Sequence record: LR597647 | Length of the DNA stretch: 64,000 nt | Source: Escherichia phage rV5_ev147 | Reading direction: 5' to 3' (one strand) | Shown: positions 1 through 64,000 of the stretch, piece by piece | Layout of the letters: the number at the start of each line of letters is the position of its first letter | How positions within the stretch are numbered: position 1 is the first letter of the stretch | Notes under the pieces: generated by a model | Seen by the model: the letters and a program-made list of their open reading frames with translations, nothing else | Database searches by the model: none | What the model was told of the DNA's origin: nothing | Position numbers and translations under genes: made by a program

Positions 1-258
1 TCGCTTCGCTCCCACACATGTTAACAGACCTTCATGTATGCACTTCTGTTATTGTGTGCACCAAGGAGGCCCGGCATCTCGCCCCTCGTAGGCGAGTGCC
101 AATGAAGGGCCGACACTACCTATAGTAAGTAATAAATTTAAAACATGGTACTTAGGATCTAGTATATTCTACATAAGTTAAGTATATGTACTTAGTACCA
201 TAAGTACTAGATCTTTTATTTTTTTTTATTATTTAGTTATTTTAGTTATATTCTTTAT

Positions 259-341
259 GTGTCCGTATCACGGACAGTTAGTGTCCGTATTACGGACAGA
301 TGTGTCCGCGTGACGGACAGTAGTGTCCGTATCACGGACAG
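259..341. repeat. Four tandem 19-bp palindromic sites (GTGTCCGTATCACGGACAG and variants) phased every 21-22 bp
   Basis: Copies start at 259, 281, 302, 323; half-sites TGTCCG/CGGACA; no T-tract after the stems, so operator-like rather than terminator. Confidence 0.8.
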
Positions 342-415
342 TTACTAACCTCTGTTCCAGAGTGAACATAAAACATACGAATCCTTATAGTACAGATATT
401 TAAGTTTTTACTGGT

Positions 416-766
416 CTAACCAGTTGTTGACATTCGAATAACTTCTTCTGGTGGCAAAACTTTGGAAAATGTGCATCTTTTACCTCTCCCTTGTGTGGAT
501 ATTTCAACCACTCCTGCACATTCTAAAGTTTTAACGCACGCTGCTGCTTTTGTTTTCTTTATCCCAATATCTGCTGCAATTTTCCTTGTGCTGGGCGTGA
601 AGCGTGAATTTCCTCCAAGCTTATACCAGTTGTGCAGGTAGCAGTATACGATCTTGTCATATAAGTCAAGAACAACAACCTCACCAGTTGTGTCATTCAA
701 AACTTTTGACATAGACAGTATTTCAAGGGGGACTTTAAGATATAGCAGCTTATCCCCATCTTTCAT
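416..766 (-). CDS. Putative helix-turn-helix DNA-binding protein
   Basis: ATG at 766 with AGGAG upstream; segment STRKIAADIGIKKTKAAACVKTLECAGVV resembles an HTH; lies next to the palindromic site array. Confidence 0.4.
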   Translation of the reverse strand: MKDGDKLLYLKVPLEILSMSKVLNDTTGEVVVLDLYDKIVYCYLHNWYKLGGNSRFTPSTRKIAADIGIKKTKAAACVKTLECAGVVEISTQGRGKRCTFSKVLPPEEVIRMSTTG

Positions 767-813
767 ATCTCCTGATTCTCCTTGTGTGGCAATTTTCTTT
801 AAAATAGCAGGGA

Positions 814-1368
814 TTACTCCACGCTGTCAATAGCAAGACTCATTGCAATACGGTATGCCTCTTCTAATGGTAAGAGTCTCCCCCACACATCCCAACCGAC
901 ATCAAACTGCCTGCCAAACAACTGCTGTGTGGTTCCGTGAGCATGACCGAACAGTTGGACCGATCCGTGAGGCTTTCTGTTCCACTTTGCAAACTGGTAA
1001 TGGCTCATACAGATCAAATTCTTGTTGTGGCGAAGCTCGTAATAATCTACAACCTCATGACCGAACTCTTTCATAATTCTGACAGTCGTCCTTGTGTCAT
1101 GGTTACCACGAACAAGAATAATATGTCCGTTCAACATATTTAGAACATCTGGGAGCAATTTGTTAATATTCTTATCATTAGTGCACGCAATATCTCCTAA
1201 GTGAAACACAGTGTCTGCAGGTGACACAACAGAGTTCCACTTGGTGATGATCCCCGCATTCATACTGTCAAGATTGTGATCATACTGAGATCTGTGTTTT
1301 TGACATGAGTCAAACTCCATGACCCGCTGGTGGAGAAAGTGTGTGTCGCTTGTTACAAAGTATTTCAT
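814..1368 (-). CDS. Calcineurin-like metallophosphoesterase (Ser/Thr phosphatase or polynucleotide 3'-phosphatase type)
   Basis: Start refined to ATG 1368 (MKYFVTSDTHF) with GAGGA SD; motifs DTHF, GDIACTND, GNHD typical of metallophosphoesterases. Confidence 0.65.
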   Translation of the reverse strand: MKYFVTSDTHFLHQRVMEFDSCQKHRSQYDHNLDSMNAGIITKWNSVVSPADTVFHLGDIACTNDKNINKLLPDVLNMLNGHIILVRGNHDTRTTVRIMKEFGHEVVDYYELRHNKNLICMSHYQFAKWNRKPHGSVQLFGHAHGTTQQLFGRQFDVGWDVWGRLLPLEEAYRIAMSLAIDSVE

Positions 1369-1375
1369 ACATTCC

Positions 1376-1786
1376 TCATTTAAGTTTAATGCAGTTTTTA
1401 AGCTGGCGTTCCATACGATCCACAACCCTGTCTGGAACATCATGAATGCTTTTACTACCATGGCGGTTTTCAACCACGATTACGGTATAACTATACCCAT
1501 GACTGATCGCCATGTCAATATATTCTTGCACATATTTTTCTTTTGTAAATGTATTACTTACCACGATACGGTCGTATCCCATACGCATCATATCTTCTAC
1601 GTTATCTTTGCACCATTTTGCTGCAAGTGTTACTTTACTTGCATCCCAGTTGTAATTTCCATCATCGTCGTACCAGAACATGTCGTTCTCAAAATGTGGA
1701 TACAGACCTTCTAAAGATAGCGCACTTGCCAGTGTTGATTTGCCAGACCCTGGTAGACCACGCACGATATATAGCATTTTAGACAT
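1376..1786 (-). CDS. P-loop kinase, polynucleotide-kinase-like
   Basis: Start refined to ATG 1786 (GGAGGA SD); Walker A GLPGSGKST near N-terminus; stop overlaps the SD of the phosphoesterase gene. Confidence 0.5.
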   Translation of the reverse strand: MSKMLYIVRGLPGSGKSTLASALSLEGLYPHFENDMFWYDDDGNYNWDASKVTLAAKWCKDNVEDMMRMGYDRIVVSNTFTKEKYVQEYIDMAISHGYSYTVIVVENRHGSKSIHDVPDRVVDRMERQLKNCIKLK

Positions 1787-1886
1787 AGTAATCCTCCGTT
1801 TTAATTTCAACGATAGTATACCTAACTGTTTTGTTAATTTCAAGTGTTGACACTAGGTTATTTGTGTGGCAGGATAGACTGACAAA

Positions 1887-2822
1887 ATGACAAATGAGGA
1901 ACGTATGATGAAGTATTTTAATGCAGACGACCTAGTTGACAAAGGTCTTGTAACCAGCAGATATCACCCAGACCTTGGGTTAAAGATCTATAAATATGCC
2001 AGAAAAGTATTCTACAACAACTTATGGCATTTGTCTCCTCGATTACTGGAGTGCCGAGGCATTGTTGTCGGTAATGAAGGAAATGTTGTGGCATGGCCCT
2101 TTACAAAAGTGTTTAACTTGGGAGAAAATTCCACCAACCTGCCTGACAATAAGCTTGTGACGGCGGTAGAGAAAAAGAACGGATTCCTTGGTGTGGTGTC
2201 ATCTCATAAAGGTGAACTATTGTTCTCAACAACCGGGTCTCTTGATTCTCCATATTGTAACCTTGCAAAGGAAACCATCCAGGAGCAATGTGGTAATTTA
2301 GATCTTATCAAGAAGGTTATGGGCAATGAAAATATGACATTCATGTTTGAAATTTGTCACCCCTCAGATCCGCATATTGTTCAGGAAGATCATGGCGCAT
2401 ATTTGATAGGTTGCAGATATAATGATTCTGGAATAATGCTACCAGAAGCAGCTTTAGATGGGATTGCCAAATACCTTGGTGCAAAACGTCCTCACACTGT
2501 GCGTGAAATTCCGTTCAGTTATGCAAAAGAATTAGCTGCAGAAACAAGAGGTGAAGGGTATATGATTCGTAAGCCTTACTACCCTTATGATCTGCAGCTG
2601 AAGATTAAGTCTCCATACTATCTGGCACGGAAGGCCGTAATGAGGGGTAAAGCTTGGAAGATTTGGGATGATGATATCTTTAAACGTGTTGACGAAGAGT
2701 TTTACGGCATGGTAAACTTCATTCGTAACAACTACACAGAGGATGTATGGAACTGCCTCCTGGAGCAGGAACGCCGTGAGATACTCGATTACTATTTCCA
2801 CAACGAGAACTATATGCAATGA
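1887..2822 (+). CDS. Putative RNA ligase (Rnl2-like nucleotidyltransferase)
   Basis: Candidate motif I EKKNGF, motif IV EGYMIRK, motif V LKIKS; divergent from the kinase/phosphoesterase pair. Confidence 0.45.
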   Translation: MTNEERMMKYFNADDLVDKGLVTSRYHPDLGLKIYKYARKVFYNNLWHLSPRLLECRGIVVGNEGNVVAWPFTKVFNLGENSTNLPDNKLVTAVEKKNGFLGVVSSHKGELLFSTTGSLDSPYCNLAKETIQEQCGNLDLIKKVMGNENMTFMFEICHPSDPHIVQEDHGAYLIGCRYNDSGIMLPEAALDGIAKYLGAKRPHTVREIPFSYAKELAAETRGEGYMIRKPYYPYDLQLKIKSPYYLARKAVMRGKAWKIWDDDIFKRVDEEFYGMVNFIRNNYTEDVWNCLLEQERREILDYYFHNENYMQ

Positions 2823-3169
2823 AGAAGTTGATTGTGTGGCTAGATGACTTGAGAGATCCGTCAAAGTACGGGCTCCAAGACGCTGTTTGGCTAAAGAATT
2901 CCTCCGAGTTTATAGATTTTATTAACGATAATAGAAAGCTCTACAGACGCGTTTCTGAGTGGCATATGGACAACGACCTTGGAGAGGTATTCGAAGGGTA
3001 CGATTGCCTATCTATGTTGGAGGAAAAATTTGTATTTGGTAAGCCTCCTGTAGTTGACAACGTGAAGATTTTCGTGCATACTTCTAACCCATCAGCGGCT
3101 CGTAAATTCATGCTTGCAGCTGACTCGTTTAAAAAGTTTGGAATAGAGATTAAACAAAACATCTACTGA
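2819..3169 (+). CDS. Hypothetical protein, first gene of the Sir2 operon
   Basis: ORF overlaps the upstream stop (ATGA); 9 bp before the Sir2 gene; no motif recognised. Confidence 0.45.
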   Translation: MKKLIVWLDDLRDPSKYGLQDAVWLKNSSEFIDFINDNRKLYRRVSEWHMDNDLGEVFEGYDCLSMLEEKFVFGKPPVVDNVKIFVHTSNPSAARKFMLAADSFKKFGIEIKQNIY

Positions 3170-3177
3170 GGACACTT

Positions 3178-3939
3178 ATGCGACGACTGATTATTATCTC
3201 CGGTGCTGGTTTGAGCGCTGAATCTGGTATTCCCACTTTCCGATCTGGTAGCACTGCAATGTGGGAGAATTTCAGCATCGATGAGGTGTGCAACATCCAC
3301 ACCTTTGCCAAGAACTACTATAAGGTGCATGACTTTTACAATGCACGTCGTGTAGCTTTAGGCAGTGTTGAGCCTAACCTTGCACATCTTCGGATCGCTG
3401 AGTGGTATTCCCGCTGGTCTGGTCGTGTGATCAACCTTACCACCAATGTAGATGATTTGCTGGAGCGTGCTGGTGTAAAACATGAAGATATTTTACATGT
3501 CCACGGGTATTTGCCAGAAATAGTCTATGAGGACGATGAAGGAAGTGACGTCATTAAGGACATTGGATACTCTGAGGTAGACGCAGGAAAGTATACCTGG
3601 GTTAAGCCTAATGTGGTGTTCTTCGGAGAAGTAGCTCCGAAGTATACAGACATGTATGACCTGTTGACTTCTCTTACGAGCAATGATATGGTTATCCTTG
3701 TAGGGTGCTCCAACACAGTTATCAATTTTAACTGGGAGCTATTCCCTGCCTGCAATAAGGGAACCAAACTACTGATCGTTAATAAATACGACTCACAGCA
3801 TCTAGAGGAGAATGGCATTTCACGTAGTGATATTTACCAGTATGAGGATCGTGGCATCCCAGTTTGGTTTAACGGTGCGGTTGATGCCTTCTCTGATAAA
3901 ACATTCATTGAGACTGTAGAAAACTTTATGGAACTTTAA
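3178..3939 (+). CDS. SIR2-family NAD-dependent deacylase / ADP-ribosyltransferase-like protein
   Basis: Canonical sirtuin motifs GAGLSAESGIPTFRS, TTNVDDL, HVHG; no CxxC zinc module seen. Confidence 0.7.
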   Translation: MRRLIIISGAGLSAESGIPTFRSGSTAMWENFSIDEVCNIHTFAKNYYKVHDFYNARRVALGSVEPNLAHLRIAEWYSRWSGRVINLTTNVDDLLERAGVKHEDILHVHGYLPEIVYEDDEGSDVIKDIGYSEVDAGKYTWVKPNVVFFGEVAPKYTDMYDLLTSLTSNDMVILVGCSNTVINFNWELFPACNKGTKLLIVNKYDSQHLEENGISRSDIYQYEDRGIPVWFNGAVDAFSDKTFIETVENFMEL

Positions 3940-3952
3940 AAGGAGACCTTTA

Positions 3953-4666
3953 ATGCTGAATACTAAATTAATTGACAACCTGGAAAAACTATCCCAACCT
4001 GAAAACTACCTTTGGTCTGCCAACTGGGTGGAAAACTGGAACCGTGTGGCAGCTAAAGTGAAAAAATCATACACACCATTCGAATTACAGCTTAGCTTCA
4101 TTGAGGAAGAGTTCAATGAAGTTTTGGAAGAGCTGGAGAAAGGTGATGGTGGAGATCACCTGCTAAAGGAGGCCTGCGATCTTCACGTTGTCACAAGTTA
4201 TGCAGCTTATCTTGTTAATGACAATCACGAAAAGTGGTCAAACCTGTTTGATAATCCACGAGGTCTTAAGTTCAAGATCGGTGAGTTCTATGATACACTG
4301 ATCGCTGCGAAAAACACCTCTAAGCAAAGAGCATCCGCTTACCGCTTAGCAGAGTTGTCAACAGCTTTGCTGTTCCAGCTTCGCGGCGATGTGTGCGGGA
4401 TGATGCGTAAGGTTCTCAAATCGAATGACAGCAAGTTTGCACGGGTCAACCATCTACGGTATTCACACGGTGCCAGTGCAGATATGCCTGCTGAACAACT
4501 CATCGAGTTGGAGATTAAAGATCTTGAGCGACGCTTTGATGGTCGATATGAAGGTTTTGTTGCTAAGGAAGAATTCTACAACGGTAATAAAGTTATCATA
4601 TTCCTTGACAGTAAAGGTAAGATCATGAAGCCTTCGAGCTTCAAGGATGTAACAGAGTATATTTAA
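3953..4666 (+). CDS. Putative MazG-like nucleotide pyrophosphohydrolase
   Basis: EEEFNEVLEELEK...EACDLH resembles the EExxE...ExxD MazG motif; 14 bp after Sir2. Confidence 0.35.
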   Translation: MLNTKLIDNLEKLSQPENYLWSANWVENWNRVAAKVKKSYTPFELQLSFIEEEFNEVLEELEKGDGGDHLLKEACDLHVVTSYAAYLVNDNHEKWSNLFDNPRGLKFKIGEFYDTLIAAKNTSKQRASAYRLAELSTALLFQLRGDVCGMMRKVLKSNDSKFARVNHLRYSHGASADMPAEQLIELEIKDLERRFDGRYEGFVAKEEFYNGNKVIIFLDSKGKIMKPSSFKDVTEYI

Positions 4667-4672
4667 CAACAT

Positions 4673-4698
4673 AGCCGGGATTACCCGGCTTTACTTGT
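4673..4698 (+). terminator. Rho-independent terminator after the Sir2 operon
   Basis: AGCCGGG-atta-CCCGGCT stem-loop followed by TTTACTTGTT. Confidence 0.5.
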
Positions 4699-4699
4699 T

Positions 4700-5038
4700 G
4701 TGGAAAGTATGCAAGTGAGGCAGATAGTTATGTACAAGCACTCTAGAGATCTTGAAAACGATGCTGTGTTTGGGGATCAGATGAAAGAGTTGGTTAAACT
4801 CATAGGCAGGATAGAGGATAAGTTTGACACTAAGATCTACATCGACAGCAAAGTATTCAACCACAAAATATGGACAAATCTGTGTGTTGGACTACATGGA
4901 GATAAAGATGCGGTAAATTTAGTTGTAATTAAGTTCATAGTGTGGCAGAATAAAACTATAAATTATTACGATCCACATCTGCTTGTTTACCCGATAAAAG
5001 ACCTATTAGATAAGGAGGACTGCAATGCCGTTATTTAA
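4700..5038 (+). CDS. Hypothetical protein
   Basis: ORF in dense co-directional array; start not refined. Confidence 0.4.
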   Translation: MESMQVRQIVMYKHSRDLENDAVFGDQMKELVKLIGRIEDKFDTKIYIDSKVFNHKIWTNLCVGLHGDKDAVNLVVIKFIVWQNKTINYYDPHLLVYPIKDLLDKEDCNAVI

Positions 5039-5294
5039 TCTTGCTAAACCTGTAGAAGCACACCAGTTTGACGGAAGCTCTTCATCAGTATCTGATCTGC
5101 AACGGTGGATTGATACAGGTGTGTTTACATCGTCACCTGTTCGGACCAGAGATCTTCGTCGTATGTGTGAGCTTGTAGAGCCGTTTGGTAACCTAGTCTT
5201 GCACCAGGGTGATTGGCTTGTTGATTTTATGGGGGACTGGTTGGTAATGAGTAAAGAAGAGATGTTTAAAATTTTTAAGGAAGAGGTAGAGTAA
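5025..5294 (+). CDS. Hypothetical protein
   Basis: ORF with GGAGGA-like SD upstream; no motif recognised. Confidence 0.4.
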   Translation: MPLFNLAKPVEAHQFDGSSSSVSDLQRWIDTGVFTSSPVRTRDLRRMCELVEPFGNLVLHQGDWLVDFMGDWLVMSKEEMFKIFKEEVE

Positions 5295-6577
5295 TGCATC
5301 AAATCAAAACAACACTGTACGCACTGAACAAAGATGGCAGCTACCAACAGTGGAAAGTATTCACGGATGGTGATAAGGTTATCGTAGAGTTTGGCAAGCT
5401 TGATGGTAAACTGCAATACAAAGAGACGATCTGCACACCTAAGAACGTGGGTCGCGCCAATGAGACTACAGCTGAGCAACAGGCCGAGCTGGAAGCGATC
5501 AGTAAGTGGGAAAAACAGGTCCGACTAGGGTACGTGGAGAGTATGGAAGATTGTGAGCAAGGTGTTGATCTTTTACCAATGTTAGTGCATGACTACCTGA
5601 AGCGTGGCAAGGCACTTAAATTACCTTGCTGGATCTTGCGTAAGTTAGATGGCCTTCGTCTACTTGTTGTTTTCCAGAATGGTGAGCCTAAATTTATTTC
5701 CCGTGGTAATAAGTCCTACCCTATTCAAGGAAAGCTTCTGGAGCAACTTCGCTCTTTCCACCTAACCACCGGGATTAAACAGCTCGACGGAGAGCTCTAT
5801 ATTCATGGTCTTCCTCTGCAGAAAATAGTGTCTCTTGCTAAACGGTGGCGCACACAGGAAGAAATTCAGGCCGAGATCGATAAAGACTACAAGGCAGATA
5901 AAAAACGCCGTCAGGCTGCGATTAAGGCAGGTTTAGCAACATACAAAAACTTCAACAAGATGGACATTCCTGTTGATGTTGAGCCTGTTCGTGATGATTT
6001 GCGTTACGGAGGGTACTGCAGCTACGACTTAGAGTATCATATTTTCGATATTCCTAGCGATAAGGTGTGGTGGGATCCTGAAACAGAGTCTGGACGCTGT
6101 AAGGATCTTATGGAGGCAAATGGTGCTATTGCTTCTTTGATGCTTGATCATATTAAGGTTGTTGATGCAGAGCTTGCATACACAGTTGATCGGTGCGAAG
6201 AGTCTGTTGGTATATTTATGTCTGAGGGATATGAAGGTACCATTATGCGTAACTTCTGTGGTAAATATGAGTATGGTCAGCGAACATCTGAAGCATTGAA
6301 ATGGAAAAAGTTCAACGACGCAGAGGTGAAAGTTATTGACGTTGAGAAAGATAAGAATGATGAAGGTGTTCTTATCTGTGTTGACAAGGAAGGTGTTGTT
6401 GTTAAAATGAAGATGAAAGGCACGCACGAGGAGCGTAGCTATGACAGGATGCAGGAAATGATCGGCAAGTTTGTCACCTTCAAATATCAAGCAAGGACAG
6501 AAGACAACAACTACCAATTCCCTGTCGGTATCTGCGTCCGAAATGTTAACCCAGACACTTGGGAGGTGCTGGAATGA
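5294..6577 (+). CDS. ATP-dependent DNA ligase
   Basis: Motif I KLDGLR, motif IV-like EGTIMRN, motif V-like KWKKF; ATGA overlap with upstream ORF. Confidence 0.55.
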   Translation: MHQIKTTLYALNKDGSYQQWKVFTDGDKVIVEFGKLDGKLQYKETICTPKNVGRANETTAEQQAELEAISKWEKQVRLGYVESMEDCEQGVDLLPMLVHDYLKRGKALKLPCWILRKLDGLRLLVVFQNGEPKFISRGNKSYPIQGKLLEQLRSFHLTTGIKQLDGELYIHGLPLQKIVSLAKRWRTQEEIQAEIDKDYKADKKRRQAAIKAGLATYKNFNKMDIPVDVEPVRDDLRYGGYCSYDLEYHIFDIPSDKVWWDPETESGRCKDLMEANGAIASLMLDHIKVVDAELAYTVDRCEESVGIFMSEGYEGTIMRNFCGKYEYGQRTSEALKWKKFNDAEVKVIDVEKDKNDEGVLICVDKEGVVVKMKMKGTHEERSYDRMQEMIGKFVTFKYQARTEDNNYQFPVGICVRNVNPDTWEVLE

Positions 6578-6701
6578 TGTAGGGAGGTTCAGTAGGTAAC
6601 GGTAGCCAATTGAATGATGGTTTTTCAATTGGCACCTACATAACCACACTATGCAGTGTTGTTGATCGGGTTAGTTATGAGTAAACTGGAGAGTATGAAA
6701 A

Positions 6702-7190
6702 ATGAAACTTGATAAAAATGTTCAACGAAAAGCTTTCTTGGATATGATCGCATATTCGGAAGGCACAGATAATGGTAGACAACCTACCAAGGATCGGGGG
6801 TACGATGTCATAGTCGGAGGCAAGCTGTTCAGCGATTACAGCAAGCATCCCGGTGTTTACGTTAAGCTAAATGCTAAGCTTACCTCCTCCGCTGCTGGGC
6901 GTTACCAGGTTTTGGAGAAGTTTGCTAAACACTACATGAAACAGTTAGGATTACCAGATTTTGGCCCTGACAGTCAGGACAAGATTGCGTTGCAACTGAT
7001 CCGTGAGTGCAAGGCTCTCGCCGACATTGATGAAGGGCGTATTCATCAGGCCATTTATAAATGCCGCAGCCGCTGGGCAAGCTTCCCACCACCGCCAGGG
7101 GCTGGAAAGCTGTACAATCAGCGAGCAGAAAGTATAGACAAGATGCTGGAGATCTTTAAGAAGGCAGGTGGAGTTGTTACAGATGAGTAA
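6702..7190 (+). CDS. Lysozyme, lambda R-type lytic transglycosylase
   Basis: QRKAFLDMIAYSEGTDNGRQPTKDRGYDVIVGG and C-terminal KEAGG closely match lambda R as recalled. Confidence 0.85.
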   Translation: MKLDKNVQRKAFLDMIAYSEGTDNGRQPTKDRGYDVIVGGKLFSDYSKHPGVYVKLNAKLTSSAAGRYQVLEKFAKHYMKQLGLPDFGPDSQDKIALQLIRECKALADIDEGRIHQAIYKCRSRWASFPPPPGAGKLYNQRAESIDKMLEIFKKAGGVVTDE

Positions 7191-7866
7191 CGGGATTGAC
7201 TGGTGGAGTGTCTTTAGATACGATACAGGCACTGGAAGGTTGTTTTGGAAGTCCCCACCAAAAAACAAACCTCAACTGATGGGAAAGGAGGCTGGATGTA
7301 CTAACATGGACGGGTACAGGGATATAATCTATCGCGGCGTGCATTACTACAGGCATAGATTGGTGTGGGAGATGCATTATGGACCAATTCCAGAAGGGTA
7401 CGAAGTTGATCACATAAAGCCACTTTTCTATTCCGATGGTGTTGCTGATGACAGGATAGAAAACCTACAACTGTTAACACCAGAAGAAAACGCAAAAAAG
7501 GCGGCAGATGACGGATGCCTGGCACGCAAGATACCTAAATCTAACACTGGACACTTGGGTGTATATTTTCATGCTAGAACTGGAAGGTATGCTGCTTTTG
7601 GTAAGGTAGGTCATTACTATAAGAAAGACCTAGGAGAATACGATACCTTAGAAGAGGCCCTTGCTGCTCAAAAGTCTTTTGAAAGTGGCACGTTTGTCAG
7701 GGAATATCGTGGACAGCCTTTAGGGAGGGATAAATCTAGAGGTGTCAGATTTGAAGCAGATAGGGGCAAATGGAAAGTAACTTTCAGAGGAAAAACGCTA
7801 GGCAGGTTTGACACCAAAGAGTCTGCTGAAGCGTGTTACGCAAAGGCTCTTGCTGAAAGATTGTAA
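7183..7866 (+). CDS. HNH homing endonuclease with AP2-like DNA-binding domain
   Basis: Start refined to ATG 7183; HNH region GYEVDHIKPL...ENLQLLTPEEN; overlaps the lysozyme stop. Confidence 0.6.
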   Translation: MSNGIDWWSVFRYDTGTGRLFWKSPPKNKPQLMGKEAGCTNMDGYRDIIYRGVHYYRHRLVWEMHYGPIPEGYEVDHIKPLFYSDGVADDRIENLQLLTPEENAKKAADDGCLARKIPKSNTGHLGVYFHARTGRYAAFGKVGHYYKKDLGEYDTLEEALAAQKSFESGTFVREYRGQPLGRDKSRGVRFEADRGKWKVTFRGKTLGRFDTKESAEACYAKALAERL

Positions 7867-7934
7867 CAGTATCATTGACATGACCACACGGACGTGGTAT
7901 TGTTACCTCATACAATGTTAGGGAGGGTTTAACC

Positions 7935-8141
7935 ATGAAAGATTTTCTGTTGGCAATTTTGTTCATGGCAGCATGTCTGGCCTGTGGTGTCGTGTTTGCA
8001 GGTGAAACAGCGTATCTTGTCGATGTATATCGGGACAATGGTAAACGTATTTGCCTTTATGAGACAAGCCAAGGTGAGCTCTACGAGCTTGTGAAACAAG
8101 GCGAGGCAGGTTCCTGCCCTCGCACCCATTTCTTTGAATAA
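7935..8141 (+). CDS. Small secreted protein or lipoprotein
   Basis: N-terminal hydrophobic signal MKDFLLAILFMAACLACGVVFA with Cys near the cleavage region; GGAGGG SD. Confidence 0.45.
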   Translation: MKDFLLAILFMAACLACGVVFAGETAYLVDVYRDNGKRICLYETSQGELYELVKQGEAGSCPRTHFFE

Positions 8142-8150
8142 GGGGGATAC

Positions 8151-8615
8151 GTGGAAGACGGACGTTTAATGAAGTCTGAACGCAGGCTTATTGTGCAACT
8201 GATCCCAGAAACAGCTTGGTATAATAACCTCCGAAACGCTGTAAAGAAGAGTGAGTGGGATAAGATCCGCAAGAAGTGCTATAGAGAAGCCAACTACACC
8301 TGTGAGGTGTGCGGCGGTAAAGGCAGCAAACACCCAGTGGAGTGTCATGAACTTTACACTTTCGAAGAGGGAGTGATCCGGCTTGTCGGACTGATAGCGT
8401 TGTGCCCAGATTGTCACACATCTGTGCATCCTGGGTTAGCAAATATCCGTGGAAAGTATGCTCAGGCAGTTAGTCAGTTGGCTAAGGTGAATAAGATCAC
8501 CAAGGGTATGGCAGAGGCGTATTACCGAGACTGCTTTGCAGAGTGGCGTGAGCTTAGTAAAGTTCCAGAATGGAAGACTGACTTTTCGTGGATAGAGGGT
8601 TACCTTGATGGCTAA
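8151..8615 (+). CDS. Putative HNH-type zinc-finger nuclease
   Basis: CEVCGG...HPVECHEL...CPDCH arrangement of Cys/His pairs. Confidence 0.35.
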   Translation: MEDGRLMKSERRLIVQLIPETAWYNNLRNAVKKSEWDKIRKKCYREANYTCEVCGGKGSKHPVECHELYTFEEGVIRLVGLIALCPDCHTSVHPGLANIRGKYAQAVSQLAKVNKITKGMAEAYYRDCFAEWRELSKVPEWKTDFSWIEGYLDG

Positions 8616-8898
8616 GAAACCTTTAAAAGAGAAATTTGATAAGACAGCTTTTGTATTCGATACACCTCTGGACGACATCATCAGAGGTATGCAATCCTTG
8701 TATCGGAAGGCTGAATCTGAGCAGTTGTCTGAATCAGAACTTTACTGGCTTGGTTGGTGGGAGTTAAACCTGCCTAAAGCTGAAAGTTCTTGTCTGAGAA
8801 CTGTTAAAACGTGCGCCCAAGAAAACGCTGCACTTGGAATCTACCACAAAAGGAAAAGATCAACAAAAAGCTCTCCAAGAAAGACCAAAAAGTCTTGA
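8605..8898 (+). CDS. Hypothetical basic protein
   Basis: ORF overlapping upstream stop; Lys/Arg/Ser-rich C-terminus. Confidence 0.35.
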   Translation: MMAKKPLKEKFDKTAFVFDTPLDDIIRGMQSLYRKAESEQLSESELYWLGWWELNLPKAESSCLRTVKTCAQENAALGIYHKRKRSTKSSPRKTKKS

Positions 8899-8924
8899 CA
8901 AAAGTGTTATTAATCTGATATTAT
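8895..8924 (+). promoter_or_regulatory. Sigma70-type promoter
   Basis: TTGACA (8895-8900), 18-bp spacer, TATTAT (8919-8924); precedes ORF 8958. Confidence 0.5.
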
Positions 8925-8957
8925 CGGTCAGATATCTATAAACTAGGAGAACTAGAT

Positions 8958-9266
8958 ATGCTTAAAATTTTTATTGTTGAAGATAAAGATATTGTCCAGT
9001 TGTATGCAAACGAGAATCATAAAGGTATGATTCTGAAGAAGGCAAGCAACCTTCATGAAAACACAATTCAACCTGGCGATGTAATTAAGATCTGTGGTTA
9101 TATGATATCAGACTCCTTGATGAAAATAACCCACCACTGGGGGTCTAATCCGTTCCTTTTTGAAAAGTATTGGGATGTTGAGTCACTTATTGCAGAGAGT
9201 GATGATGCATTCCATTACAGCATCCAACCATCTTGCAGAATAACTAACAGGAGGGTCTTTGAGTAG
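8958..9266 (+). CDS. Hypothetical protein
   Basis: ORF with AGGAGAA SD downstream of predicted promoter. Confidence 0.45.
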   Translation: MLKIFIVEDKDIVQLYANENHKGMILKKASNLHENTIQPGDVIKICGYMISDSLMKITHHWGSNPFLFEKYWDVESLIAESDDAFHYSIQPSCRITNRRVFE

Positions 9267-10398
9267 AGAATATCCACTTATTGAGTCCATAGATTGTCTG
9301 GCTGATCTTCTTGAACCTGACGCTATAGTTTATTATGACTTCGATCAGGTTGCATATCAAGCTGCAGCAAGTTGTGAAAAAAGGACAATTGAGGTAACAC
9401 ACAAAGCCTCCGGACGTAAGAAGATGTTTAAAACACGAACAGAGTTCTGGGGGCGGCAGAAGAACACCGTTGGTGGTTGGTTAAAAGCTGAGAATACCAA
9501 CCGTGAAGCTGCATGTAAAAAGGCTGGCAAGGAGTTTATTCCGTGGACACGAGAAGATTTCGATGTCTTGGATATCCAAACCCCTGATCCTGTAGAGAAC
9601 TGCTTGCACACAATTAAGTGTAAAGCTAATGCAGTCCTTAATTATCTCGGTATTCCGGAAGATCGGTGCGTGGGGGTACTTGGAGGCACAGGTAATTTCA
9701 GACTAGATCTTCCCATGCCGGAAAGATATAAAGCCAACCGTAACAATACTCTTCGACCACTGCTGCTTGGAGATGCAAGACAGTATCTCCAAAAGCAGTA
9801 TAATGCTCAAGTGATCAACGGTATCGAGGCTGACGACTGGTTAGCTATCCAGCAATTTGAAGGTTGGAACCACTACCAAAAAACAGGTAAGTTCAACAAG
9901 TTTATTATCTCTATTGATAAGGACCAAAGAACACTACCGGGGCTTGTGTTCGATCCCATGCGAAACGATAAGGGAGATTTTGTAAGAGAAACCCCTATGC
10001 TGATCGATAACGGTATGGGGAACATCTTCATGAAGCCTAATGGAGAGGTTGGTGGTTACGGAATGCTGTTCTTCGGATACCAAATGCTGTGTGGTGACTC
10101 TGCTGACAACATTAAGCCGTATCAAGGACTTATCGGTAAGGGTAAGTTCGGAGATGCCTCAGCATTCTACCTACTGTCTCAGTGCAGCACTCCAAAGGAG
10201 ATGTGGGTGGCTATTATTGATCAGTACAAGAAGTGGTTCCCAAAAGGTGTTGTTAAGTATACTGACTTCAATGGTATTGATCGTAGAATTTCCGTAGGTC
10301 AGTGGATGAGTATAATTTTTGACTGTTTGTATATGAAGCGAACATTCAATGATCAAACAAAACTTGTTAACGTTCTTAGAAATGTTGGAGCAATTTGA
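9259..10398 (+). CDS. 5'-3' exonuclease / flap endonuclease, T4 RNase H-like
   Basis: YKANR, GIEADDWLA and ISIDKD parallel T4 RNase H YKKNR / YEADDHIA / ISSDGD. Confidence 0.6.
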   Translation: MSREYPLIESIDCLADLLEPDAIVYYDFDQVAYQAAASCEKRTIEVTHKASGRKKMFKTRTEFWGRQKNTVGGWLKAENTNREAACKKAGKEFIPWTREDFDVLDIQTPDPVENCLHTIKCKANAVLNYLGIPEDRCVGVLGGTGNFRLDLPMPERYKANRNNTLRPLLLGDARQYLQKQYNAQVINGIEADDWLAIQQFEGWNHYQKTGKFNKFIISIDKDQRTLPGLVFDPMRNDKGDFVRETPMLIDNGMGNIFMKPNGEVGGYGMLFFGYQMLCGDSADNIKPYQGLIGKGKFGDASAFYLLSQCSTPKEMWVAIIDQYKKWFPKGVVKYTDFNGIDRRISVGQWMSIIFDCLYMKRTFNDQTKLVNVLRNVGAI

Positions 10399-10730
10399 TG
10401 ACTAAAAATTCTGTAGATAACGCAATTATGGAAGCTGTTTTTGAGGATGATCACACAACAGGGACACTTAAAACAAAAAATACATTCGTTGTTGCCACAG
10501 GTATGTGGCGGTTGTATGAAGATGACACCATTTCATACATCCTGTACACGGATGATTACGCAGATGACCGTGTATGGTCTGCTGTTTTAAAAGAGGATTG
10601 TGAGCTGATTGAGGGCGAGCGGTTATGCATGTTCACCAGTGTGGAAACAGATGTTAAGCTTTGCTCTCTCGTATTGTTCAAAGATAAGGCTTATGCTCCT
10701 GATGAAGGAGAGGAGGATGAGGAAGCATGA
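10395..10730 (+). CDS. Hypothetical acidic protein
   Basis: ORF, acidic C-terminus EGEEDEEA. Confidence 0.4.
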   Translation: MMTKNSVDNAIMEAVFEDDHTTGTLKTKNTFVVATGMWRLYEDDTISYILYTDDYADDRVWSAVLKEDCELIEGERLCMFTSVETDVKLCSLVLFKDKAYAPDEGEEDEEA

Positions 10731-11356
10731 GAGAGCGTCTATTATCCATAGACCAGTCGTTGACACACACAGCTTGCGTTGTATGGGACGATGGAAAGCC
10801 TGTTCATAAGGTTGTGTTACGAACTCAAAGCTCATCTGCAAAAGAGAAGAAACCAGGGACGGTTTCTTTTGCAACAGCTGCTGAGCGTATTGACTGGATC
10901 TGCAAACAGGTCAGATATTATATCCACACGCACGGCGTTGACACTGTAGTTATGGAAGGGCTTTCCTTTGGATCACGCGGGGATGCCACACGTGAACTGG
11001 CTGGGTTGTTTTACGGTCTTGAAGTTATGCTTTGGGATGCCTTAGCTGATTGTGAAAATGACGGCCTGTTTAAGGTCCACACAGTGACACCAACAACTGC
11101 CAAAAAGTTTGCTCGTGGTCATCTTCCTGAGGAACTTGCTTTCGAGGAGAAGAAAAAGCTTGACAAAAAGACAGGTAAAGAGCATACTGTGAAGAAACCT
11201 GTTACGATGGATAAAAAGTTGATGGTTAAGGCCTGCGAAGTATCTGAACCTGGGTTCCTAGATGGGATCAATTTGGTACAAGGTAAGGCCGATCTCGCAG
11301 ATGCTTATTGGATAGGCAGGGCGCATCTGGAGGGATTATCGCAAAGCGTAAAATAA
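10727..11356 (+). CDS. Putative RuvC-like resolvase (RNase H fold)
   Basis: LSIDQS, VVMEGLSFGSRG, acidic residues spaced as in RuvC/YqgF; weak. Confidence 0.3.
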   Translation: MRERLLSIDQSLTHTACVVWDDGKPVHKVVLRTQSSSAKEKKPGTVSFATAAERIDWICKQVRYYIHTHGVDTVVMEGLSFGSRGDATRELAGLFYGLEVMLWDALADCENDGLFKVHTVTPTTAKKFARGHLPEELAFEEKKKLDKKTGKEHTVKKPVTMDKKLMVKACEVSEPGFLDGINLVQGKADLADAYWIGRAHLEGLSQSVK

Positions 11357-11913
11357 GAAAGAAAGCTGTCAAAGCCCCCGTTCATAACGGGTGGTTAAAA
11401 GATTCTAAGGACATAGCCAACTTTCGAAAAGAATTGTCAGAGGAGCAGGATGGTCTTGATCCTATCTTGTGCGAGCCACTTCGTAAGCCTTGTTTGGATC
11501 ATGACCATCTGACTGGTCGTTGCAGGGGTGTTTTGTCCCAATGCACTAATACCTTTGAGGGGTATGTGCTTAAATACTGGATGAAATACTGTAACGAGTA
11601 TACAGATTGCAGTTTATCAGAGGCGTTGCGCCGGATGGCTGACTATTTGGAGAAAGACTACAGCGACTCCCCGCTCCACAAAAACTACAGAGATGATATG
11701 ACAAAGTTCTTGAGGAGATGCTCTAAAGCTACGATCATTGCACGAGCAGAATCAGATCTCAATCTTGTCATTAATCCGGAGTGCACCAAGCATGAGGCTA
11801 TTGAGTTCTACATGCAGGAGTTTATAAAGAAAACTGAGGAGAGAGATTTCTATGGGGATGAAAAAGGTATTCAATCCTTGCGATTCAGTTCTGATCAGGA
11901 TGAAATACCGTAA
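11308..11913 (+). CDS. Recombination endonuclease VII-like protein
   Basis: CLDHDHLTGRCRGVLSQCTN matches the T4 endo VII zinc/HNH core; start is non-ATG and uncertain. Confidence 0.65.
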   Translation: MDRQGASGGIIAKRKIRKKAVKAPVHNGWLKDSKDIANFRKELSEEQDGLDPILCEPLRKPCLDHDHLTGRCRGVLSQCTNTFEGYVLKYWMKYCNEYTDCSLSEALRRMADYLEKDYSDSPLHKNYRDDMTKFLRRCSKATIIARAESDLNLVINPECTKHEAIEFYMQEFIKKTEERDFYGDEKGIQSLRFSSDQDEIP

Positions 11914-12073
11914 CTGGAAAGGTGTTGTTGCAGATCGCTGCGTTACTGAACCTAATTTATGGTTTGGCTCTACAGAGTATCATAAAGAAGAGCAGTGGTT
12001 GATGCGTGCCTTCGATGTAGACAAGGGCGAATATCGTGACTTCGCTTTAAAAGACATTCTTCAGTTTTACTAA
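11852..12073 (+). CDS. Hypothetical protein
   Basis: ORF between endo VII and the exonuclease gene. Confidence 0.3.
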   Translation: MGMKKVFNPCDSVLIRMKYRNWKGVVADRCVTEPNLWFGSTEYHKEEQWLMRAFDVDKGEYRDFALKDILQFY

Positions 12074-12085
12074 GGAATCTTAACG

Positions 12086-13069
12086 ATGATGACAAAGTTA
12101 ACTCTTGAGCAAATTTTAACACTAAAGCAACAGGGATACACTAATAGACAAATTGCTCGTGAATTTTTAGGCCGTGAGTCACGTGAGAGCTGGATCCGAC
12201 TACAGCTTAAACGTGCACAAGAGAATATGTCAGAGATTGTAGGAGAAGCAACGGAGCGCTTCCTTGAAGAGCACAAAGGTGCTAAAGTTTGGGTGTATGA
12301 TACAGAGACATCTCCAACAAACGGCTGGTTCTTTGGGCACTATAAGACCAACATTCAAACCTGCGGTATTGAAATTATGCCCTACATGCTAACTTTCGCA
12401 GGTAAGTGGTTAGACAGTCCTAGTGTGGTTGACTGCGCTCTTCCTGATTACAAAATGTGGGATGAGGATATTCACAATGATCTCGAATTGATTCAGGATT
12501 TGTGGTATTATCTGGATAAATGTGATGTCGCAGTAGCCCACAATTCAGGTTTTGACTGTGGGTGGGCCAACCAACGATTTGCATTTCACGGATTGCCTCC
12601 AACAAGCCCCTACAAAGAGGTTGACACCCTTAAAATGATCAAGAAGGCATTCCGTTTGAATGCAAACACTTTGGAGTATGCATGCAAATACTTCCAACTT
12701 GCCCGACAGAAACTGATTGACCACACATTTGAAATGTGGATCAAGTGTGTTCACGGTGATCTTGAGGCGTTTAAACAGATGCGGGAGTACAATGTTGGCG
12801 ATATCCTATCTCTGGAAGGCCTGTATTTGCTGGCTCGCCCGTTTGCTAAGCAGCACCCCAACATGTCATTGTACTACCAGGATGAGGAGCCAAAAGTTCG
12901 TTGCCCACGCTGTGGTGGAGAACACCTTCACGAGGAAGAAGCTTTGGCGTATACTCAACTGAGTGCATTTAAAACATACCGCTGCGAAGGTTGTGGATCT
13001 GTTGTTCGTGACCGTAACAACATCCGCACCAGAGAAGAAATGAAAAATACCCTGATTCAGATAATCTAA
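12086..13069 (+). CDS. DEDD-family 3'-5' exonuclease with C-terminal zinc ribbon
   Basis: VWVYDTETS and HNSGFDCGW exonuclease motifs; CPRCGG...CEGCG ribbon. Confidence 0.5.
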   Translation: MMTKLTLEQILTLKQQGYTNRQIAREFLGRESRESWIRLQLKRAQENMSEIVGEATERFLEEHKGAKVWVYDTETSPTNGWFFGHYKTNIQTCGIEIMPYMLTFAGKWLDSPSVVDCALPDYKMWDEDIHNDLELIQDLWYYLDKCDVAVAHNSGFDCGWANQRFAFHGLPPTSPYKEVDTLKMIKKAFRLNANTLEYACKYFQLARQKLIDHTFEMWIKCVHGDLEAFKQMREYNVGDILSLEGLYLLARPFAKQHPNMSLYYQDEEPKVRCPRCGGEHLHEEEALAYTQLSAFKTYRCEGCGSVVRDRNNIRTREEMKNTLIQII

Positions 13070-13077
13070 CAATTATA

Positions 13078-13105
13078 GGGAGGCTTGCGCCTCCCTTTTC
13101 CTTTT
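13078..13105 (+). terminator. Rho-independent terminator
   Basis: GGGAGGC-ttgc-GCCTCCC followed by TTTTCCTTTT. Confidence 0.5.
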
Positions 13106-13114
13106 GGAGGCACT

Positions 13115-13933
13115 TTGAGCAAGAAAGAGTCCAACGACAAATACTACACAAACCCTGAGTATGCAGAATATCTTGTTGGTAAAGTAAAAGATAAGTATGG
13201 GAATTGTGCATACGTTGAGCCTTCTGCTGGAAGGGGTTCTTTTTCAAAACTATTTTCAGAGATACTGTCGTACGATTTAGTACCAGATCCTGAATTTGAA
13301 GGACCAACACCGTGCATTCAGGCAAACTTCTTGGAGGTGCATCCCAAGGCAGATGTCTTCATAGGTAACCCACCATTTGGCAAGAATTCATCCTTAGCTT
13401 GCAAATTCTTTAACCATTGTGCATCATTGCTAGAGCTTGGAGGGGCTATAGCCTTCATCTTGCCACGGACATTTGAAAAAATATTTTTTGCAAACAAACT
13501 GGACATGTCGATGCACCTTGTCTACAGCGAAAGGTGCCCTAAGAATTCGTTTTTACTTAATGGCAAACCTTATGACGTGCCATGTGTTTTCCAAATTTGG
13601 GAGAAAAAGGCGTGCAATAGGGATCCTGTAGAGATTGGAGAGAATAAGTTATTTTCTTTTAGCACACCAGATGACTACGACTTCTGTGTAAGACGTGTTG
13701 GGTATAATGCTGGAAAAGTATTGGGGGATGATGACCCAAAATCTGAAGAATCAACATATTTCATAAAATCTTTAGTTAACGGTGTTGACAGAGTGTTTGC
13801 TGAATGCTATTCTTCTTTTCAAGAAGAAGCAGGTAAGACTGCTGGAATGAAGAGTATAGGTAAGAAAGAACTACAATACATTTTGGAGACCAGGTATGAT
13901 CAAAAGCATAGACTTGACCAAAGAACTTACTGA
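13115..13933 (+). CDS. N6-adenine (or N4-cytosine) DNA methyltransferase
   Basis: Motif I-like EPSAGRGSF and motif IV FIGNPPFG; start moved to in-frame TTG 13115 after GGAGG because the longer ORF begins inside the terminator. Confidence 0.55.
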   Translation: MSKKESNDKYYTNPEYAEYLVGKVKDKYGNCAYVEPSAGRGSFSKLFSEILSYDLVPDPEFEGPTPCIQANFLEVHPKADVFIGNPPFGKNSSLACKFFNHCASLLELGGAIAFILPRTFEKIFFANKLDMSMHLVYSERCPKNSFLLNGKPYDVPCVFQIWEKKACNRDPVEIGENKLFSFSTPDDYDFCVRRVGYNAGKVLGDDDPKSEESTYFIKSLVNGVDRVFAECYSSFQEEAGKTAGMKSIGKKELQYILETRYDQKHRLDQRTY

Positions 13934-14354
13934 TGCAAAAGCTTTTGGTGAGACAGCGGTACAAAGAGGACAGGCGATGGGACTGGCACTACCTTTCGTC
14001 TTAAAAGAGCACTTTACAGATTTTCAACTTATCAAAGGTGATAAGGGAATGCTTATCCTGGAGCATAAGTTGAGTAAGAAACGCTATAAAGTCGTTTTTA
14101 ATTCTAAAGCTCCAACAAAACTGGGATTCAGAACTTACAATCTTAACCCATCCTACACTAAGGGTGTTGGAAGGGTAGAACAACAGCATTTCAGTGCCAG
14201 AGCTTCTTTAGCCCCTTTGATGCTAAATTTCTCAGGGGTGGCTTTAGGATACCTTGATAAGAAAAGGGTTCTTCATGTTCGTTTCACAGACTTTGTAACG
14301 CTTTTAGCTAACAACGAGGTTGATGAGAAGGGACGTGTAAAAACAAACTTCTAA
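13896..14354 (+). CDS. Hypothetical protein
   Basis: 152-aa ORF; no motif recognised. Confidence 0.4.
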   Translation: MIKSIDLTKELTDAKAFGETAVQRGQAMGLALPFVLKEHFTDFQLIKGDKGMLILEHKLSKKRYKVVFNSKAPTKLGFRTYNLNPSYTKGVGRVEQQHFSARASLAPLMLNFSGVALGYLDKKRVLHVRFTDFVTLLANNEVDEKGRVKTNF

Positions 14355-14369
14355 TAACGCATAGTATGA

Positions 14370-14573
14370 TTGGAGACCGAAATGACACTAGAGTTAACAA
14401 TTCCAGACAGCTTTTCAGAAAACTTTATCCCAGAAATGATGAGTAAGATGCGATCATTGCTTGATCAGATTGAGGAGGTTGTTTGGGAAGACGATGCTGT
14501 AGTGGCTAACGAGCTGGTAGATAAGTGTAAAAGTATTATTGATGCAGTTGAAGAATACCACGGAGGTTTTTAA
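14370..14573 (+). CDS. Hypothetical small acidic protein
   Basis: ORF with GGAGACC-like SD. Confidence 0.35.
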   Translation: METEMTLELTIPDSFSENFIPEMMSKMRSLLDQIEEVVWEDDAVVANELVDKCKSIIDAVEEYHGGF

Positions 14574-15187
14574 TGGATATTATTGTTCTTAACGCCCCAC
14601 CCAGCAGTGGTAAGGATCACATTGCAGATCTCTTGTTGGAAGCTATTCCTAACTCACACCACCGTGAGGTTAAGGAAATGCTCTTCAGTGTGGCAATTAA
14701 GGCAGCTGGTGTAACTCCTCAACTCTGGAATGCACTTTATGACCGCCACTACAAAGAAGAGCCTTGCCCTTTCTTAATGATAGACGGCAAGCATGTTTCT
14801 CCGCGAGAATGGATGATCCATTGTAGTGAAAATCTGATTAAACCTATCTTTGGTGAAGATGCTTTCGGTAAAGCCGCAGTCGCATCTTTGAAGAAAGATT
14901 TCCCTGAAGGTAAAGGGGTTATTGTTTACTCCGATGGGGGATTCAAAGAGGAGCTGGCATGCCTTAGCGAGTACGCATACAGCACAGGTGGAGATCTGTT
15001 GTTGTTCCGTATTCACCGTGTAGGATATGACTGGGGAAATGATTCCAGAACCTATCTAAGTCTGGAAAAGAACGGAATAAAAGGGGTTGAGTTTGATGTT
15101 GTAAACCCTGAAGGTGCACCTTGGGAGTGTGCATCGGAGATTGTGTGCAAGTATATTGATGCTAAAGAGGCCCAAGAAGAATGTTAA
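14573..15187 (+). CDS. Putative deoxynucleoside monophosphate kinase
   Basis: N-terminal P-loop variant NAPPSSGKD resembles T4 gp1 SGKD. Confidence 0.45.
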   Translation: MDIIVLNAPPSSGKDHIADLLLEAIPNSHHREVKEMLFSVAIKAAGVTPQLWNALYDRHYKEEPCPFLMIDGKHVSPREWMIHCSENLIKPIFGEDAFGKAAVASLKKDFPEGKGVIVYSDGGFKEELACLSEYAYSTGGDLLLFRIHRVGYDWGNDSRTYLSLEKNGIKGVEFDVVNPEGAPWECASEIVCKYIDAKEAQEEC

Positions 15188-15774
15188 TCGGAATTGATGT
15201 AGATCTGACACTGGTAGATTCAGGAACAGCATGGTGGGAGTGGTTGGAGCGTTTGTATGGTCCAGCCAGTAAGACAGTAGCTAAACCTTCTAATGGGCTA
15301 ATGTATTACGATCTGTCAAAGTATTGGCCTGATCGTCCCAAAGAAAACATCATAGGACCTTTTGATTTCTGGAGTGATCCGTTCCTCTACGACTTCCTTA
15401 AGCCTGAAGAGGGGGCTATTGAGGTTATGAAAGATTTGGTGGCTCGTGGTCACAAGCTTGCATTTATCTCGGTATGCAAGAAAGGTCACCTTGCATCTAA
15501 ATCAAGGTTCTTAAAGCGTTGGACCAGTGATTTTATGGATCTGGACGATCACACCCAGGGCCACGGCTTCTACGCCACACATTTCAAAGGGAATGTGGCT
15601 GTAGATGTTATAATTGACGACAGGCATGAATACCTGAACCAATTCGCTTCACGACCTGAAGTTATTAAAATCCTAAAAGATACGCCTTATGAGCAATTCG
15701 AGGAGTTAAAGGTCAGTGTTGACTATACCGCTAATAGCTGGTATAAAATAGGAAAATTTTTAGAAGGTATTTGA
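15181..15774 (+). CDS. HAD-superfamily hydrolase (possible 5'-nucleotidase)
   Basis: HAD motif I IGIDVDLTLVDS; later IIDD motif. Confidence 0.5.
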   Translation: MLIGIDVDLTLVDSGTAWWEWLERLYGPASKTVAKPSNGLMYYDLSKYWPDRPKENIIGPFDFWSDPFLYDFLKPEEGAIEVMKDLVARGHKLAFISVCKKGHLASKSRFLKRWTSDFMDLDDHTQGHGFYATHFKGNVAVDVIIDDRHEYLNQFASRPEVIKILKDTPYEQFEELKVSVDYTANSWYKIGKFLEGI

Positions 15775-15775
15775 A

Positions 15776-15976
15776 ATGGGCAGATGTTCTAAAGGTGGCG
15801 ATCCTGTAGTCAGATACGGTGACTGGCTAGAGGTGTATGATCTAGGAGGTAAGCTAGTGTATGCCTCTAGGATCACCCAAGATATGTGCTCTGACATGTT
15901 CAACAGATACCTTGCATTTAAGGCCAACATAAACCCAGACGAAATTTCCAAAATTAAAACAAGGAGAGCTAAATAA
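15776..15976 (+). CDS. Hypothetical protein
   Basis: 66-aa ORF tightly packed between HAD and thyX. Confidence 0.35.
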   Translation: MGRCSKGGDPVVRYGDWLEVYDLGGKLVYASRITQDMCSDMFNRYLAFKANINPDEISKIKTRRAK

Positions 15977-16959
15977 TGCTAAAACTGTGCACTGCAAAGA
16001 TTATTGCTGACAGCATTTCCGAGAAAGGTAAGCGTATCACCACTTTTGAACTAGAGTATCCTCGAATTATTCACTCAGAGCTTATGACGCACCGAGTGTT
16101 CAGCCGAAACGCCATGTCTTCCCGTGCAGTACCTGTCGGCAAGATGCTGCAACAGATTGTGGAGAATCCGGCAATGCCAGTTCGCTTCGGTGTAAATAAG
16201 CGAGGAATGGAAGATGGTGGGGAACACGATCAAAAGATCCGTGTAGAGTACACTGACATGGAGCTAACTCCTGAAGAGTTTTGGAAAGAAGCTGCAAAAA
16301 ACGCCGCTTGGCATGCAGAGAAGTTCGCCCTTGCTGGTTACCATAAGCAAGTATGTAACCGCTTAGTGGAGCCGTTCCAGCGCATGAAAACAGTTGTAAC
16401 AAGCACCGAGTGGAATAATTTTTTCCACCTCCGTTGCTGGCACGATGCGGATCCTACGATTCAGATGTTAGCTAATTGTATGTGGGAGGCTCTTGAGAAT
16501 AGCACTCCTGAAATCCTTAAACCGGGTCAATGGCACACCCCATATGTAGAGCACGTTTATTTGGACGGAGAGTTTAACTACGCTGTACGTGACACAGAAG
16601 GAAAGCTCTGCATTCTCGATACTAAAGAAGCTCTGTCTATCAGTGCTAGTTGCTGTGCACAAGTATCTTATCGAAATATTGACAGCACGTTTGAAAAGGC
16701 AGATAGTGTGGCTAAAAAATTGATTGGTGGGGATCGTATTCATGCAAGCCCTTACGAGCACCAGGCAACACCTATGGATCACGATAACGCAATGGAACGT
16801 TTAAACTACTACCTGTCTTCATGTGAAATCACACAAGACATCAGTACTTGGCAGGAAGGTGTAACCCATCAAGACCGTGATGGTAAATTCTGGTCTGCCA
16901 ACTTTTGTGGGTGGGTTCAGCACAGACAACTGCTTAATAACCACTTCGTGAAAGGTTAA
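15976..16959 (+). CDS. thyX: Flavin-dependent thymidylate synthase (ThyX-like)
   Basis: HRVFSRNAMSSRA resembles the ThyX RHRxxxxxxS signature; protein is longer than typical ThyX. Confidence 0.55.
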   Translation: MLKLCTAKIIADSISEKGKRITTFELEYPRIIHSELMTHRVFSRNAMSSRAVPVGKMLQQIVENPAMPVRFGVNKRGMEDGGEHDQKIRVEYTDMELTPEEFWKEAAKNAAWHAEKFALAGYHKQVCNRLVEPFQRMKTVVTSTEWNNFFHLRCWHDADPTIQMLANCMWEALENSTPEILKPGQWHTPYVEHVYLDGEFNYAVRDTEGKLCILDTKEALSISASCCAQVSYRNIDSTFEKADSVAKKLIGGDRIHASPYEHQATPMDHDNAMERLNYYLSSCEITQDISTWQEGVTHQDRDGKFWSANFCGWVQHRQLLNNHFVKG

Positions 16960-16988
16960 TCCTATCACAGCGATAGGTAACTTTTGTG

Positions 16989-17018
16989 TTGACTAATAGT
17001 ATTAGATAATCTATAATA
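16989..17018 (+). promoter_or_regulatory. Sigma70-type promoter
   Basis: TTGACT (16989-16994), 18-bp spacer, TATAAT (17013-17018). Confidence 0.5.
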
Positions 17019-17057
17019 ATGGCTCACTTTGTTGGTGAGCCAGAAATGGAGACAGAT

Positions 17058-17519
17058 ATGAGTAATGTTATGATTCCTAAAAAGACATTTATTTCAGTTA
17101 CTTTAGATTTTCTATCTACCGTCCCCGGGTTTAACGTTCGCACACGAAACGGTCTCCGAGCTGCACTCTTTGCCGTAGGGTTTGATTTAAAAAGTATTGA
17201 TGTTCTTCGTGGAAAAAACGTTCGATGCAAAAATAAGCCAACACATTATCGAAAGGCAGATGTATTTGCTGGTGTCATGCGTGCAGACTTTAGATACCCA
17301 CAAATGTATAACGGTGTAGATATTTTAGATGTAGATAAAGCACCTGGTGAGGCAATGCTTGTTCAAGATCTCCCGTATGATATCCCTGTAGAGGATCGTG
17401 TTAATGTAAGAAAGTATACAAAACAATCTGAAAAGGCTGAAGATATTCATATTGTTGATGAACCTTTCAATTTTGAAGATCTGCATCGCCTGGAAAAATT
17501 ATTCGGTATTGAAAGCTAA
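17058..17519 (+). CDS. Hypothetical protein
   Basis: Start refined to ATG 17058 downstream of the promoter. Confidence 0.4.
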   Translation: MSNVMIPKKTFISVTLDFLSTVPGFNVRTRNGLRAALFAVGFDLKSIDVLRGKNVRCKNKPTHYRKADVFAGVMRADFRYPQMYNGVDILDVDKAPGEAMLVQDLPYDIPVEDRVNVRKYTKQSEKAEDIHIVDEPFNFEDLHRLEKLFGIES

Positions 17520-17529
17520 GGTGGTGAAG

Positions 17530-17760
17530 ATGAGTCATAACTCCAAGTGGAAGGATCTTGGTTTTGCAAGTCGGGCAGAGTATGTTGGTTGGCTTTGGTT
17601 CAATGGCCTGACAAACGATATTAAAATGTATGATGATGTCTATTATGACGAGTATACAGGTAAAATTATAAATATCTCTGTAGAAGAGGATACTTTTATC
17701 CAGCAAGATACTGATACCTGCCTTGATAAATACGTTAGTGAAGTGGAGGAAGCAAATTGA
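17530..17760 (+). CDS. Hypothetical protein
   Basis: Start refined to ATG 17530 with AAGGTGGTG SD. Confidence 0.4.
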   Translation: MSHNSKWKDLGFASRAEYVGWLWFNGLTNDIKMYDDVYYDEYTGKIINISVEEDTFIQQDTDTCLDKYVSEVEEAN

Positions 17761-20072
17761 TCACCAAGGTAATTAAAAGCAACGGATGTGAAGTGGCATT
17801 CGATCCAGAACGTTTAAATAAGGCAGCTATTTTCGGTGACGATGGTAACGGCAATTGGTCACATATTGCACTGGATGCCTACAAGCGGTTGTATGATGGA
17901 TGTACAACCAAAGAAGTTAACCAAGCTATTATAGACTCTTGTGTTAGCCGTAAAGACGAAGCACATTCCCGTATGGCTGGTCGTGTTCTTATTGGTCAGA
18001 TCTATAAAGAGGCTTTTGGAGGGTTTACAAAGATCCCTTCCTTACCATCATTTTACAATGACATGGTTGAGAAAGGTTATTGGGAGGATATGGGTTATAG
18101 CTTTACCGAGCTAAACACTTTAGACGCTGTTATTGACCACAGTAAAGATCTCGGTTATGGCTATGCAGTCCTTAAACAGTTTCGCGACAAATACGGGATC
18201 AAGGATACTCTTAAAGACACCTTGTTTGAATCTCCCCAGATGATGTTTATGGGGATAGCAATGGCTGTCATGAAGAATATGCCGAAAGAACGTCGTATCA
18301 ACGATGTTGTAAAATTATACACTTATCTGTCCGACTTAAAGATCAATGCCCCAACACCGTACTTAAACGGGCTGCGCACAGGTAAGACAGGGTATGCATC
18401 TTGTTGTGTAATAAAAGCTGACGATACAGCAAAATCTATTGGTGTGGCACGTGAAGTTGCGTACACAATGACGGTTAACCAAGCAGGTATCGGCTACTAC
18501 TTATCCTCAAGATCTGCAGGCGATGGTGTTCGTGGTAACACTATTAAACATATGGGTAAGATTCCATATTATCGAGGTATTGATGCTGGGGTTAAGGAGA
18601 ACAGACAACAATCACGTGGTGGTTCTGCAACAGTATCATTCCTTGCACTGGACCCGCAGATTGATGAGCTAATCCGTTTGAGAAACCCTATGACTGTTGC
18701 TTCAAAAAGAATCAACACCATGGACTACTCCATCGGTATTAATAGGTCGTTTATCAACCGTGTGGCTAAGAATTTAGATTGGATGCTTGTTTCTTATAAG
18801 CACGCGCCTCAACTGCATGAGGGTATCTTCACCATGTCTATGGAGGAGTTTGATGCAGAGGTTGATCGTATTGCTAAAGATGACAGTATTCCTAAAACAT
18901 GGATCCGAGCTAGAGATCTTGCTGTTGAACTGATCACGCAGCGCACTGAGGTGGGAAGGCTGTACGTATACTGGACAGATGAGATGAATAGACATACACC
19001 TTTTAAAGATGTGATCTATTCAAGTAACCTGTGTGCAGAAATAGCCCTCCCGACAAAAGGCTATTCAGATATGCGTAATATCTTCAAGTACGATGCTGAT
19101 GATGGAGAGGTTGCATTGTGCTTCCTGTCATCTCTTGTAGCTGGAAGGGTTACTCCAGAGGAGTATGAGGATGTTGCATACTACACGGTGCTTATGATTG
19201 ACAATGTTATGGAAATCATGACATATCCGTATGAAAATATGGAAAGCACAGTTAAAAAACGCAGATCCATCGGGGTTGGCCTTACCAATGTTGCACATTT
19301 TATTGCCAGCCACAAGGTTACTTACGGGTCTCCTGAAAGTAAACAGCTCGTTCACGATCTTGCAGAACTTCACAGCTACAGCTTGCATAAGGCAAGTTTA
19401 CGGTTGGCAAAAGAGCGTGGTGTCTGCGAGTGGATGCATAAAACAAAATATCCAGAAGGTTGGTTACCAATCGACACCTATAACAAAGAGGTCGATAGCG
19501 TGGTGAAAGATCCTTCTCTTAAACAGGATTGGGAAGGGTTACGTAAAGAAATCATTGAGAATGGTGGGCTACGTAATAGCGTTCTTGAAGCATATATGCC
19601 TAATGAAAGCTCTTCGCTGGCAACAAACACCACTAACGGGGTTTATCCTGTCCGTGAGCACATTATCTTTAAAAAGTCGCCACAAGGGCAGGTGCTGTTT
19701 ATCGTTCCTGACTATGATGAGTTGAAAGAGTATTACACCTCGGCTTGGGACGTTGATACTAACGACATGATCGATATGTATGCCGTGATTCAAAAATTCA
19801 CAGGTCAGGCAATCAGCGCGGATTTATACATAGACTACACCAAGTTGAAAGATGGTAAAATTTCAATGAAGGAGCAGTTAGGGTACCTTATCCGTGCCAC
19901 TAAATTCGGGATGAAGACATGGTATTATTTAAACTCTAGGGTTGGTGCTGGTGACTCCTTGGCAGAGGAACTTCATGCCAAGAAACAGGCTGAAGATGAA
20001 ACCAGAAAGAACTATCCTTTGATTGCAGATAGTTCAGTTGAAGATCCGTATTGCGAAAGCTGTGCACTATAA
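17757..20072 (+). CDS. nrdA: Ribonucleotide reductase class Ia large subunit
   Basis: 771 aa; ATP-cone-like N-terminus (VIKSNGCEVAFDPERL), C-terminal Cys pair CESCAL; TTG start after GGAGG. Confidence 0.85.
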   Translation: MITKVIKSNGCEVAFDPERLNKAAIFGDDGNGNWSHIALDAYKRLYDGCTTKEVNQAIIDSCVSRKDEAHSRMAGRVLIGQIYKEAFGGFTKIPSLPSFYNDMVEKGYWEDMGYSFTELNTLDAVIDHSKDLGYGYAVLKQFRDKYGIKDTLKDTLFESPQMMFMGIAMAVMKNMPKERRINDVVKLYTYLSDLKINAPTPYLNGLRTGKTGYASCCVIKADDTAKSIGVAREVAYTMTVNQAGIGYYLSSRSAGDGVRGNTIKHMGKIPYYRGIDAGVKENRQQSRGGSATVSFLALDPQIDELIRLRNPMTVASKRINTMDYSIGINRSFINRVAKNLDWMLVSYKHAPQLHEGIFTMSMEEFDAEVDRIAKDDSIPKTWIRARDLAVELITQRTEVGRLYVYWTDEMNRHTPFKDVIYSSNLCAEIALPTKGYSDMRNIFKYDADDGEVALCFLSSLVAGRVTPEEYEDVAYYTVLMIDNVMEIMTYPYENMESTVKKRRSIGVGLTNVAHFIASHKVTYGSPESKQLVHDLAELHSYSLHKASLRLAKERGVCEWMHKTKYPEGWLPIDTYNKEVDSVVKDPSLKQDWEGLRKEIIENGGLRNSVLEAYMPNESSSLATNTTNGVYPVREHIIFKKSPQGQVLFIVPDYDELKEYYTSAWDVDTNDMIDMYAVIQKFTGQAISADLYIDYTKLKDGKISMKEQLGYLIRATKFGMKTWYYLNSRVGAGDSLAEELHAKKQAEDETRKNYPLIADSSVEDPYCESCAL

Positions 20073-20079
20073 TTTTAAA

Positions 20080-20099
20080 GGGGCTTCGGCCCCATTTTA
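20080..20099 (+). terminator. Possible attenuating terminator between nrdA and nrdB
   Basis: GGGGC-ttcg-GCCCC followed by ATTTTAG. Confidence 0.35.
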
Positions 20100-20110
20100 G
20101 AGGTAGAATA

Positions 20111-21199
20111 ATGGCTGTATTTAATGCTGAGAACACCGCTCATAAAACTGGTGACTATCCGCTGTTTCTGGGACAGCAAATGGGTATGTACGACTCTATC
20201 AACAAAAAATATCCACAACTGTTTGAACTATACAAAAAACAAAAAGAGCAAGATTGGGCAGAGGATGAAGTGGATTTGTCGCAATCTATTTCAGATTTTG
20301 TAACATGCTCAAAGTCAACTTATGACGTGATGGTGCAGACCTTGATGTGGCAATGGGAGGCTGATAGCGTTGCGGCAAGATCGATCATCTGCCTCTTTTC
20401 ACCATTCATCACTAATAGTGAGCTTTTCACTTTATTGATGAAACAGTCAGAGATTGAAGTTCTTCACGCACTAACTTACTCAGAGATTGTTAGACAATGC
20501 CTCCCCAATGCCCGTGAGATTATAGAAGAGATTCAGGAAAACCAAAACGTTCTGAGCAGATCCGGCGTTATTGTCAAATACATGCAAGAGCTTGAGGTTA
20601 TTGGTGCAAAATACCGCCTGGATCCTTCTAGTGTTGAAGAAGATATTGTGCGGAAATGCATTCTTAGAGCGCTTTTTGCGCTTTTAGCTCTGGAAAGTAT
20701 TGAGTTTATTGCAAGTTTTGCATGCACTTTCGCAGTAGCTGAACAGGGTATCTTTGTTCAGGTGGCGCAGCTTGTTCAAAAAATCATGCTTGACGAAATG
20801 CTACATTCGAAAGGTGATTTTGCCATCATTGATATCTTGCTTAATGATCCCGCATGGGAGAAAAGCTTCCTTGAGATAAAGGGGGAGTTAAAAGAGATTC
20901 TTGATGAAGTACGAACCAAAGAGTACGGTTGGAGTGACTATATTTTCAGCGAAGGAAGAGCGATTATAGGTCTTAACTCACCGTTGCTTAAAGAGTGGGT
21001 TGACTATAACTGCTCACCGATTTATGATTACTACGACATCGACAAAGACTTTGTGCCGCCAACAAAGGACCCGCTACCGTTTATGCAGGTGTGGATGAAA
21101 CCTTCATTACAACAGACGGCGAACCAAGAAATGTCGAACACTGACTACCGCGTCAACACAACTGTTAACGACGCTGAAGAAGAAATTTGGGAGTTTTAA
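20111..21199 (+). CDS. nrdB: Ribonucleotide reductase class Ia small subunit
   Basis: Start refined to ATG 20111; size and position after nrdA; ferritin-like E/H-rich helices. Confidence 0.75.
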   Translation: MAVFNAENTAHKTGDYPLFLGQQMGMYDSINKKYPQLFELYKKQKEQDWAEDEVDLSQSISDFVTCSKSTYDVMVQTLMWQWEADSVAARSIICLFSPFITNSELFTLLMKQSEIEVLHALTYSEIVRQCLPNAREIIEEIQENQNVLSRSGVIVKYMQELEVIGAKYRLDPSSVEEDIVRKCILRALFALLALESIEFIASFACTFAVAEQGIFVQVAQLVQKIMLDEMLHSKGDFAIIDILLNDPAWEKSFLEIKGELKEILDEVRTKEYGWSDYIFSEGRAIIGLNSPLLKEWVDYNCSPIYDYYDIDKDFVPPTKDPLPFMQVWMKPSLQQTANQEMSNTDYRVNTTVNDAEEEIWEF

Positions 21200-21202
21200 T
21201 AT

Positions 21203-21481
21203 ATGAGCTGCGAAAAATCTTTTTTCATCATCATTTACGGTAAGGATAACTGCCCACATTGTGTCAGAGCAAAAGAATTTGCAATCAGCAAAGGTCTGCC
21301 TTTTGTATATAAGACACTTGGCGAGGGCTACACAAAAGAAGAGCTTATTGAGAAGTGCAGTCCAATTGTCCCCAGAACGTTGCCGCAGATCTTCTTAGAA
21401 AGCGATCTTGACAGTGTCCATATAGGCGGTGCCGACGATTTCATCTCTTTTGTTAAGAATGGTTTTGGAGAGAAAAAGTGA
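21203..21481 (+). CDS. Glutaredoxin/NrdH-like redoxin
   Basis: CPHC active site near N-terminus; 92 aa between nrdB and nrdD. Confidence 0.6.
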   Translation: MSCEKSFFIIIYGKDNCPHCVRAKEFAISKGLPFVYKTLGEGYTKEELIEKCSPIVPRTLPQIFLESDLDSVHIGGADDFISFVKNGFGEKK

Positions 21482-23601
21482 AAGTTGTAAAACGGGACGG
21501 TAGAGAAGAGTTCTATAACGGAATTAAGGTGATCAAGGCGGCAGAGTCCGCCTTACTTGAGTCTGGACATACTGAAGAAGAAGCTTACCGGATCGCCTGC
21601 GCGGTTAATGAAGTTGTTGCTAACAATCTACCAACCGACCAGTGCACGATCTCTGTAAAAAATATCCATATCCTTGTTGAAGATGCTCTTATGGATATGG
21701 GTTTAAAATGTGCAGCCAGAGAATACATCCAGTATAGACAGACAAGAGATAATAACAGAGAGGCAGGTGGAAAACTGCTTGCAGATATTAGTGGCTTCTT
21801 GGATCGAACTTGTGATGAATTTACAAAAGAAAACGCAAATAAGCCTACTAATCATGTACACACTCATCGCGACCTGCTTGCAGGTATTCTTAGCAAACAC
21901 CTTGCATCAACACAGATCCTGCCAGACCGTGTCTCCGAAGAGCACAATAAAGGATTCATCCATGTGCATGATCTTGACTACTTGATCAGTCCGTTAACAA
22001 ACTGTTGTTTGGTAAATTATCCAGATATGTTGGAAAACGGATTCAACATTGGTAACGCCCATGTCAGTAAGCCGAAGTCAATAGGGGTTGCAACAACAAT
22101 CCTTAGCCAAATCTCTAGTGCGGTAGCTAGTGCTCAATATGGTGGTCAGACTATGAGCCATATTGATCATTATCTGGCACAGTATGCTGAAGCAACCTAT
22201 GAGAAGAACCTTAAATTTTGCCAGGAACATTGGTTGCCGGATGCTGAAACTGTTGCAATGCAAATGACAGATAAAGACGTATTTGACAGCATGCAGACTT
22301 TGCTCTATCAAATCAACACGTTAACTTCTGTCAACGGGCAAACTCCATTCATCACATTGAGTTTAGGACTGGATACCTCGGTCTTTGGTAGAATGATTAC
22401 CAAAAACTACCTGAAAGTCCACAAAATGGGTCTTGGTGAAGAACGTATCACACCTGTGTTCCCTAAAGTGCTGTTCTTCCTGGAAGAGGGTGTCAACATG
22501 AACCCTGGGGATCCTAACTATGATTTGAAACGATTAGCTCTGGAATGCTGTGCAGAACGTATCTATCCTGACTTCGTATCTGTACCACTAAATAGAAAAG
22601 TGACAGGCTCGACAGATGGCAAAGTAACTAGCATGGGTTGCAGGAGTTTTCTTAGCAAATACAATGACTTGGAAACAGGCGAGGAGAAATACCTTGGCAG
22701 ATTTAACTTAGGCGTTGTTAGCCTTAACCTGCCAATGATTGCGGCAAAAGCCAAGACGGAAGGTGTTGATTTCTTTGCAGTTCTTGACGAATACTTGGAT
22801 CTTGCATACGAGGCTCACCTTGTAAGGGTTAATCGTCTAAAAGGAACAAAGGCAGGGCAGAACCCCATCATGTGGTGTGAAGGCGCTCTTGCTCGCCTGG
22901 ATCCTGAAGAGAGTATTGATAAACTCTTCTATGACGGGTACGCTTCCATCAGTATTGGGTATATCGGTGTGTATGAAACCTGTCAGATTTTGGGCAGAGA
23001 GGGTGACAAGGCTTTAGCTCTTGGAATCCTTCAGCACATGAGAGATGCTTGTGAGCGATACAAGAAGGAAAGTAGACTAGCATTTAGCTTGTACGGCACT
23101 CCTTCTGAGAGTCTATGCTATAAAGCTGCAACCTGTCTGGATCGTGAATATCCGGAAGTGTTGAAGCACGAGCATGAATATCTCACCAACAGTTTCCATC
23201 AGCCAGTATGGATAAATAGCTCTCCTTTTGATAAGTGGGAGTATGAGGAAGGTTTTGCTATGATCTCCTCTGGTGGCAACATCGGATACGTAGAAACACC
23301 TAACCTGAAAAACAACCTAGATGCTTTAGAGGCTCTTGTTGACTTCGGGTATAAACACATTATGTATTTTGGTATTAACCAACCTGTGGATAAATGTCTC
23401 AAGTGTGGTTTCTCTGGTGAGTTCAGTGCAACAGCTAAAGGCTTTGTATGCCCAGAGTGTGGAAACCATGAAGAGGGAACGATCAGTGTAATTCGACGTG
23501 TGTCTGGATACCTTTCCAGTCCTAACTCCCGTCCTTACAATAAAGGTAAGCAAGCGGAAGTTATCGAGCGAGTTAAGCACTACGGAAGTTGTGGTTGCTG
23601 A
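21478..23601 (+). CDS. nrdD: Anaerobic ribonucleoside-triphosphate reductase (class III)
   Basis: 707 aa; C-terminal zinc ribbon CLKCG...CPECG and glycyl-radical motif RRVSGYL; GTG start after GGAGAG. Confidence 0.85.
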   Translation: MKVVKRDGREEFYNGIKVIKAAESALLESGHTEEEAYRIACAVNEVVANNLPTDQCTISVKNIHILVEDALMDMGLKCAAREYIQYRQTRDNNREAGGKLLADISGFLDRTCDEFTKENANKPTNHVHTHRDLLAGILSKHLASTQILPDRVSEEHNKGFIHVHDLDYLISPLTNCCLVNYPDMLENGFNIGNAHVSKPKSIGVATTILSQISSAVASAQYGGQTMSHIDHYLAQYAEATYEKNLKFCQEHWLPDAETVAMQMTDKDVFDSMQTLLYQINTLTSVNGQTPFITLSLGLDTSVFGRMITKNYLKVHKMGLGEERITPVFPKVLFFLEEGVNMNPGDPNYDLKRLALECCAERIYPDFVSVPLNRKVTGSTDGKVTSMGCRSFLSKYNDLETGEEKYLGRFNLGVVSLNLPMIAAKAKTEGVDFFAVLDEYLDLAYEAHLVRVNRLKGTKAGQNPIMWCEGALARLDPEESIDKLFYDGYASISIGYIGVYETCQILGREGDKALALGILQHMRDACERYKKESRLAFSLYGTPSESLCYKAATCLDREYPEVLKHEHEYLTNSFHQPVWINSSPFDKWEYEEGFAMISSGGNIGYVETPNLKNNLDALEALVDFGYKHIMYFGINQPVDKCLKCGFSGEFSATAKGFVCPECGNHEEGTISVIRRVSGYLSSPNSRPYNKGKQAEVIERVKHYGSCGC

Positions 23602-23604
23602 TTC

Positions 23605-23636
23605 TTGACAAAAGCCACAAGGATGTGGCATATTAT
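23605..23636 (+). promoter_or_regulatory. Sigma70-type promoter
   Basis: TTGACA (23605-23610) and TATTAT (23631-23636); spacer about 20 bp, so alignment uncertain. Confidence 0.35.
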
Positions 23637-23664
23637 TGACACACAGTGAGCTAGGAGGTGCAGT

Positions 23665-23781
23665 ATGTCATCAGGTATTTATAAAATTTGCAAGTGCGGC
23701 TGTAGTTGTAATCTTCGTTGGTGCAAGGCACTAGACGATTTTATTTGGCATTGCCCTAAATGTGATGCGGAGTATCTATGA
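23665..23781 (+). CDS. Small Cys-rich zinc-ribbon protein (38 aa)
   Basis: ATG 23665 after AGGAGGTG; CKCGCSC...CPKC; stop overlaps nrdG start (ATGA); below the ORF-track size cutoff. Confidence 0.4.
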   Translation: MSSGIYKICKCGCSCNLRWCKALDDFIWHCPKCDAEYL

Positions 23782-24251
23782 ACATTGCTGGATACACAGA
23801 AATATCTTACACCGAAGGACCAGGTATTAGAACTGCCTTGTGGGTATCTGGGTGCCCACACGCTTGCCCTGGTTGCTTTAATCAGGCATTTTGGTCAAAA
23901 GATAAGGGGAGGAAGTTCACTGAAGAAGACTTGCAAAAAATCTTGTCAGATTTAGATAACCCGTCTGTGTGCGGTATCTCTCTACTGGGTGGAGAACCCT
24001 TAGCATACTATAATGAGCCAGATATTATTAGCCTGATGGAGAAAATTAAGGAAAAATTTGGTGACAAGAAAACTATTCTTGTATATACTGGGTTCACATT
24101 TGACCATATCTCTAGTGATGTTCTTAAACTGGCTGATATCATCATTGACGGTAAGTATGTAAAAGATTTACCAACCAAGAAACCGTTCCGAGGCAGTGAT
24201 AACCAAAGAATGTTTAAAAAAGTATCAGGCGGTTGGGTTCAGGTAGACTAG
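23778..24251 (+). CDS. nrdG: Anaerobic RNR activating enzyme (radical SAM)
   Basis: CPHACPGC radical-SAM cluster motif; directly follows nrdD. Confidence 0.8.
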   Translation: MNIAGYTEISYTEGPGIRTALWVSGCPHACPGCFNQAFWSKDKGRKFTEEDLQKILSDLDNPSVCGISLLGGEPLAYYNEPDIISLMEKIKEKFGDKKTILVYTGFTFDHISSDVLKLADIIIDGKYVKDLPTKKPFRGSDNQRMFKKVSGGWVQVD

Positions 24252-24254
24252 TTG

Positions 24255-24284
24255 TTGACAAAGCTTTGTTGAGTTGGTTATAAT
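24255..24284 (+). promoter_or_regulatory. Sigma70-type promoter
   Basis: TTGACA (24255-24260), 18-bp spacer, TATAAT (24279-24284). Confidence 0.55.
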
Positions 24285-24423
24285 TGCCGTAATGAAAGCA
24301 GAGGAGGTGCCAAATGGCTAAAAAAGCCTTGAAGAAGGCGTACAAGAAAGAGATTGCGCTTGAGCTTAAGAAAAAACACAAGCGTGAAAAGAAACATCAT
24401 GAAGATGAAGAGGGGGTGCAACA

Positions 24424-24774
24424 GTGACACAAGAACGTATCGATTTGGCTAATAAGTTTGTAGATCTCATTTTGCCACGGTTAGTTACTCAACATGCAGA
24501 TGCTATTTCTACTAATCTTGATGGCTTACGCCTAATGCTGAATCGCACAGATGACCCTCGTATTCGGGCTGATTTAGAAGCCTCTGCCAACAAACTGGAA
24601 AAGTTCTTGCAAGTAGACACGCAAGAAGCCTTGCACAAGATTATGGTGGAAGGTTTCTCTAAAGAATTTACCATTAAAGAGCTTAAGGAGCTGATCCACC
24701 AAGAAGAGATGAATATCCGAGTTCAGGCTGTTGCAAGCAGCATGGAAGCGGCTATTGAAAAACTGTTGCAGTAA
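24424..24774 (+). CDS. Hypothetical protein
   Basis: 116-aa ORF; a short Lys-rich ORF (24313-24426) lies just upstream. Confidence 0.4.
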   Translation: MTQERIDLANKFVDLILPRLVTQHADAISTNLDGLRLMLNRTDDPRIRADLEASANKLEKFLQVDTQEALHKIMVEGFSKEFTIKELKELIHQEEMNIRVQAVASSMEAAIEKLLQ

Positions 24775-24812
24775 AAGTACTTGGCACATCTCAATCTGAA
24801 AGGAGTCCCAAC

Positions 24813-25601
24813 ATGGGTCGAGCTAAAGAAACAAAACGCATGCGTGATGAAGCTAGAGAGGCTCGCAAATCTGATCGCCTGCGTAAGGCTGCTGAGAAAT
24901 TTGCTGACGAAAGAGAGCACACCGCTCCAGCTCTCCGACCAATGAATAAGAAGCAGCAAAAGTATCTTGATTATCTAGGGTCACGTAAGATTATTATTGT
25001 AAACGGTGTGTTTGGATCCGGTAAGACATTCATGGCATCTGCATATGCAGGTGATCTTCTGCGTAAGAACGAGATTGATAAGATTATTGTTGCACGTCCT
25101 TACGTTCAGACAGGAAAGACTTCAGGATTTAAACCTGGAAATGCAATGCAGAAACTGTGGCCCTATCTTCGAAGCATGATGGACACGATTTGTCGTCGTG
25201 TTGGCAAAGGTGCTTTTGCCGCAATGCTGGGAGACGGTCAGAACAGCCGTATCGAGATTTGTGAAGTTGAAAGCATTCGTGGTCGTAGTTTCGATGAGCG
25301 ATGCTTTGTCCTGATTGACGAGGCACAGCAAACTAACCCTGAAGAAATGTTGTCAATTATCACAAGGATCTCTGATCAAGCCACCCTTGTAATTATGGGT
25401 GATAATAGCCAACGTGACATCCCTGGTAAATCTGGCCTTGCATGGGTGACGGATTTCTTTACTCGTCATCCAGATCCTGAGGTTGGAATGATCAGCTTTG
25501 ATAGTCCAGACGATGTCGTTCGTTCTGGGTTGGGTCGTCAGATCGCACTCAATCTTATTGAGGATCGTGCAAATCATATTTGGACCCCTGTTTCCGAGTA
25601 A
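24813..25601 (+). CDS. phoH: PhoH-like ATPase
   Basis: Walker A GVFGSGKTFMA, DEAQ Walker B-like box; AGGAG SD. Confidence 0.8.
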   Translation: MGRAKETKRMRDEAREARKSDRLRKAAEKFADEREHTAPALRPMNKKQQKYLDYLGSRKIIIVNGVFGSGKTFMASAYAGDLLRKNEIDKIIVARPYVQTGKTSGFKPGNAMQKLWPYLRSMMDTICRRVGKGAFAAMLGDGQNSRIEICEVESIRGRSFDERCFVLIDEAQQTNPEEMLSIITRISDQATLVIMGDNSQRDIPGKSGLAWVTDFFTRHPDPEVGMISFDSPDDVVRSGLGRQIALNLIEDRANHIWTPVSE

Positions 25602-25645
25602 TACAGAAGGGTGGTTATTCCACCCTTAAATATCTAAAACAGTTG

Positions 25646-25674
25646 TTGACAAATAGGTAAGCTTTAGATATTAT
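25646..25674 (+). promoter_or_regulatory. Sigma70-type promoter
   Basis: TTGACA (25646-25651), 17-bp spacer, TATTAT (25669-25674). Confidence 0.5.
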
Positions 25675-25702
25675 TATCGGACAAAACAGAGAGAAGGACA
25701 GT

Positions 25703-26014
25703 ATGGCTACAATACAAGAGAAACTGAATAAAATATACTGCCTGTTTGTCTATAACGGCGAGACAATTTTGGCAAATAAGGGATCCAAGAATGTGTGGAC
25801 CAAGGACAGCGGTGGTAATATAATTAACTTAGCGTTGCTACGTGAGCGCCGACACAGATTCTTTATCGAGTCTCGAATTATTGAAAGCAGCACTTGCTAC
25901 AGAACAGGCGATAAAGTAATTGTTGACAATGATACGTGGTATGTGGTAGACTGGCAATCATCGAGTTGTGATGCTTCTGACAATCGTAAGTATTCCATAG
26001 TGATTGCTAAATAA
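25703..26014 (+). CDS. Hypothetical protein
   Basis: 103-aa ORF downstream of predicted promoter. Confidence 0.4.
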   Translation: MATIQEKLNKIYCLFVYNGETILANKGSKNVWTKDSGGNIINLALLRERRHRFFIESRIIESSTCYRTGDKVIVDNDTWYVVDWQSSSCDASDNRKYSIVIAK

Positions 26015-26074
26015 AGGTAAATGTGAATCAGGTTTAAATAAATAGCTTTCAACTTCCAATATTAAGGATTTCTC

Positions 26075-27124
26075 ATGAATTTAACACCTCGCAGAACCAT
26101 GGTACACGGCATGAAAGAAAAACAGAACGGTTTCGAACCTATGAGTAATAAAATGTTTGGTATGCCGGGCGGTATCATGGAAACATACAGCTACCCAACA
26201 CCTGTTGTTGACCACGTTCTTTATATCGACGATTTGGAAGACTTACAAGATCATATGTCTCGTCTGCAGACGATCCGTATGGCTCAGCCGGAAGAAAGCA
26301 TTCGGGTGATCATCAATAGCCCTGGGGGTTGCGTGCACATTGCAATGGCTTATCTGCAGGCATTCCGAGAGTCTCAGGCAAGCGTTGTTGCACATGCTGA
26401 AGGGATGTGCTGCTCTGCTGGAACAATCTTATGGCTTGGTTGTAAAGAACGTACTGTGGCTCCGGACACAGAGTTTATGTTCCACTACTATCAAGGTGGC
26501 ACTTATGGTAACGGTGTGAACATGAATACTCAGGTCAGCTACTGGAAAAAACGTTTTGAACGCCTGATCGAAAAATACTACGGTGGGGTGCTGACAGAAG
26601 ATGAGATCGCATCCATCACAGCTGGTGGCGAAGTGTGGTTGGACGGAGAAGAGCTGGCAGCACGCACTGGAGCTATTATTCTGGATGAAGGCAACATACA
26701 ACGCATCCAGAACGGACAAAAACCGAAAAAGCTTCTGGCAAAAGGTGATGAAGAAGGCGTGTTAGGTGAAGCAGGTCTTCCGGAGATTCACCAGTGCACA
26801 TCTTTAGATGAGTTAGTTCATGCTGTTGAATCTGCAAAAGCGGGTGGTTCGAAAGGTGATGTTCACACTGTGTTCCTGAATCTGCAGATGGAAAGTGGCG
26901 AGACCGTCAGAATTGCCCTGAGTGAGATTACTTCAGAAGATCTGCAGAGATTCTCTGTCGTTGAACTTCAGGATATTCTGTCTCAATTGAAGACTACTCT
27001 GAACGGCGGTGAAGAGGTTAAGGTGAAAGATAAGACTCGCAAGCGTCTGGTGGACAATATTATTAAAACAGCAAAAGAGCTCAATGAAAAAATCCTGGGT
27101 GCAGGAATTGTCGAAGAAGCTTAA
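26075..27124 (+). CDS. ClpP-like serine peptidase with C-terminal extension
   Basis: INSPGGCVH and GMCCSAG resemble ClpP active-site regions; 349 aa. Confidence 0.55.
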   Translation: MNLTPRRTMVHGMKEKQNGFEPMSNKMFGMPGGIMETYSYPTPVVDHVLYIDDLEDLQDHMSRLQTIRMAQPEESIRVIINSPGGCVHIAMAYLQAFRESQASVVAHAEGMCCSAGTILWLGCKERTVAPDTEFMFHYYQGGTYGNGVNMNTQVSYWKKRFERLIEKYYGGVLTEDEIASITAGGEVWLDGEELAARTGAIILDEGNIQRIQNGQKPKKLLAKGDEEGVLGEAGLPEIHQCTSLDELVHAVESAKAGGSKGDVHTVFLNLQMESGETVRIALSEITSEDLQRFSVVELQDILSQLKTTLNGGEEVKVKDKTRKRLVDNIIKTAKELNEKILGAGIVEEA

Positions 27125-27136
27125 ACATTAATTCTA

Positions 27137-27161
27137 AAGCCCTCTTCGGAGGGCTTTTATG
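27137..27161 (+). terminator. Rho-independent terminator
   Basis: AAGCCCTC-ttcg-GAGGGCTT followed by TTAT. Confidence 0.55.
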
Positions 27162-27175
27162 ATCTGGAGATTTGC

Positions 27176-27709
27176 ATGACTTGTGCTAGAAAACCTGATG
27201 AACAACGTAACGCCTACGATGAGTATGTGACACCGGAGTGGTGTGCAGAAGGGCTGTATGACCTTATTCCGTTCCCAGAAGACTGGACCTACTTAGAGCC
27301 TTGCAGGAATAGTGCCTCAGGTGTGTTCTACTCCCGTATGCCGTTAGGATCTGCATGGGGAGAAATACAAGAAGGTGTTGACTATCTGAATACAGAATAC
27401 AACCATGTTGACTGTATTATCACCAACCCACCATACAGCCTGGCTCGTGAGTTTGTAGACAAGGCGTTGAAAGATGCTGACGTAGTTATTATGCTTTTGC
27501 GTCTTAATTTTCTGGAAAGCAAAGCCAGATTTGAATGGTGGCTTGATAATGCACCTACTACTGTGATCACAATATCTAAGCGTCCATCATTTCAATCAAA
27601 CGGCAGAACTGACGGGCAAGCATATGCATATTTTGTGTGGGATAAGAAAAACCGTTTAGACTTGCCGCCGTTTATGTGGTTGGCACCCCCAGAGGTAGAC
27701 CTGAAATGA
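27176..27709 (+). CDS. Small phage-type N6-adenine DNA methyltransferase
   Basis: Motif IV ITNPPYS; 177 aa. Confidence 0.5.
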   Translation: MTCARKPDEQRNAYDEYVTPEWCAEGLYDLIPFPEDWTYLEPCRNSASGVFYSRMPLGSAWGEIQEGVDYLNTEYNHVDCIITNPPYSLAREFVDKALKDADVVIMLLRLNFLESKARFEWWLDNAPTTVITISKRPSFQSNGRTDGQAYAYFVWDKKNRLDLPPFMWLAPPEVDLK

Positions 27710-27990
27710 AAATGAGTGCTAAGGACAAATTACACCAGCTAGCGCTAAAACGCCCTGTAACGCTCCCTGACGAGCTTAACTCCATTTATGATGCGATTGT
27801 AGGGGAGATACAAAATAAAGCGTTAGCAGGCTTTCTGGGGTGCGGATTTTCGATAAATCTACCCTCGCATCTCTCAGATTACTTCCCGCACATTGTTGGA
27901 GATTTAAGGGCAGGAGGTCTGCAGGTAGATGTTGTTGGCATCTCCCCAGAGAAAAATAATACGGTTGCCTACTTGACAGTAACCTGGTAG
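27706..27990 (+). CDS. Hypothetical protein
   Basis: Start refined to ATG 27706 (ATGA overlap). Confidence 0.35.
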   Translation: MKMSAKDKLHQLALKRPVTLPDELNSIYDAIVGEIQNKALAGFLGCGFSINLPSHLSDYFPHIVGDLRAGGLQVDVVGISPEKNNTVAYLTVTW

Positions 27991-28026
27991 TTGTGTATTG
28001 TTGTTTTCAACAAGAGGGGGTCATTT

Positions 28027-28266
28027 ATGTACAAGTCATTTTCAATCTACTCAAGACAGGCGAAACACTGCACAGAGATCCTGATCACTCAGAAAAAATC
28101 TGTGGAAGGTGAGTGGGAATATCACCATAAAATGTTGCGTCCAGACTGGGTTTTTGATAGACTTATTGCTATGATCCCTCTCGGAGAAGTATACCCTCTG
28201 ACAGCCCATCGCGATGCTTGGGATTTAATTGATTACATAGATTCATTTAAGGAGCCTAGATTATGA
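28027..28266 (+). CDS. Hypothetical protein
   Basis: Start refined to ATG 28027 after AGAGGGGG. Confidence 0.35.
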   Translation: MYKSFSIYSRQAKHCTEILITQKKSVEGEWEYHHKMLRPDWVFDRLIAMIPLGEVYPLTAHRDAWDLIDYIDSFKEPRL

Positions 28267-28661
28267 AGATTGAGATTACTAAAGAAGGTAAGAAAGTGTC
28301 CGGCAACTATGCAACAGTAATTCGGGATTTAATGTTTGAAGCCACCAAGATCGGTACATCTAAAGTTGGTCAAACTGTTAGTGTGAAAAGTAATATCTCC
28401 ACAGGAGAGAAGGTATTCATTGTGGTCAAAGGGCAGGATCCCGTGGAAGGAACAGTGGGCCGAGGTGGCTACCTGTGCATTTCTGAAGAGCCGCGTATGT
28501 TAGTGGCTGACGCTACTATGGGTGGGAAACGTGTGTGCGAGGCGGATGAGGTAATGATTATCCAACCTGTTGATCCAGATGACCCAGCAACTTGGGTGGT
28601 AGGAAATGAAATCTTCTCTTTAGAAGAGTTATCCTTCCCAGCACCGCGCTCTGTTCAGTAA
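28263..28661 (+). CDS. Hypothetical protein, possible distant member of the small acidic family
   Basis: MKIEITKEG start and acidic tail; GGAG SD. Confidence 0.4.
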   Translation: MKIEITKEGKKVSGNYATVIRDLMFEATKIGTSKVGQTVSVKSNISTGEKVFIVVKGQDPVEGTVGRGGYLCISEEPRMLVADATMGGKRVCEADEVMIIQPVDPDDPATWVVGNEIFSLEELSFPAPRSVQ

Positions 28662-28698
28662 TAATTTATCTTACCAGGGACGGTAGGTAGGAGGTAGC

Positions 28699-28932
28699 AT
28701 GAAAGTTAAATTTCTTACAGATTTAGGGTACCCTTCCTTGGTTGACTGTGTTGGTAAAATTGTGGAAGCAAAACGGCTATCTGCAAACGAGAATGTTGTC
28801 CTGGTTAAAGGGAAGGATTTACTAGCTGCAGGTGCAGAGTCTGGCAGGATCTCTCCTGATTATATGTATTACCTATCTTTAAGTAATCTGCCAGAGCGAG
28901 GCGGTAAAGGCCTTGAAGTTGTGGAGGAGTGA
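28699..28932 (+). CDS. Small acidic protein, paralog family A
   Basis: MKVKFL...VGKIVEA...VLVKGKDLLAAGA...LEVVEE aligns with ORFs 32258, 32475, 34346. Confidence 0.5.
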   Translation: MKVKFLTDLGYPSLVDCVGKIVEAKRLSANENVVLVKGKDLLAAGAESGRISPDYMYYLSLSNLPERGGKGLEVVEE

Positions 28933-29462
28933 CAGGTATGCTTCTGATTAACTGGGAAGACCTCTATGGGGACAAAGACCCTGTTGCGTTTGTTGATCGT
29001 AGGTGGAGATACACTGAAGAACAACTGGCGGCAAAAAATTTAACTGCAAAACGCAGAAAGATCATCCAGTGCAAGTACAAATACGCACAGTTTGCTGCAA
29101 AAGTGTCTCCACAAATCGAGAACTTTGTGCTTAAATTGTATGACGAGTACCTCAAATTCAAATTGGATTTTGTGCAGGTGTACCGTGCACAGGTACGACC
29201 AGATACCAACATATGTAGATGGAAGGTTGTTTGTGAAGGTAAAGATTTGCCGCTCAGCTTGACAATTGAGTGGCGTTATGGGTATCATGAGTGTGGTCTG
29301 TATGATATTTGGGATGTCATTGTAGATCCTGCTAAGCATCTGAACACAGAGGAGCTGGAATATATCAATAAGGTTATTCTCGATATGTTTTTCAGCTACA
29401 CACATGAAAACTCTGAGAAAGAACGGGATAATTTTCTTGACACCCTCAGCGACCATTTGTAG
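28929..29462 (+). CDS. Hypothetical protein
   Basis: 177-aa ORF; no motif recognised. Confidence 0.4.
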   Translation: MTGMLLINWEDLYGDKDPVAFVDRRWRYTEEQLAAKNLTAKRRKIIQCKYKYAQFAAKVSPQIENFVLKLYDEYLKFKLDFVQVYRAQVRPDTNICRWKVVCEGKDLPLSLTIEWRYGYHECGLYDIWDVIVDPAKHLNTEELEYINKVILDMFFSYTHENSEKERDNFLDTLSDHL

Positions 29463-29492
29463 TATACAATTTAACCTACAAAGGGAGGACCA

Positions 29493-29720
29493 ATGAGTAT
29501 AAATGTTGTGCTAATAGGTTACCTGGTAATGTCCGTTATAACAGCGGTATTCTTGACAGGTGTATGCATCGTGTCCAGACGAAGGGTGAAGTTTGATGAT
29601 TTTATCACCATCATCACTGCTGCACCTTTTTGGCCTGTTGTTATCTTCATCGTAATAATGTGCCTAGTTGATTACTACAAGAATATCAGGAAGGAGAGTA
29701 GGGATGGAGACCGCACCTAA
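29493..29720 (+). CDS. Small membrane protein (two predicted TM helices)
   Basis: Hydrophobic stretches VVLIGYLVMSVITAVFLTGVCIV and IITAAPFWPVVIFIVIMCLV. Confidence 0.4.
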   Translation: MSINVVLIGYLVMSVITAVFLTGVCIVSRRRVKFDDFITIITAAPFWPVVIFIVIMCLVDYYKNIRKESRDGDRT

Positions 29721-29921
29721 AACTATCTATACTGTTCTTAAAGAGATTGCGTTCTACGCAGATCTTAGCCAGGCACCTTTATGGGAAAAGAGCATGTATT
29801 TAAAATGGTGCGTTAATTTAGGGAGACCTTCCAGTGTTTCAAGCCATGTTTATTGAGATGCTATCTGGGATATTGTTACTGGTAGCCATCTTAGGTGGTG
29901 CAGTTCTGATGTATAACTATC

Positions 29922-30125
29922 TTGAAAAAGGAGACAGCAATGGTAAAAAATAAATCTTTAGAGCAGGCTGAAAACCTTCTCCACGAGCTGGTAAAGGAGT
30001 GGAAAGTTGAATACTCAGATTTTAATGCACGAGAGGGTGAAGATTATTGGCCTACGGAGCGCTCAGAGGGCGAATGGTATCAAGATTTTATAGAGTGGTT
30101 ATATCAGACGTGCGATGAGGGGTGA
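29922..30125 (+). CDS. Hypothetical protein
   Basis: 67-aa ORF. Confidence 0.3.
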   Translation: MKKETAMVKNKSLEQAENLLHELVKEWKVEYSDFNAREGEDYWPTERSEGEWYQDFIEWLYQTCDEG

Positions 30126-30592
30126 CGATGTTTGTTAAATATGTAAAAACGTGCCTCAACAGTCTTGGCAGAGAGCATTGGTACACCTTGCTTGAAAAAG
30201 GGGAAATTTTAACAAAATCTGGAAAGATAACTTTGATACCTCTTGATAGTAAAGGTAAAGACCCGTCACGACTTGTTATAGATGATTACGTTACAGGTGT
30301 GACGTTCGAGGTCTCTGTGGAGAGGTTAATACGCAGAGCTGGCGGCCCTTATGACCGAAGAGAGTATGTTTTCGATTCCGTTACAGAGATGGGGGAGCAT
30401 CCGTCTTTAATGTTCAGGATGGTAATCAGAGATATGAGGTCATCTATAGATAGGATCGTAAAGGACATTAAGGAACCTTTTAGAGTAAAAGTTAAGAAGT
30501 TTTTCGATTCTAAGATTAACATACTCGCCGTTGCACTAGGTGTAGTTCAACTTCTGTTAATTTTGCACTATTTTGAACTACTATTTAAGTAG
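30122..30592 (+). CDS. Hypothetical protein
   Basis: 156-aa ORF with hydrophobic C-terminus. Confidence 0.4.
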   Translation: MTMFVKYVKTCLNSLGREHWYTLLEKGEILTKSGKITLIPLDSKGKDPSRLVIDDYVTGVTFEVSVERLIRRAGGPYDRREYVFDSVTEMGEHPSLMFRMVIRDMRSSIDRIVKDIKEPFRVKVKKFFDSKINILAVALGVVQLLLILHYFELLFK

Positions 30593-30654
30593 TAGTTGAG
30601 ATATGGCACAAAGGATGTGCCATAGTGAAATAAACTAAGAAAGAGGTAGAGAGA

Positions 30655-31002
30655 ATGCCAAAGATTAAAACGTTATTACTGTGGGTAGCTGTTTTAGCTT
30701 TTATAGGGTACTGGACTTGGGAAACTGAATTAAAAGATATCGGATATACCAGTCTTGAGAGCAAGGCGTGCATTGGCATAACCGATGCGTTCAGGCAAAA
30801 TGCTATGGATCACGAATGTGTTGATGCAGATATAGATGAGAAACTGTCTAAGGACAAAGATTTTTACCATGGGCATGCTTTACTTGATAGTGGTGACACT
30901 GTAGAGTTCTGGTCGTGGTTTCGTGAAGATGGAACAATAAAAACAGCAGTAAAGATCTCTAACAAAGAGTTAATGCTGTTGCAGCAAAAGGAGGCTCAAT
31001 GA
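30655..31002 (+). CDS. Hypothetical membrane-anchored protein
   Basis: N-terminal TM segment LLLWVAVLAFIGYW; AGAGGTAGAGAG SD. Confidence 0.4.
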   Translation: MPKIKTLLLWVAVLAFIGYWTWETELKDIGYTSLESKACIGITDAFRQNAMDHECVDADIDEKLSKDKDFYHGHALLDSGDTVEFWSWFREDGTIKTAVKISNKELMLLQQKEAQ

Positions 31003-31286
31003 TCTGGATATCCTATGCTGATGGCACCATGCTGTATACTGCAGGTACCAGATATGAAGTTCAGGAGAACGATAAAAAATTTATCGTAAAAACATTTGAC
31101 AAGGACGACAACCTTTTGCTAGAATTGACTTACAAAGTTGGAGAGGTATCCAATATCCAGTTGGATTGTGGTCATAAAGATAATCCACTCAAAAAACCTG
31201 GAGTAGGTAAGGCTTCAGAAGAACGTCTGTCTCGTATTGCAGAAAGCGTTTCTCCCCAAAAATCTAAGAAGAGGACTAGAAAATGA
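30999..31286 (+). CDS. Hypothetical protein
   Basis: ORF overlapping by ATGA. Confidence 0.35.
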   Translation: MIWISYADGTMLYTAGTRYEVQENDKKFIVKTFDKDDNLLLELTYKVGEVSNIQLDCGHKDNPLKKPGVGKASEERLSRIAESVSPQKSKKRTRK

Positions 31287-31477
31287 AAAACTTACGTTTT
31301 AACACTTATTACTACAACACATTGAATGATTTGTATTATATTGTTCGAAGTAAAAGTCCTGAAACAGTCCTATTCTGCCGCGAACCTTTCAAAGGGGAGG
31401 AAGTAGAGTCTGAGATGAATGTTAGCCAGATCACCTCTTTGTTGCTCTCAGGCGCAATGGAAGAAGCAATATTCTAA
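31283..31477 (+). CDS. Hypothetical protein
   Basis: ORF overlapping by ATGA. Confidence 0.35.
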   Translation: MKNLRFNTYYYNTLNDLYYIVRSKSPETVLFCREPFKGEEVESEMNVSQITSLLLSGAMEEAIF

Positions 31478-31495
31478 ACCAGGCAGGAGGGTTTT

Positions 31496-31684
31496 ATGAA
31501 GCACTATTGCCTGTCTGGTAGAATGGGTGCAGATTGTGATTGGGTTTTCTTAAAACTTGTCAGCATTCGAGAGTTCATCCCAGAGGAAGAGCAAGAAAGC
31601 GAGCTGATGTCATGGATCAACCATTACGGTAACACTTTTCGGCATGTTAAGGTAGAAGAGTTGCCAAGCGAGGCTGAATTATGA
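31496..31684 (+). CDS. Hypothetical protein
   Basis: ORF with GGAGG SD. Confidence 0.35.
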   Translation: MKHYCLSGRMGADCDWVFLKLVSIREFIPEEEQESELMSWINHYGNTFRHVKVEELPSEAEL

Positions 31685-31977
31685 AACTTTTTGAGTGGTT
31701 TAAAAAGTTTAAATATAAAGCTGTAGCCATCGTGCCGTGGTCCATTCAGTGGGTTGATGAAGGTGGTCTACCGATACCTGGTGACAAAGATACTGGGTAC
31801 TGGATTATGATGGAGAACGGGTTTGGAAAGCGAAAGTATACGTGCACAAACTCTACTCGATCTGCACTTAATAGAGTGCCTGGTTACAAACTTATGGTTG
31901 TGTGGAAAATGTCAGGCGTGCCTCCAGCCAATGCTCAATTTCTTACTGACAATCCGACCACGGTAGAGGGAGATTGA
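31681..31977 (+). CDS. Hypothetical protein
   Basis: ORF overlapping by ATGA. Confidence 0.35.
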   Translation: MKLFEWFKKFKYKAVAIVPWSIQWVDEGGLPIPGDKDTGYWIMMENGFGKRKYTCTNSTRSALNRVPGYKLMVVWKMSGVPPANAQFLTDNPTTVEGD

Positions 31978-32261
31978 TAATGAAAAAGATTAACAGTAGT
32001 GAAGTAGAGTTTAAACTTGTCGGAAAAGGCACTTACTGGGAAGTTCGTCAAAAGGTATATTTGTTCGGTCTTATTCCCTACTGGTCTAAATTCTACTGGG
32101 GAGCTAACGAGTTGGGAAGATACGCCACCAAATCAATGGCACTTATTGGTATAGCAGAGTACATTGCAGCCCGAGACAGGGTTGGAACCACTTATTACTA
32201 CACTGCTGACGATATTCGTAACAGTGTTTACGTCCCACAACCACCTGATGGAGACCGTTGA
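31974..32261 (+). CDS. Hypothetical protein
   Basis: ORF overlapping by ATGA. Confidence 0.35.
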   Translation: MIMKKINSSEVEFKLVGKGTYWEVRQKVYLFGLIPYWSKFYWGANELGRYATKSMALIGIAEYIAARDRVGTTYYYTADDIRNSVYVPQPPDGDR

Positions 32262-32485
32262 TGAAAGTTAAAGTTTTAGATTCAAGCTTCTATATTGGTC
32301 AGGAGCCTTTAGTAGGAAAAGTGTTTACTGCTGTCCCTAACGAAGATTACCCTGACCTTTTAAAAATAAAAGGAGCAGATCTTATTGCCGCTGGTGCATC
32401 TCAGGAATGCTTTGACAGTCAGTGGACCTATAACTTTGCCCTAGGTGAGGATGTAGAGGTAGTGGAGGACGATCATGAAGGTTAA
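32258..32485 (+). CDS. Small acidic protein, paralog family A
   Basis: MKVKVLDSSFYIGQ...GKV...KGADLIAAGA...VEVVEDD. Confidence 0.5.
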   Translation: MMKVKVLDSSFYIGQEPLVGKVFTAVPNEDYPDLLKIKGADLIAAGASQECFDSQWTYNFALGEDVEVVEDDHEG

Positions 32486-32729
32486 AATTCTTGATTCTAA
32501 CGTCTACTTGGGACAATCCTTCCTGAATGGAAAGGTCGTTCCTGCGGTATACTTTGAAGGGTTGCCGTGGGATGATCCTGTGCGGCAACATCACAGTTAT
32601 GTAGGCCACAACGTGGTGTTTATCTTGGGATCAGACCTGATCACCGCTGGTGCACCTGAATATTATTTCGGGGAAGAGTCCTATTATGCCTTTGGGGCAG
32701 GGTCAGATGCAGATATTGTAGAACTGTGA
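32475..32729 (+). CDS. Small acidic protein, paralog family A
   Basis: MKVKILDSNVYLGQ...GKVV...LGSDLITAGA...DIVEL. Confidence 0.5.
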   Translation: MKVKILDSNVYLGQSFLNGKVVPAVYFEGLPWDDPVRQHHSYVGHNVVFILGSDLITAGAPEYYFGEESYYAFGAGSDADIVEL

Positions 32730-32741
32730 TGGGTAACCGTT

Positions 32742-33140
32742 GTGAAAAATAAACTATTCAAAGTTACAATGAAAATTCGCGGAGCTTGGAGCGTAAAGCA
32801 AGGGCGTATCCCAGAATTTGAGAAAGACTTCTACGTAGTCTCCACCTCGGAGGAGGCTGCATGCTGGCAGGCTGGCTATGCCTATGCAAGAACCTGGTAC
32901 GAAGGATACCAGACCGGGGGATATGACGGAGAAATTATCAGCAGGGGTGTGGAAGAAATTAATGTGTTGACAAGTGAAAAAGTTTTTGTTATAGTGCATC
33001 CAGATTCCAGAGTGAAGCATTACTGGAACGCCAGAACAAAAACTTGGACACCGTTTGCAGATTCTGCTACGCCACTTTTAAACCAGAAAGCTCTTGACTC
33101 TGCCCCAAGTTATGGGATTGTTGAAGAAAAGCTAAACTGA
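32742..33140 (+). CDS. Hypothetical protein, paralog of ORF 34946
   Basis: FVIVHPDSRVKHYWNARTKTWTP matches FVMRHPHSNIAYYWDVLNNEWTP in ORF 34946-35341. Confidence 0.45.
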   Translation: MKNKLFKVTMKIRGAWSVKQGRIPEFEKDFYVVSTSEEAACWQAGYAYARTWYEGYQTGGYDGEIISRGVEEINVLTSEKVFVIVHPDSRVKHYWNARTKTWTPFADSATPLLNQKALDSAPSYGIVEEKLN

Positions 33141-33157
33141 AACAGTGAGGTACTAAC

Positions 33158-33448
33158 ATGATGGATTTAGTTCTGGACACGGATAACACCGGAGAGTTTA
33201 AAAAGGATGGTGTAACAAGCGTTGACCAATCCTTCCCTGCCAAGATTGACTCAAAATGGACCTACAAGTTTGATGGAGAGATCTTCGCAAATGATGAGAA
33301 GGTTGTAGATGCTGCAGCCATTTTGAACGCTCTAGGGTACGACCCTGTGAATTCTTTGATCAAGGATCCTGTTGAGTTTGCAGAGTATGTTCGAAAAATG
33401 GCAGATCTTGCTGTGGATATTTTAAAAACTATCGACGACAAGCTGTAA
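33158..33448 (+). CDS. Hypothetical protein
   Basis: 96-aa ORF. Confidence 0.35.
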   Translation: MMDLVLDTDNTGEFKKDGVTSVDQSFPAKIDSKWTYKFDGEIFANDEKVVDAAAILNALGYDPVNSLIKDPVEFAEYVRKMADLAVDILKTIDDKL

Positions 33449-33454
33449 AAACTG

Positions 33455-33484
33455 TTGACACAACGCTTCAGATTTAGTATCATT
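33455..33484 (+). promoter_or_regulatory. Sigma70-type promoter upstream of hpf
   Basis: TTGACA (33455-33460), 18-bp spacer, TATCAT (33479-33484). Confidence 0.45.
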
Positions 33485-33530
33485 GTTTTAAAAGAGGGTT
33501 TGGTTCCCTCTTCTTTAAAAGGAACACGTT

Positions 33531-33848
33531 ATGCAAATTGAAATCACTGGCAACGTAGAAATCACTGAAGGTATGGTGTCTTTCATTTCCCACAAAATGT
33601 CTAAGCTGGAGCGTTTGCACCCATCTGCCAACTATGCACGTGTGAGTGTAAAAGTTGAAAATGATCACCAGGAAGTTATGGCGTTCATTTTTGACAATTC
33701 TGGAAAAGAAGTTATTGCCAAGGCTAAAGGCAGTGATGCTTACGAGGCAACTGACCGTATGGTAGATGTTGCAGCACGTCAGCTGGCTAAATGCGGTGGA
33801 AAGAAAGGTAAGGGGAAAGGCAAAGTAAAGATTGACTTTGGAGAATGA
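33531..33848 (+). CDS. hpf: Ribosome hibernation promoting factor / RaiA-family protein
   Basis: MQIEITGNVEITEG...KLERL...VSVKVEN...AKGSDAYEATD...ARQLAK parallels E. coli HPF over its length, as recalled. Confidence 0.7.
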   Translation: MQIEITGNVEITEGMVSFISHKMSKLERLHPSANYARVSVKVENDHQEVMAFIFDNSGKEVIAKAKGSDAYEATDRMVDVAARQLAKCGGKKGKGKGKVKIDFGE

Positions 33849-33985
33849 GGTGCTACAATGGGTGTGATTGAGAAATTAGTCCCAAATGTAGAGATTGCAT
33901 GCTTTGAAATTATGTTTGCAATCGCAGTTGTAGTTAATGTGTTAGGTTACGGCTATTAATATCAAATAATTGAGGAGACCTCTAA

Positions 33986-34255
33986 ATGAAAATTAAATTA
34001 TTCAAAACTGAGCTGGCAGACAAAAATTGTGGTCTGGTTGAAGGCATGATTGTTGAAGCACAACCAGTGGACTATATGAAGGTGGTTCGTGATGCCCTGG
34101 GTGAAGGTTTTGATCTGATGGAGCCAGCCCTGCGGGAAGATGTTATCGAGATGGCTAAAAAGCACACACCTGAAGGTTTGGTGGTGTTTATTGCACCGGG
34201 TAACGGAGAAGAGTTGATTGTAACTCCTGATGTGTATGAGATTGTAGAGGAATAA
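33986..34255 (+). CDS. Small acidic protein, paralog family B
   Basis: MKIKLFK...GEGFDL...VVFIAPGNGEE...YEIVEE aligns with ORFs 35418 and 35679. Confidence 0.45.
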   Translation: MKIKLFKTELADKNCGLVEGMIVEAQPVDYMKVVRDALGEGFDLMEPALREDVIEMAKKHTPEGLVVFIAPGNGEELIVTPDVYEIVEE

Positions 34256-34345
34256 TCCTGCTTGGATTAGCATACTTCCTCGATAAGGAAGGTTTGTAAT
34301 TATTTGTGGGAAAGGAATCCCATCTCTTACCAGAGGTGATACTAT

Positions 34346-34609
34346 ATGATTGTTTATTTTAAAACTTCAGGTGGATACCCTGATTCTCAAAGCTTGATCG
34401 GAAAAACGTGCACAGCATACTCACCTCTTGATGAGGAGGTAAGCGATATTCTACGAAATATGTATCGGATTGATCCCCAAGAAGCTTTTGATCAAAACCT
34501 TGTATTTGTCAAGGGCTCAGACATGAAGTCTTTGGGAGCATTCCCTGAAGCAGATGATGATGCCGTTTATTCGTTCATGACCCCTTTTGAAGCTATGGTT
34601 GTTGGGTGA
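34346..34609 (+). CDS. Small acidic protein, paralog family A
   Basis: GGYPDSQSLIGK...LVFVKGSDMKSLGA shared with ORF 28699. Confidence 0.45.
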   Translation: MIVYFKTSGGYPDSQSLIGKTCTAYSPLDEEVSDILRNMYRIDPQEAFDQNLVFVKGSDMKSLGAFPEADDDAVYSFMTPFEAMVVG

Positions 34610-34613
34610 TAAT

Positions 34614-34946
34614 ATGAAAGTACGCTTTATTGGTGAAACAATTCCTGTGCATCTCAGGTCGCCTGAAGATTCTGCGGATCTTGCATCTCAGAAGGCGAGA
34701 GGTTATGATAAGAAAGTAATCTCAACCGATGTAGAACTTGAGGCTACTAGTCTACCTGACCCTGCTGCATTCTTTAATCATTATGGATACTATTTCAGCA
34801 ATCTGATGAATATCGGTGAGCTTGTGTTTATTAGTGGTGGAGAAATTGTTAGCAAGCTTGGCGGCGATCCGGATATCTTTCATGAAACCTGTCCTTTTGC
34901 ATTTGTGGTAGGTTCAGATGTGGAAGTTATTGAGGAGGTGCGGTAA
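34614..34946 (+). CDS. Small acidic protein, family-related
   Basis: Start refined to ATG 34614 (MKVRFIGE); ends VEVIEEVR. Confidence 0.4.
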   Translation: MKVRFIGETIPVHLRSPEDSADLASQKARGYDKKVISTDVELEATSLPDPAAFFNHYGYYFSNLMNIGELVFISGGEIVSKLGGDPDIFHETCPFAFVVGSDVEVIEEVR

Positions 34947-35341
34947 TGGTAAGCCTATACCGTGTTGAGTATAGCTCAGATACTGTATACAACGTAAGAA
35001 GCAAAGATCGCAGCGACAGAGTGCAAGAAATGTATGTTCTTGCCGACAGTCCGTTATCTGCAGCGTTCAAGGCAGGGGCTCTTGCATCTCGTTGGAAATT
35101 TGAAGGTGGATCTTTCTATGAAGAAACCCTTGAAGATTCTGTTGTTATTTCTTCTGTAGAGGTTTCAGATGACTACGAAGGGAAAAAGTTCGTAATGCGG
35201 CACCCACACAGCAACATTGCGTACTACTGGGATGTTCTGAACAACGAGTGGACCCCAGATCTTCAGAAGGCTACTGTGCTAACACCGTTTTTGGCAGATA
35301 AGTTCCCACCAGAAGGTAATTTATCCGCACTGTTTCAGTAA
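34946..35341 (+). CDS. Hypothetical protein, paralog of ORF 32742
   Basis: Shared HP(D/H)S...YW...WTP block with ORF 32742-33140. Confidence 0.45.
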   Translation: MVSLYRVEYSSDTVYNVRSKDRSDRVQEMYVLADSPLSAAFKAGALASRWKFEGGSFYEETLEDSVVISSVEVSDDYEGKKFVMRHPHSNIAYYWDVLNNEWTPDLQKATVLTPFLADKFPPEGNLSALFQ

Positions 35342-35417
35342 TTTTCTTGCACACAGGTGTTGACAACGCCAACCCTGTGTGAAATAATACCTTCATCTTA
35401 ACAAGACAGGGGACCGA

Positions 35418-35678
35418 TTGATGAAGATTAAATTGAAAAACCTTGAAACGGCAGAGATTCAGGACGGTGTTGATTTCCGTTCTAAAGATGGTGACATCTT
35501 AGAGGTAAATATTCCAACCTACGAGCTGATTAAAGGTTTTGGCAACGTTCCGGAAGAGGATATTACAGAAATTCTTATGATGTTGATTCTTGACGGAACT
35601 GTGTTTGTAGGTGAAGGTGAGAACGCTATTGCAATCCCAGGCCATTTTTATGAAGTAGTTGACGAAGAGGTGCTGTAA
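35418..35678 (+). CDS. Small acidic protein, paralog family B
   Basis: MMKIKLKNL...KGFGNVPEEDITEILMM...VFVGEGENAIAIPGHFYEVVDEE. Confidence 0.45.
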   Translation: MMKIKLKNLETAEIQDGVDFRSKDGDILEVNIPTYELIKGFGNVPEEDITEILMMLILDGTVFVGEGENAIAIPGHFYEVVDEEVL

Positions 35679-36029
35679 ATGAAAGTAGAAATTACCGGTT
35701 TTGATGTGAATGTGGTTCCGGAAGATATTTTAGCTAAACTTCCAGAAGGTTTTGGTAACGGCGTTGTGGTGGATGCTGTTCCTCCTACCAAAGACATTCT
35801 GCTGCAGTATGGTGTAGCAGAGGAAGATGTCGATAAAGTTCTTACAATGATGGCAATCGATCGTGTTGTCGTTGTTAAAGGTCTCGATAATTTTGAGAGT
35901 GATCCCCTGATTATTCGTGGAGATGACTACAAAATCATCGATAATGAAGGCCAAGAGTTCTATGAACCTTGTGCAGAAGATATTCTTAACTTATTACTGG
36001 AAGCAGGTACCGAAGAGGAGGACGAATAA
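35679..36029 (+). CDS. Small acidic protein, paralog family B
   Basis: MKVEITGF...EGFGNG...VLTMMAIDRVVVVKG; acidic tail. Confidence 0.45.
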   Translation: MKVEITGFDVNVVPEDILAKLPEGFGNGVVVDAVPPTKDILLQYGVAEEDVDKVLTMMAIDRVVVVKGLDNFESDPLIIRGDDYKIIDNEGQEFYEPCAEDILNLLLEAGTEEEDE

Positions 36030-36358
36030 TGAAGATTGACCCGTTACTGAAGGCTCGTGCAGAAAAAGCGTACACCATTAAGTTGACCAACTTGGTTCCT
36101 ACTTGTCATCCGGATGTAGGTTGGCCCGAAGGTTTGGTGGAGGGAACTGTAACAGCTGCATACCTTCCTAACATCAAATACCTCATGGAAATCTTGGAGC
36201 TGGATGAGGAAACGGCAGAAGAGTTCCAGTTGGACATGAAACAAAGTGGGACTCTGGTTATTCACGGGTGGTACAATACTAAAGATGCAGAAGACCCTCT
36301 GGTAACTTCTAATCTGGCATATGAAATCTTAGGGCCTTTGAACCTGGAGGAAGACTAA
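36029..36358 (+). CDS. Hypothetical acidic protein, possible family member
   Basis: 109-aa ORF, ATGA overlap, acidic C-terminus. Confidence 0.4.
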   Translation: MKIDPLLKARAEKAYTIKLTNLVPTCHPDVGWPEGLVEGTVTAAYLPNIKYLMEILELDEETAEEFQLDMKQSGTLVIHGWYNTKDAEDPLVTSNLAYEILGPLNLEED

Positions 36359-36645
36359 TGAAAGATCTGGTTAAGATTAAGATTAAAGATACCAATGGAG
36401 AACTCAGCCATTTTGGAATTAATGATGGTGACGAGCTGATCGCACACCTGCCTACCAAGGAGGTTGTAAGCAAAGCAGTTGCCGGAGAAGAAGCTGCAAT
36501 GCAGGCTGCAGGTGTGGATGAAAACTATGTAGCTATGTGCATGTGCCGAGATCAGGTTGTTCTGTATAAAGCGTATCGACCAAACGGAGCCACGGAGTGG
36601 CTTGTATTCCGACCCGAAGGATATGAAATCTTAGAGGCACTATGA
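36358..36645 (+). CDS. Hypothetical acidic protein, possible family member
   Basis: 95-aa ORF ending YEILEAL. Confidence 0.4.
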   Translation: MKDLVKIKIKDTNGELSHFGINDGDELIAHLPTKEVVSKAVAGEEAAMQAAGVDENYVAMCMCRDQVVLYKAYRPNGATEWLVFRPEGYEILEAL

Positions 36646-36734
36646 TAAATCTTGCCAAGGTTGCAACGGCACTGTTAATTATTTGCTGGTCAGTAACCTT
36701 AACACTGTGTCTTGTATTTCAGTGAGGTGCTTGT

Positions 36735-36998
36735 ATGAACATCCTGATGTGGGTTATAGCAGTGGCGTTTGTTGCATGTTTTTGCTGCTGGGTTGCGGTG
36801 AGGATTTCTGTAGCTACCCTTCGGAAGTTGGGGTTCTCAGAATGGGATATTAATATCCTTTCTTTTCGCAATGAAACAATCTCAGCCGCCCTGCTTTGTA
36901 AGAAATTTAAGTGGGAACCTTGTGAGGTCATGAGCTATCTAAGAACAGGCGATATCCCTGAAAGATTTAAAAAAGTTCTTGACGGCAAGGATAAATGA
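36735..36998 (+). CDS. Small membrane protein
   Basis: N-terminal TM segment ILMWVIAVAFVACFCCWVAV. Confidence 0.4.
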   Translation: MNILMWVIAVAFVACFCCWVAVRISVATLRKLGFSEWDINILSFRNETISAALLCKKFKWEPCEVMSYLRTGDIPERFKKVLDGKDK

Positions 36999-37153
36999 CA
37001 GTATAGTGACTAACAAGAGGTGAGGGGTGACTGATTTTACTGAAGCTTTAATGATGGCCTTGTCTGTTTTAGCGCTATCGGTGTGTTTTGGGGCGTTATT
37101 CACATCTCTGGTTAAAGTTTTACATACAGTATTATTACCCAAGGAGCGCAGTA

Positions 37154-37405
37154 ATGACGAAGATTGACTTGAATGCTGGTGATCATGTTGTTGTCAAATG
37201 CGTTGGAGATTATCTTGGATTCACAATCGGCAATACTTACGAGGCGGTAGTGGCGAAGGTTTATCATGATAAAGTCCTCAGTCTTGTATTTGACTGTGAT
37301 GATGACGGAGATGACCGTTACGTCTGTGAGGTGCTGGCTCGTGACGATAGTGAAGACCAGAAATTCCTGGTTATTGAACTGAACGGTATTTTTGTAGAAC
37401 GTTAA
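37154..37405 (+). CDS. Hypothetical acidic protein
   Basis: Start refined to ATG 37154 after AAGGAG. Confidence 0.4.
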   Translation: MTKIDLNAGDHVVVKCVGDYLGFTIGNTYEAVVAKVYHDKVLSLVFDCDDDGDDRYVCEVLARDDSEDQKFLVIELNGIFVER

Positions 37406-37433
37406 TTTAAAACAACATAAGGAGACTCTTACT

Positions 37434-37739
37434 ATGGCTAAATCTAAAGTTGAACTGTTCACCTCTCTTCCTTCTGACACTGCAGAACGTGATCGCCTTC
37501 GCAAAACAATTGAAGAACTGGTGGAACTCCAGCTTCAGATTAAAGATTTGAAAGATGCCATCAAGGATATCATTCTTGTTGAGAAGCAGGATCATCTGTA
37601 TTCTCCTAAATTCATCAAATCTTTGGTGGCTACAGAGTTTGATATCCGCTACGAAGCTGAAAAACGTCGCGCTAAGATTGAAGAAGAGGTTGAGCACATG
37701 TCTGAGGCAGACATTCTGTTCAAACGCTCTGTAGAATAA
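37434..37739 (+). CDS. Hypothetical coiled-coil protein
   Basis: AAGGAGA SD; charged heptad-like sequence. Confidence 0.45.
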   Translation: MAKSKVELFTSLPSDTAERDRLRKTIEELVELQLQIKDLKDAIKDIILVEKQDHLYSPKFIKSLVATEFDIRYEAEKRRAKIEEEVEHMSEADILFKRSVE

Positions 37740-37745
37740 TATGGC

Positions 37746-37776
37746 AGAGGGGCTACGGCCCCTCTTTCACTATTTG
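37746..37776 (+). terminator. Rho-independent terminator
   Basis: AGAGGGGC-tac-GGCCCCTCT followed by TTCACTATTT. Confidence 0.5.
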
Positions 37777-37791
37777 CAAAAGGAACCAGCT

Positions 37792-38118
37792 ATGAGAATG
37801 CCAATCACTGTGAAAGAGCTAAATGAACGTGATGCAGGTGGTCTATGGCCTGCACGAAAAATCCGCTACGTCTATATGAAAGAGAATCTTGAACATCTTG
37901 ATCAACAGATCAAGGTCGGTGATATTTTCGAGGTCTTCTATTCCAATCGTCGCAACTGGGAAACCATTCAGCCTTCTGGTTTTGTTCTTGCCAAACTTGA
38001 CACTGGAGAAGTGATTATTCCTGGGTTGGATATTGTCTTCAAAATTATCCAGGAGTGGGATCCGGATAAGATTAGATATGAAGAGTTATTCGGTGAAGGT
38101 ATTATCAAACCTGTGTGA
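37792..38118 (+). CDS. Hypothetical protein
   Basis: Start refined to ATG 37792 downstream of the terminator. Confidence 0.4.
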   Translation: MRMPITVKELNERDAGGLWPARKIRYVYMKENLEHLDQQIKVGDIFEVFYSNRRNWETIQPSGFVLAKLDTGEVIIPGLDIVFKIIQEWDPDKIRYEELFGEGIIKPV

Positions 38119-38126
38119 GGTGGATT

Positions 38127-38426
38127 ATGTCTACAAAGGCGGCTAAATACTCCTATATGCCATCAACCTCTGCAGAGGTAGACTTTAGTTTCGATGTGTT
38201 TCCACTGTTTGAGGTGGTTCTGGCATACCCAACAATACTATCTACTCCTGAATCACTTGTACCTGTTAAGTTGCAGAACGCTATGCATTCCATGCACTAC
38301 AACAACAAATGTAGGCACAGATGGTGTCAGGACGAGGAAAAAGATTTGGATAGTTTGAGAGATTTTGACAGTCACCTTTTGACACCTTTCAGCTACTCCA
38401 ACCTTGATAAGCCCTCGTGGGTATAG
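38127..38426 (+). CDS. Hypothetical protein
   Basis: Start refined to ATG 38127 after GAGGTGG. Confidence 0.4.
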   Translation: MSTKAAKYSYMPSTSAEVDFSFDVFPLFEVVLAYPTILSTPESLVPVKLQNAMHSMHYNNKCRHRWCQDEEKDLDSLRDFDSHLLTPFSYSNLDKPSWV

Positions 38427-38450
38427 CAAAATATCAAATTTAAGACACCT

Positions 38451-38479
38451 AGGACGCTCTGTGGCGTCCTTTTCTTTAT
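38451..38479 (+). terminator. Rho-independent terminator
   Basis: AGGACGC-tctgtg-GCGTCCT followed by TTTCTTTAT. Confidence 0.55.
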
Positions 38480-38786
38480 CTGGTGCACGATTGCATACCT
38501 TGGGTAGTTAATCTCATTACAGAGCGTTTAAGAGCTCCCTACAAACAACTCCATATTTCGAGCGTAGCGAGAACGCACGTCCGTTTTGACCCAAATCACC
38601 ATACGCTCGGATTTTAACCAAACCCTCGCGGCGTTTCTGTTGACACATTACCGATCCAGTGATAGTATCCACACATAGTTTGTAGAATATGGAGTACACA
38701 ATGAGAACATTGTCCGAAGTTTTAGTGGTGATCCTGATGATCATTACGTCCATAGCGGCTGTTGCCGGAATACTCACGGGTGGAAC

Positions 38787-38999
38787 ATGATCAACACACA
38801 TGCATCTGAAGAGACATCCGAAGGAGTGACCATCTGTCCCTTGGCCGAGCCGGGGAAAGAGGAAAACTTCGATTCTGAAGATTCTCCATCTCCGTCCCAG
38901 GTAGACCCTGAGGCTGATGACCTGACGTGGGAGGACATCGTAGACATCTGGTTCTCTATTATGCCTGAGCACGAAGAGTTCAGAGGTGGTAGACTATGA
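38787..38999 (+). CDS. Hypothetical acidic protein
   Basis: 70-aa ORF preceded by a 29-codon hydrophobic ORF at 38700-38789. Confidence 0.3.
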   Translation: MINTHASEETSEGVTICPLAEPGKEENFDSEDSPSPSQVDPEADDLTWEDIVDIWFSIMPEHEEFRGGRL

Positions 39000-39120
39000 A
39001 GCACCGAGCCCACACCGGTTCCTCATGCTAAAGCATGGCCTGAAGAGGCAAACGTGTATAATTCCTGTGCATTAGAACGTATAAAACCCTGTTCACACTT
39101 TCATTCCCAGAGGAGATTTT

Positions 39121-39336
39121 ATGAAGATAGAGATATTTGGTGGAGCTGACAACACTCGTGGCCTGATTTACCTTGAATTCGATGAATCATACCTGCCAGA
39201 GGTGTTAAATATAGACTCTGTTGCTGAGGCTTTGGGAGTAAACCCTAAAGAACTCCACTCTTGTGCTGAGATCGATGGTTGGGAAGAGACCATGAACATT
39301 GATTTCAGTGAAGTAGAGGATGAACCGCTGGACTGA
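39121..39336 (+). CDS. Hypothetical small acidic protein
   Basis: MKIEIFGG start, acidic tail; last + strand gene before the non-coding region. Confidence 0.4.
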   Translation: MKIEIFGGADNTRGLIYLEFDESYLPEVLNIDSVAEALGVNPKELHSCAEIDGWEETMNIDFSEVEDEPLD

Positions 39337-39463
39337 CACACAATTAGCTGCCCGGCTAAAGTGCTGGAAGCACCTATAACACATCTTTCAACTAAATTTC
39401 CTACCACCACAATCACTTACCTCCCACACATGACTGTTTGCTTGTTTAGTGAGCAGTCATGCC

Positions 39464-39491
39464 TTGACATTCTTGCCTATCCTGATAAAAT
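39464..39491 (+). promoter_or_regulatory. Sigma70-type promoter with extended -10 and overlapping 8-bp inverted repeat
   Basis: TTGACA (39464-39469), 16-bp spacer, TGaTAAAAT; CATGACTG...CAGTCATG palindrome just upstream; no ORF follows. Confidence 0.45.
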
Positions 39492-39497
39492 TAAGTT

Positions 39498-39775
39498 CTT
39501 CTCTTTTCTTTTACCGAGTAATTCGGGTTTTCTGTTCTCTTCGGTTTGAAGGGGTATAGAGATACACCTGAGTGAACAGGGTGAACAACCGAACCATTAG
39601 CTATGGCATTAGCATGGCGAAGCGGACGGGTGACGAAAGAGGGGCCGGAGGACACCAGTCACTGCCATATGATATATGGGTGATAACCTGAAGAGTCTGA
39701 ATAAGTGTTTAAGTACCAGTCAGAGGAAAAGGTGAATGGTAGCCGAAGGGGGGGAGGGGGGTTTCTTGTATCTTT
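39498..39775 (+). ncRNA. Candidate non-coding RNA ending in a G-rich tract
   Basis: About 280 nt downstream of a good promoter with no ORF; local hairpin CCGAGtaatTCGG; ends GGGGGGGAGGGGGGG + T-run. Confidence 0.25.
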
Positions 39776-40806
39776 AATTTGTATATTATGTATACACTTG
39801 TAAACCAATCTAATCTGAATCTGTTTACCACACAAAGCGGATAGAGACAAATATTGCCTATTAAACTTGAATTATTTATAGAAAATACCACAACACCCCT
39901 TAAGTCTTTGATTTTACACACAAATCCTACAGATATTCAACCTCCATATTTAACATACTTGTAACATATTCCATACTCTACCTGTCTGATCAATTTCCCC
40001 AACTACATTCTCATATTTTCCCTGTCTGTACTACCCCTGCCCCGCCGGGAGTCCCGTCATATCTGGCTTTCCAGCAAATATCACACCCACAAATATCATT
40101 GCCTGAAGAGGGTTTCATCCCATAATACCTGCCTTACCTGAAGAGCGCTTCATACACCACGTAAATTTTTTAATTGACCTCCCCCTGCCCCGCCGGAGAG
40201 GTTGGCTTTTCCCACACAGACCTGAAGAGTCAGCCAGAAATATCTGAATAGGCCCAATTCTACCACGATTTTGACCTGACCTACAGGGAGGCCCGAAGGG
40301 TCTAGCTTTCAGCTAGAGTCCTTGCAGGACCTACAGGAGCGCTGCCAGGCGGACGGAATGGGAATACTTCTCATTCTTATAACAATTCTCAAATATCGAG
40401 GCAGTGAGAGAAATTAATAGGCCAGGCCGTTCACACAGTGGCACAACATTTGCAACCTATTTTGTGTGGATGAATGAGAATACCTATCATTGTGAGAACT
40501 GTTATCATTACGGGCAATTTAACATAATACCCATTATGCGCACCACTGGCGATACATACAAGGATTGATAACATGAGTTACAGTTTACGCATATAACAAT
40601 CATATTTCTTACTATTTGTGTGGGATATAGTTAGCAGCCAATAGATTAGATATTGACCTGCGGACTTCCAACCGTCTAGACGTCTAAACGCCCACACAAC
40701 AAGGATTATACATACATTACTGAATGTAAACAGGACCGCAAAAATGCTACCATACCAGTTTGTAAATTTTTCATGCAGCACTTGACAAAGAGGAGGAAAA
40801 CTTGTC

Positions 40807-40852
40807 TGACATAATGGTGACATAACTGACACGATTGACATAATTGACATGC
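40807..40852. repeat. Five tandem TGACA(T/C)(A/G) boxes at about 10-bp phasing
   Basis: TGACATAA at 40807, 40818, 40836 and variants at 40827, 40845. Confidence 0.7.
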
Positions 40853-40936
40853 CTGACTGTTCACGCTCTCATTATTCCCGCCCTTACTATTCACGCCCTT
40901 TACTGCTTACATTCTTGATAGTCTACATGCTTAATG

Positions 40937-40992
40937 GTTTACATGACTAATAGTTTACATAGCTAACTGTTTACGCATAAACTGTTTACACA
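40937..40992. repeat. Four GTTTAC(A/G) iteron-like repeats at 15-16 bp spacing
   Basis: GTTTACATG 40937, GTTTACATA 40953, GTTTACGCA 40969, GTTTACACA 40984. Confidence 0.7.
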
Positions 40993-41002
40993 GATATGAT
41001 AA

Positions 41003-41302
41003 GCCATGCCATTCGTTTGCATGATAACAATAACGATCAACAACAATAAAGACTGAAATGATAACGTTGTTGATTTGACTGACTAACAATTAACAGGCTA
41101 ATAATCTATGACATAATATAAAAGCAGGGCAACTATTAGCAGATCTATAGTTGCCTTGCTTGTTATGTCATGATTAACTAAATACAAGGCAACTATGATC
41201 TGATTAATAGTTTGCAGACAAACTATCACGGGGGTGATGGTTACTGCTTTTATATTATGTCGCGACTCCGTCGCGCCATGCCATTCGTTTGCATAGTTGC
41301 CT
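41003..41302. repeat. Composite repeat locus: 20-bp direct repeat, 18-bp inverted repeat and GGCAACTAT palindromes
   Basis: GCCATGCCATTCGTTTGCAT at 41003 and 41275; GACATAATATAAAAGCAG (41110) with exact reverse complement at 41244; GGCAACTAT/ATAGTTGCC palindrome at 41128-41155. Confidence 0.75.
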
Positions 41303-41955
41303 TATTGTTACAGATAAAATAATTGTATTGTTAATTATTTCTTATCTTTCTATTAGTCATCTAATGATTCCAGTTAGTATAGTAACGTACAGTAAACATT
41401 AGACGACTAAAGATTTCTCTGATTATGATAACTTGCCGTGACAATTTCAGACTGTTTACGAAAAATGTTGACACCTGAGCTGATTTATGTTATGCAATTT
41501 AAACGAATAATTATTTTATGCAGGTATTGACTATTCTGTTATTCTATGGTCGGAATAAATACTTAGCAGGCTATAGAATGGTGAGCGTACGTAAATTCTG
41601 AGATCTGTCGGCTATAGTTATACTCGATTTTTCACGTAGAACACGCTTTTTGGTTTGTGTAAGTGTATGACTTATAAAGATTTTTAGTTGTTGACAAGAT
41701 ATTGAAGATGTGCATCAGGTTAAATTTTGTGCAATAGCTGCATTACGTGCAATTTTGGAAGGAAAACGGGTAAAAATAGCACCGCTACCACACAATGAAA
41801 GGTTATGCAATAGTTATTTTACATGTATATTTGTACAGTGTGTGGGATTGATGGCTCGTCAATTATTCCACTTGCCAGGTAGGGCCGTTTATGGTAGGGA
41901 GGAAGAGCAGACAAAAAGAAAGGGACCTAAGCCCCTTGATAATTCAGTTAAAAAA

Positions 41956-42375
41956 TTATAATGATTCGTATATTTCAAAAATCCGATTTGCCAGGTCGTT
42001 ACGGTACCGGAATTTTTCATCACGTTTGATCATAAGATCTTTATAGCCGTACTCTTTAAGCACTTCATTAACTTTATGGCGGCACACCTTCATATTATCC
42101 TGAGCGTCACCAATAAACCTGTTGCTATGGTGCATGGCTTTAATTTCTTCTTCCAGGACCAGGGCAACTATGCGGACCGGATCAAGCTGATAGGCGGTAA
42201 CATCCATGCGGCATTGTAAACGGCTTTTTACGTCTGCCACCGGATATACTGCAACCTCTTCCCCGTCAACATTGACAATAATTAGTTTACCATCGATTTC
42301 GAATCCTTTCGCCGCCGGACCGTGACAAAAAGCGTTATCAAAGCTATATGCCGGATTATTAGATTTAATGTTCAT
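41956..42375 (-). CDS. Hypothetical protein
   Basis: 139-aa ORF with minus-strand promoter 42424-42452 and SD upstream. Confidence 0.45.
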   Translation of the reverse strand: MNIKSNNPAYSFDNAFCHGPAAKGFEIDGKLIIVNVDGEEVAVYPVADVKSRLQCRMDVTAYQLDPVRIVALVLEEEIKAMHHSNRFIGDAQDNMKVCRHKVNEVLKEYGYKDLMIKRDEKFRYRNDLANRIFEIYESL

Positions 42376-42423
42376 GGTGTTTTTACCTCTTAGTTAATTT
42401 TCTTACAACTTCCCTTCAAAAAA

Positions 42424-42452
42424 GAATATAGCAAAACTGCCGATCCCTGTCA
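42424..42452 (-). promoter_or_regulatory. Sigma70-type promoter (minus strand)
   Basis: On minus strand TTGACA (42452-42447), 17-bp spacer, TATATT (42429-42424). Confidence 0.5.
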
Positions 42453-42518
42453 ACCAGGGATAGCATAATTTTTATGTGATCAAGGGGCTTTAAGCCCCTG
42501 ACCGTGCACCTTGTTGTA

Positions 42519-42782
42519 TTATTTGTTGCTCATCCAGTTTTCCCAAGCTGCCTGATAATCTGCCTCACTACGGCGGATCTCTTCTTGCTCTTCAAGTCGG
42601 ATCTCTTCTTCCAGGTACCCCAAGATGTCAGCCTTTTTGGTCTGGCGTAGCATCCAGTCATCTTTTTTGCGAGTGAAGATCTTATAAGCTTTCTCGCAAA
42701 CCTCTTTTTTGCTACCTTTCTGGACTTCAAGAACACGATAAGCCATATATTGAACTAATTTGAGCTGATCAAGGCGTTTCAT
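42519..42782 (-). CDS. Hypothetical protein
   Basis: 87-aa ORF; 5' hairpin GGGCCaaaaGGCCC then AAAGAGGAAAAA SD. Confidence 0.45.
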   Translation of the reverse strand: MKRLDQLKLVQYMAYRVLEVQKGSKKEVCEKAYKIFTRKKDDWMLRQTKKADILGYLEEEIRLEEQEEIRRSEADYQAAWENWMSNK

Positions 42783-42844
42783 GATGTTTTTCCTCTTTAT
42801 GTGGTTTTTGTTTAGTGGGCCTTTTGGCCCGTGTCATTATCTTA

Positions 42845-43117
42845 TTACTTACGGCGGCAGAATTCAAGCGTTTTTAATTGATAATCTTCCTCAGCCTGGA
42901 GTACAACCGCCTCGATCATTTCGTTGGCATTGTTGAAGCCATATCCTTTAGCGAATTCATCCGCACCACCTTCGTGATCATGTTCTGCGTTCATCGCTTC
43001 CACGAAATGGAATTCAAGATTATTGAGATAAGGGCTTGATGTTCCGTCCTCTTTTTCGATGAGATCCCAAATAGCATTGAAACGTGATTCAACTTCTTGG
43101 TTAATCCAGCTTAACAT
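42845..43117 (-). CDS. Hypothetical protein
   Basis: Start refined to ATG 43117 (GGAAGAGAGG SD); minus-strand promoter TTGACA-18-TAGCAT at 43202-43173. Confidence 0.45.
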   Translation of the reverse strand: MLSWINQEVESRFNAIWDLIEKEDGTSSPYLNNLEFHFVEAMNAEHDHEGGADEFAKGYGFNNANEMIEAVVLQAEEDYQLKTLEFCRRK

Positions 43118-43329
43118 GGCGTTTTCCTCTCTTCCGGTTGTTGTGTGGGCGCTTTTGCCCCCTTCGAGATAAATGCTACCCCACCACCTGGCAGATGTCA
43201 ACGGTTTTTATAGTTTTTATATAGCAGGCACACCCGGTGATTGTCTCCCCCCGTCGCCAGGTGCCTGCCGTGAAACAAGTATAACAAAAAACAGGACCAT
43301 TGCAAGCCCTGTTTTGTAGTTTATAAGGA

Positions 43330-43521
43330 TTATATTTTTTCGCCTATGTAGTCCGGTCGGTTTTTCTCTGTCATGCGCTTTAGCAATTCTTGCATGTTAC
43401 TTATGGCTTGTAGTGTATCCCCTTCCAGGCTTGAATCGACATAATCAGGATCGTCTATGACCTTTCTATGATTATGATAACGCAGTACCGCCAATACCTT
43501 TCTAACTTGTTCGATATTCAT
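43330..43521 (-). CDS. Hypothetical protein
   Basis: 63-aa ORF. Confidence 0.3.
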   Translation of the reverse strand: MNIEQVRKVLAVLRYHNHRKVIDDPDYVDSSLEGDTLQAISNMQELLKRMTEKNRPDYIGEKI

Positions 43522-43670
43522 TTTTACCGCTCTTTAAAACAAGGTGCCAACCGTTTCCAATAGATCACTGACTACCAGGACAATACCGATCAGTACATAC
43601 CTAACCATAAGGAGAAAGAGCGCCAGCGATCCCGCCACAATCCCCAAGGTGATGATTATCTTTCTCATGG

Positions 43671-43955
43671 TTAACGGTTTACGTAAGTTTTCCCGTTTAC
43701 GGTGATGGGCAGATCCTCCAGGTCTGGATCTTCCTTAAGGTCGCGAGCAAGTTCACCGCACCGGACACCCTCGAATCCGTAGTACTCTGTCGTGCCGTCC
43801 TTAAAAGTTTTAGCGGCAAGGCATAAGCGATAAGTAACCCCGATTCGATTGACGGCATGAATATCCGTTAGATTAACCTCTTTTGCCAGCTCTTTAGCCA
43901 TTACAGGCGCATTAAGTCCAACAACCAGGGCAACCACTGCGATCATCTTTTTCAT
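43671..43955 (-). CDS. Small secreted protein
   Basis: Signal-peptide-like MKKMIAVVALVVGLNAPVMA. Confidence 0.45.
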   Translation of the reverse strand: MKKMIAVVALVVGLNAPVMAKELAKEVNLTDIHAVNRIGVTYRLCLAAKTFKDGTTEYYGFEGVRCGELARDLKEDPDLEDLPITVNGKTYVNR

Positions 43956-44046
43956 TGTGTCTATCCTCTTTCTGCTACGTTTAAGGCGGCGGTAACCGCC
44001 TGTTTATGCTTTGTTGGTTAATTTTCGGGTATCGGTATAAATTAAA

Positions 44047-44262
44047 CTATGCTGTACGCTCAACTATAACAACGGTTTGAGGGATCTCACCTTCCACCAC
44101 TATCAAGGCCTTTTTCTGCGTGATGGATATCTTTGCCCGTTGCAGCGTGGCGGTGAAGTCTTTCATTTCGTCACGTGGTGTTTTAGTGCAATACCAGATC
44201 TCAGGCTTGCCGATCTGTAAGTTGCGTAAAAATTCCGTTTTGCCTGTTTTGTTAGTGATCAT
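44047..44262 (-). CDS. Hypothetical protein
   Basis: 71-aa ORF. Confidence 0.35.
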   Translation of the reverse strand: MITNKTGKTEFLRNLQIGKPEIWYCTKTPRDEMKDFTATLQRAKISITQKKALIVVEGEIPQTVVIVERTA

Positions 44263-44271
44263 TTGCCAACC

Positions 44272-44376
44272 TCACCCGATACCGTTGGAAGACAAGATCA
44301 CATTAGCCATGGTTGCAATCAGGCCAATACCCAGGGCAATAACCAGGATCACCGCATCAATTAATTTCTGTTTCAT
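44272..44376 (-). CDS. Small hydrophobic peptide (34 aa)
   Basis: ATG 44376 after GAGGAAAA SD; MKQKLIDAVILVIALGIGLIATMANVILSSNGIG; below ORF-track cutoff. Confidence 0.35.
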   Translation of the reverse strand: MKQKLIDAVILVIALGIGLIATMANVILSSNGIG

Positions 44377-44466
44377 TTTGTTTTCCTCTTCTTGTTCCAG
44401 GTGGCGGACCATTCCACCGCCTTATGTATTATGCTTTGTAAGATGGTTGTTTGTTTTCAAACTATT

Positions 44467-44646
44467 TTAACGATAATCATCGTACGCTTTATTAACCTGG
44501 CGAATATAACATTCAAAAGCCAGATCAATAGATTTATATTCACGGATATACTCACCATAGGAAACCACATACATTTCTATAGCTTCCTCATATGCGAGGA
44601 GAATAGAATCCAAGCCTACGATCTCAGTCTTTGCAATAATAGCCAT
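44467..44646 (-). CDS. Hypothetical small protein (59 aa)
   Basis: ATG 44646 after AGAGGATAAAAA SD; below ORF-track cutoff. Confidence 0.35.
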   Translation of the reverse strand: MAIIAKTEIVGLDSILLAYEEAIEMYVVSYGEYIREYKSIDLAFECYIRQVNKAYDDYR

Positions 44647-44717
44647 GATTTTTATCCTCTTTGTGGTTGGTGGGGCTTGCCCCTTTGATTTATATACTAC
44701 AGTCTTATATGGTCATG

Positions 44718-44951
44718 TCAACTATTTTCAAAAAATTTTTCTGCTGTGATATTTTTCCCGGTAGGGTTCGCTACTTTCAAAATTTTATCATGCACTGGAC
44801 GCCCAAAAGAATAAGCGCCGTACACAGTACACCAATAATCGCCGTCAGGCTGTACTATTACCGCCGCATAGGGTACGCCTTTTTCGTTTTTGCTGACAAA
44901 ATAGATCACGTTGCCATTAATAGCCTCGGCGCGTTTAATTTGTTCCATCAT
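44718..44951 (-). CDS. Hypothetical protein
   Basis: 77-aa ORF; 5' hairpin GGGGCCgaaaaGGCCCC and AAGAGAGG SD. Confidence 0.45.
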   Translation of the reverse strand: MMEQIKRAEAINGNVIYFVSKNEKGVPYAAVIVQPDGDYWCTVYGAYSFGRPVHDKILKVANPTGKNITAEKFFENS

Positions 44952-45006
44952 GATGATTTGCCTCTCTTTATTTTCATAATTGGGGGCCTTTTCGGCCCCG
45001 CCAGGT

Positions 45007-45291
45007 TTATTTGTTGATAGCGTGCAGCGGGAAAGGTACGCCAGGTTGATAGATAACTTTTACAACCTCATCAGGGCAAAAGAAATTACAAAATTCACCC
45101 TGATAAGCCTCATCCTCTTTTAATTCTTCATCAACATACTGGAAAAAGTAGTCAATGCTTGGATAATCCTGACCGGGATTATATTCAACCATGGTTAATA
45201 ACAATTCTTGATCATTCCGTATGATATGCATACCAGCTTTTAAGTATTTGGCTTCCATTTCTACTACATCGCCAACGGTAACAATAGCCAT
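45007..45291 (-). CDS. Hypothetical protein
   Basis: 94-aa ORF. Confidence 0.4.
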   Translation of the reverse strand: MAIVTVGDVVEMEAKYLKAGMHIIRNDQELLLTMVEYNPGQDYPSIDYFFQYVDEELKEDEAYQGEFCNFFCPDEVVKVIYQPGVPFPLHAINK

Positions 45292-45498
45292 GGTTTTAAC
45301 TCCTATCTATCCGGTTAATGATTGGAGGCCTCACCGCCCCCCCGACACCCTTTATTATCCATATTGTAGGACTTGATGCAAGTACTTCTTTAAAAATTTT
45401 TTAAGCGCCTTGGGGGCCGCTGTAACGCCAAAATAATAAAGGCTATGCAACCGCATAGCCTTTATGTGATTATATCGCTGCAGGCCCTGCCAGGGGCC

Positions 45499-45849
45499 TT
45501 ATTTTGCATTCTTTCCTATATTGCCGCTACGGTACCAGCGTTTACGGTGAAAATGGTAATAATCACCATCGGCATTAAACATCAGATGATTTTCAATAAC
45601 CAGCTTACGAAGGTGGGCCGGATCTTGTTCCATTCTTGCCAGATTCTGGCGGCTGTTACGTAAGCGGATAAATTCCATATTCAGGCCGTTGATTGCAGCA
45701 TGGATGTCAAAGTAACCACCTTTGAGACGTTCACGCATGGAGTTAAGCTCAACACAATATACAGATTTCTCACAAATCAAGGTATTAGCCAGGGCGCGGA
45801 CCTGGGCAAGGGGGTTAAGCTCATTAAGGTAATATAGTTTTACTTTCAT
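45499..45849 (-). CDS. Hypothetical protein
   Basis: 116-aa ORF. Confidence 0.4.
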   Translation of the reverse strand: MKVKLYYLNELNPLAQVRALANTLICEKSVYCVELNSMRERLKGGYFDIHAAINGLNMEFIRLRNSRQNLARMEQDPAHLRKLVIENHLMFNADGDYYHFHRKRWYRSGNIGKNAK

Positions 45850-45866
45850 AAAATCACCTGCTGAAA

Positions 45867-46172
45867 TTAGTTTGAGAAAACATCGTTCACAATAGCGATC
45901 ACAATGCCGCCCACCTTGTCACGGTCAACAATGCACAAATCACCATAGATCATGTGGTAGTCTGGATGATCTTTCACGGAATAATCAATGAGTGTTTTCT
46001 TGTCATCCAGCTTACTAACTTCCATTCTCATAACGATATGAGAATCATCAAAGGCATTATTCCGAAAAGTCATAACCTGACCGCCAGGGCACCCGGTGAT
46101 TTCCACCTCCACGCCGTCTACGATCTGACCATCAAAGAAATAAAGATTATTAGCCTGGATAAACATGATCAT
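45867..46172 (-). CDS. Hypothetical protein
   Basis: Start refined to ATG 46172 after AAGGAG; driven by 44-bp repeat copy 1. Confidence 0.4.
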   Translation of the reverse strand: MIMFIQANNLYFFDGQIVDGVEVEITGCPGGQVMTFRNNAFDDSHIVMRMEVSKLDDKKTLIDYSVKDHPDYHMIYGDLCIVDRDKVGGIVIAIVNDVFSN

Positions 46173-46210
46173 TACTCCTTTTTGCACTGATTATTTTAAC
46201 AGGGTTTAAA

Positions 46211-46254
46211 TTTACTTTATTGATGGCCCTGGAGTCAAGGCCATCTAAAAATAA
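46211..46254 (-). promoter_or_regulatory. Conserved 44-bp element copy 1: promoter-like with palindrome around -35
   Basis: Exact 44-mer TTTACTTTATTGATGGCCCTGGAGTCAAGGCCATCTAAAAATAA; on minus strand GATGGCC-TTGACTCCAG-GGCCATC then 18 bp to TAAATT. Confidence 0.5.
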
Positions 46255-46257
46255 ATT

Positions 46258-46458
46258 TTACAGGCCTACAATCTCTTTAATTCGTTTTACTGCTGCCTCA
46301 GCGCCTTGAGGGTAAAAATTATGGTAACCAATCACGCGAGTGATACTAATCGCCGTTTGATGATCTTCATAATCACCTTTAAAGATTTCTTGACCGTCAA
46401 TCAGCACGGCAATTTTTTCTTCTTTTTTGAAGTTAATAACGCGGATATTGTTGCTCAT
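46258..46458 (-). CDS. Hypothetical protein
   Basis: 66-aa ORF; 5' hairpin GGGGAGacaCTCCCC and AAGGAG SD. Confidence 0.4.
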   Translation of the reverse strand: MSNNIRVINFKKEEKIAVLIDGQEIFKGDYEDHQTAISITRVIGYHNFYPQGAEAAVKRIKEIVGL

Positions 46459-46552
46459 TTTGTTTCTCCTTTTGGAACTTTGTCTATGCGGTGGGGAGTG
46501 TCTCCCCGTTGATTGTTATTATCCATATTCTGGATCGGATTGCAACACTCAG

Positions 46553-46594
46553 GGAGAAAAAAATTTGAAAAGTTAGGCCCCAGGGATCGGGGCC
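46553..46594 (-). terminator. Rho-independent terminator (minus strand)
   Basis: On minus strand GGCCCC-gatccct-GGGGCC followed by TAACTTTTCAAATTTTTTT. Confidence 0.5.
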
Positions 46595-46598
46595 GTTA

Positions 46599-46718
46599 TC
46601 AATTACTTACAGCGATAAAATACATCCCTACGCCTAACAATATTTCAAGGGCGATGATCTCAAGCCATACCATAACACGGCGCGCCTTATCGGTGCGGGG
46701 CTTATCCTTGGGTGTCAT
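46599..46718 (-). CDS. Small hydrophobic peptide (39 aa)
   Basis: ATG 46718 after GAGGAAA SD; hydrophobic core; below ORF-track cutoff. Confidence 0.3.
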   Translation of the reverse strand: MTPKDKPRTDKARRVMVWLEIIALEILLGVGMYFIAVSN

Positions 46719-46937
46719 CGTCTCCCCCTTTCCTCCTGTTAGCAGTGACGTGGTTTGCAATGGCCCCCAGGAGTATTATCACCACGCACATTACAAGAAA
46801 AATTATCTCTGTCGTTGTTCGATCCATTGTTATAAAATTCCTTAAGATCAGGCCTGAAAATAAAGCTTTCGTTATTGAATCCATCCCGCCAGGCGGCTGG
46901 CTTCAAATCTTCACTAAAGGGGTTAATTAACGTGGCA

Positions 46938-47309
46938 TTATTTAAACGGCTGGTCCACATATTTTCTATTCCTCTCAAATAGGCGATCCGCCTCAGTTAA
47001 ACAAATCTCATGGGCGTGATCTCTGGTTTTAGCTTCATCGAAAACCTGTTGTGCAAGGCTGCAACGTAGGGAGACTGGAAGATCGCTGTAGTAGGCGTTG
47101 ACAAATGTTTGAGCGTCGTACAGGTCTGAAAATACTTTACCCTTTCTATTATTCCCCTTGTCAACAATTGCAAGGATAACAAGTACAATAGTTGCAACCA
47201 CCCCCAGGAAAATAGATATAATAAACCATAAAAAAGCGGATCTACCCATCTTGCCAGCGATCCAGGCGTTGAACAAGGCAACTACTACAGCCAAAATAAT
47301 AAATTCCAT
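46938..47309 (-). CDS. Membrane protein (two TM helices)
   Basis: Start refined to ATG 47309 after AAGAGG; MEFIILAVVVALFNAWIAG...FLWFIISIFLGVVATIVLVILAIV. Confidence 0.45.
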   Translation of the reverse strand: MEFIILAVVVALFNAWIAGKMGRSAFLWFIISIFLGVVATIVLVILAIVDKGNNRKGKVFSDLYDAQTFVNAYYSDLPVSLRCSLAQQVFDEAKTRDHAHEICLTEADRLFERNRKYVDQPFK

Positions 47310-47373
47310 TCTATGTACCTCTTTTGCAGTTCTGTTTAACAATAAGGCGGCAAATATGCCGCCTGTTACCTGA

Positions 47374-47754
47374 TTAAAAAATATCGCCGTAAATCTTTCC
47401 GCTTTCTGCCCACACCACCACGCGGGGCATGTTATCCCATACATCTTGTTTCAGATTTAACGCGTGCAATTCTTCGGTGGTGCTCATACCGGGCACGGGC
47501 TGATTGTATACTGCAAAACGACCGCCTGCATAATCATAGGCCAGAGTTAAATCACACTGGATCATCTTTTTGATCATGGCGTTAAGCATAGCGTTAGCCG
47601 CGTACTGGTCACGTTTTAAAGGCAACTCTTTGATTAGTTTGCGATAGTTTTCGATATGGTCGCACACTGTTTCACGTGGAAGATCTTTCATATCTTCACG
47701 GAATGTAACCAGGTTAAACATAACGGTGTCAATAGCTTTAGTAGTGTTTTTCAT
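47374..47754 (-). CDS. Hypothetical protein
   Basis: Start refined to ATG 47754 after AAGAGGAAAA. Confidence 0.45.
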   Translation of the reverse strand: MKNTTKAIDTVMFNLVTFREDMKDLPRETVCDHIENYRKLIKELPLKRDQYAANAMLNAMIKKMIQCDLTLAYDYAGGRFAVYNQPVPGMSTTEELHALNLKQDVWDNMPRVVVWAESGKIYGDIF

Positions 47755-47844
47755 GATGTTTTCCTCTTTGTTTTGTGGGGGGCAAGTCATCTCGCCCCTT
47801 GAGTTTTTAATATAGCAGGTTTTTAGATTATTGCAACACTTTAT

Positions 47845-48468
47845 TTATGAAAAACTCATCTCCCCATATTCATCCACATCAAACCGCCAATCATTGGCTT
47901 CAATAAGGCCGATCAGGTTTTCGGTAGTAAACTGTTCAAGATAGGCCTCCTCCAGGTCTACGTAAACCTTGCGGGATAGCTCCCGTACCGTCTCGGTGAT
48001 CAGCTCTTCCAGCTCTTCAACTTTGTCCTCTTGCTTGGTGGTCAGGTCTAGCCAATTAGTATCGATGCACCCTCCTATTGTGTTTTCGTGATGATAATGG
48101 CTAAACGGGATACGTTCAACACTGGCTGATAACTCGCCATCGTGCATTGTGCCGAACAAGTGACGAATTGATCGGAACTTGGTCAGGGCCTTTACTTTAC
48201 GCAAGAATTTTTCTAAATCCACGTTTTCAGCACTGATTGACGCGCCATCGCCTTGACACCAAAAGCCGGACCAACGTACTTCGGTATCTTCAAGGCCGTA
48301 CTCTGGAAAGACATATTCTTTATAGTGTTCAATTACACTTTCTGCAAAAAAATTATCCCCGCTGTGTTCTTCTCTTTCGCGGACCATTTCAATAGCTTTT
48401 TCTTTTTGTTCGTCGGTCAGCACGTCGAAAGATAAATTGTAACCTGTGGTAATGTTAACGGTGGTCAT
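47845..48468 (-). CDS. Hypothetical protein
   Basis: 207-aa ORF; promoter TTGACA-16-TATACT, 5' hairpin GGCGGGAAaactTTCCCGCC, AGGAG SD. Confidence 0.5.
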   Translation of the reverse strand: MTTVNITTGYNLSFDVLTDEQKEKAIEMVREREEHSGDNFFAESVIEHYKEYVFPEYGLEDTEVRWSGFWCQGDGASISAENVDLEKFLRKVKALTKFRSIRHLFGTMHDGELSASVERIPFSHYHHENTIGGCIDTNWLDLTTKQEDKVEELEELITETVRELSRKVYVDLEEAYLEQFTTENLIGLIEANDWRFDVDEYGEMSFS

Positions 48469-48542
48469 GATATTTTCTCCTATTTTCTTTGTTAGTGGCG
48501 GGAAGTTTTCCCGCCTGTGTGTTTAAGTATACTTATCGAGAT

Positions 48543-48803
48543 TTACTTGTCAACACTATTTTTTAAATTATTGTGGCGTAAAATGTTCAAGATCTCTTCA
48601 ACGTCATCAACACGGCGGCAATTTTTAAACGCTACCAGTTGCCCCAGTATTTTAATCACTGGACGGCCTTGCCAGTGCCCTTGGAGAAAGCGAGCTTTAA
48701 CTTTATCGGTGGAACTATCACGCCACCAAATGGCCTTGTTGTTGCAGTAGTAAAAATTATTCAGGACAACATCAACTTTATCAAAATTTTTTAATTTACG
48801 CAT
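48543..48803 (-). CDS. Hypothetical protein
   Basis: 86-aa ORF. Confidence 0.4.
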   Translation of the reverse strand: MRKLKNFDKVDVVLNNFYYCNNKAIWWRDSSTDKVKARFLQGHWQGRPVIKILGQLVAFKNCRRVDDVEEILNILRHNNLKNSVDK

Positions 48804-49045
48804 GGCGTTTACTCCTTTCTCTCTTTGATGTGGTTAGTATAGCTAACCTGTTTAAGATGTCAAGCTTTAAATAAAATCACTGTCAATGATATTTTTAACG
48901 CCATAAAACGGCCCTAAGCGATGTTTTCAGGTTAAAGGGGGGGCGATTGCATAGGTGGGGCCTTTTTGGCGCTTACAGGGCCAACCGGGGGCGCTATTCG
49001 TAGGATAGAAATAAAAAGCCCCGCACAATGGCGGGGCGTTGGTTG

Positions 49046-49243
49046 TTATTTGCCTTTGTGGCGGTATCGTTCCGCCTGTCGTTCACGTTCCAAAAGCAGG
49101 CCCGGTAATTTGCGATCATAATGATTCCGCCAGATCTTCCCAAATCTTTTTGGCTTATTCAGTTTATTGTTGCGCTGGCGGCGTTCCGGCAGCTCTTCGG
49201 AAGCATGAGATCGCTTTACAATCTTCTCAAAATTAATCTTCAT
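49046..49243 (-). CDS. Hypothetical basic protein
   Basis: Start refined to ATG 49243 after AAGGGGGG; Arg/Lys-rich. Confidence 0.4.
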   Translation of the reverse strand: MKINFEKIVKRSHASEELPERRQRNNKLNKPKRFGKIWRNHYDRKLPGLLLERERQAERYRHKGK

Positions 49244-49297
49244 ATATTCCCCCCTTGCTAACTTCAATATTGGCCTGAATAGCCCGGATACGGCGCT

Positions 49298-49585
49298 TTA
49301 TAACTTCCTGATCTGTGTGATCGTATCCCAAAAGTCTACGATTTTTGCGCCTCCAGCCTTTAGGCGGTATAGTGTTTCTTGCATCTTGTAAGCCGGGATC
49401 GGTCGCGGTGTTACCTGGTCGCCCTTCTCATTCTTGTACTTGATAATATAGTCTTCATTGTCGTTGAATACCCAAAACGGGTATTCTGTAAGGGCGTTGC
49501 TATCTTTTTCGTTTTTAGATTGGATCTTGTTTACAATTAAAGCCGTAGCAATAGCGCCAATAATAAAACTTGCCCCGCTGATCAT
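49298..49585 (-). CDS. Membrane-anchored protein
   Basis: Start refined to ATG 49585 after AAAGGAGAAAG; N-terminal TM ISGASFIIGAIATALIV. Confidence 0.45.
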   Translation of the reverse strand: MISGASFIIGAIATALIVNKIQSKNEKDSNALTEYPFWVFNDNEDYIIKYKNEKGDQVTPRPIPAYKMQETLYRLKAGGAKIVDFWDTITQIRKL

Positions 49586-49660
49586 GTACTTTCTCCTTTC
49601 ATTGTATTGATAAACTATCTTTATAGATGGCCCTGCTACCAGGACCACCGAAAAAACAGC

Positions 49661-49906
49661 TTATTTGACGATACCGACAAAACAGATCCCGCCTTCCCCT
49701 ATATAGGCAATATCGGTAATTTTATAATTTGTCAAGATCCGCGTGTTCAGATCATTAATAAAATCGGTCATCGCGTTGGTGTAGTTGTCTTCCGTGTCTA
49801 AGGCATAATCCCAGGTGTACACCTTTTTACGTCCGAAGCCTTTTACCATGATACGGGCGCTTTTGGTGTTGGTAGGGGCATAATATTTGGTGATTAGTGC
49901 TGCCAT
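49661..49906 (-). CDS. Hypothetical protein
   Basis: 81-aa ORF driven by 44-bp repeat copy 2; TAGGAG SD. Confidence 0.45.
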   Translation of the reverse strand: MAALITKYYAPTNTKSARIMVKGFGRKKVYTWDYALDTEDNYTNAMTDFINDLNTRILTNYKITDIAYIGEGGICFVGIVK

Positions 49907-49949
49907 GGTTTTAACTCCTATGCATTAGTTCAGTGTTAACAGTATAAAG

Positions 49950-49993
49950 TTTACTTTATTGATGGCCCTGGAGTCAAGGCCATCTAAAAATAA
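49950..49993 (-). promoter_or_regulatory. Conserved 44-bp element copy 2
   Basis: Identical 44-mer to 46211-46254. Confidence 0.5.
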
Positions 49994-49995
49994 TC

Positions 49996-50337
49996 TTACT
50001 CGTTTTCTTCCAGTTCTGCAAGCTCTTCTTTTGCTTCTTCTAACTCTGTCTGTAATTCCTGGTATTCTTCATCGTCCTCAATATCCAGGCTGTCGATGTA
50101 GTCGCTAAATCCGCAGCGGTAAGCGATAGGATCTAGCTCCTTGAGGATACGCGACGGAAGAAAAGAAATGTTTCCGATCATAATTTCGCCGTAGATCTCG
50201 TCTAACCATTCATCATAGTTTTCGTCGTACTTGTCCTCGTCGATTTCAAAGTTATCGATCTTGTTCTCAAGGTCTGCGATCTGTTTTTTCAGTGCGGCGA
50301 TCTGAATAGCTTTTTCTGCGGCGGTCATAGTAGTCAT
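49996..50337 (-). CDS. Hypothetical acidic coiled-coil protein
   Basis: 113-aa ORF; promoter TTGACA-16-TATACT and 5' hairpin GGGAAaactTCCC upstream. Confidence 0.45.
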   Translation of the reverse strand: MTTMTAAEKAIQIAALKKQIADLENKIDNFEIDEDKYDENYDEWLDEIYGEIMIGNISFLPSRILKELDPIAYRCGFSDYIDSLDIEDDEEYQELQTELEEAKEELAELEENE

Positions 50338-50416
50338 GGTGTTTTCTCCTTTTGTGTGCTCTGGGAAGTTTTCCCGTTTACGTGTTTAAGTATATCAATC
50401 TAAGTTAGCTTGTCAA

Positions 50417-50536
50417 TTAAAAATTTAAGAAAAATTTTGCAAAACTGTTAGCGCTACTCATTAACATTTGCGCCAGGATGTAACCGACAACGCAGGCGAT
50501 AATAGTTACCTTTGTGTATTGGCGTGTAGTGCTCAT
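50417..50536 (-). CDS. Small hydrophobic peptide (39 aa)
   Basis: ATG 50536 after AAGGGGG; MSTTRQYTKVTIIACVVGYILAQMLM...; driven by 44-bp repeat copy 3; below ORF-track cutoff. Confidence 0.35.
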   Translation of the reverse strand: MSTTRQYTKVTIIACVVGYILAQMLMSSANSFAKFFLNF

Positions 50537-50570
50537 CTTAAAGCCCCCTTTTTCGCTTAGCTGAGATTAA

Positions 50571-50614
50571 TTTACTTTATTGATGGCCCTGGAGTCAAGG
50601 CCATCTAAAAATAA
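50571..50614 (-). promoter_or_regulatory. Conserved 44-bp element copy 3
   Basis: Identical 44-mer to 46211-46254. Confidence 0.5.
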
Positions 50615-50616
50615 AT

Positions 50617-51021
50617 TTAGTAAGTTTTAAGTACTTTACCGTCTAACCTGTCAAGCTGGATCTCAATAGCTGCAGAGAATCTATTGTACACCACATCGCC
50701 CATAGAATCCAACCAGTCTATGACATTATACACTTGCTCTTTGTTCTTGCAGGTCCGGATCCGTTTCATGATGTAAGCCGGATCAATATTGGTACTCTCG
50801 TTGGTGCTCCCCTGTACCTGGTTTGCCGTATTAGTTACATCTTTAATGGCCTTTACCACCACCTGGAATGGCTTTAAGGTGCCTTTTGCGTTCATCTCAC
50901 GCGCTTTTGCGGCGCGGTTGTTATATGTTACACAACGGCGGCAAATGTTGATCAAATGCATGTCAATAATTTTTTCATCGTTTGCCAGTTCATTCATGAT
51001 GCGGCGTACGTTCTTATTCAT
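50617..51021 (-). CDS. Hypothetical protein
   Basis: 134-aa ORF; 5' hairpin GGCGGGAAtgtTTCCCGCC and SD upstream. Confidence 0.45.
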   Translation of the reverse strand: MNKNVRRIMNELANDEKIIDMHLINICRRCVTYNNRAAKAREMNAKGTLKPFQVVVKAIKDVTNTANQVQGSTNESTNIDPAYIMKRIRTCKNKEQVYNVIDWLDSMGDVVYNRFSAAIEIQLDRLDGKVLKTY

Positions 51022-51103
51022 GATCTTTTTCCTTTGTGTTGGCGGGAAACATTCCCGCCTTTTGTGACTAGTTTACTTGAATTTTGCAGCGTGTCAACAA
51101 TTT

Positions 51104-51502
51104 TTATTCGTGGGCGCATGTTACAATGTGCTTTTTATAGCCAAGGTGGTTAGCAAGTGCCGACAAAAACTCTTCTTCATAGATCCAGCCGTTGGCAGTG
51201 ATCCCCATAGCATTTAATGCGCTCTCAAGTGCTGCATTAGCTTTATCGTAACCGTGACCGCTCGCCTTCCCGCCAGTATAACCGTACTTATTGTTCTTGT
51301 TGTCGTGAATCCAAAAAACGCAGTATTGAGTGTTCCCGCTGGCGGCGGCATAATACCGGATCTCAGCTACTTCGTGCAAATTATTGTCATCGTCCAGGCC
51401 AACCAGATTATAAGCCTTGTAGAATCCACGATCACGGCGGCAGTTCTTGACATCAGAAAAAGAAAAGTCCGCATTATCAAAGTTAAAGGTAGTGGTTTTC
51501 AT
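51104..51502 (-). CDS. Hypothetical protein
   Basis: 132-aa ORF. Confidence 0.4.
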   Translation of the reverse strand: MKTTTFNFDNADFSFSDVKNCRRDRGFYKAYNLVGLDDDNNLHEVAEIRYYAAASGNTQYCVFWIHDNKNNKYGYTGGKASGHGYDKANAALESALNAMGITANGWIYEEEFLSALANHLGYKKHIVTCAHE

Positions 51503-51566
51503 GATTTTATCCTCTTAGTGTCTTTTGTGCTTTTAGTGTATTTGGTGTCGGACTATATGTCAATAC

Positions 51567-51764
51567 CTATTTTTTATTAAACCAGTGGTTGATCTGGCCT
51601 TTTGTCAGGGCGCAACGATTAAGCTGTTGCCGGGTATAGCTCTGACCGCGACGGAATTTATAAAGGCCTTGCCCGTTGTTGATGGTTACGTCCGCCTGGC
51701 AAACCATTTGATCGGTGACGGCCTGGCGAGTGTTGCGACGTACTTTAATTCCGTAGGCGTTCAT
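51567..51764 (-). CDS. Hypothetical basic protein
   Basis: 65-aa ORF. Confidence 0.35.
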   Translation of the reverse strand: MNAYGIKVRRNTRQAVTDQMVCQADVTINNGQGLYKFRRGQSYTRQQLNRCALTKGQINHWFNKK

Positions 51765-51851
51765 GATTTTTATCCTCTCTGTTAATTAGTGTGGTGTTGT
51801 TCACCTTGCGAGGATAAGAATAACAGAACTATCCGAGCTGTCAACCATTGG

Positions 51852-52022
51852 TTAGAATTTTTTTGGTAAGAATTCTCCAGCCGCCGCCCCTGCCAGGTTA
51901 ACCATCATTTTTTCGTACTCTTCTTTATGTTCCAACGCTCCCGCCATAGCCTTTTCAACCAGGGCGATAGCCTCAGCGTCATTAATAGCTACATTTTCCA
52001 GGGGGATCATATTACCTTTCAT
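51852..52022 (-). CDS. Hypothetical small protein (56 aa)
   Basis: ATG 52022 after GAGGAGG SD; below ORF-track cutoff. Confidence 0.35.
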   Translation of the reverse strand: MKGNMIPLENVAINDAEAIALVEKAMAGALEHKEEYEKMMVNLAGAAAGEFLPKKF

Positions 52023-52239
52023 TTTTGTACCTCCTCTTCAATTGTTACCTATCCTATAGCATAGGCCCACCAGGTTTGCAAGCCTTCATTCTCTCCTACC
52101 TGGTCAGTTAGGTCCTGCCAGGCTGGCCCCGCCAGGTTGCAGCGGTCAGCGCATCAGGTTAGAAAAATTTTTTTGAAAAGTGTTGACAGCGGCCCCGCCA
52201 GGTGGCACAATATACCTATCGAAAGGACGGCAGGCACCG

Positions 52240-52440
52240 GTGACGGGGAGACAACCACCGGGGATGGGCGCTGCATAAAATGAGAACGGTTATCATTATC
52301 GTCTAAAAATTTATGCAAAAACTTCTTGCTTTCTTTGTCCTGTGTGTTACTATAATAACAAGCCGGGGCAGTAGGGGCCGGGAGACAATCACCGGGGGTG
52401 CCCGTTATTCTGCAAACGAGAATGATTATCATTCAAAATT
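52240..52440. repeat. Two tandem diverged GC-rich units, each followed by an ATGAGAA/GAGAATGA box
   Basis: GGGGAGACAACCACCGGGG (about 52248) and GGGAGACAATCACCGGGGG (about 52383), each followed by ...TGAGAA...TTATCATT; ATGAGAActtttCTCATTTC hairpin at about 52445. Confidence 0.6.
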
Positions 52441-52566
52441 CTAAATGAGAACTTTTCTCATTTCATAAATTTAGTTAGCATGCTAATTACCTACCGTGAC
52501 AATTCTATATAAAATAATACCTCCTAAAATATTTCCATATACAAATTTTAAAAATCCATTTCCGAA

Positions 52567-52718
52567 AACGAAAAATCGCTTTCGTTCCCAAAAATTTTAG
52601 ACCTGGTGCTGGACCAATTTCAAGAAAATCCGATTCAGAAAACGAAAAACAGATCGAGTACTGAGAAGTTTATCGAGAAAAATTTTCAGAAAATTCAATC
52701 TTTGAAACGAAAAACAGA
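52567..52718. repeat. GAAAACGAAAAA direct repeats in a non-coding stretch
   Basis: GAAAACGAAAAACAGATCGAGTAC at about 52637 and 52695 (24 bp, exact); related GAAAACGAAAAATCGCTTTCGTT palindrome at about 52567. Confidence 0.6.
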
Positions 52719-53038
52719 TCGAGTACCTAGAAAGCTGCACCGCAATTTCAAGATGGTGGTTAGATTATTACCATAAAAGGTCAAGGGTGAGTGGGAAAGT
52801 TCTGGTAGAGGGGTGTGAGCATACGCGGAAAATCTAGAATGGTAGTCCGGAATATGGTGCAAACGATAGGATGAGTGGTTCAGCTCGTCGTGCCTACTCT
52901 GAAAAAATCCATTTTAGTTTTCGATCCATTTTCTGATTTTCTAACAATTTTAAAATATCTGGCCGGGTGAAATATCAAAAGGAGGAAATCCATTTTAGAA
53001 ATCCTCCTTATACTTGATATGTCAGAAATTTTCAAGTA

Positions 53039-53368
53039 TCAGCTATCTTTGTTTTTAGGTTTATACATGCGGAGAGGTATAGTCTTTGTAACATTCCATT
53101 TACTCAACCCTTCCCAGCTCCAGTTGTGGGCATGGTATCCGGTTATGCATGCACTGCTGGAGTGATCGTAAGCATAAGAGAACGCTAAGCGCACCAGGTG
53201 AGGCCAGTCTTTCCACGGTTGTGGTCCGTAAGCTTTTCTCCAACACCGACACAAACTAAATGTCTCAAGAATAGGCAGGATAACAAATCCATACACCGCC
53301 ACCAGAATAGCCAGCGCAATGATTGTCAGGAATACATACCCTGCAGTTGAAACGATGATCTCTGTCAT
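53039..53368 (-). CDS. Membrane protein
   Basis: N-terminal TM segments IIVSTAGYVFLTIIALAILVAVYGFVILPI. Confidence 0.45.
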   Translation of the reverse strand: MTEIIVSTAGYVFLTIIALAILVAVYGFVILPILETFSLCRCWRKAYGPQPWKDWPHLVRLAFSYAYDHSSSACITGYHAHNWSWEGLSKWNVTKTIPLRMYKPKNKDS

Positions 53369-53568
53369 TTGTCGTCCCCTTTCTTACGGATATAGATGTG
53401 AGAGCCTGCCTGTATATAAATTTCTCGACCATCTTCTGCAAAGATATGAAATACACGATCACCTTCATACTCGATACGTGATATCTTCATAATGGTCTTT
53501 CCACCTGGGATGCGGATCTCGTCCCCCACAGCGATGTTCCATGCAGATTTAAGCTTAAACATCTGCAC
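53365..53568 (-). CDS. Hypothetical protein
   Basis: 67-aa ORF, ATGA-type overlap. Confidence 0.4.
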   Translation of the reverse strand: MQMFKLKSAWNIAVGDEIRIPGGKTIMKISRIEYEGDRVFHIFAEDGREIYIQAGSHIYIRKKGDDK

Positions 53569-53800
53569 CCTCCTTTGGGAACTTAAACTCTGGCATAGCC
53601 ATATACGCTACAACAGGGTTGTGATCAAAGTAGAACTGACCGTTAATTATCCCGGTTTTGTCCACATAGTTACCAGATCCTGCAAGAACAACCTCGCAAG
53701 CTCCGAAATCCACATTGCCATCCTCATCAGCCATGGCTACGATATACTTTCCAAGAGGCATGTTTTTAACGCCGTCTACAAATGTCCACCCTTTGTTCAT
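53555..53800 (-). CDS. Hypothetical protein
   Basis: 81-aa ORF. Confidence 0.4.
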   Translation of the reverse strand: MNKGWTFVDGVKNMPLGKYIVAMADEDGNVDFGACEVVLAGSGNYVDKTGIINGQFYFDHNPVVAYMAMPEFKFPKEGADV

Positions 53801-53820
53801 ACTTTATCTCCTGCATTCTC

Positions 53821-54153
53821 TTAAGGTAACCAGTAAACAATCTCGCCTTTCAGCTTCATGTCGTTTCCAACATAAATTTGCCAGCCATCCATCTTAGCAG
53901 CTGCAGGCCCAAAGTCATCCGCACCCCTTACCTCTTTCCAGGTCCCGTAGTCAGGTTGCCAGATGTAAAATCCACCTTCTTTGTCCCATGCTCCATACAC
54001 TACGTTTAACAAGTTTCCCATTGCAACAATAGTGGGCCGTGGGAACAATGCATCTACAGATGCGCCACAATATCTGGTATCTTTTAAATTGCACTCCCAA
54101 AAGATGTCTGCCAGTGTGGCGGCGATAGCTTTACGTCTTTCTAATGTTACCAT
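53821..54153 (-). CDS. Hypothetical protein
   Basis: 110-aa ORF. Confidence 0.4.
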   Translation of the reverse strand: MVTLERRKAIAATLADIFWECNLKDTRYCGASVDALFPRPTIVAMGNLLNVVYGAWDKEGGFYIWQPDYGTWKEVRGADDFGPAAAKMDGWQIYVGNDMKLKGEIVYWLP

Positions 54154-54160
54154 ATCATAC

Positions 54161-54352
54161 TCACTTGTTGTTAATAAGTTCTAAAACTTTCTGTCTTACC
54201 TTATCAATATCTGTTGATTCAAAAACTGTACGATATCCCCAACTTTGCCCATAAGAATGGCTGCAATCACCATAACACCATTGCTCAATTTGATAGTATT
54301 CAAGGAACGGGTGCTGTCTAACTATGATACCGTCCCGGTTAAAAATTACCAT
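54161..54352 (-). CDS. Hypothetical protein
   Basis: 63-aa ORF. Confidence 0.35.
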   Translation of the reverse strand: MVIFNRDGIIVRQHPFLEYYQIEQWCYGDCSHSYGQSWGYRTVFESTDIDKVRQKVLELINNK

Positions 54353-54415
54353 AATACATCACTCTCTGTTAGTTTATGCGTATATTATACACTGCAGTTT
54401 TCAGATGTCAACCTC

Positions 54416-54610
54416 TTACAGATTGCTCCAGTACAATCGGCATTTACATTTTGGGCAATGAGGTTCTTTTATGTAATAACCGTCAGTCTTTGGAACACTT
54501 TTTGGTGCAGTTTTAATATTGTACCTGGTAAAACATCGGAAGCAGGTTACCTCTCCAATCTGTTGATCGTTGATCCACTCGCCAGAGTAAAGTTCTTTCT
54601 TGTTCCTCAT
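54416..54610 (-). CDS. Small zinc-ribbon protein
   Basis: CFRC...CPKCKC Cys pairs. Confidence 0.4.
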   Translation of the reverse strand: MRNKKELYSGEWINDQQIGEVTCFRCFTRYNIKTAPKSVPKTDGYYIKEPHCPKCKCRLYWSNL

Positions 54611-54819
54611 AAGCCCTCCTCAGTCCTCCAGAACAAATACCAACTCTCCGGTAAATGTTTTTGCAAAGTAATAGCCTGAACATTCATCACTTTTGTACAG
54701 CCACCACGTGTCCCAGTCAGGAAGTCGTACAAGGATATGCTAGGCCCATCTATTACTGGGTATTCTTCAAACGGCCCTTGATTATCCGATTGCGTGGACA
54801 CACATATGCAGGTTTTCAT
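54607..54819 (-). CDS. Hypothetical protein
   Basis: Start refined to ATG 54819; a 56-codon GTG-initiated ORF (about 54816-54986) with AGGAGAG SD lies just upstream. Confidence 0.35.
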   Translation of the reverse strand: MKTCICVSTQSDNQGPFEEYPVIDGPSISLYDFLTGTRGGCTKVMNVQAITLQKHLPESWYLFWRTEEGL

Positions 54820-55040
54820 GCCAGAATCTCCAGCCAGAAAGCGCACGGGAACACTTTGATGATTGAATCTTTACCCGGTTCGGCAGTTCTTTTTCCGTAG
54901 GGTAGGTAGAAATACCCTCCTGCAGATTCGAACACAGCCCCTTCGGTTGTATCTATCACAGCTAGAATTAAGATTTTAGTCTCCACAGTGCTCTCCTCTC
55001 TTAGTTGTTGTGGAAACTATATCACCTCAGAAGATGGTCG

Positions 55041-55499
55041 TCAACACTTTTTGTACTCTACTACAACCACATCAATATCTGTGGTTGCAAGATTAATTAC
55101 ATCTTCTACATGTTCCCACTTTAGACCGCCAATACCGCATCCGATTTTAGGAATGTAGAACGGCAATGACACACCTTTGAATACCTCGTTGACTCGCTCA
55201 AAACCTTTCATGATTGAGAAGTATTCAGCATTGGGCCCTGGGTAGAACTGGGTATACAGGTTGATTCCATATACGACCCTGTTCTTGGCAAAATGCTCCC
55301 AACAAGAAAACATACCCAGCTTGTCTAGATTCCCATAAGCAGTCTCTTTGTCGGCTGCCAGTGCTTGAGGGAACTCACGGGCAATATCTTTCGCTATGCC
55401 TGCACCCATTGTGTGAAAGCAGTTACAACCGTGGATCATGTGGCCTGACCCTTTCTTGAAAATGGAGATTAGATCTCCCTTTACAGTATCAATAATCAC
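55041..55499 (-). CDS. Macro-domain protein (ADP-ribose binding/processing)
   Basis: GDLISIF...HGCNCFHTMGAGIAKDIAREFP and C-terminal IPKIGCGIGGL resemble macro-domain motifs; start set to GTG 55499 after GAGGAG, ATG alternatives lack SD. Confidence 0.55.
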   Translation of the reverse strand: MIIDTVKGDLISIFKKGSGHMIHGCNCFHTMGAGIAKDIAREFPQALAADKETAYGNLDKLGMFSCWEHFAKNRVVYGINLYTQFYPGPNAEYFSIMKGFERVNEVFKGVSLPFYIPKIGCGIGGLKWEHVEDVINLATTDIDVVVVEYKKC

Positions 55500-55914
55500 G
55501 GTATTCCAGCTCCTCTTCTGCAATTTCCAAAAACTCATCCCAACCCTGTGGCATATTTGAGTTGCCGAAGTGGCTTTCGTAGTAGAGATTTTTACCACTT
55601 GGAAGGTAGAAATCTGTTACCTCATAGAATCCACAATCGTCGCACTCACCTTCTTCAAACTTGGCCTCAACCTTAATACCGAGGAAGGTGAAAAGTTTAT
55701 GGATATCTTCAGTTTCGAACTCCCAGTGAATGTTGTTTTCCGCATCGGTGTAGAACTGGATCAGCAGACCATTGTCCAGTTTACCAAAATACTCTGTGAA
55801 GTAACTTCCTTCCCAGAAATCTTTATGACAAATAATATCCATGCGTTTGCCCATAATAATGGTGTGAGCGTTTTGGGCATCGTCACGAATCAGTTTTGGC
55901 ATTTCATAGATCAT
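55489..55914 (-). CDS. Hypothetical protein
   Basis: 141-aa ORF overlapping the macro-domain gene start. Confidence 0.4.
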   Translation of the reverse strand: MIYEMPKLIRDDAQNAHTIIMGKRMDIICHKDFWEGSYFTEYFGKLDNGLLIQFYTDAENNIHWEFETEDIHKLFTFLGIKVEAKFEEGECDDCGFYEVTDFYLPSGKNLYYESHFGNSNMPQGWDEFLEIAEEELEYRDY

Positions 55915-55982
55915 CTTAGTTCTCCGGGTTCAACAGGTGGTGGTGCTACAGGAAGATCATAAAACATGGCTATCACAGTCTC

Positions 55983-56180
55983 TTACACAGGAATTGCTTC
56001 AAATAGACCGTTATCTATACCGTCCTTCAGATAGAGATTATATTCTATGTCGGTATCTGTATAAAGGGCAGCATCCAGCATTCTATCTGTGAGTCCATCC
56101 ATCGGGTGGAGAAACCACCACCCACGCCAGTCAAAGTAACAGCCTGGTGCATCTTCTCTTACACGGATTCGATAAATCAT
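55983..56180 (-). CDS. Hypothetical protein
   Basis: 65-aa ORF. Confidence 0.35.
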   Translation of the reverse strand: MIYRIRVREDAPGCYFDWRGWWFLHPMDGLTDRMLDAALYTDTDIEYNLYLKDGIDNGLFEAIPV

Positions 56181-56276
56181 GGGCAGTGGCCTCCTGTTAG
56201 TTATACATCCCAGTTTTCTTCGTTCATCACGTCCTCCCGTTCTATGAAGTTATAATTGCACACCTTTCAACTTGTG

Positions 56277-56693
56277 TCAACAGAAAACTTCAACAAATTC
56301 TTCCACAGTTTTAATGTCGTGGGAAAAAGGTTTACGGCTATAACGGGCAATAGCACTATCAACCACCGCCCGGTACTCCAAATCTTCAGAATATTTCATG
56401 AAGCATTGCAGCGTCTCTGGGCAGATAGCTAAATAGCTCCACCACCCCTCTTCAGATTGGTAGTCGAATCCCATACTCTCCAACCATGAAGCATATACGC
56501 CTGCACCTTCAAGCCAGTGAGTATTTTCATCCAGAAACTTGTTAATAGACATGTGAGCTTCTAAGCATTTATCCAGCTCTTTTCCGTTAACCAGCCATGC
56601 ACTGACTGTGGCGCATCCGAGGTCTACAGATTGAGTTGACAGGTTGTATTGGTCATAGTTCTCAGGTTTAACAATGATATCTTCTAATGTCAT
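56277..56693 (-). CDS. Hypothetical protein
   Basis: 138-aa ORF. Confidence 0.4.
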   Translation of the reverse strand: MTLEDIIVKPENYDQYNLSTQSVDLGCATVSAWLVNGKELDKCLEAHMSINKFLDENTHWLEGAGVYASWLESMGFDYQSEEGWWSYLAICPETLQCFMKYSEDLEYRAVVDSAIARYSRKPFSHDIKTVEEFVEVFC

Positions 56694-56755
56694 TTTTCAG
56701 ATCTCCTTATACAAAAATGCCCCACCCTTTCGGGCAGGGCTATGTTAACTAGATG

Positions 56756-57982
56756 TTAGAATGGGATGTCATCATCAAAGGCGTACTGTGCTGGATTCTG
56801 ATCCATCGGGTCATCTTCCTCGTCATTTACAGGAGGAGCGTCTACAGTGTTTTGCTGTGGAGCTGCTTCCTGTTTGGCAGCTTGAGGTTCTTGATGGTCA
56901 GTGGACTCAGCACCGTTCTTGATCCAATCGTACAACGGCTCAGCCAGATTAGTCAAGACATCTTTTGCTTCTGCAGTAATTGCCGCTGCAAAATCATCAA
57001 CTTTCGTTTTCTTGTCAATACGGCGACAAGCGTTCAACACCGCATTACCGACACTGGCACCTACTTCATCTTCAGTTCGGTTGGTGGCTTGAGCATACTC
57101 TTTCTTAAGCTCAATGGTGACTACGTGCAGTGTTTTAGCCACGCTTAGTGGGTCATCCACTTTAAACCCGCGATCCAGGATGATCTGCAAAGCATTGATG
57201 CTATGCCCCGTCTCTACACCAATAGGGTCGTAAGAGGATTTACGCTTGCCACCAGAGCCTTGAGTGCCGTTCTCTGCCTTAGGTGGATAGGCTTTGAAAC
57301 CACTGATAATGTTTCCGGTGTCTTTGTCAACAATGGCTGCAACACGACCACCTACTACCAGGTCTTTAAGCTGCTCATCAGTGACAACCATAGCACCTTC
57401 GCCAATCTTGTGGTCATTAACAGTAACCACGTTGCCAACAATCTGAGTCACATCACCATAGATGCGTAAAACGTCCTGATTGGCATTCTGCTGAGGTTTC
57501 TGCTTCTGGCCTTGTGATTGTGCACCTTGTTGCTGTTTTTGCTGTTGAGTCGCTGCTGGGGCCTCTCCTGCACCCAGCTTAACCATTTTAGCCAGTGATC
57601 CTTTATAATAGGTCTTACCGTTATGCTCGTTTGCCTTCAAAGGGATATTTACGATCCATCCCGGCGTTACGGTTTCCCACTTGTCATCAATTTTAACAGA
57701 GACAGAGTCTTGATGACCAGGTTTAAGCAGCTTATCACCCATACTGATCCAAACTTCTTCACCACCTTGAAGCAGGTTATCAGAGGAATCCAGTTCAGAA
57801 ATCAGTAAAGAGATGGTGTGGCTGGATTCAATTTTCTTACCTTGCCACACAGTGGTTTTAATACCTGTTGTAGGATCAGCACCTTTGATAGGTTTGATGC
57901 TGACACGTTTAATCATGCCGTGAGCCAGTAAAACAGTTTCACGCGGATTCATCGGGTTAGCAAATTGTTGAATAACGCTCAT
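56756..57982 (-). CDS. Putative single-stranded-DNA-binding protein with host-SSB-like C-terminal tail
   Basis: 408 aa; Gln-rich low-complexity linker; terminal residues FDDDIPF match the E. coli SSB tail; AAGGAGA SD; N-terminal OB fold not verified. Confidence 0.5.
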   Translation of the reverse strand: MSVIQQFANPMNPRETVLLAHGMIKRVSIKPIKGADPTTGIKTTVWQGKKIESSHTISLLISELDSSDNLLQGGEEVWISMGDKLLKPGHQDSVSVKIDDKWETVTPGWIVNIPLKANEHNGKTYYKGSLAKMVKLGAGEAPAATQQQKQQQGAQSQGQKQKPQQNANQDVLRIYGDVTQIVGNVVTVNDHKIGEGAMVVTDEQLKDLVVGGRVAAIVDKDTGNIISGFKAYPPKAENGTQGSGGKRKSSYDPIGVETGHSINALQIILDRGFKVDDPLSVAKTLHVVTIELKKEYAQATNRTEDEVGASVGNAVLNACRRIDKKTKVDDFAAAITAEAKDVLTNLAEPLYDWIKNGAESTDHQEPQAAKQEAAPQQNTVDAPPVNDEEDDPMDQNPAQYAFDDDIPF

Positions 57983-58347
57983 TATTTGTCTCCTTGTTCT
58001 TCGTTAGTGTTTGCCGTGTGTGCAAACCCTGCTTGAATTAATTTGTCCTGAACTTGAGCCAGCAGGCCCATTGCAAAACTTGTGGTCCCAGAGAGGGCCA
58101 TCAGCATATCTCGTTGTTGAGCTACCCAACCTAAGGCATAGTCCAAACGACGATATTTTTCTTCTTCACGCAAAGCTTGGAATAATTGTTCAGCCTCTGG
58201 CTGTTGTGTGAGCTCCTGAAGTCTTCCCATGAAAGAAGAAAGCACTAGCAGAAGAGACACTTGATCTTTACTTAACCCTAAGAAAAATTCTTGAGGTTGT
58301 TCTTGCTCGTTCATCGCAACCGACGCTTGATCGTTCATTTGTTCCAT
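57982..58347 (-). CDS. Hypothetical protein
   Basis: 121-aa ORF; stop overlaps the SSB start (TAATG). Confidence 0.45.
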   Translation of the reverse strand: MEQMNDQASVAMNEQEQPQEFFLGLSKDQVSLLLVLSSFMGRLQELTQQPEAEQLFQALREEEKYRRLDYALGWVAQQRDMLMALSGTTSFAMGLLAQVQDKLIQAGFAHTANTNEEQGDK

Positions 58348-58430
58348 TATGGAATCTCCGATTTTATTTGAACAACATAGAAGGAGACACTATTTTAGCA
58401 TCCCCTTCTGTAAATTACAATAGGTATTTG

Positions 58431-58676
58431 TTAGCCAATCACTTCGAAAGTTCCCCAATTCCCGTCCAGCAGGCAGGTGATCGGATCTCCATCGTCGTCA
58501 AAGATTTCAAAGTTTTCAGCATCCAGGATGTGGCCCTCGAACACAATACTCTCGTCGCCACCACCAGAAATAACAGCGTATTCCTTACCTTGAGTCAAGT
58601 TTTGACACCCTTTGCCACCAAAACCTACTTCCACACAACGTACTTTCTGTCCTGCGCGAGCAACTACTTCAGCCAT
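58431..58676 (-). CDS. Hypothetical protein
   Basis: 81-aa ORF. Confidence 0.4.
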   Translation of the reverse strand: MAEVVARAGQKVRCVEVGFGGKGCQNLTQGKEYAVISGGGDESIVFEGHILDAENFEIFDDDGDPITCLLDGNWGTFEVIG

Positions 58677-58693
58677 CTTAAGGTCTCCTGATA

Positions 58694-59014
58694 TTAATCG
58701 TCAAGTTCAAAATAGATTTTAACAGCTTCATCAAAGATTGGAATCCCGATGTTGTTGATAAGCTGCCAAACTACCATATCTTTACCTGGATCTGGGAGAA
58801 TGTCAACCTTTCTCCATGCGCTGTATATCCAGTTCGGACCACCTTCTGCACTAACTGGCAGATTTTCACCAGCTTCCTGTAGATACTTATACAGCAAAAG
58901 ATATTCTGGATACTCTAGAACACTGTCCTCTGTAGTATATAGCAGTTCACGGTATACTTTTAAAAACCCTGCGGGGGTGATGTTTTCAGTCTTCATTTGC
59001 TGCTTCTCCTGCAT
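58694..59014 (-). CDS. Hypothetical protein
   Basis: 106-aa ORF. Confidence 0.4.
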   Translation of the reverse strand: MQEKQQMKTENITPAGFLKVYRELLYTTEDSVLEYPEYLLLYKYLQEAGENLPVSAEGGPNWIYSAWRKVDILPDPGKDMVVWQLINNIGIPIFDEAVKIYFELDD

Positions 59015-59378
59015 TCATCAGATCTGCCATAGCGTCACCAACGAAGAGGACAACCACATCGTTGACAGCGTCAGCATCATCTTTGTTGACGTTGCTGAAT
59101 TTAGGACACACAGCAATGATCATATAGACACCGTTGCCCACCTGAACTGTCCGTGTGGTGCACATCATGGCGGTATTTGTGCCTTCTTTGAAGGCGAAGC
59201 CTTGAAGACGCTCCTCTAGAGTGTTACCGGTAGATTTCAGAAGCGCCAGCTCGTCCAAGGCATAGATGATATCTCCGGAAGTTAGTGTTGCCTTTCCATC
59301 AGACACCATAATCACTCCATCAGCACCGTCAAGCTTAGAGGCTTCAAAGATATCAATATCCCAAATATTTTTCATCAC
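58986..59378 (-). CDS. Hypothetical protein
   Basis: 130-aa ORF. Confidence 0.4.
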   Translation of the reverse strand: MMKNIWDIDIFEASKLDGADGVIMVSDGKATLTSGDIIYALDELALLKSTGNTLEERLQGFAFKEGTNTAMMCTTRTVQVGNGVYMIIAVCPKFSNVNKDDADAVNDVVVLFVGDAMADLMNAGEAANED

Positions 59379-59707
59379 GCTTCCTCGTCGTCTAAGTAAT
59401 CATCAAGAGAGGTGAAGATTTCACCGAAGTATTCTAAGATTTCTAGCTCACGTGTGGTGCAGCAAACATAATCTCCTTGGTCGTCCTTAATAGTGGCCTC
59501 TTTACCCAGAATATCTACTTCAAGTTCATCGTTCAACAGGACGGCCCCTGTGTAAACTTTGTCAGCTGTGCAGTCCCGAAAAGCAGAGTCCTTCTCCAGA
59601 TAGTCTGGCTTAACCTTGGCTTTAATTCGTTGATATTGTTTGGTCATTGCTGTGGTCCCCTTTCGTTTTGATAGGGCCATTATAGTAGGCCCTATCACTG
59701 TTGTCAA
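59375..59707 (-). CDS. Hypothetical protein, paralog of ORF 59711
   Basis: SAFRDCTADKVYTGA matches RAFKDCTVGAIYEAE in the neighbouring ORF. Confidence 0.4.
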   Translation of the reverse strand: MTTVIGPTIMALSKRKGTTAMTKQYQRIKAKVKPDYLEKDSAFRDCTADKVYTGAVLLNDELEVDILGKEATIKDDQGDYVCCTTRELEILEYFGEIFTSLDDYLDDEEA

Positions 59708-59710
59708 GTA

Positions 59711-59965
59711 TTAATGTTCAGGTTTTACAAAAACTACTTCATTAACAGTGCACCAGACAGAGTCTCCTTCATCATCTTTAAAGGTAAGGCACTGTGCTGA
59801 GTTTTCCAGCTCATCGATCTCTTCTTGTGATAAAGGGGCCCCTTCTTCCAGGAGGGCTTTTACCAGAGGGTTCTCACAAAACTCTGCTTCATAAATTGCA
59901 CCGACTGTGCAATCTTTAAAAGCTCGGTCATTTGCAACGCATTCTGACTTCAAAGTAATTTTCAT
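59711..59965 (-). CDS. Hypothetical protein, paralog of ORF 59375
   Basis: Shared (A)F(R/K)DCT block; acidic Cys-containing small protein. Confidence 0.4.
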   Translation of the reverse strand: MKITLKSECVANDRAFKDCTVGAIYEAEFCENPLVKALLEEGAPLSQEEIDELENSAQCLTFKDDEGDSVWCTVNEVVFVKPEH

Positions 59966-60041
59966 CTTAGCAGTCTCCTTAGTTATTTAAAAATCAACGC
60001 TCTGTTTGTGTAAAGCATCTTATATCTAATCTTACTTCTTG

Positions 60042-60413
60042 TCAATGACTATTTTCAATCAGCCACACAGGGTCGAGGTAAATTTGTTGGCGTGTTGCCC
60101 AATGACAAACTTCATTGTACATCTGAACCTCTTTGTCCGTCAGTTCACGAATAGGCTCATCTATACCCCCATTTTTGTGGTAATCCCAGTCGGCATCGAT
60201 TTCCCACAGCCATGACTTGTTGTCACCACGCTTACGCACACAGAAGTCACCAGGACGGCCTGCCAGTGCATTTAAGAACTCGTTCTCCGCTCGCTCCTGA
60301 AGAATACTAAGGAGCAAAACGTTGGAGCATGACCGTAAAATATGCTTCAGCTCACAATCATCAATCTCAACTTCAATACGTTGTTTGACTGTGTGGGTAC
60401 CTTTTACTAACAT
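60042..60413 (-). CDS. Hypothetical protein
   Basis: Start refined to ATG 60413 after GAGGAGG. Confidence 0.4.
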   Translation of the reverse strand: MLVKGTHTVKQRIEVEIDDCELKHILRSCSNVLLLSILQERAENEFLNALAGRPGDFCVRKRGDNKSWLWEIDADWDYHKNGGIDEPIRELTDKEVQMYNEVCHWATRQQIYLDPVWLIENSH

Positions 60414-60423
60414 ACTACCTCCT

Positions 60424-60618
60424 CTAAACGAACTCTGCAAGAGTTGTGTTGTTCACTGCACCGCAGTAAATGGAGTATCCCAGCCCATTAGAGTGCAGAA
60501 ACCACGGCGTGCCGAAATTATCTTTCACGTAGACATCACCGTTGTTTGTAAAGGGCCAATATTCTTCCCCAAGGGTAAAATACCTATTCATACCTTCAGC
60601 AAGATACTTTACTTTCAT
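60424..60618 (-). CDS. Hypothetical protein, paralog triplet member
   Basis: GTPWFLHSNGLGYSIYCG matches GVAWFISHLANGEYHIYG in ORF 60615. Confidence 0.4.
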   Translation of the reverse strand: MKVKYLAEGMNRYFTLGEEYWPFTNNGDVYVKDNFGTPWFLHSNGLGYSIYCGAVNNTTLAEFV

Positions 60619-60842
60619 AGGTCCTCTTCAACAACTACAAACTTGGCAAGCAAAGTGGTTCCGTAGATATGATACTCGCCGTTTGCCAGATGGGAGATAA
60701 ACCAGGCAACCCCTTCCTCGTCTTTAATCATTTTATTTGCACGAGCTTTATCGTAATAAACCTCGTAGGTCTTTCCTTCTTTAAAGAATGACAGGTCTGT
60801 CATCTTTTCTTCTACAAAAGTAGCTTTAACCAAAGTTGTCAT
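60615..60842 (-). CDS. Hypothetical protein, paralog triplet member
   Basis: Shared WF(L/I)SH...G...IYG block. Confidence 0.4.
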   Translation of the reverse strand: MTTLVKATFVEEKMTDLSFFKEGKTYEVYYDKARANKMIKDEEGVAWFISHLANGEYHIYGTTLLAKFVVVEEDL

Positions 60843-61156
60843 TGATCGGTCTCCTTCTTGTTAAGTCTGAATACTGCAATAATAGCATTCCCAAGGTGCA
60901 GTGTCAAATCATTTCCAAGATACCACAGCATCCCACGGTCATCTTTAATGAAAGGGTAGCAATTTGGTGCCTTCTCTTTAATGAAAGGGTGACAATCTGG
61001 TGCCTTCCAGACATTGTACACTTTCCCAACCTGAAAGAAATCAGGCCCTGTCGGGATTTTGGTGCCTGGCCACACTTGAGATACCTGAACACACTCCACC
61101 TGCATAATAACAGGGATAGTCATGGATGTAAATGTTTTTGTTGGCTCTACTACCAT
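60839..61156 (-). CDS. Hypothetical protein, paralog triplet member with internal 11-aa tandem repeat
   Basis: Start refined to ATG 61156 after AAGAGGAG; GMLWYLGNDLTLHLG block; 33-bp tandem duplication at 60943-61008. Confidence 0.4.
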   Translation of the reverse strand: MVVEPTKTFTSMTIPVIMQVECVQVSQVWPGTKIPTGPDFFQVGKVYNVWKAPDCHPFIKEKAPNCYPFIKDDRGMLWYLGNDLTLHLGNAIIAVFRLNKKETDQ

Positions 61157-61205
61157 AAAAGTCTCCTCTTTGCTCAACAACACTTCCATGTGTTGATAGT
61201 TTACA

Positions 61206-63983
61206 TTAGTGACAATCACCCCAATTACGACCACACAAGTATTCACCTGTGATCTGGAACGGGACTCCCATCATTTTAGAAGCTTGCCAGAAGCAATGCA
61301 CCACCATTTCACCCACAGGGCTCCAGATAAGTTCAAGCTTCCCGTCATCGTTCAGGATAGGATCGTACACCGTGTTTCCGTCTCTGTCAACCACTTCGTT
61401 TCCGTTCTCATCCTTGCGTGCCTTTTTGTACTTATGACCGTCAAACACATGAAGTTTGGCTTCCTGCTCTGCCTTAAATGCTTCCAATTCTTCAATTGTG
61501 TCGAAGGTGTACACAGTCTTATACTTAGGCGTGTCAGGGACTTGAAGTTGGTACTCATCATGGTAATAAATAATACGACGAACACCTTCATCGTACCACC
61601 CACGCTTCACCATTTGGTGGTGCATGAGTATCCCAACTAAGTCACACAACGATGCACCGCCATTTTGTTGGTATGCATTGAGTAAAGAGTGTTTAGATCG
61701 AGTCCAGATAGCATGACCATCAAAAGAGTAGATAAACTTCTTACCCGTTGCTTCCCAGAATTTCTCCAGATCTTCTTTACGCCCCTTAAGACCCGGGTTG
61801 GCATCCCAGAGTGCATCGATTACCCTTTGTCCCAACTCTGGAGAGATATCCAGCATATCTGCAACTTTATCTTTTTGTGCCCCGTACATAACCCCATACG
61901 TGATAGGTTTACCGTCGTTACGAGATACCTCTCTGCCTGCTACTTTTGTATATGCCTCGGCGTTGTTTTGGTGTGCGTCTCCGTTACTTACAACATCATA
62001 ATACAAGCCGTTGTCGAACTCAAAGGCACCCCAAGCCCCGATAAGCTGCTCTAAGTTGGACCCGTCAATACCGATCTCAAAGTATCCCGGAGGAACACCC
62101 CACAGACTACGCATCTCTTTACCCATAACCACTTTAGGAGATGGTTTAGGCATGTTCGCACAAATACTGTGTTTCTGTCGGGAAGTGTTTGTTAACCCAG
62201 AACTTTTAGCAGGAAGCTTATGGTCAATCTTCAAACGTGGGTGATTAAGAAGACCAGTATCAACCTTATCCTCCTTGATTGGATCAAGTACCGATCTGCG
62301 GTTTCGCAATGATAACCACAAGACGATATCTTTAGCCATCTCTCCGTTCAATTTTTCAAGATTAGGGCATAGGTGTCCAAACGTATCTTTCAGTTGCGGA
62401 GAAGTAATAAGTGCCCTAGCTTTTCTACGTATTTTCCCGAATACTTCCTTTTTAATCCTTTCGGAGTTAGGAAAGCTTCGGAACTTGTGCACGGTTGTCT
62501 GGAACTTAGCATCAGTTTTGTTCCAGAAGTTGATAATCAGGTCACAATACTCTGACTCTAAAAGCTCGTCCATATATGCATATACTCGTGCATCAACATC
62601 TGCATCAGGTAGAGCTTTCTTCTTGCTGTCTTTAGTTACATCCTTAGTTCTCCACATTGTCGGAAGCCAACCAGCACTGATCAGGTATCGCTTAATGTCG
62701 TCCTGGTTGCTGATTTTCATAGGTATCTTGCAGTCCGGCATTCGCTTCTGCTGTAGATCACTTATTGCCTGATCCATTAGCTCTTTAGGTAAAGGTTGTG
62801 GTGTGGAGGTGCCCTTAATATAGCCTCTCAAGAAATCAGCCATCTTATCGGGGTCTTTGCAGCCCATCTCTTCACACCATTTTATCCCCATCTTACTGAC
62901 ATCTCCTGTAGAGGTAAATGCTCGCTTAGGCGGGGCTTTGAACTCTAAAGCGCTCATATCTACAGGATAGCCAAGCTTATCTTTTAACCATTTCCAACCA
63001 TTATTGGAGATTGTCCCATCTTGGTTAAACGGCTTTTCAGGGAACTTGGGCCGCTGAGACATTGACAGCTCTTTTAAAGGTAGTTGCGGTTCAACACGAT
63101 CAGCGATTTCTTTCATCCACGCATCGCAACGGTCACGTAAAGCAATAGCCCCATCTATGTCAAAATACACACCCTGACGGGCCTGCAGCTCCATCAGGAA
63201 GTGCTGCAGCATGCCTCGGCGTAATGCGTTCTTCCAGGTGATCTTCTTGAACCCTTTCGGCTTCTCTTTGGCAGGATCGTACATAAAGTTCTGCATGTCA
63301 GATTTGCCGTAGAATACACCTTTTGATTCCGCTACCAGCTCTTTCCAGAGCAGCTCCTGGATGATAACGTCCTCGAATACACGATCCACATACTTCCACA
63401 ACGGAAGATCGCGCCAGTCATCAATTTGAACTTTCTGGTTACCAAGGGCGTAGCCCCATGCCATAAGGCCGTGAGGACCGACAGGCTGCATTTTCTTAGT
63501 AACCGGGTTGAATACAGAGTCCGGACAACCTTTTGGTAAAGGGCGATCAGGCCATAAGATTCGGCTCATCGCCAACGTATCAAACAGGTTGACCTGGTGG
63601 TCGTTGATAGTCCCCATGCATTTAGGATCACGGAACATATCAAAATGAATACCGGATAATCTTTCCATCAGCATAAAGTCATAACTGTAGCAGTTATGGC
63701 AGTTCAAAGCTGTTGGTGACCAGTCGGAATTGCCTGTAAGCCAACCTTCTAACTCCGAAAAATCTGCTATGCGAACTTCAAAATCTTTATAAAGAGTTTT
63801 CTTTGCCAGAATAAAGTTCTTAGCCTTCTCTATATCCTCCTCGGAGTAGTGTGTGCGGTCATTTAGAGGAAGGAACAGCATAAAACGGTTCTTATTCAGC
63901 TCTTTAAACAGGCCGCAGTGATAATAAAGATCTGGGTCTTCCAGCAAACCGGATGACTCAAAATCGAAAGACCACATGCTCAT
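61206..63983 (-). CDS. Family A DNA polymerase, T7 gp5-like, with 3'-5' exonuclease domain
   Basis: 925 aa; FDFESSG (Exo I), LMAWGYALGNQK, GIDGSNLEQL, TYGVMYGAQ (motif B), YYHDEYQ (motif C), C-terminal GRNWGDCH parallel T7 gp5 as recalled; AAGGAG SD. Confidence 0.8.
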   Translation of the reverse strand: MSMWSFDFESSGLLEDPDLYYHCGLFKELNKNRFMLFLPLNDRTHYSEEDIEKAKNFILAKKTLYKDFEVRIADFSELEGWLTGNSDWSPTALNCHNCYSYDFMLMERLSGIHFDMFRDPKCMGTINDHQVNLFDTLAMSRILWPDRPLPKGCPDSVFNPVTKKMQPVGPHGLMAWGYALGNQKVQIDDWRDLPLWKYVDRVFEDVIIQELLWKELVAESKGVFYGKSDMQNFMYDPAKEKPKGFKKITWKNALRRGMLQHFLMELQARQGVYFDIDGAIALRDRCDAWMKEIADRVEPQLPLKELSMSQRPKFPEKPFNQDGTISNNGWKWLKDKLGYPVDMSALEFKAPPKRAFTSTGDVSKMGIKWCEEMGCKDPDKMADFLRGYIKGTSTPQPLPKELMDQAISDLQQKRMPDCKIPMKISNQDDIKRYLISAGWLPTMWRTKDVTKDSKKKALPDADVDARVYAYMDELLESEYCDLIINFWNKTDAKFQTTVHKFRSFPNSERIKKEVFGKIRRKARALITSPQLKDTFGHLCPNLEKLNGEMAKDIVLWLSLRNRRSVLDPIKEDKVDTGLLNHPRLKIDHKLPAKSSGLTNTSRQKHSICANMPKPSPKVVMGKEMRSLWGVPPGYFEIGIDGSNLEQLIGAWGAFEFDNGLYYDVVSNGDAHQNNAEAYTKVAGREVSRNDGKPITYGVMYGAQKDKVADMLDISPELGQRVIDALWDANPGLKGRKEDLEKFWEATGKKFIYSFDGHAIWTRSKHSLLNAYQQNGGASLCDLVGILMHHQMVKRGWYDEGVRRIIYYHDEYQLQVPDTPKYKTVYTFDTIEELEAFKAEQEAKLHVFDGHKYKKARKDENGNEVVDRDGNTVYDPILNDDGKLELIWSPVGEMVVHCFWQASKMMGVPFQITGEYLCGRNWGDCH

Positions 63984-64000
63984 ATACAGTTCTCCTTAAA

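Follow-up and report, generated by a model that had tools for sequence, protein, structure and literature searches.

Repeated two-tier hairpins between early genes of Escherichia phage rV5_ev147, a candidate RNase III-type processing signal

Results

A four-copy repeat in the gaps between minus-strand genes

We analyzed a 64,000-nucleotide window of the Escherichia phage rV5_ev147 genome (sequence record LR597647). The 44-mer TTTACTTTATTGATGGCCCTGGAGTCAAGGCCATCTAAAAATAA occurs exactly at plus-strand positions 46211, 49950 and 50571, as a preliminary description of the window had stated; the chance expectation for such matches is 0 (100 shuffles), and a search of the window allowing up to three mismatches returned no others. 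Read on the minus strand, the 44-mer is GATGGCC-TTGACTCCAG-GGCCATC. All three copies lie in gaps separating minus-strand open reading frames (ORFs), each upstream of a minus-strand gene as originally described, beginning 0–3 nt past the preceding gene's stop codon and lying about 35–45 nt ahead of the next start codon. Copies 1 and 3 are identical across 50 nt.

With its pairing flanks (see below), copy 1 (46208–46258, minus strand) lies between a 66-aa ORF (46258–46458) and a 99-aa ORF (45867–46166). Copy 2 (49947–49997, minus strand) separates a 113-aa ORF (49996–50337) from an 81-aa ORF (49661–49906), and the base of its lower stem holds the stop codon of the upstream gene. Copy 3 (50569–50617, minus strand) lies between a 134-aa ORF (50617–51021) and a 39-aa membrane-peptide ORF (50417–50536). 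A diverged fourth copy, 68% identical (49613–49662) and absent from the preliminary description, forms a hairpin at 49610–49664 on the minus strand between the 81-aa ORF and a gp185-like ORF. The four copies all fall within 4.4 kb. A genome-wide search of rV5_ev156 found these four copies and none beyond them. The element is present in about 120 related genomes (Vequintavirus / rV5-like coliphages), usually in three copies per genome. The neighboring genes all belong to PHROGs of unknown function.

Promoter-like sites matching 10–11 of 12 consensus positions lie upstream of the copies (at 51097 and 50416), and terminators lie downstream (at 49037 and 45465), so the hairpins are placed inside operons. 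The first site (51070–51097, minus strand; TTGACA-16-TAAACT, 10/12; rV5 P194), upstream of the 134-aa ORF, is a predicted early promoter that would drive sense transcripts across copy 3. The second (50389–50416, minus strand; TTGACA-16-TATACT with TG, 11/12), a strong early promoter by its sequence and homologous to rV5 P192, would do the same across copies 2 and 4. The operon that holds copies 2 and 4 ends at an intrinsic terminator, GCCCCGC...GCGGGGC followed by TTTTTATTT (49018–49037, minus strand), and a terminator-like hairpin with a T-run (45436–45465, minus strand; rV5 t177) is found beyond the genes that come after copy 1. A sequence scan detected no terminators between these promoters and terminators. 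The copies are thus predicted to be intercistronic within polycistronic early transcripts.

The transcribed strand folds into a two-tier hairpin

The AT-rich flanks of the palindrome, which the preliminary description had passed over, pair with each other. In all four copies the minus-strand RNA is predicted to fold into an AU-rich lower stem of 10–13 bp and a 10-bp upper stem, which are separated by a 2/3-nt internal loop and capped by a tetraloop. The upper stem is the original palindrome lengthened by a U·G and a U-A pair; upper stem and loop together span 46222–46245 in copy 1, 49961–49984 in copy 2 and 50582–50605 in copy 3, all on the minus strand. In copy 1 an 11-bp lower stem is joined through the 2/3-nt internal loop to a 10-bp upper stem that ends in the tetraloop ACUC; copies 2 and 3 form the same hairpin. 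Copy 4 combines a 13-bp lower stem, a 2/3-nt internal loop and a 10-bp upper stem (GGUGGUCCUG/CAGGGCCAUC) with the tetraloop GUAG. The internal loop is asymmetric and conserved (UA/AAU in copies 1–3, UC/UAU in copy 4). On this model the unit is a hairpin of ~50 nt rather than a 24-nt palindrome, and the 44-mer is its core. The AU-rich lower stem starts at the upstream stop codon, and terminating ribosomes may open it.

The minimum free energy fold is identical in the four copies on the minus strand, at −21.1 to −28.2 kcal/mol (z −4.5 to −7.0), with none of 200 shuffles reaching this stability: −23.6 kcal/mol (z −6.15) for copy 1, −21.1 (z −4.5) for copy 2, −22.7 (z −6.2) for copy 3 and −28.2 (z −7.0) for copy 4. 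Plus-strand folds are weaker, at −9 to −15 kcal/mol (z −1.5 to −2.9; −9.2 and z −1.5 for copy 4), and under DNA folding parameters the lower stem of copy 4 does not form. A covariance model of the element (R1) gives 76–86 bits on the sense strand (80.9, 83.6, 86.4 and 76.1 for copies 1 to 4) versus 28–40 bits antisense (38.9 for copy 1). In the phage Gotham, a 5-nt deletion in one arm of copy 3 abolishes the fold (−9.8 kcal/mol, z −1.0).

A stable hairpin directly after a stop codon could be an intrinsic (rho-independent) terminator, and copies 1 and 4 are annotated as terminators in phage Murica. Directly after the upper stem, however, the sequence reads AAUAAAG or UAUAAAG, and beyond the whole hairpin it is mixed; neither orientation has a U-run after the stem, the U-rich run being on the 5' side, and a scan that detects canonical terminators nearby omits the element. 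We regard intrinsic termination as extremely unlikely.

Conservation follows the RNA structure

Across 14 phages the element is 98.6% identical (21 differences in 1496 nt), compared with 91–93% for its flanks (a divergence of about 7–9%), which bears out the earlier suggestion of selection on the repeat and shows it to be strong. The differences are confined to the tetraloop, its closing pair and the internal loop. In a structure alignment of 35 distinct sequences from 17 phages or contigs, variation likewise falls at unpaired positions, save for two changes at the loop-closing pair. RNAalifold, unprompted, returns the same 20 pairs from these 35 sequences, with compensatory double changes in four of them. 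Paired cells make up 92.9% of the total, versus 36–54% with the partners slid by 1–3 columns, and none of 500 shuffles scored as high in pairing or in covariation. G·U, which would read A·C on the opposite strand, accounts for about 13% of paired cells; A·C or C·A occurs on the sense strand in only seven cells. Most of the covariation lies between the two paralogue families and so represents few independent events.

Copy 4 was found in every related genome sampled. All of its upper-stem pairs are kept, through G·U, despite changes at two of the seven bases of one half-site and throughout TTGAC, and its lower stem carries compensatory double changes. Variation among the copy 4 sequences is limited to the tetraloop and to compensated lower-stem pairs, with indels in the Alma copy as the exception. 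The hairpin is thus a strand-specific, covarying structure under purifying selection, inside promoter-to-terminator units.

These patterns bear on the regulatory model of the preliminary description, in which a dimeric regulator binds the 7-bp inverted repeat as its DNA operator and so occludes the −35 hexamer of three co-regulated promoters. The inverted repeat around TTGACT is perfect, and about 45 copies have invariant arms and a variable center, the pattern that two half-sites and a spacer would also give. The half-site centers, however, are 17 bp apart; copy 4 changes two of seven bases in one arm only, both G·U-compatible on the sense strand; conservation and covariation reach into flanks that pair with each other, forming a larger structure than the palindrome; the strong strand asymmetry of the fold would be meaningless for duplex DNA; and the promoter itself is weak. 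Two equivalent half-sites, conserved as sequence and indifferent to strand, would not give the one-arm G·U-compatible change, the covarying flanks or the strong strand bias of fold and model score. An operator role for the palindrome is unlikely, and the occlusion model in full, with its co-regulated promoter class, is unsupported and very improbable.

Sigma-70-like hexamers within the hairpin

The minus strand of copies 1–3 reads TTGACT, 18 bp, then TAAATT or TAAACT: TTGACT-18 bp-TAAATT at 46209–46238 in copy 1, with the corresponding hexamers at 49948–49977 in copy 2 (TAAACT) and 50569–50598 in copy 3 (TAAATT). The apical loop holds the −35, as first described, and the −10 falls within the 3' strand of the lower stem. 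The match is weak, at 9/12 with an 18-bp spacer (10/12 in TTGACA variants), and copy 4 lacks TTGAC. Shuffled sequence yields about 32 hits per 14 kb at the 9/12 level, and about 11 nearby promoter-like sites score 10–12/12.

These hexamers would fit a composite cassette resembling the promoter-early stem-loops (PeSLs) of the T4-like phages RB49/phi1, PST and nt-1 (Arbiol et al., 2010, PMC2839356; Comeau et al., 2014, PMC4122927), in which the element would primarily drive the downstream ORF as a working sigma-70 early promoter, with a stem-loop that would attenuate or block read-through from upstream. The order of parts fits: an AT-rich stretch with the upstream stop codon, a stem-loop over the −35, the −10, a Shine-Dalgarno sequence and an ATG. 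Nearly all members of the three-copy family (about 43 of 45) retain TTGAC, with a variable sixth base that is often changed to the consensus A; PhagePromoter called the element a promoter, as annotated in Gotham; and two copies flank a cassette indel (see below). Against this, the 9/12 match is at a level common in shuffled sequence; the strong promoter-like sites of the region look different (TTGACA, 16–17 bp, TAnAnT), three of them carrying a hairpin after the −10; copy 4 retains everything but the −35; and a metagenomic IMG/VR copy 3 keeps the hairpin with TTGATA and a 20-bp spacer. With no U-tract after the stem, E. coli RNA polymerase would not be expected to terminate there, and a promoter leaves the covariation of the lower stem unexplained. 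We consider the PeSL-like reading possible though doubtful. It is compatible with the RNA-processing model developed below, and a promoter role secondary to the RNA structure is possible from the hexamers. The retention of TTGAC, for which the RNA model has no need, is a hint of constraint on a promoter. A better PeSL analogue in this phage is the set of TTGACA promoters followed by GGCGGGAA..TTCCCGCC hairpins, which are shared with phi92.

Resemblance to RNase III processing sites

E. coli RNase III acts on helices of about two turns (~20–22 bp), which may be built up by coaxial stacking; an internal loop confines the cut to one strand, so that a protective 3' hairpin is left (PMC1540722). 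All four copies offer a helix of this length, a 10-bp upper and a 10–13 bp lower stem on either side of the 2/3-nt internal loop, and the asymmetric loop that separates the stems would limit cleavage to one strand. A cut in the internal loop would free a stem-loop of 26–29 nt, compared with 28 nt for the phage T7 site R1.1.

We compared the paired positions with the published boxes (distal UA, UG; proximal GC; AU/UA; AU; AU/UA or non-Watson-Crick; Pertzev & Nicholson, 2006). In copies 1–3, U-A then U·G directly beneath the loop-closing G-C pair form the canonical distal box. In their proximal box, position pb2 (A-U) and position pb4 (A·A, non-Watson-Crick as in R1.1) are both acceptable, while pb1 (U-A) and pb3 (G-C) are off an optimum defined on the R1.1 minimal substrate only. 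The distal box of copy 4 has U-A and, at position 2, C-G, again judged by rules from one minimal substrate; the 3' side of its internal loop, UAU, is as in T7.

A structured RNA that acts independently of RNase III would share the structural evidence: it could stop 3'–5' exonucleases once RNase E has cut in the AU-rich flank, or it could be bound by a phage-encoded RNA-binding protein that controls the stability or translation of the neighboring cistrons. The AU-rich single-stranded flanks do, in our view, resemble RNase E contexts. A simple exonuclease barrier, however, could do without conservation of the lower stem and of the asymmetric internal loop; the length of the helix and its UA/UG box are pointers to RNase III in particular; and none of the neighboring genes stood out as encoding an RNA-binding protein. 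We judge these functions unlikely.

Cassette loss between copies 3 and 2

Copies 3 and 2 bound a 621-bp cassette (49994–50614, minus strand) that holds the 39-aa ORF, the promoter at 50416–50389 with a 5'-UTR hairpin, and the 113-aa ORF. It is precisely absent, with one hybrid element left, from ECP32, phiWec189 (both by their junctions) and an IMG/VR contig (L013); ECP26, ime and magaca give the same single-piece hybrid match. Cassette loss thus extends to at least five phages. We found no larger copy-to-copy deletions. Since the three copies are near-identical direct repeats, homologous recombination between copies 3 and 2 can remove, or add, this two-gene cassette. We see this as a side effect of the repeats; it resembles PeSL-mediated shuffling in T4-like phages.

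Discussion

We propose that the element is an intercistronic RNase III-type processing and stabilizing signal of early mRNA, of the T7 R1.1 type, a reading to which we assign a probability of about one half. Each copy would be transcribed from the minus strand within a polycistronic early mRNA and would fold into the ~50-nt two-tier hairpin, whose quasi-continuous helix of ~20–23 bp host RNase III would bind. We infer RNase III as the enzyme, and also the cut site: a single cleavage within or next to the internal loop, with its predicted position near CAUC-AAU|AAAG. Such a cut would leave the upstream message with a protective hairpin at its 3' end and give the downstream cistron a start about 30–40 nt ahead of its ribosome-binding site. 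The apical-loop TTGAC and lower-stem TAAAYT may add a weak sigma-70 promoter at the DNA level. Our literature search found no Vequintavirus transcriptome or RNA-end mapping, and Rfam holds no matching family.

The T7 early sites R0.3, R0.5, R1, R1.1 and R1.3 are likewise intercistronic in the polycistronic early mRNA of a virulent coliphage, and both they and the element form two-tier hairpins of about 20 bp in total. When folded, the T7 sites have upper stems of 9–13 bp with G·U pairs and apical loops of 3–5 nt, then UAU|GAU; on the 3' side of the internal loop the T7 cut falls at UAU|GAU, where the element has AAU or UAU followed by AAAG. UA and UG pairs beneath the loop-closing pair are common to the T7 sites and copies 1–3, and T7 RNase III sites often adjoin promoters, as the element does. 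Unlike the T7 sites, which are merely similar to one another, three copies of the element are near-identical; its proximal-box positions 1 and 3 are non-canonical, its lower stem is almost pure A-U, and its processing is predicted from sequence. There is no sequence homology: because the covariance model finds no match in T7 or in the phi92 early region, we describe the likeness to known sites as resemblance.

In phage lambda, the sib and N-leader hairpins are cut by host RNase III, altering the stability or translation of the adjacent gene. They are phage mRNA hairpins for the host enzyme, as proposed here, but the lambda sites are single, gene-specific and tied to lysogeny, whereas the element is a set of four paralogues carried by the early operons of a virulent phage.

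PeSLs and the element are both repeated intergenic cassettes of ~50–100 bp amid small ORFs of unknown function, with the upstream stop codon in an AT-rich stretch and a Shine-Dalgarno sequence and ATG downstream. In one of five PeSL subclasses the stem-loop can overlap the −35, as in the element, and in both systems recombination between copies deletes or inserts the intervening genes, here the 621-bp cassette. PeSL promoters are described as identical to the consensus and very strong, unlike the element's 9/12 or 10/12 matches. The element also differs in belonging to Vequintavirus rather than T4-like phages, in having four copies only, within 4.4 kb, in a stem that is not polyG/polyC and has no terminator-like tail, and in that its conserved feature is a long covarying RNA helix.

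The same ~50 nt may be dual-coded, as an RNase III-type processing hairpin at the RNA level and a working sigma-70 promoter at the DNA level, with the near-identical copies acting as portable recombination joints; we put this forward as a rather doubtful extension. If so, the downstream cistron would be expressed either by processed read-through mRNA or by its own initiation, and the element would constitute a PeSL-like system of cassette gain and loss that arose independently outside the T4-like phages.

Four copies of the element lie between minus-strand genes

An exact 44-mer had been noted in the preliminary description at 46211, 49950 and 50571 (plus-strand coordinates). All three occurrences were confirmed, with no matches in 100 shuffles, and allowing up to three mismatches yielded no match beyond these three in the window. 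With their AU-rich flanks they form the near-identical copies 1 (46208..46258), 2 (49947..49997) and 3 (50569..50617) of an element on the minus strand; copies 1 and 3 are the same sequence over 50 nt. A diverged paralogue, copy 4 (49610..49664, minus strand), was found at 49613-49662 with 68% identity. All four copies are housed in gaps between minus-strand ORFs.

The element is present at 347 places in 120 phage records, 107 of which contain a copy with 100% identity. Seventeen GenBank records (MG0656xx) labelled 'Campylobacter phage', host C. jejuni, are, in this region, ~95% identical to E. coli Vequintavirus genomes and are likely mislabelled or contaminant assemblies. A motif search of the remainder of the rV5_ev156 genome (LR694165.1) found no additional copies. 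The window corresponds to positions ~64001-128000 of this record and, over the 16 kb compared, is the same except at ~49328, where it has one base fewer (GTATCCCAAAAG vs GTATCTCCAAAAG), shifting the frame of a gp185-like ORF directly downstream of copy 4.

The element itself is undescribed and is mis-annotated in public records, even though the mechanism considered below is familiar. GenBank labels conflict, with 'promoter' in one record (PhagePromoter) and 'terminator' in another. Literature searches for the element sequence and for rV5 promoters or stem-loops returned no description of the element, a search for a Vequintavirus transcriptome found none, and the promoters and terminators tabulated in the rV5 genome paper (PMC3606486) do not include the element.

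The minus strand folds into a two-tier RNA hairpin

Along the gene strand, the upstream gene's stop codon comes first, followed by UUAUUUUUA, the palindrome GAUGGCC-UUGACUCCAG-GGCCAUC, then AAUAAAG-UAAA(U/C)U and, after ~35-45 nt, an SD and ATG. In RNA folding, each copy's minus strand forms a single long hairpin. The AU-rich flanks pair as a lower stem of 10-13 bp (one U.G pair included), separated by a 2-nt/3-nt internal loop from a 10-bp upper stem, which comprises the palindrome plus U.G, U-A and G-C pairs and is capped by a tetraloop. Predicted energies are -23.6 (copy 1, z -6.2), -21.1 (copy 2, z -4.5), -22.7 (copy 3, z -6.2) and -28.2 kcal/mol (copy 4, z -7.0). The plus strand folds less stably, at -15.4 in copy 1 (z -2.9) and -9.2 in copy 4 (z -1.5). 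A hairpin in single-stranded DNA is less likely, as the lower stem of copy 4 vanishes with DNA parameters. An intrinsic terminator was rejected because the stem is not followed by a U-tract; no U-run lies 3' of the stem in either orientation.

Selection acts on the RNA helix of the transcribed strand

For comparison, the region was taken from another 14 Vequintavirus genomes, and two IMG/VR contigs supplied three more stretches; together these yield 60 copies with 36 distinct 68-nt sequences, 35 of which were aligned. With the window as reference, the element is 98.6% identical, compared with 91-93% for adjoining coding and untranslated sequence, which upholds the earlier proposal that it is under selection. 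Within the three-copy family, substitutions are confined to the tetraloop, the loop-closing pair (C to U retains G.U; one G to U disrupts pairing) and the first base of the 3' internal loop, and the remaining stem positions and flanks are invariant.

Although 14 of its 44 positions depart from copies 1-3, copy 4 retains every pair. The changes are A-U to G.U, C-G to U.G and U.G to C-G in the upper stem, and A-U to U-A, U-A to G.U, A-U or G-C, and U-A to C-G in the lower stem; alleles of copy 4 also covary among themselves (C-G vs U-A). RNAalifold, run independently, recovered the same 20 pairs, with compensatory double changes in four. Cells were paired in 92.9% of cases, compared with 36-54% with partners slid, and none of 500 shuffles matched the observed pairing or covariation score. 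The sense strand has many wobble pairs and few of the mirror-image kind; a covariance model built on the element scores the sense strand ~40 bits above the antisense.

Of three natural variants, two preserve the fold. An IMG/VR variant of copy 3 keeps it (-26.2) although its hexamer is TTGATA, its loop has 5 nt and TAAATT lies 20 bp away; its U.G pair, otherwise invariant, is replaced by U-A. In Alma, both arms of copy 4 are altered by indels, and the hairpin still forms (-25.9, vs -7.8 antisense). Copy 3 of phage Gotham (L005, 1641-1685) lacks 5 nt of the 3' arm (GGGCC), which abolishes the hairpin and reduces the hexamer spacing to 13 bp, with the downstream 39-aa ORF intact; the deletion may be genuine, a natural knock-out, or may reflect a sequencing compression at the hairpin.

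Taken together, the variation, covariation, strand bias and natural variants show that selection acts on the RNA helix of the transcribed strand, although the independent events are few because the covariation lies mostly between two paralogue families. The preliminary description had instead taken a palindrome in duplex DNA, framing a -35 hexamer, as the selected unit; the fold, covariation and strand bias do not bear this out and indicate a sense-strand RNA helix.

A promoter is not the main constraint on the element

Read as a promoter, the element is TTGACT-18 bp-TAAAYT and scores 9/12, a level at which the same promoter scan finds ~32 sites in shuffled sequence; ~11 promoter-like sites within 14 kb score 10-12/12. 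The three-copy family keeps TTGAC in ~43 of its 45 copies, and changes at the sixth base often produce the consensus A. Because this pattern fits a -35, a weak promoter may overlap the element. A promoter cannot be the main constraint, since the structure persists without one in copy 4 and in the IMG/VR variant. A phage-specific -10-like or late-promoter motif was also dropped: neither ATAAAG(T/A)A nor the GGCCATC arm occurs elsewhere in the genome in a comparable context.

In this region the strong promoter-like sites have TTGACA, a 16-17 bp spacer and TAnAnT. Three of them (minus strand; 48553 to 48497, 50416 to 50363 and 51097 to 51041) then carry a 5'-UTR hairpin, GGCGGGAA..TTCCCGCC, a cassette family shared with phage phi92, whose early region (L037) contains at least seven copies. 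This cassette is nearer than the element to the classical promoter-early stem-loops (PeSLs) of T4-like phages.

The element resembles the early RNase III sites of T7

The element is very probably a functional sense-strand RNA hairpin of some kind. Its operon position, the design it shares with T7 and the mapping of RNase III boxes make a processing and stabilising signal of the T7 RNase III type our preferred reading, by analogy and with a probability of about 0.5.

The hairpins are internal to predicted promoter-to-terminator units (strong promoters at 51097 and 50416, terminators at 49037 and 45465), and promoters adjoin the T7 early RNase III sites too. E. coli RNase III substrates are typically two helical turns long; internal loops limit cutting to one strand, and the remaining 3' hairpin protects the upstream RNA (PMC1540722). 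When folded, the five T7 early sites have the same two-tier design as the element, with an upper stem of 9-13 bp containing G.U, an apical loop of 3-5 nt, and then UAU|GAU. We mapped onto the element the distal and proximal boxes defined on R1.1, a T7 early site. Copies 1-3 have a canonical distal box (U-A, U.G) immediately beneath the loop-closing pair; their proximal box has A-U at position 2 and a non-Watson-Crick pair at position 4, as in R1.1. Proximal-box positions 1 and 3 are suboptimal, and the distal box of copy 4 holds C-G. Cutting in the internal loop would release a stem-loop of 26-29 nt, compared with 28 nt for R1.1.

Functions are unknown for all neighbouring genes but one. Downstream of copy 4, in the operon that holds copies 2 and 4, a 65-aa ORF (49046-49243, minus strand) belongs to the T7 gp1.1 family (PF08200, 41 bits, cutoff 21). 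In T7, gene 1.1 comes after the R1.1 RNase III site.

Searches for relatives beyond the genus, and recombination between copies

An Rfam scan of 45500-51200 (E<=1) gave two sub-threshold, unrelated matches elsewhere and nothing for the element. The covariance model found nothing significant in T7 (700-6700) or the phi92 early region; the best match (17.8 bits, E 0.17) covers the AU-rich stem alone. Pattern and protein-anchored scans of IMG/VR returned two Vequintavirus contigs and nothing else. A tblastn search with the 81-aa gene between copies 2 and 4 found homologues beyond the genus only in unrelated phages, making a syntenic distant comparison impossible. On these searches the family is restricted to Vequintavirus and, because Rfam, T7 and phi92 gave no match, is homologous to neither the T7 sites nor PeSLs: the T7 sites would be its closest counterparts in mode of action, and PeSLs are alike in genome dynamics.

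A 621-bp cassette (a 39-aa ORF, a strong promoter and a 113-aa ORF) is absent in ECP32, ECP26, phiWec189, ime, magaca and one IMG/VR contig. The junction is a single hybrid element with the upstream flank of copy 3 and the downstream flank of copy 2, and such a hybrid junction is the signature of PeSL-mediated shuffling in T4-like phages (PMC2839356). Judged from the junctions, this recurrent gene-content polymorphism is explained by repeat-mediated recombination. Chimeric queries for copy 2-1 and copy 3-1 deletions matched no records in the collection.

Other repeats in the window

Close to where the plus-strand gene block starts, 259-344 (GTGTCCGTATCACGGACAGTTA; family D3) comprises four tandem 21-22-nt units, each with the inverted repeat TGTCCGT..ACGGACA, that look like iterated protein-binding sites. 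Three ~52-nt repeats, 65-74 nt apart, occupy a gene-free stretch at 52542-52732 (D2), one of them overlapping a hairpin of 17 pairs; this array may be an origin or another regulatory array. The gene-free stretch of phi92 has an analogous triple repeat (L037, 6298-6502; D7). A further gene-free stretch, 40955-41700, contains long near-perfect hairpins at 41109-41201 (~-24 to -26 kcal/mol) and a 20-nt sequence repeated exactly (41003 and 41275), and is probably the 'non-coding' box on the rV5 map.

Implications

The rV5-like phages are common candidates for therapy and biocontrol, and to our knowledge their gene expression has never been mapped. Recognising a conserved, covarying RNA hairpin corrects the annotation of ~120 genomes, and cautions that hexamer matches within conserved repeats can be by-products of RNA structure. 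The element is open to direct testing. If the RNase III proposal is true, Vequintavirus would join the T7-like phages as a second phage group with paralogous processing hairpins punctuating its early polycistronic mRNAs.

Follow-up and report, generated by a model that had tools for sequence, protein, structure and literature searches.

A gene-free 1-kb stretch of an rV5-type Escherichia coli phage reads as a conserved control region of several parts

Escherichia phage rV5_ev147 (LR597647) is an rV5-type phage of E. coli (Vequintavirus), and the 64,000 nucleotides of its genome analysed here (hereafter the window) contain, between two blocks of minus-strand genes, a non-coding stretch of about 1 kb (52040-53040; hereafter the island). 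The genome paper of rV5 drew this stretch only as a 'non-coding' box, and skew did not reveal an origin (PMC3606486). The absence of a convincing ORF, already noticed in an earlier note made from the letters of this DNA, is borne out by the relatives. The 92-aa ORF on the minus strand (52154-52432) does not keep its reading frame: the frame in this phage is unlike that in rV5 and RudolfGeigy, the ORF is cut to 45-49 aa in three relatives and missing in slur16, and frame analysis found it broken in 4 of 11 relatives overall. The annotators of related records disagree on its presence. Plus-strand ORFs of 43-48 aa were also set aside; judged by eye only, they have neither a ribosome-binding site nor a counterpart in other genera.

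The island itself is well conserved. The earlier note had named lack of conservation in relatives as evidence against its proposal; the island shows 83-93% identity across more than 100 records of rV5-like phages, and 222 phage records match it in all. When 11 rV5-like phages are aligned, hardly any change is seen at 52111-52727 and 52896-53010, while 52728-52895 varies freely. The composite is kept in all genera of Vequintavirinae sampled and in Phapecoctavirus, and the order of its parts (promoter, RNA element, Fur-like boxes, promoter, repeats of 63-78 nt) recurs in phages of Klebsiella, Cronobacter, Pectobacterium, Salmonella and Serratia. The elements described earlier sit where they had been placed, with two small corrections, and the parts that we distinguish are the following.

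52111-52141, no strand: conserved GC-rich block preceding P1, in which the motif GCCAGG(C/T)TG is repeated (repeat family D2), and with CCWGG sites
52183-52211, plus strand: candidate promoter P1, TTGACA-17-(TG)CACAAT (promoter scan 10/12, extended -10)
52218-52276, plus strand: unit 1, B-type stem-loop (P1/P2 helices, from the fold), with loop core GGAGACAACCACCGG at 52247-52261
52276-52300, no strand: Fur-family operator 1 (sequence match), GAGAACGGTTATCATTATC and an overlapping match 6 bp along
52326-52356, plus strand: candidate promoter P2, TTGCTT-19-TATAAT (sequence reading)
52362-52411, plus strand: unit 2, B-type stem-loop, with loop core GGAGACAATCACCGG at 52381-52395
52412-52436, no strand: Fur-family operator 2 (sequence match), GAGAATGATTATCATTC and an overlapping match 6 bp along
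52443-52463, no strand: palindrome 3, AAATGAGAA-N-TTCTCATTT (AAATGAGAAcTTtTTCTCATTT), a Fur-hexamer-like candidate operator (sequence, repeat search)
52475-52486, no strand: perfect 12-bp palindrome TTAGCATGCTAA, nearly invariant in rV5-like phages
52487-52557, no strand: most AT-rich segment of the island, candidate unwinding region (GC 0.18-0.30, 50-nt steps)
52552-52598, no strand: degenerate first repeat unit, an AT-rich hairpin (repeat family D1, the copy spanning 52542-52593)
52616-52667, plus strand: repeat unit 2, with iteron core AAACGAAAAACAGATCGAGTAC at 52640-52661
52681-52732, plus strand: repeat unit 3, with the same 22-bp core AAACGAAAAACAGATCGAGTAC at 52705-52726
52728-52895, no strand: hypervariable spacer, with few invariant columns in the alignment of 11 rV5-like phages
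52896-52975, no strand: conserved right-hand block, with AAATCCATTTTAG at 52905 and AAATATC twice
52979-53009, minus strand: hairpin AAGGAGGA...TCCTCCTT with a T-rich tail, its loop a fourth copy of AAATCCATTTTAG
43191-43283, minus strand: third B-type unit, B3 (covariance-model match, exact core motif at 43234-43248, promoter scan)

Both candidate promoters are of the sigma-70 type; they stand in tandem and point rightward, opposed to every flanking gene. P1 is nearly invariant among the 11 rV5-like phages: its -35 hexamer and most of its spacer never vary, and its -10 hexamer reads CACAAT, AAAAAT or CATAAT. P2 is not listed by the promoter scan because its spacer is 19 nt long. Its two hexamers are unchanged in the 11 relatives, with two variable positions in the spacer, and it is homologous to the promoters ahead of the additional stem-loop copies B2 and B3 described below. 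The plus-strand promoter-like sequences that had been placed before the units are hence confirmed as consensus matches, P1 by the scan and P2 by its conservation. Scans of relatives returned two matches in phiTE and three in a Klebsiella-type contig, all on the plus strand and immediately ahead of the elements, and none on the minus strand. The block upstream of P1 (52111-52141) is invariant in the 11 phages and holds the densest CCWGG cluster of the window.

Downstream of each promoter lies a B motif, a GC-rich stem-loop of about 50 nt that is promoter-coupled in all three of its copies in the window. Two tandem units with a conserved core had been reported, and the core GGGAGACAA(C/T)CACCGGGG is indeed found at 52245-52262 and 52379-52396; the 15-mer of the loop core, GGAGACAAnCACCGG, occurs three times in 64 kb against 0.25 expected from shuffles. 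Unit 1 begins about 7 nt past P1 (covariance-model match of 59.8 bits, E 1e-11) and is closest in sequence to the copy at 43.2 kb. Unit 2 (86 bits) is the copy kept across genera, with 77-89% identity in the phages of Klebsiella, Cronobacter, Pectobacterium, Salmonella and Serratia and about 71% in Phapecoctavirus. The third copy, whose core lies at 43234-43248 on the minus strand, was absent from the earlier note. It stands about 9 kb from the island, on the opposite strand and in sense with the early genes, in the layout promoter (TTGCAA-16-TATACT), stem-loop, second promoter (TTGACA-17-TAGCAT), gene. Klebsiella-type phages also carry second copies (B2). Both B3 and these B2 copies are flanked by ordinary early genes and have no repeats close by, so that the stem-loop module probably functions independently of any origin; moreover, the gene downstream of the sense-oriented copies has a promoter of its own, and the hairpin would therefore not be needed as a leader.

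The loop of the B motif is conserved far more than its stems, and the helix is retained by differing sequences in differing lineages. Across the alignment, 78% of the cells at paired positions can pair, compared with 38-52% when partners are slid, and six pairs are changed on both sides; these values come from an alignment biased towards the P1/P2 structure, which was imposed by hand via the covariance model. The covariation score was matched by the shuffle control in 125 of 500 runs, RNAalifold found no consensus structure in a plain MAFFT alignment, and the folding energies are not clearly better than those of shuffled sequences (z about +0.5 to -3.7). The reverse complement of unit 2 also folds well (z -3.3). 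G-U cells outnumber A-C cells in the pairs (50 vs 21), which favours the promoter strand. The covariation support asked for in the earlier note is thus modest. Since the units are promoter-coupled and able to form a conserved plus-strand stem-loop, a structured RNA is plausible for them, and this part of the earlier proposal stands; it does not extend to the sequences that follow the units, discussed below.

No described RNA family accounts for the motif: a search of the whole 64 kb against Rfam 15 gave no match at gathering score, and a search of 51800-53200 with four related loci gave chance-level matches only (E >= 1). The B motif thus appears to be a new multi-copy, promoter-coupled motif, acting as RNA or as DNA, without an Rfam family. 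ARAGORN detected no tRNA or tmRNA in the window or in five related loci. The 'tRNA-Met/Ile/Lys' features of record OY978796 lie over non-tRNA sequence and look misplaced; its 'tRNA-Met' covers the homologue of the island. By eye, the GGA in the loops resembles CsrA-binding sites, there is some likeness to a CRISPR repeat, and an RfaH/ops-like CGGTAGC is present in 'element A' of other genera.

Each unit is followed, as had been described, by the sequence (A)TGAGAA..TTATCATT (52281-52297 and 52417-52433; repeat family D3). These tails coincide with the best matches of the window to the Fur consensus GATAATGATAATCATTATC: operator 1 agrees at 16/19 positions (at 52282, the top match in 64 kb) and operator 2 at 15/19 (at 52418), about 0.4 sites of at least 15/19 being expected in shuffles. 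The matches are phased by 6 bp (52276/52282 and 52412/52418), a sign of a hexamer array. The 19-mer ATGAGAATGATTATCATTC, the form found in relatives, is closely related to operator 2, the window reading ACGAG at the 5' end. It occurs in more than 120 bacterial genomes, upstream of genes for TonB-dependent receptors, Fur, ZnuA, siderophore-binding proteins and SufE. Homology of a flanking ORF to ZnuA, FUR, a TonB-dependent receptor, Peripla_BP_2, a ferric-type binding protein or SufE was seen at 38 of 95 such loci; since the reference proteins were chosen by eye, this proportion is to be taken as a minimum and not as an unbiased figure. A BLAST search of the box region against E. coli genomes used a query too short to inform.

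A further hairpin had been described after unit 2. The sequence AAATGAGAAcTTtTTCTCATTT is present at 52443-52463, and in relatives only one arm varies (TCTCATTT to TCGCATTT; AATAAGAA vs TTCTCATT), so that an RNA hairpin would be broken; this variation fits a Fur-family operator better. For both the TGAGAA..TTATCATT tails and palindrome 3, a Fur-family operator at the DNA level is a better reading than an RNA hairpin, because their variation in relatives is asymmetric and the sequence precedes iron genes in bacteria. By sequence identity, then, the island boxes are of the Fur-operator type, and the host protein may bind them. Their number differs between phages, from one to four per island. They resemble bacterial Fur boxes in their score of 15-16/19, in their 6-bp phasing and in the iron and metal genes that follow the related 19-mer in bacteria, but they lie in a strictly lytic phage and overlap no recognisable -35 or -10 element; about 60 nt past one start and 60-100 bp before the next promoter, they do not occupy the classical position of a repressor site.

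To the right of the operators, GC content falls to 0.18-0.30 across 52450-52600, and direct repeats of two families (GATCGAGTAC repeats and AAATCCATTTTAG repeats) lie on either side of the hypervariable spacer. The direct repeat reported as exact over 24 bp is real, with a correction: it is exact over 22 bp, and the 24-mer has two mismatches in the second copy. Zero pairs like that of AAACGAAAAACAGATCGAGTAC are expected by chance, and this core is invariant in the 11 relatives. The repeats of other genera end in GATCGAGAAC or GATCGAGACC and form homologous arrays of three to six copies; the repeats of the island thus appear to belong to an origin-like array conserved across genera. Phapecoctavirus ukendt has the same promoters, RNA elements and boxes, with a different AT-rich repeat after them. 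The right-hand block also holds an inverted iteron-like GATCGAAAAC on the minus strand (52917-52926). Two hairpins resemble terminators on the minus strand: the degenerate repeat unit (terminator scan, 52595 to 52558) and the hairpin at 52979-53009, whose arms are mostly kept, some relatives having one or two changes, and which is likely the terminator of the upstream minus-strand operon.

Taken together, these parts make the stretch a clearly regulatory region, as had been proposed. The further suggestion of a recombination site was dropped: the phage is lytic and has no integrase, and nothing points to such a site. Tentatively, and with appreciable doubt, we read the island as a transcription-activated, iteron-type replication origin or control region in which rightward transcription would be gated by host Fur. 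Host RNA polymerase would start at P1 and P2; each transcript would open with the B stem-loop, cross a candidate Fur-family operator and continue into the AT-rich stretch with its two repeat families around the variable spacer. There the transcripts could open the repeat DNA, or prime synthesis on it, for the T7-type DNA polymerase and helicase-primase of the phage, a phage protein would bind the repeats, and Fe-Fur bound just past the stem-loops would tune the amount of transcription that passes. The plus-strand promoters are aimed into an AT-rich, gene-free segment, here and likewise in relatives; several direct repeats are conserved in relatives; and the genes for the T7-like polymerase and helicase-primase lie 8-13 kb away in the same early or middle arm. 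The repeat array is the best current candidate for the origin.

Against this reading stand the spacing of the repeats (63-78 bp), which is wide for classical iterons, their low number in rV5 (two to three copies) and the B3 and Klebsiella-type B2 copies that occur without repeats nearby. GC skew in the window tracks gene orientation only and gives no origin signal. We found no DnaA-box or IHF consensus in the island, and GATC is not enriched there, so that an origin of the DnaA/IHF type or a GATC/SeqA cluster is unsupported; origins of the T7 and T4 types do not require DnaA or IHF sites. A limited literature search retrieved no paper on transcripts, an origin or Fur sites in these phages.

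The primary origin of T7 consists of the tandem promoters 1.1A and 1.1B followed by an AT-rich region, and T4 origins combine a promoter with an unwinding element, oriE also having iterons. The island shares with them tandem promoters of the same direction that point, in a gene-free stretch, into an AT-rich segment; it also shares direct repeats with T4 oriE, and the phage has a polymerase and helicase-primase of the T7 type. In contrast to these origins, however, its promoters are of the host sigma-70 type and have a conserved structured element and a Fur-type operator behind each of them; its repeats are spaced at 63-78 bp, its sequence is not similar to theirs, and the origin role suggested here is read from sequence. 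The B units also recall the hairpin antisense and copy-control RNAs of plasmids (RNA I/RNA II of ColE1, CopA of R1), being short promoter-proximal stem-loops with a conserved apical loop, beside a candidate origin and opposed to neighbouring genes. Unlike those RNAs, they have no canonical terminator and no sequence or Rfam similarity, and the only complementary target loop that we found is on the opposite strand of the units themselves.

It is possible, if a little more doubtful than the origin reading, that the two units, like the copy at 43.2 kb, are genes for small stand-alone RNAs (about 50-70 nt), each a single extended hairpin displaying the loop GGAGACAAnCACC. Such RNAs could act in trans or as cis-antisense, for instance against minus-strand read-through, or bind a host or phage protein. 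The stretch around them would be regulatory intergenic DNA of an ordinary kind, where proteins bind independently at the Fur boxes and at the repeats. The small-RNA reading would agree with the promoter owned by each copy, with the further promoter of the gene downstream of sense-oriented copies, with a multi-copy family (three here and second copies in Klebsiella-type phages), with a loop conserved beyond stems that each lineage keeps by different sequences, and with the strand bias of G-U pairs. However, the terminator scan found none on the plus strand after the hairpins, the U-tracts are poor, Rfam has no match, the thermodynamic and covariation support is weak, and the constant presence of Fur operators and repeat arrays after the island copies in every genus would be left unexplained. 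We consider it unlikely that the island is essentially an operon boundary, in which hairpins and AT-rich -10 elements terminate minus-strand transcription from the replication-gene block, with transcriptional interference added by the convergent P1 and P2, or in which the hairpins are antitermination elements. The island does part two minus-strand gene blocks, it carries the minus-strand terminator-like hairpins at 53009-52979 and 52595-52558, the reverse complement of unit 2 folds well, and the B3 promoter at 43.3 kb overlaps with a terminator hairpin. Yet four conserved sequence families over 1 kb far exceed what a boundary needs, the conserved loop, operators and repeats are not explained, and the G-U pairs favour the plus strand. 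The antitermination RNA elements nut of lambda and put of HK022 are likewise paralogous hairpins shortly past early promoters, in several copies per genome, but put has two hairpins where the B motif is one extended hairpin, we saw no boxA/boxB consensus by eye and identified no N-like protein, and the island promoters face the 3' end of an operon, a place in which antitermination would bring no evident benefit.

That the Fur operators are decoys, by which multiplying phage genomes titrate host Fur and de-repress iron uptake for iron-dependent phage enzymes, seems to us very improbable. The sequences do match Fur-family operators, their number ranges from one to four per island between phages, and unrelated viral contigs often contain the same 17-mer; nevertheless, set against the several thousand Fur molecules of an E. 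coli cell, the two to four sites of each genome copy are a small number, and the boxes keep a fixed place immediately behind the stem-loops, which points to local regulation. Hardly credible is a protein-coding region (ORF 198 of rV5, 92 aa, minus strand) or an antitoxin mimic of the ToxI type. Several records annotate an ORF of 91-95 aa, but neither frame nor length is conserved and the ORF part is already refuted by the broken relatives. Pectobacterium phage phiTE, of the same subfamily, has a pseudo-ToxI locus, likewise a non-coding intergenic tandem repeat, with a period of 36 nt (PMC3475682). That locus, however, lies at 106.7 kb (between genes 202 and 203) whereas the homologue of the island lies at 39.6 kb in phiTE, the repeat period here is 65-74 nt, the sequences are unrelated, and a toxin gene is lacking.

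Phages of the rV5, PVP-SE1 and phAPEC8 types find wide use in phage therapy and in work on food safety. The blank 'non-coding' box of the rV5 paper becomes a testable map with precise candidate starts, a new multi-copy motif, candidate Fur operators and a candidate-origin repeat array. It is rather improbable, at this stage, that large lytic enterobacterial phages of two subfamilies share the whole as a previously undescribed origin or control module, in which the passage of transcription into an iteron array is controlled by host Fur operators together with a stem-loop RNA of a new, promoter-coupled class; if so, the start of phage DNA replication would be tied to the iron status of the host. 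Operator sequences of a host metal regulator nevertheless lie within the conserved core of a strictly lytic phage. If Fur binds them, a virulent phage would sense the iron state of the host at a point central to its own control, which would bear on how well phages perform in infected tissue and in the gut, where iron is scarce. Matches of the pattern TTGTAAAGAnnnGTAAAG in viral contigs were set aside as mostly chance. The exact 17-mer of operator 2, by comparison, is present in 103 viral contig stretches, from about a hundred unrelated viral contigs, suggesting that the reading of host iron by phages may be common.

The island at window positions 52040-53040 is securely identified as a conserved, non-coding control region of several parts, in which host-type promoters that run counter to the neighbouring genes occur together with Fur-family operator sequences, origin-like repeats and a new stem-loop motif coupled to promoters. 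Taken singly the components are of known kinds; what has not been described before is the way they are combined, and the RNA/DNA motif. The island corresponds to ~116.0-117.0 kb of record LR694165.1 (Escherichia phage rV5_ev156, genus Vequintavirus; window position + 64001 gives the record position), within a long minus-strand early/middle arm, with many small ORFs to its left, further small ORFs to its right and genes for a T7-like DNA polymerase and helicase-primase 8-13 kb to the right. The rV5 genome map labels the stretch only as a ‘non-coding’ box, without further comment, and skew analysis did not reveal the rV5 replication origin (PMC3606486); the box has stood unexplained ever since. 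The whole island, including the repeats pointed out in an earlier note, is kept at 83-93% identity in more than 100 phage records. In an alignment of 11 rV5-like phages, 52111-52727 and 52896-53010 are nearly invariant and 52728-52895 is freely variable. The elements listed in the earlier note are all present in the window sequence, with corrections on repeat length and copy number. The main features are:

52183-52211, plus strand: predicted promoter P1, TTGACA-17-CACAAT with extended -10, found by promoter scan
52326-52356, plus strand: predicted promoter P2, TTGCTT-19-TATAAT, both hexamers unchanged and nearly invariant among relatives
52640-52661 and 52705-52726: 22-bp repeat core AAACGAAAAACAGATCGAGTAC, exact twice, plus one degenerate copy
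52552, 52626, 52905 and 52986: four copies of a AAATCCATTTTAG-like repeat
53009-52979, minus strand: hairpin with T-rich tail
43191-43305 (unit 43191-43283), minus strand: third module of the ‘B’ stem-loop, between two early genes and in their sense orientation

The view that the island holds no convincing ORF is borne out by translation of the 92-codon minus-strand ORF in each of the 11 aligned phages, among which its frame is shifted or broken. Because of a missing G at 52245 and a difference in an A/T run near 52166, this phage has its last 29 codons in another frame than rV5, RudolfGeigy, navn and others; the ORF is reduced to 45-49 codons in three relatives and slur16 has none. At the nucleotide level hardly any variation is seen across the ORF, whichever of the three codon positions is considered. 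It is a non-coding sequence that is conserved, with the ORF as its by-product, and annotators' treatment of the ORF differs accordingly. Two more gene-poor gaps of ~1 kb lie at 39335-41955 (record 103.3-105.9 kb), where gene orientation turns from plus to minus; GC is only 0.35 in one stretch, and no tRNA was found in them.

Beyond Vequintavirus, BLAST similarity extends only over ~76-90 nt around unit 2 (the B element at 52362-52411), with 77-89% identity in phages of Klebsiella (Mydovirus), Cronobacter and Salmonella (Seunavirus), Pectobacterium (Certrevirus) and Serratia, and ~71% in Phapecoctavirus, a member of another subfamily. In the homologous loci inspected, the order of parts is constant across genera:

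Part 1: small plus-strand ORF, in genera other than Vequintavirus
Part 2: plus-strand predicted promoter, then ‘element A’, in whose place unit 1 (52218-52276) stands in Vequintavirus
Part 3: second plus-strand predicted promoter, then the B element (unit 2)
Part 4: one to four AT-rich palindromes
Part 5: third plus-strand predicted promoter, often present
Part 6: direct-repeat array, spacing 63-78 nt, ending GATCGAGAAC or GATCGAGACC

The array is replaced by another AT-rich repeat in Phapecoctavirus ukendt. The small ORFs at the left edge (L005 2069-2260, L004 1888-2319, L242 1568-1835 and L244 1528-1794, L-numbers being loci from other records) fall into two types that are not related to each other, one of which carries a GWQGGTVHQVA motif, and are absent from the island of the window.

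The promoter-like sequences noticed earlier ahead of both units hold up: P1 was found by the scan, which missed P2 because its 19-nt spacer is too long. In phiTE and a Klebsiella-type contig, the scan placed island promoters on the plus strand only. The densest CCWGG (Dcm/EcoRII-type) cluster of the 64 kb (six in 200 nt) lies at 51933-52205, most of the sites falling in promoter spacers rich in GC and in the conserved block 52111-52141; CCTGG likewise directly follows the -35 in the corresponding promoters of related phages. A 48-nt segment (52065-52112) with a possible leftward promoter, TTGCAA-17-TATAGG, is dispensable, since three relatives (L230, Mangalyan and slur16) carry a deletion of it. 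The B-element promoter of Klebsiella-type and Certrevirus phages has a perfect DnaA-box consensus, TTATACACA, overlapping its -10 and start site (L003 2465, L004 2511, L243 1976, L245 1965, L247 1976); rV5-like phages lack this box.

The stem-loop core GGAGACAAnCACCGG has three matches in 64 kb, against 0.25 in shuffles: the two tandem units already described (52247 and 52381, plus strand) and an overlooked third copy (43234, minus strand). With an outer helix (P1) and an inner helix (P2) as its basis, a covariance model picks up the B element in every genus sampled, as well as unit 1; it finds exactly three copies in this genome (~122 kb of 136 kb examined) and, in Klebsiella-type phages, second copies (‘B2’) on the opposite strand at a distance of several kb. 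In the third module, a terminator-like hairpin overlaps a promoter (TTGCAA-16-TATACT) whose -35 sits in the hairpin loop; then come the stem-loop, a second promoter (TTGACA-17-TAGCAT) and the gene. The record annotates a spurious plus-strand CDS there. The B2 layout is identical, so promoter and hairpin travel as one module, and the second promoter would make the downstream gene independent of the module promoter.

Evidence that the B hairpin matters as structure points both ways. Paired cells make up 78% of the total, compared with 38-52% for slid partners, and both sides have changed in six pairs; lineages differ in the inner 4-bp stem, some building it from CCGG/CCGG and others, a few nucleotides away, from GGGG/CCCC, and a GG-to-CC change lengthens the helix in RudolfGeigy. 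The excess of G-U (50) over A-C cells (21) fits folding of the promoter strand. On the other side, RNAalifold gave no consensus structure on a plain alignment of B elements, folding energies differ little from those of shuffled sequences, and a quarter of column shuffles match the covariation score, the alignment having been fitted to the imposed structure. The Rfam search suggested earlier yielded no family for the B element in the window or related loci, nor was there a tRNA or tmRNA match. The apical loop GAGACAAnCACC, with invariant A..CAC, is far better conserved than the stems, which points to sequence-specific recognition by some factor.

The sequences behind the units, together with a third palindrome (52443-52463) described earlier as a hairpin, are read here as putative DNA operators for host Fur. 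Those behind the units match the Fur consensus GATAATGATAATCATTATC at 16/19 (52282, unit 1) and 15/19 (52418, unit 2), the top match of the whole 64 kb being among them, and each is overlapped by a second match at a 6-bp offset, the pattern of natural hexamer arrays. The third palindrome and its counterparts in other phages vary on one arm only, which would break an RNA hairpin yet agrees with the loosely defined hexamers of Fur sites. More than 120 bacterial genomes from many phyla contain the 19-mer ATGAGAATGATTATCATTC, the form found in relatives (~4 chance matches expected). Its neighbours there, identified by Pfam, include TonB-dependent receptors, Fur-family regulators, ZnuA, SufE and binding proteins of siderophore and ferric type. 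Such an iron/metal-type neighbour is present at no fewer than 38 of 95 loci, a lower bound since the set of reference proteins was selected by eye. Among unrelated viral contigs (IMG/VR; L006-L108, e.g., L012, L015, L061, L093), 103 stretches contain the exact 17-mer GAGAATGATTATCATTC, often arrayed, overlapping TATAAT or behind a terminator, so Fur-regulated promoters or Fur-site arrays seem common in phages. No description of Fur sites in the genome of a lytic phage turned up in our literature search.

Behind these operators lies the island's most AT-rich DNA (GC down to 0.18), which is succeeded by two same-strand repeat families flanking the hypervariable spacer. The direct repeat described as exact over 24 bp is real, with an exact length of 22 bp; its degenerate third copy forms a hairpin (52552-52598). 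The hairpin at 53009-52979 probably ends the operon arriving from the right. Neither DnaA nor IHF consensus sites occur in the island, and it shows no GATC enrichment.

We tentatively consider the island a possible transcription-activated origin or replication-control region, because tandem promoters leading into AT-rich DNA and on to repeats are reminiscent of the T7 primary origin and the T4 origins, the replisome is of T7 type and, to our knowledge, no other origin candidate has been reported. Fur would then tune rightward transcription from the island promoters, perhaps as a roadblock ~60 nt after each start, perhaps by acting 60-100 bp upstream of the next promoter. The main rival, that the stem-loops are independent small RNAs, is nearly as plausible and draws on the sense-oriented third copy, which shows the module working away from any repeats; it and the origin reading are not mutually exclusive. 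A boundary or antitermination role is unlikely, a decoy for Fur very improbable, and a coding or antitoxin-mimic function scarcely credible.

Element A, a second highly conserved promoter-coupled element (CGCCACCCCACGGCGAAAAGGCGGGGCUAAC...GGAAGGUGGAUCGCCGGUAGYUCG), occurs in all genera sampled except Vequintavirus (L003 2330-2420, L004 2364-2456, L005 2320-2412, L242 1879-1971 and others); it is absent from this window. RNAalifold predicts a hairpin and a long-range helix around a variable hairpin, with G-C/A-U covariation; Rfam gave no match to it, and its CGGTAGC resembles the RfaH ops site. The tRNA-Lys, -Ile and -Met annotated in OY978796.1 (L003 1878-2573) are not called by ARAGORN; they cover a protein-coding stretch and the B element, and their coordinates are probably mis-placed.

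Follow-up and report, generated by a model that had tools for sequence, protein, structure and literature searches.

A stand-alone macro domain protein of an rV5-type coliphage as a likely counterpart of the T4 anti-DarT factor Tk.4

The usual partner in sirtuin-macro operons is a macro domain of the MacroD type, yeast Poa1p is an ADP-ribose-1''-phosphate phosphatase, and human TARG1 acts on proteins and O-acetyl-ADP-ribose as well as on DNA. Orphan phage macrodomains were published as anti-DarTG2 factors in 2025–2026, for T4 and for PhiKZ. In T4, a transposon screen run on hosts with DarTG2 gave tk.4 as its single significant match, and a clean tk.4 knockout was DarTG2-sensitive; the gene has been renamed adfM, for anti-DarT factor macrodomain (bioRxiv 10.1101/2025.11.20.689424). 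This T4 evidence is genetic and comes from a 2025 preprint. In vitro, PhiKZ gp104, independently named AdfM, clears DNA of ADP-ribose that DarT2 has added (PMC13309987), and in both phages the macrodomain is needed for growth on DarTG2 hosts (bioRxiv 10.1101/2025.11.20.689424; PMC13309987). In bacterial SCO6735 the position of the catalytic lysine is taken by Gln; the enzyme hydrolyses thymidine-linked ADP-ribose on DNA and rescues E. coli from DarT (PMC9411070). Hydrolysis of thymidine-ADP-ribose (T-ADPr) is common to DarG, TARG1 and SCO6735, and among the human hydrolases of the panel only TARG1 showed T-ADPr activity that was comparably robust (PMC12879935). Iyer et al. 2022 (PMC9503650), arguing from context, concluded that the targets of phage macro domains are mostly soluble derivatives of ADP-ribose.

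The gene studied here lies on the minus strand of a stretch of 64,000 nucleotides from Escherichia phage rV5_ev147 (LR597647), hereafter the window, to which all coordinates refer. The gene and its immediate surroundings comprise the following features.

55041..55499, minus strand: macro domain protein CDS, 152 aa, stop codon included; homologue of rV5 gp204, Tk.4 and AdfM
55515-55510, minus strand: Shine-Dalgarno-like GAGGAG, 10 nt upstream of GTG 55499-55497, read from the sequence
55489..55914, minus strand: upstream ORF of 141 aa, rV5 gp205, PHROG 8157 (unknown function)
56280-56252 and 56065-56037, minus strand: two sigma-70-like promoter matches, 10/12 each, upstream of the gp205-macro pair; consensus matches only

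No stop interrupts the frame between 55598 and the terminal stop at 55041 (ORF scan), and reading through from GTG 55499 gives a single-domain, stand-alone protein of 152 aa that carries HGCNCFHTMGAGIAKDIAREFP at residues 23–44 and IPKIGCGIGGL at residues 116–126, with no adjacent DarT toxin. The earlier note had taken GTG 55499, with its GAGGAG, as the best-supported start, and the homologues and public annotation bear this choice out. We place the start at GTG 55499 because the ATG codons of T4, a Krischvirus and a Klebsiella T4-like phage align exactly with it. The N-termini (MI..) of the homologues coincide, strand beta-1 of the structural model starts at residue 2, and the CDS limits are identical in two public annotations (VVA46354.1 of LR694165.1; rV5 gp204 of NC_011041). 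Two alternative starts, ATG 55538 and GTG 55598, were ruled out by the homologue alignment; the former is the sole upstream in-frame ATG and is CTG in rV5.

Since the gp205 stop overlaps the macro gene start by 11 nt, the two genes are probably co-transcribed and translationally coupled. As a functional partner, gp205 was considered and rejected: its PHROG is of unknown function, it has no Pfam match, the T4 tk.4 region contains nothing homologous to it, and no functional link to the macro gene was found. The ORFs flanking the macro gene have no Pfam matches either and are small phage ORFs with unknown-function PHROGs only. Further upstream of the promoter matches, the same scan gave a terminator-like hairpin at 56740-56719, and sigma-70-type promoters are annotated throughout the leftward gene block in the rV5 RefSeq record.

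The gene is not new. It is already annotated publicly as a macro domain protein or Tk.4 homologue, named "tk.4 phosphatase" in the rV5 RefSeq and "T4-like protein with Macro domain, Poa1p_like" in LR694165.1; the term 'phosphatase' that PHROG and RefSeq use was transferred by homology. The earlier note had likewise read the product as a macro domain and had proposed profile and structure searches as a check, and both uphold the reading. The Pfam Macro profile (PF01661) scores 25.9 bits against a gathering score of 22 (E = 1e-5), and many homologues carry a precomputed match to it; PHROG 335 matches with E = 8e-60, and the family profile matches PDB macrodomains with E = 1e-12 to 6e-16. The AlphaFold (AF2) model (pLDDT 93.7, pTM 0.89) has the three-layer alpha/beta/alpha macro fold, for which Foldseek returned probability 1.0 and TM 0.70–0.76 to TARG1, Poa1p, DarG and SCO6735. 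The top Foldseek matches, namely TARG1, Poa1p (rank 2), the DarG proteins of Thermus aquaticus (Taq) and M. tuberculosis (Mtb), SCO6735 and Bacteroides BT1257, are the same set of proteins on which the sequence and profile matches fall. The product of 55041-55499 is therefore a macro domain, by a match far beyond chance.

The DarG models also match, over the macro part only (NCBIfam antitoxin_DarG, E = 6e-12; PADLOC DarG, E = 8.5e-13). An identity with the DarG antitoxin itself was rejected: the NCBIfam model (NF048014) gave 45.5 bits against a cut-off of 250 and aligned at profile positions 2–144 of 338 only, and the protein, ending at residue 152, has no C-terminal DarT-binding domain, no darT neighbour and no catalytic Lys.

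Of 50,697 phage records, 2826 contain the family; most belong to large lytic phages that infect Gram-negative bacteria. Proteins at least 80% identical to the present one occur in 100 records, from Vequintaviruses, and that of the rV5-like phage Bas59 is 99% identical. Within the window, the family profile HMM matches this ORF only, so that no second macro gene was found. A Pfam scan for ADP-ribose enzymes, covering the approximately 30 larger uncharacterised window ORFs (115 aa and above), found no NADAR, ART or Nudix domain; its single match was a cREC domain adjoining the Sir2 gene discussed below. An NADAR protein, AdfN(Bas60), has been reported in some Vequintavirinae, and none of its type was seen among these ORFs.

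The closest characterised homologue is T4 Tk.4, with 39% identity and 67% positives (E = 4e-44) over residues 1–150 of the macro protein and with the motifs HGCNCFHTMG, NLYTQF.PGPN.EY and IG.GIG in common. A Krischvirus Tk.4, whose gene directly follows vs as T4 tk.4 does, is 68% identical to the macro protein. Alignment to solved macrodomains delimits three elements of the active site.

55392..55433, minus strand: ADP-ribose binding loop 1, residues 23–36, HGCNCFHTMGAGIA, with H23, invariant N26 and the GxG-type MGAG
55248..55262, minus strand: NLYTQ, residues 80–84, placed by alignments to Mtb DarG, TARG1, SCO6735 and BT1257
55125..55151, minus strand: glycine-rich diphosphate-binding loop 2, PKIGCGIGG, residues 117–125

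These motifs (HGCNC...MGAG, NxYTQ and IGxGxGG) are invariant or near-invariant in 60 aligned homologues. Residues N26, N80, Y82, T83, Q84, P117, G120 and G122 are invariant and G125 is near-invariant, as are, at one level or the other, the glycine-rich loops MGAGIA (31–36) and IGCGIGG (119–125), which align with the loops of solved macrodomains. Loop 1 maps to H24-V25-C26-N27 of SCO6735, with N26 aligned to SCO6735 N27 and DarG N22; the counterparts of loop 2 are PRIGCGLAGG in SCO6735/BT1257 and PPLGVGNGG in Mtb DarG. Where TARG1 and DarG have their catalytic lysines (K84 and K80, respectively) and SCO6735 its essential Gln85, the macro protein has Q84; in Mtb DarG, PTKK aligns with YTQF, with Q84 in place of the lysine (Taq K80). 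This glutamine at the catalytic position probably places the mechanism of the T4/rV5-type AdfM closer to SCO6735 than to DarG. The accessible part of the T4 preprint makes no mention of Gln in place of Lys at this position (bioRxiv 10.1101/2025.11.20.689424).

Taken with the published activities, the T4 homology and the active site lead us to regard the macro protein, with reasonable though not firm confidence, as a catalytically competent stand-alone ADP-ribosyl-glycohydrolase of the ALC1-like class to which TARG1, DarG and SCO6735 belong. This would make it the counterpart of T4 AdfM in Vequintaviruses and an eraser of DarT2 marks. By analogy with its T4, SCO6735 and PhiKZ relatives, the rV5-type protein would have the same activity and role. 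Removal of host-made DNA ADP-ribosylation, as by DarT, had been one of several functions suggested in the earlier note, and through Tk.4 homology and the SCO6735-type active site it has become the best supported.

The anti-DarT2 role might be played out as follows. The macro gene is probably made early, because the leftward small-gene block from which it is expressed carries host-type sigma-70 promoters. Infection would activate host DarTG2, whose DarT2 would ADP-ribosylate thymidines (in TNTC motifs) of phage ssDNA and so block replication. The macro enzyme would then bind the ADP-ribose via loop 1 (HGCNC..MGAG) and loop 2 (IGCGIGG) and cleave the ribose-thymine bond, giving back a replicable template. 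Catalysis is probably lysine-independent and of the SCO6735 type, with Q84, held by N26, positioning the distal ribose for a water-mediated cleavage; in this it would be unlike DarG and PhiKZ AdfM, both of which use lysine.

The state of the active site also bears on whether the protein is an enzyme at all. A macro domain that only binds ADP-ribose, acting as sponge, reader or stoichiometric DarT inhibitor, has precedent, since some macro domains bind without cleaving (PMC9503650) and catalytically dead SCO6735 still inhibits DarT, which has been termed interaction-inhibition (PMC9411070); the classical catalytic lysine is, moreover, absent here. However, SCO6735 variants Q85A, Q85E and N27S lost all or nearly all activity (PMC9411070), and both catalytic residues are invariant in the phage family as Q84 and N26, which argues for selection on catalysis. 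In PhiKZ AdfM, too, mutating the asparagine equivalent to N26 lowered activity (PMC13309987). We consider a purely non-catalytic binder extremely improbable.

Several observations count against the anti-DarT2 reading. The protein shares only 39% identity with T4 Tk.4, and the TARG1/DarG/SCO6735 class of macrodomains is promiscuous; the promoter matches upstream are matches to the consensus only. Furthermore, the DNA activity of SCO6735 has been put down in part to its electropositive groove and to a loop that is longer and carries lysine (PMC9411070). The macro protein, unlike that groove, has no net positive charge (pI 6.5; 16 K+R vs 17 D+E). Our literature search found no published report of a DarTG2 challenge of Vequintavirinae, and the accessible part of the HIDEN-SEQ source apparently describes no such challenge of its Bas54 library.

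This near-neutral charge, atypical for a DNA-binding enzyme, would suit counter-defence against a different ADP-ribose-based immunity, in which protein or RNA marks, immune signals or toxic metabolites are the target instead of DarT2-modified DNA. TARG1 and SCO6735 de-ADP-ribosylate proteins as well (PMC9411070), phage macro domains have been argued to act mainly on soluble ADP-ribose derivatives (PMC9503650), and the very wide spread of the family could mean a target broader than one toxin-antitoxin family. Nonetheless, the sole functional data on the closest characterised homologue, tk.4, concern DarTG2, on which it was the only significant screen match (bioRxiv 10.1101/2025.11.20.689424). 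Among human hydrolases, robust activity on thymidine-ADP-ribose is found in the TARG1 type only (PMC12879935), and this class is therefore specialised for that bond. For RNA marks in particular, T4 carries Tk.4 and is nonetheless strongly countered by CmdTAC, an ADP-ribosyltransferase of mRNA; that modification is therefore not neutralised by Tk.4. On balance, we judge such an alternative immune target unlikely and retain the anti-DarT2 eraser as the preferred reading.

A further question is whether the macro protein works with the sirtuin of the same phage.

3178-3939, plus strand: Sir2 ORF, Pfam SIR2, E = 3e-27

The earlier note had placed a Sir2 gene here, about 50 kb away on the other strand, which the Pfam match and the measured distance of 51.1 kb confirm. 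Its proposal that Sir2 and macro domain could give the phage a writer/eraser pair fared differently: the genes lie on opposite strands, in different gene blocks, and are distributed independently, so that the pairing is not supported. The Sir2 gene sits in a cluster of kinase, phosphoesterase, RNA ligase 1 (Rnl1), cREC, Sir2 and MazG-like genes. Iyer et al. 2022 (PMC9503650) report exactly such a cluster in 'Escherichia phage V5', predict it to be an RNA-repair module and assign its sirtuin to a distinct clade for RNA repair. The best PDB matches of Sir2 are SIRT5, CobB and archaeal Sir2 deacylases, and among the best 60 of its 91 matches no PDB entry is named as an ADP-ribosylating (macro-linked) sirtuin. 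The macro domain, for its part, is TARG1/DarG/SCO6735-like by profile and Foldseek, not of the MacroD type.

The distribution of the macro gene is independent of Sir2. Phage records number 2826 for the macro gene and 1025 for Sir2, and at least 1801 macro-carrying records are therefore without a Sir2 match. In whole-genome tblastn searches, T4 has the macro gene but neither Sir2 nor cREC, and T5 has a 58%-identical Sir2 but neither the macro gene (also by the family profile HMM) nor a cREC homologue; T5, lacking the macro gene, is strongly restricted by DarTG2 (bioRxiv 10.1101/2025.11.20.689424), in keeping with the anti-DarT2 reading. A Sir2-macro operon pairing was ruled out by distance, strand, gene context and this phyletic pattern.

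The two genes might still be linked in trans. Vequintaviruses keep both of them (Sir2 at least 90% identical in 118 records, the macro gene in the 100 given above), and the phage carries an Rnl1-cREC-Sir2-MazG-like cluster predicted to yield ADP-ribose phosphates. In such a scheme Sir2 would be either a deacylase or part of an NAD-dependent RNA repair along with Rnl1, cREC and the kinase, and the macro protein, like Poa1p or OARD1, would turn the products (ADP-ribose-1''-2''-cyclic phosphate, ADP-ribose-1''-phosphate or O-acyl-ADP-ribose) into ADP-ribose. Poa1p is indeed among the top fold and sequence matches and shares the IH-x-CNC...GxG N-terminal motif, and the family is publicly annotated as 'phosphatase' or 'Poa1p-like' (PHROG, RefSeq, LR694165.1). 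Residues H23 and S30, altered in the deposited Poa1p mutant structures, presumably correspond, in our own Poa1p numbering, to H23 and T30 of the macro protein, but at the position of invariant Q84 Poa1p would have Ser. Against this clean-up of Sir2 metabolites also stand the separation of the genes, the at least 1801 records with the macro gene alone, and the two genomes just described: T5 has Sir2 without the macro gene, and T4 has the macro gene without Sir2 or cREC, its phenotype there being DarTG2 resistance (bioRxiv 10.1101/2025.11.20.689424). In addition, the cluster has candidate processing enzymes of its own, namely cREC, a metallophosphoesterase and the MazG-like protein (PMC9503650). 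We therefore hold the clean-up function to be quite unlikely. Very doubtful is a combination of two jobs, whereby the protein would erase DarT2 marks and also serve in trans as the last enzyme of the phage Sir2-cREC-Rnl1 NAD-dependent RNA repair, clearing ADP-ribose-1''-phosphate or O-acyl-ADP-ribose from Sir2; if it were true, Sir2 and the macro protein would be functionally linked in trans despite the 51 kb between their genes. In a milder variant, the Gln-type phage AdfM proteins would be lysine-independent, SCO6735-like enzymes that additionally block DarT2 by direct binding.

Under the preferred anti-DarT2 reading, rV5-like phages, which are used in O157 typing and are therapy candidates, probably come equipped with a counter-defence against DarTG2, and this bears on host-range prediction. 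The phage Sir2 belongs to a separate, predicted RNA-repair module, described for V5 in 2022 (PMC9503650).

Among the known systems, T4 Tk.4 is the nearest in kind. Both are stand-alone macro domains of approximately 150 aa with the same invariant motifs and Gln in NLYTQ at the catalytic-lysine position; both genes have a start overlapping the upstream stop (4 nt for T4 vs/tk.4, 11 nt in the rV5 type) and lie in a small early-type gene block of a large lytic coliphage. They differ in that T4 belongs to Straboviridae and its gene follows vs, whereas the rV5-type gene, in Vequintavirinae, follows gp205 and uses a GTG start.

The DarG2 macrodomain (Thermus aquaticus 5M31/5M3E, M. tuberculosis 5M3I) has the same fold (TM ~0.74–0.76) and, with PhiKZ AdfM, the conserved loop-1 Asn, the GxGxGG loop 2 and the same proposed substrate. 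PhiKZ gp104 AdfM is likewise a phage-encoded orphan eraser, in its case with activity in vitro (PMC13309987). Both have a catalytic Lys (DarG K80, PhiKZ AdfM K78) where the rV5/T4 type has Gln, and DarG, unlike the rV5-type protein, has a C-terminal DarT-binding domain and an adjoining darT.

SCO6735 (PDB 5E3B) and BT1257 (2FG1/2AFC) match by profile with E = 2e-14 and 6e-16 and share the Gln-type active site, H-x-C-N ... N-x-x-x-Q ... IGCG.xGG. The former, from Streptomyces coelicolor, cleaves thymidine-ADP-ribose on ssDNA and neutralises DarT (PMC9411070). Both are bacterial chromosomal genes with approximately 24% identity to the macro protein, and SCO6735 is DNA-damage-inducible, has Val25 in place of the Gly24 that is invariant in the phage family, and has, besides its electropositive groove, a mobile loop that is longer and carries lysine, as opposed to the near-neutral phage protein.

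Human TARG1/OARD1, a top Foldseek match, removes thymidine-ADP-ribose from DNA (PMC12879935); its catalytic dyad K84/D125 corresponds to Q84/G124 here. Yeast Poa1p shares the N-terminal IH.CNC...G.GIA motif (IHGCNC in the macro protein, IHSCNC in Poa1p) but acts on ADP-ribose-1''-phosphate, and TARG1 and Poa1p, unlike the phage protein, are eukaryotic housekeeping enzymes.

On the minus strand the reading frame is open between 55598 and a stop codon at 55041, and translation from GTG 55499 yields a protein of 152 aa that holds both motifs quoted in the earlier note. Two public annotations have the same CDS limits and, together with the translation, confirm the ORF at 55041-55499: LR694165.1 labels the product 'phage T4-like protein ... 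with Macro domain, Poa1p_like family', and RefSeq rV5 labels gp204 'tk.4, phosphatase'. The start codon had been called ambiguous, with GTG 55499 favored because of a GAGGAG Shine-Dalgarno sequence, which lies 10 nt 5' of it. Comparison with homologues settles the start at this GTG. An ATG occupies the aligned position in three other phages (T4, a T4-like phage of Klebsiella and a Krischvirus), rV5 reads CTG in place of the in-frame ATG further upstream (55538), and the N-termini coincide across 60 aligned homologues. There is an 11-nt overlap between the start and the stop of the 141-aa ORF that precedes it.

The assignment of the product as a macro domain, proposed from sequence motifs, is solid. 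It matches Pfam Macro with 25.9 bits (gathering threshold 22) and PHROG 335 with E = 8e-60. A single-sequence search already matches the solved macrodomains of SCO6735, Mtb DarG, Poa1p, TARG1 and BT1257, and a 60-homologue profile matches the same structures with E = 6e-16 to 1e-11. An AlphaFold2 model from a 59-sequence alignment (pLDDT 93.7, pTM 0.89) retrieved TARG1, Poa1p, Taq DarG, SCO6735, Mtb DarG and BT1257 as the top ranks of a Foldseek search against the PDB, at probability 1.0 and TM 0.70-0.76. The protein belongs to the ALC1-like/TARG1-like class, not to the MacroD class.

By tblastn, the family occurs in 2826 of 50,697 phage records, mostly from large lytic phages that infect Gram-negative bacteria, among them T4-like, Felix O1-like, Cba120-like, phAPEC8-like and rV5-like phages. 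T4 Tk.4 shares 39% identity over the whole length (E = 4e-44). The closest relative outside Vequintavirus is the Tk.4 of Krischvirus (RB49-like), at 68% protein identity (55041-55499 compared with 601-1056 of Krischvirus Skers); other T4-like Tk.4 proteins share only 39-46%. The Krischvirus gene lies directly 3' of vs, the same place as tk.4 in T4. Because the first 22 or so nt that follow the start codon are identical to Krischvirus DNA, and several neighboring rV5 genes also have RB49 homologues (rV5 RefSeq), the sequences suggest gene exchange between RB49-like and rV5-like phages.

Escherichia phage rV5_ev156 (a Vequintavirus, LR694165.1) matches about 3 kb around the gene with 100% identity; for rV5 and many relatives the figure is 96-97%. 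The remaining window equals LR694165.1 base for base, except for a single-base deletion at 49328 (ATCTCC in LR694165.1, ATCCC in the window). The deletion affects a CDS of 117 codons labeled 'Phage protein' (LR694165.1 113233-113586; window ORF 49298-49648, minus strand) and shifts the frame near its 3' end, leaving a 116-aa ORF and a separate 32-aa ORF (49233-49331); the frameshift is either genuine or a product of sequencing or assembly. A 408-aa ORF at 56756-57982 (minus strand) belongs to PHROG 4477, of unknown function, and has a Q/K-rich low-complexity center. Its region matches rV5 in two pieces, since rV5 carries at the 3' end of the homologue an additional endonuclease gene of about 620 bp, gp208, probably a mobile homing endonuclease, which is absent from the window. 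Finally, 16-25 records named 'Campylobacter phage' (e.g. MG065652, MG065654) are 93-100% identical to the window of this E. coli Vequintavirus, which suggests a wrong host label or contaminating coliphages.

Downstream of rIIB, a helicase and DNA polymerase comes a long array of small leftward genes, to which the macro gene belongs. A promoter scan of this block returned the following minus-strand sites:

59707-59679, minus strand, perfect sigma-70 consensus (TTGACA, 16-17 nt spacer, TATAAT)
56740-56719, minus strand, terminator-like hairpin
56280-56252, minus strand, sigma-70-like match upstream of the macro gene
56065-56037, minus strand, sigma-70-like match upstream of the macro gene
54411-54384, minus strand, perfect sigma-70 consensus (TTGACA, 16-17 nt spacer, TATAAT)

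The sigma-70-like matches, together with the sigma-70 promoters annotated in the same block of rV5 RefSeq, make early expression of the gene plausible. The region as a whole holds 20 promoter-like sites, against 11.6 +/- 3.5 in shuffled controls; this excess and the perfect consensus sites fit early transcription of the leftward block by host RNA polymerase.

The earlier note also proposed that the macro protein and a phage Sir2 could form an ADP-ribose writer/eraser pair. The Sir2 ORF (Pfam SIR2, E = 3e-27; PHROG 2162) sits in a compact predicted RNA-repair/NAD cluster at 416-4666:

416-766, HTH regulator
814-1461, metallophosphoesterase
1376-1786, nucleotide/polynucleotide kinase
ending at 2822, RNA ligase 1
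2819-3169, cREC domain protein (PF20274, E = 4.5e-15; public label only 'Phage protein')
3178-3939, plus strand, Sir2
3953-4666, MazG-like pyrophosphohydrolase (PHROG 671)

Iyer et al. 2022 (PMC9503650) described the same sirtuin neighborhood, with 'Escherichia phage V5' as prototype and a predicted KptA-like action. Among the matches listed (best 60 of 91), the closest solved relatives of Sir2 are SIRT5/CobB-type deacylases. In Sir2 the NAD-binding motifs GAGLSAESGIPTFR and TTNVDDL are retained, as are PNVVFFGE and the catalytic His of HVHG. About 33 residues separate this His from PNVVFFGE, a region that the SIRT5 alignment skips, and none of them is a cysteine, so the usual sirtuin Cys4 zinc module appears to be missing.

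The proposed pairing is unsupported. The two genes lie 51 kb apart, on opposite strands and in separate gene blocks, and their distribution among phages speaks against coupling: the macro gene is found in 2826 phage records and Sir2 homologues in 1025, T4 carries Tk.4 while searches of its complete genome found neither Sir2 nor cREC, and T5 carries a Sir2 of 58% identity while its complete genome yielded no macro gene. As T4 has Tk.4 and no Sir2, the experimentally supported function of the family runs in a Sir2-less phage. A Poa1p-like clean-up acting in trans in rV5, on ADP-ribose-1''-phosphate or O-acyl-ADP-ribose, is improbable in our judgment.

That supported function is counter-defense against DarTG2, a toxin-antitoxin system in which DarT2 modifies thymidines in ssDNA. 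In a 2025 preprint (10.1101/2025.11.20.689424), a screen of T4 transposon mutants on DarTG2 hosts had tk.4 as its single hit, and a clean tk.4 knockout made T4 DarTG2-sensitive; the gene was renamed adfM. In vitro, PhiKZ gp104, independently named AdfM, strips DNA of the ADP-ribose added by DarT2 (PMC13309987). Guanine modification by DarT1 is handled by NADAR proteins (AdfN). In a hydrolase panel, robust thymidine-ADP-ribose cleavage was limited to DarG, TARG1-type enzymes and SCO6735 (PMC12879935). T5, in whose whole genome no macro gene homologue was found, is strongly restricted by DarTG2. Among the phages that these studies describe as challenged with DarTG2, there appears to be no Vequintavirus. 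The gene had been annotated before, and the role of its family is in the literature.

Taken with the alignments, we consider its likeliest function, with fair but not full confidence, to be removal of the ADP-ribose that DarT2 places on DNA, as an AdfM-type eraser with a Gln-type, SCO6735-like mechanism. ADP-ribosylated protein or RNA, or soluble ADP-ribose signals, are possible though less likely targets, because enzymes of this class are promiscuous and this one is close to neutral (pI 6.5); for RNA, however, CmdTAC, an mRNA ADP-ribosyltransferase, still strongly defends against T4, a Tk.4 carrier.

In the active site and elsewhere, the family alignment has 14 residues that never vary (numbered from GTG 55499): G24, N26, C27, M31, G34, A36, D50, N80, Y82, T83, Q84, P117, G120 and G122. 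The invariance of N26 and Q84 makes a purely non-catalytic role unlikely. Mapping onto solved relatives identifies IGCGIGG as the diphosphate loop, and the NLYTQF motif recurs in T4 Tk.4. H23-G24-C25-N26 aligns to H24-V25-C26-N27 of SCO6735, and Q84 to its Gln85, to TARG1 Lys84 and to DarG Lys80. SCO6735, a Gln-type enzyme, strips thymidine-linked ADP-ribose off DNA and rescues E. coli from DarT; its activity is abolished in Q85A and Q85E and nearly so in N27S, and its authors proposed a water-mediated, lysine-independent mechanism (PMC9411070). Since N26 and Q84 align to these mutation-sensitive residues, the phage family retains what matters in the Gln-type enzyme, whereas it lacks the catalytic Lys of both DarG and PhiKZ AdfM (N23/K78).
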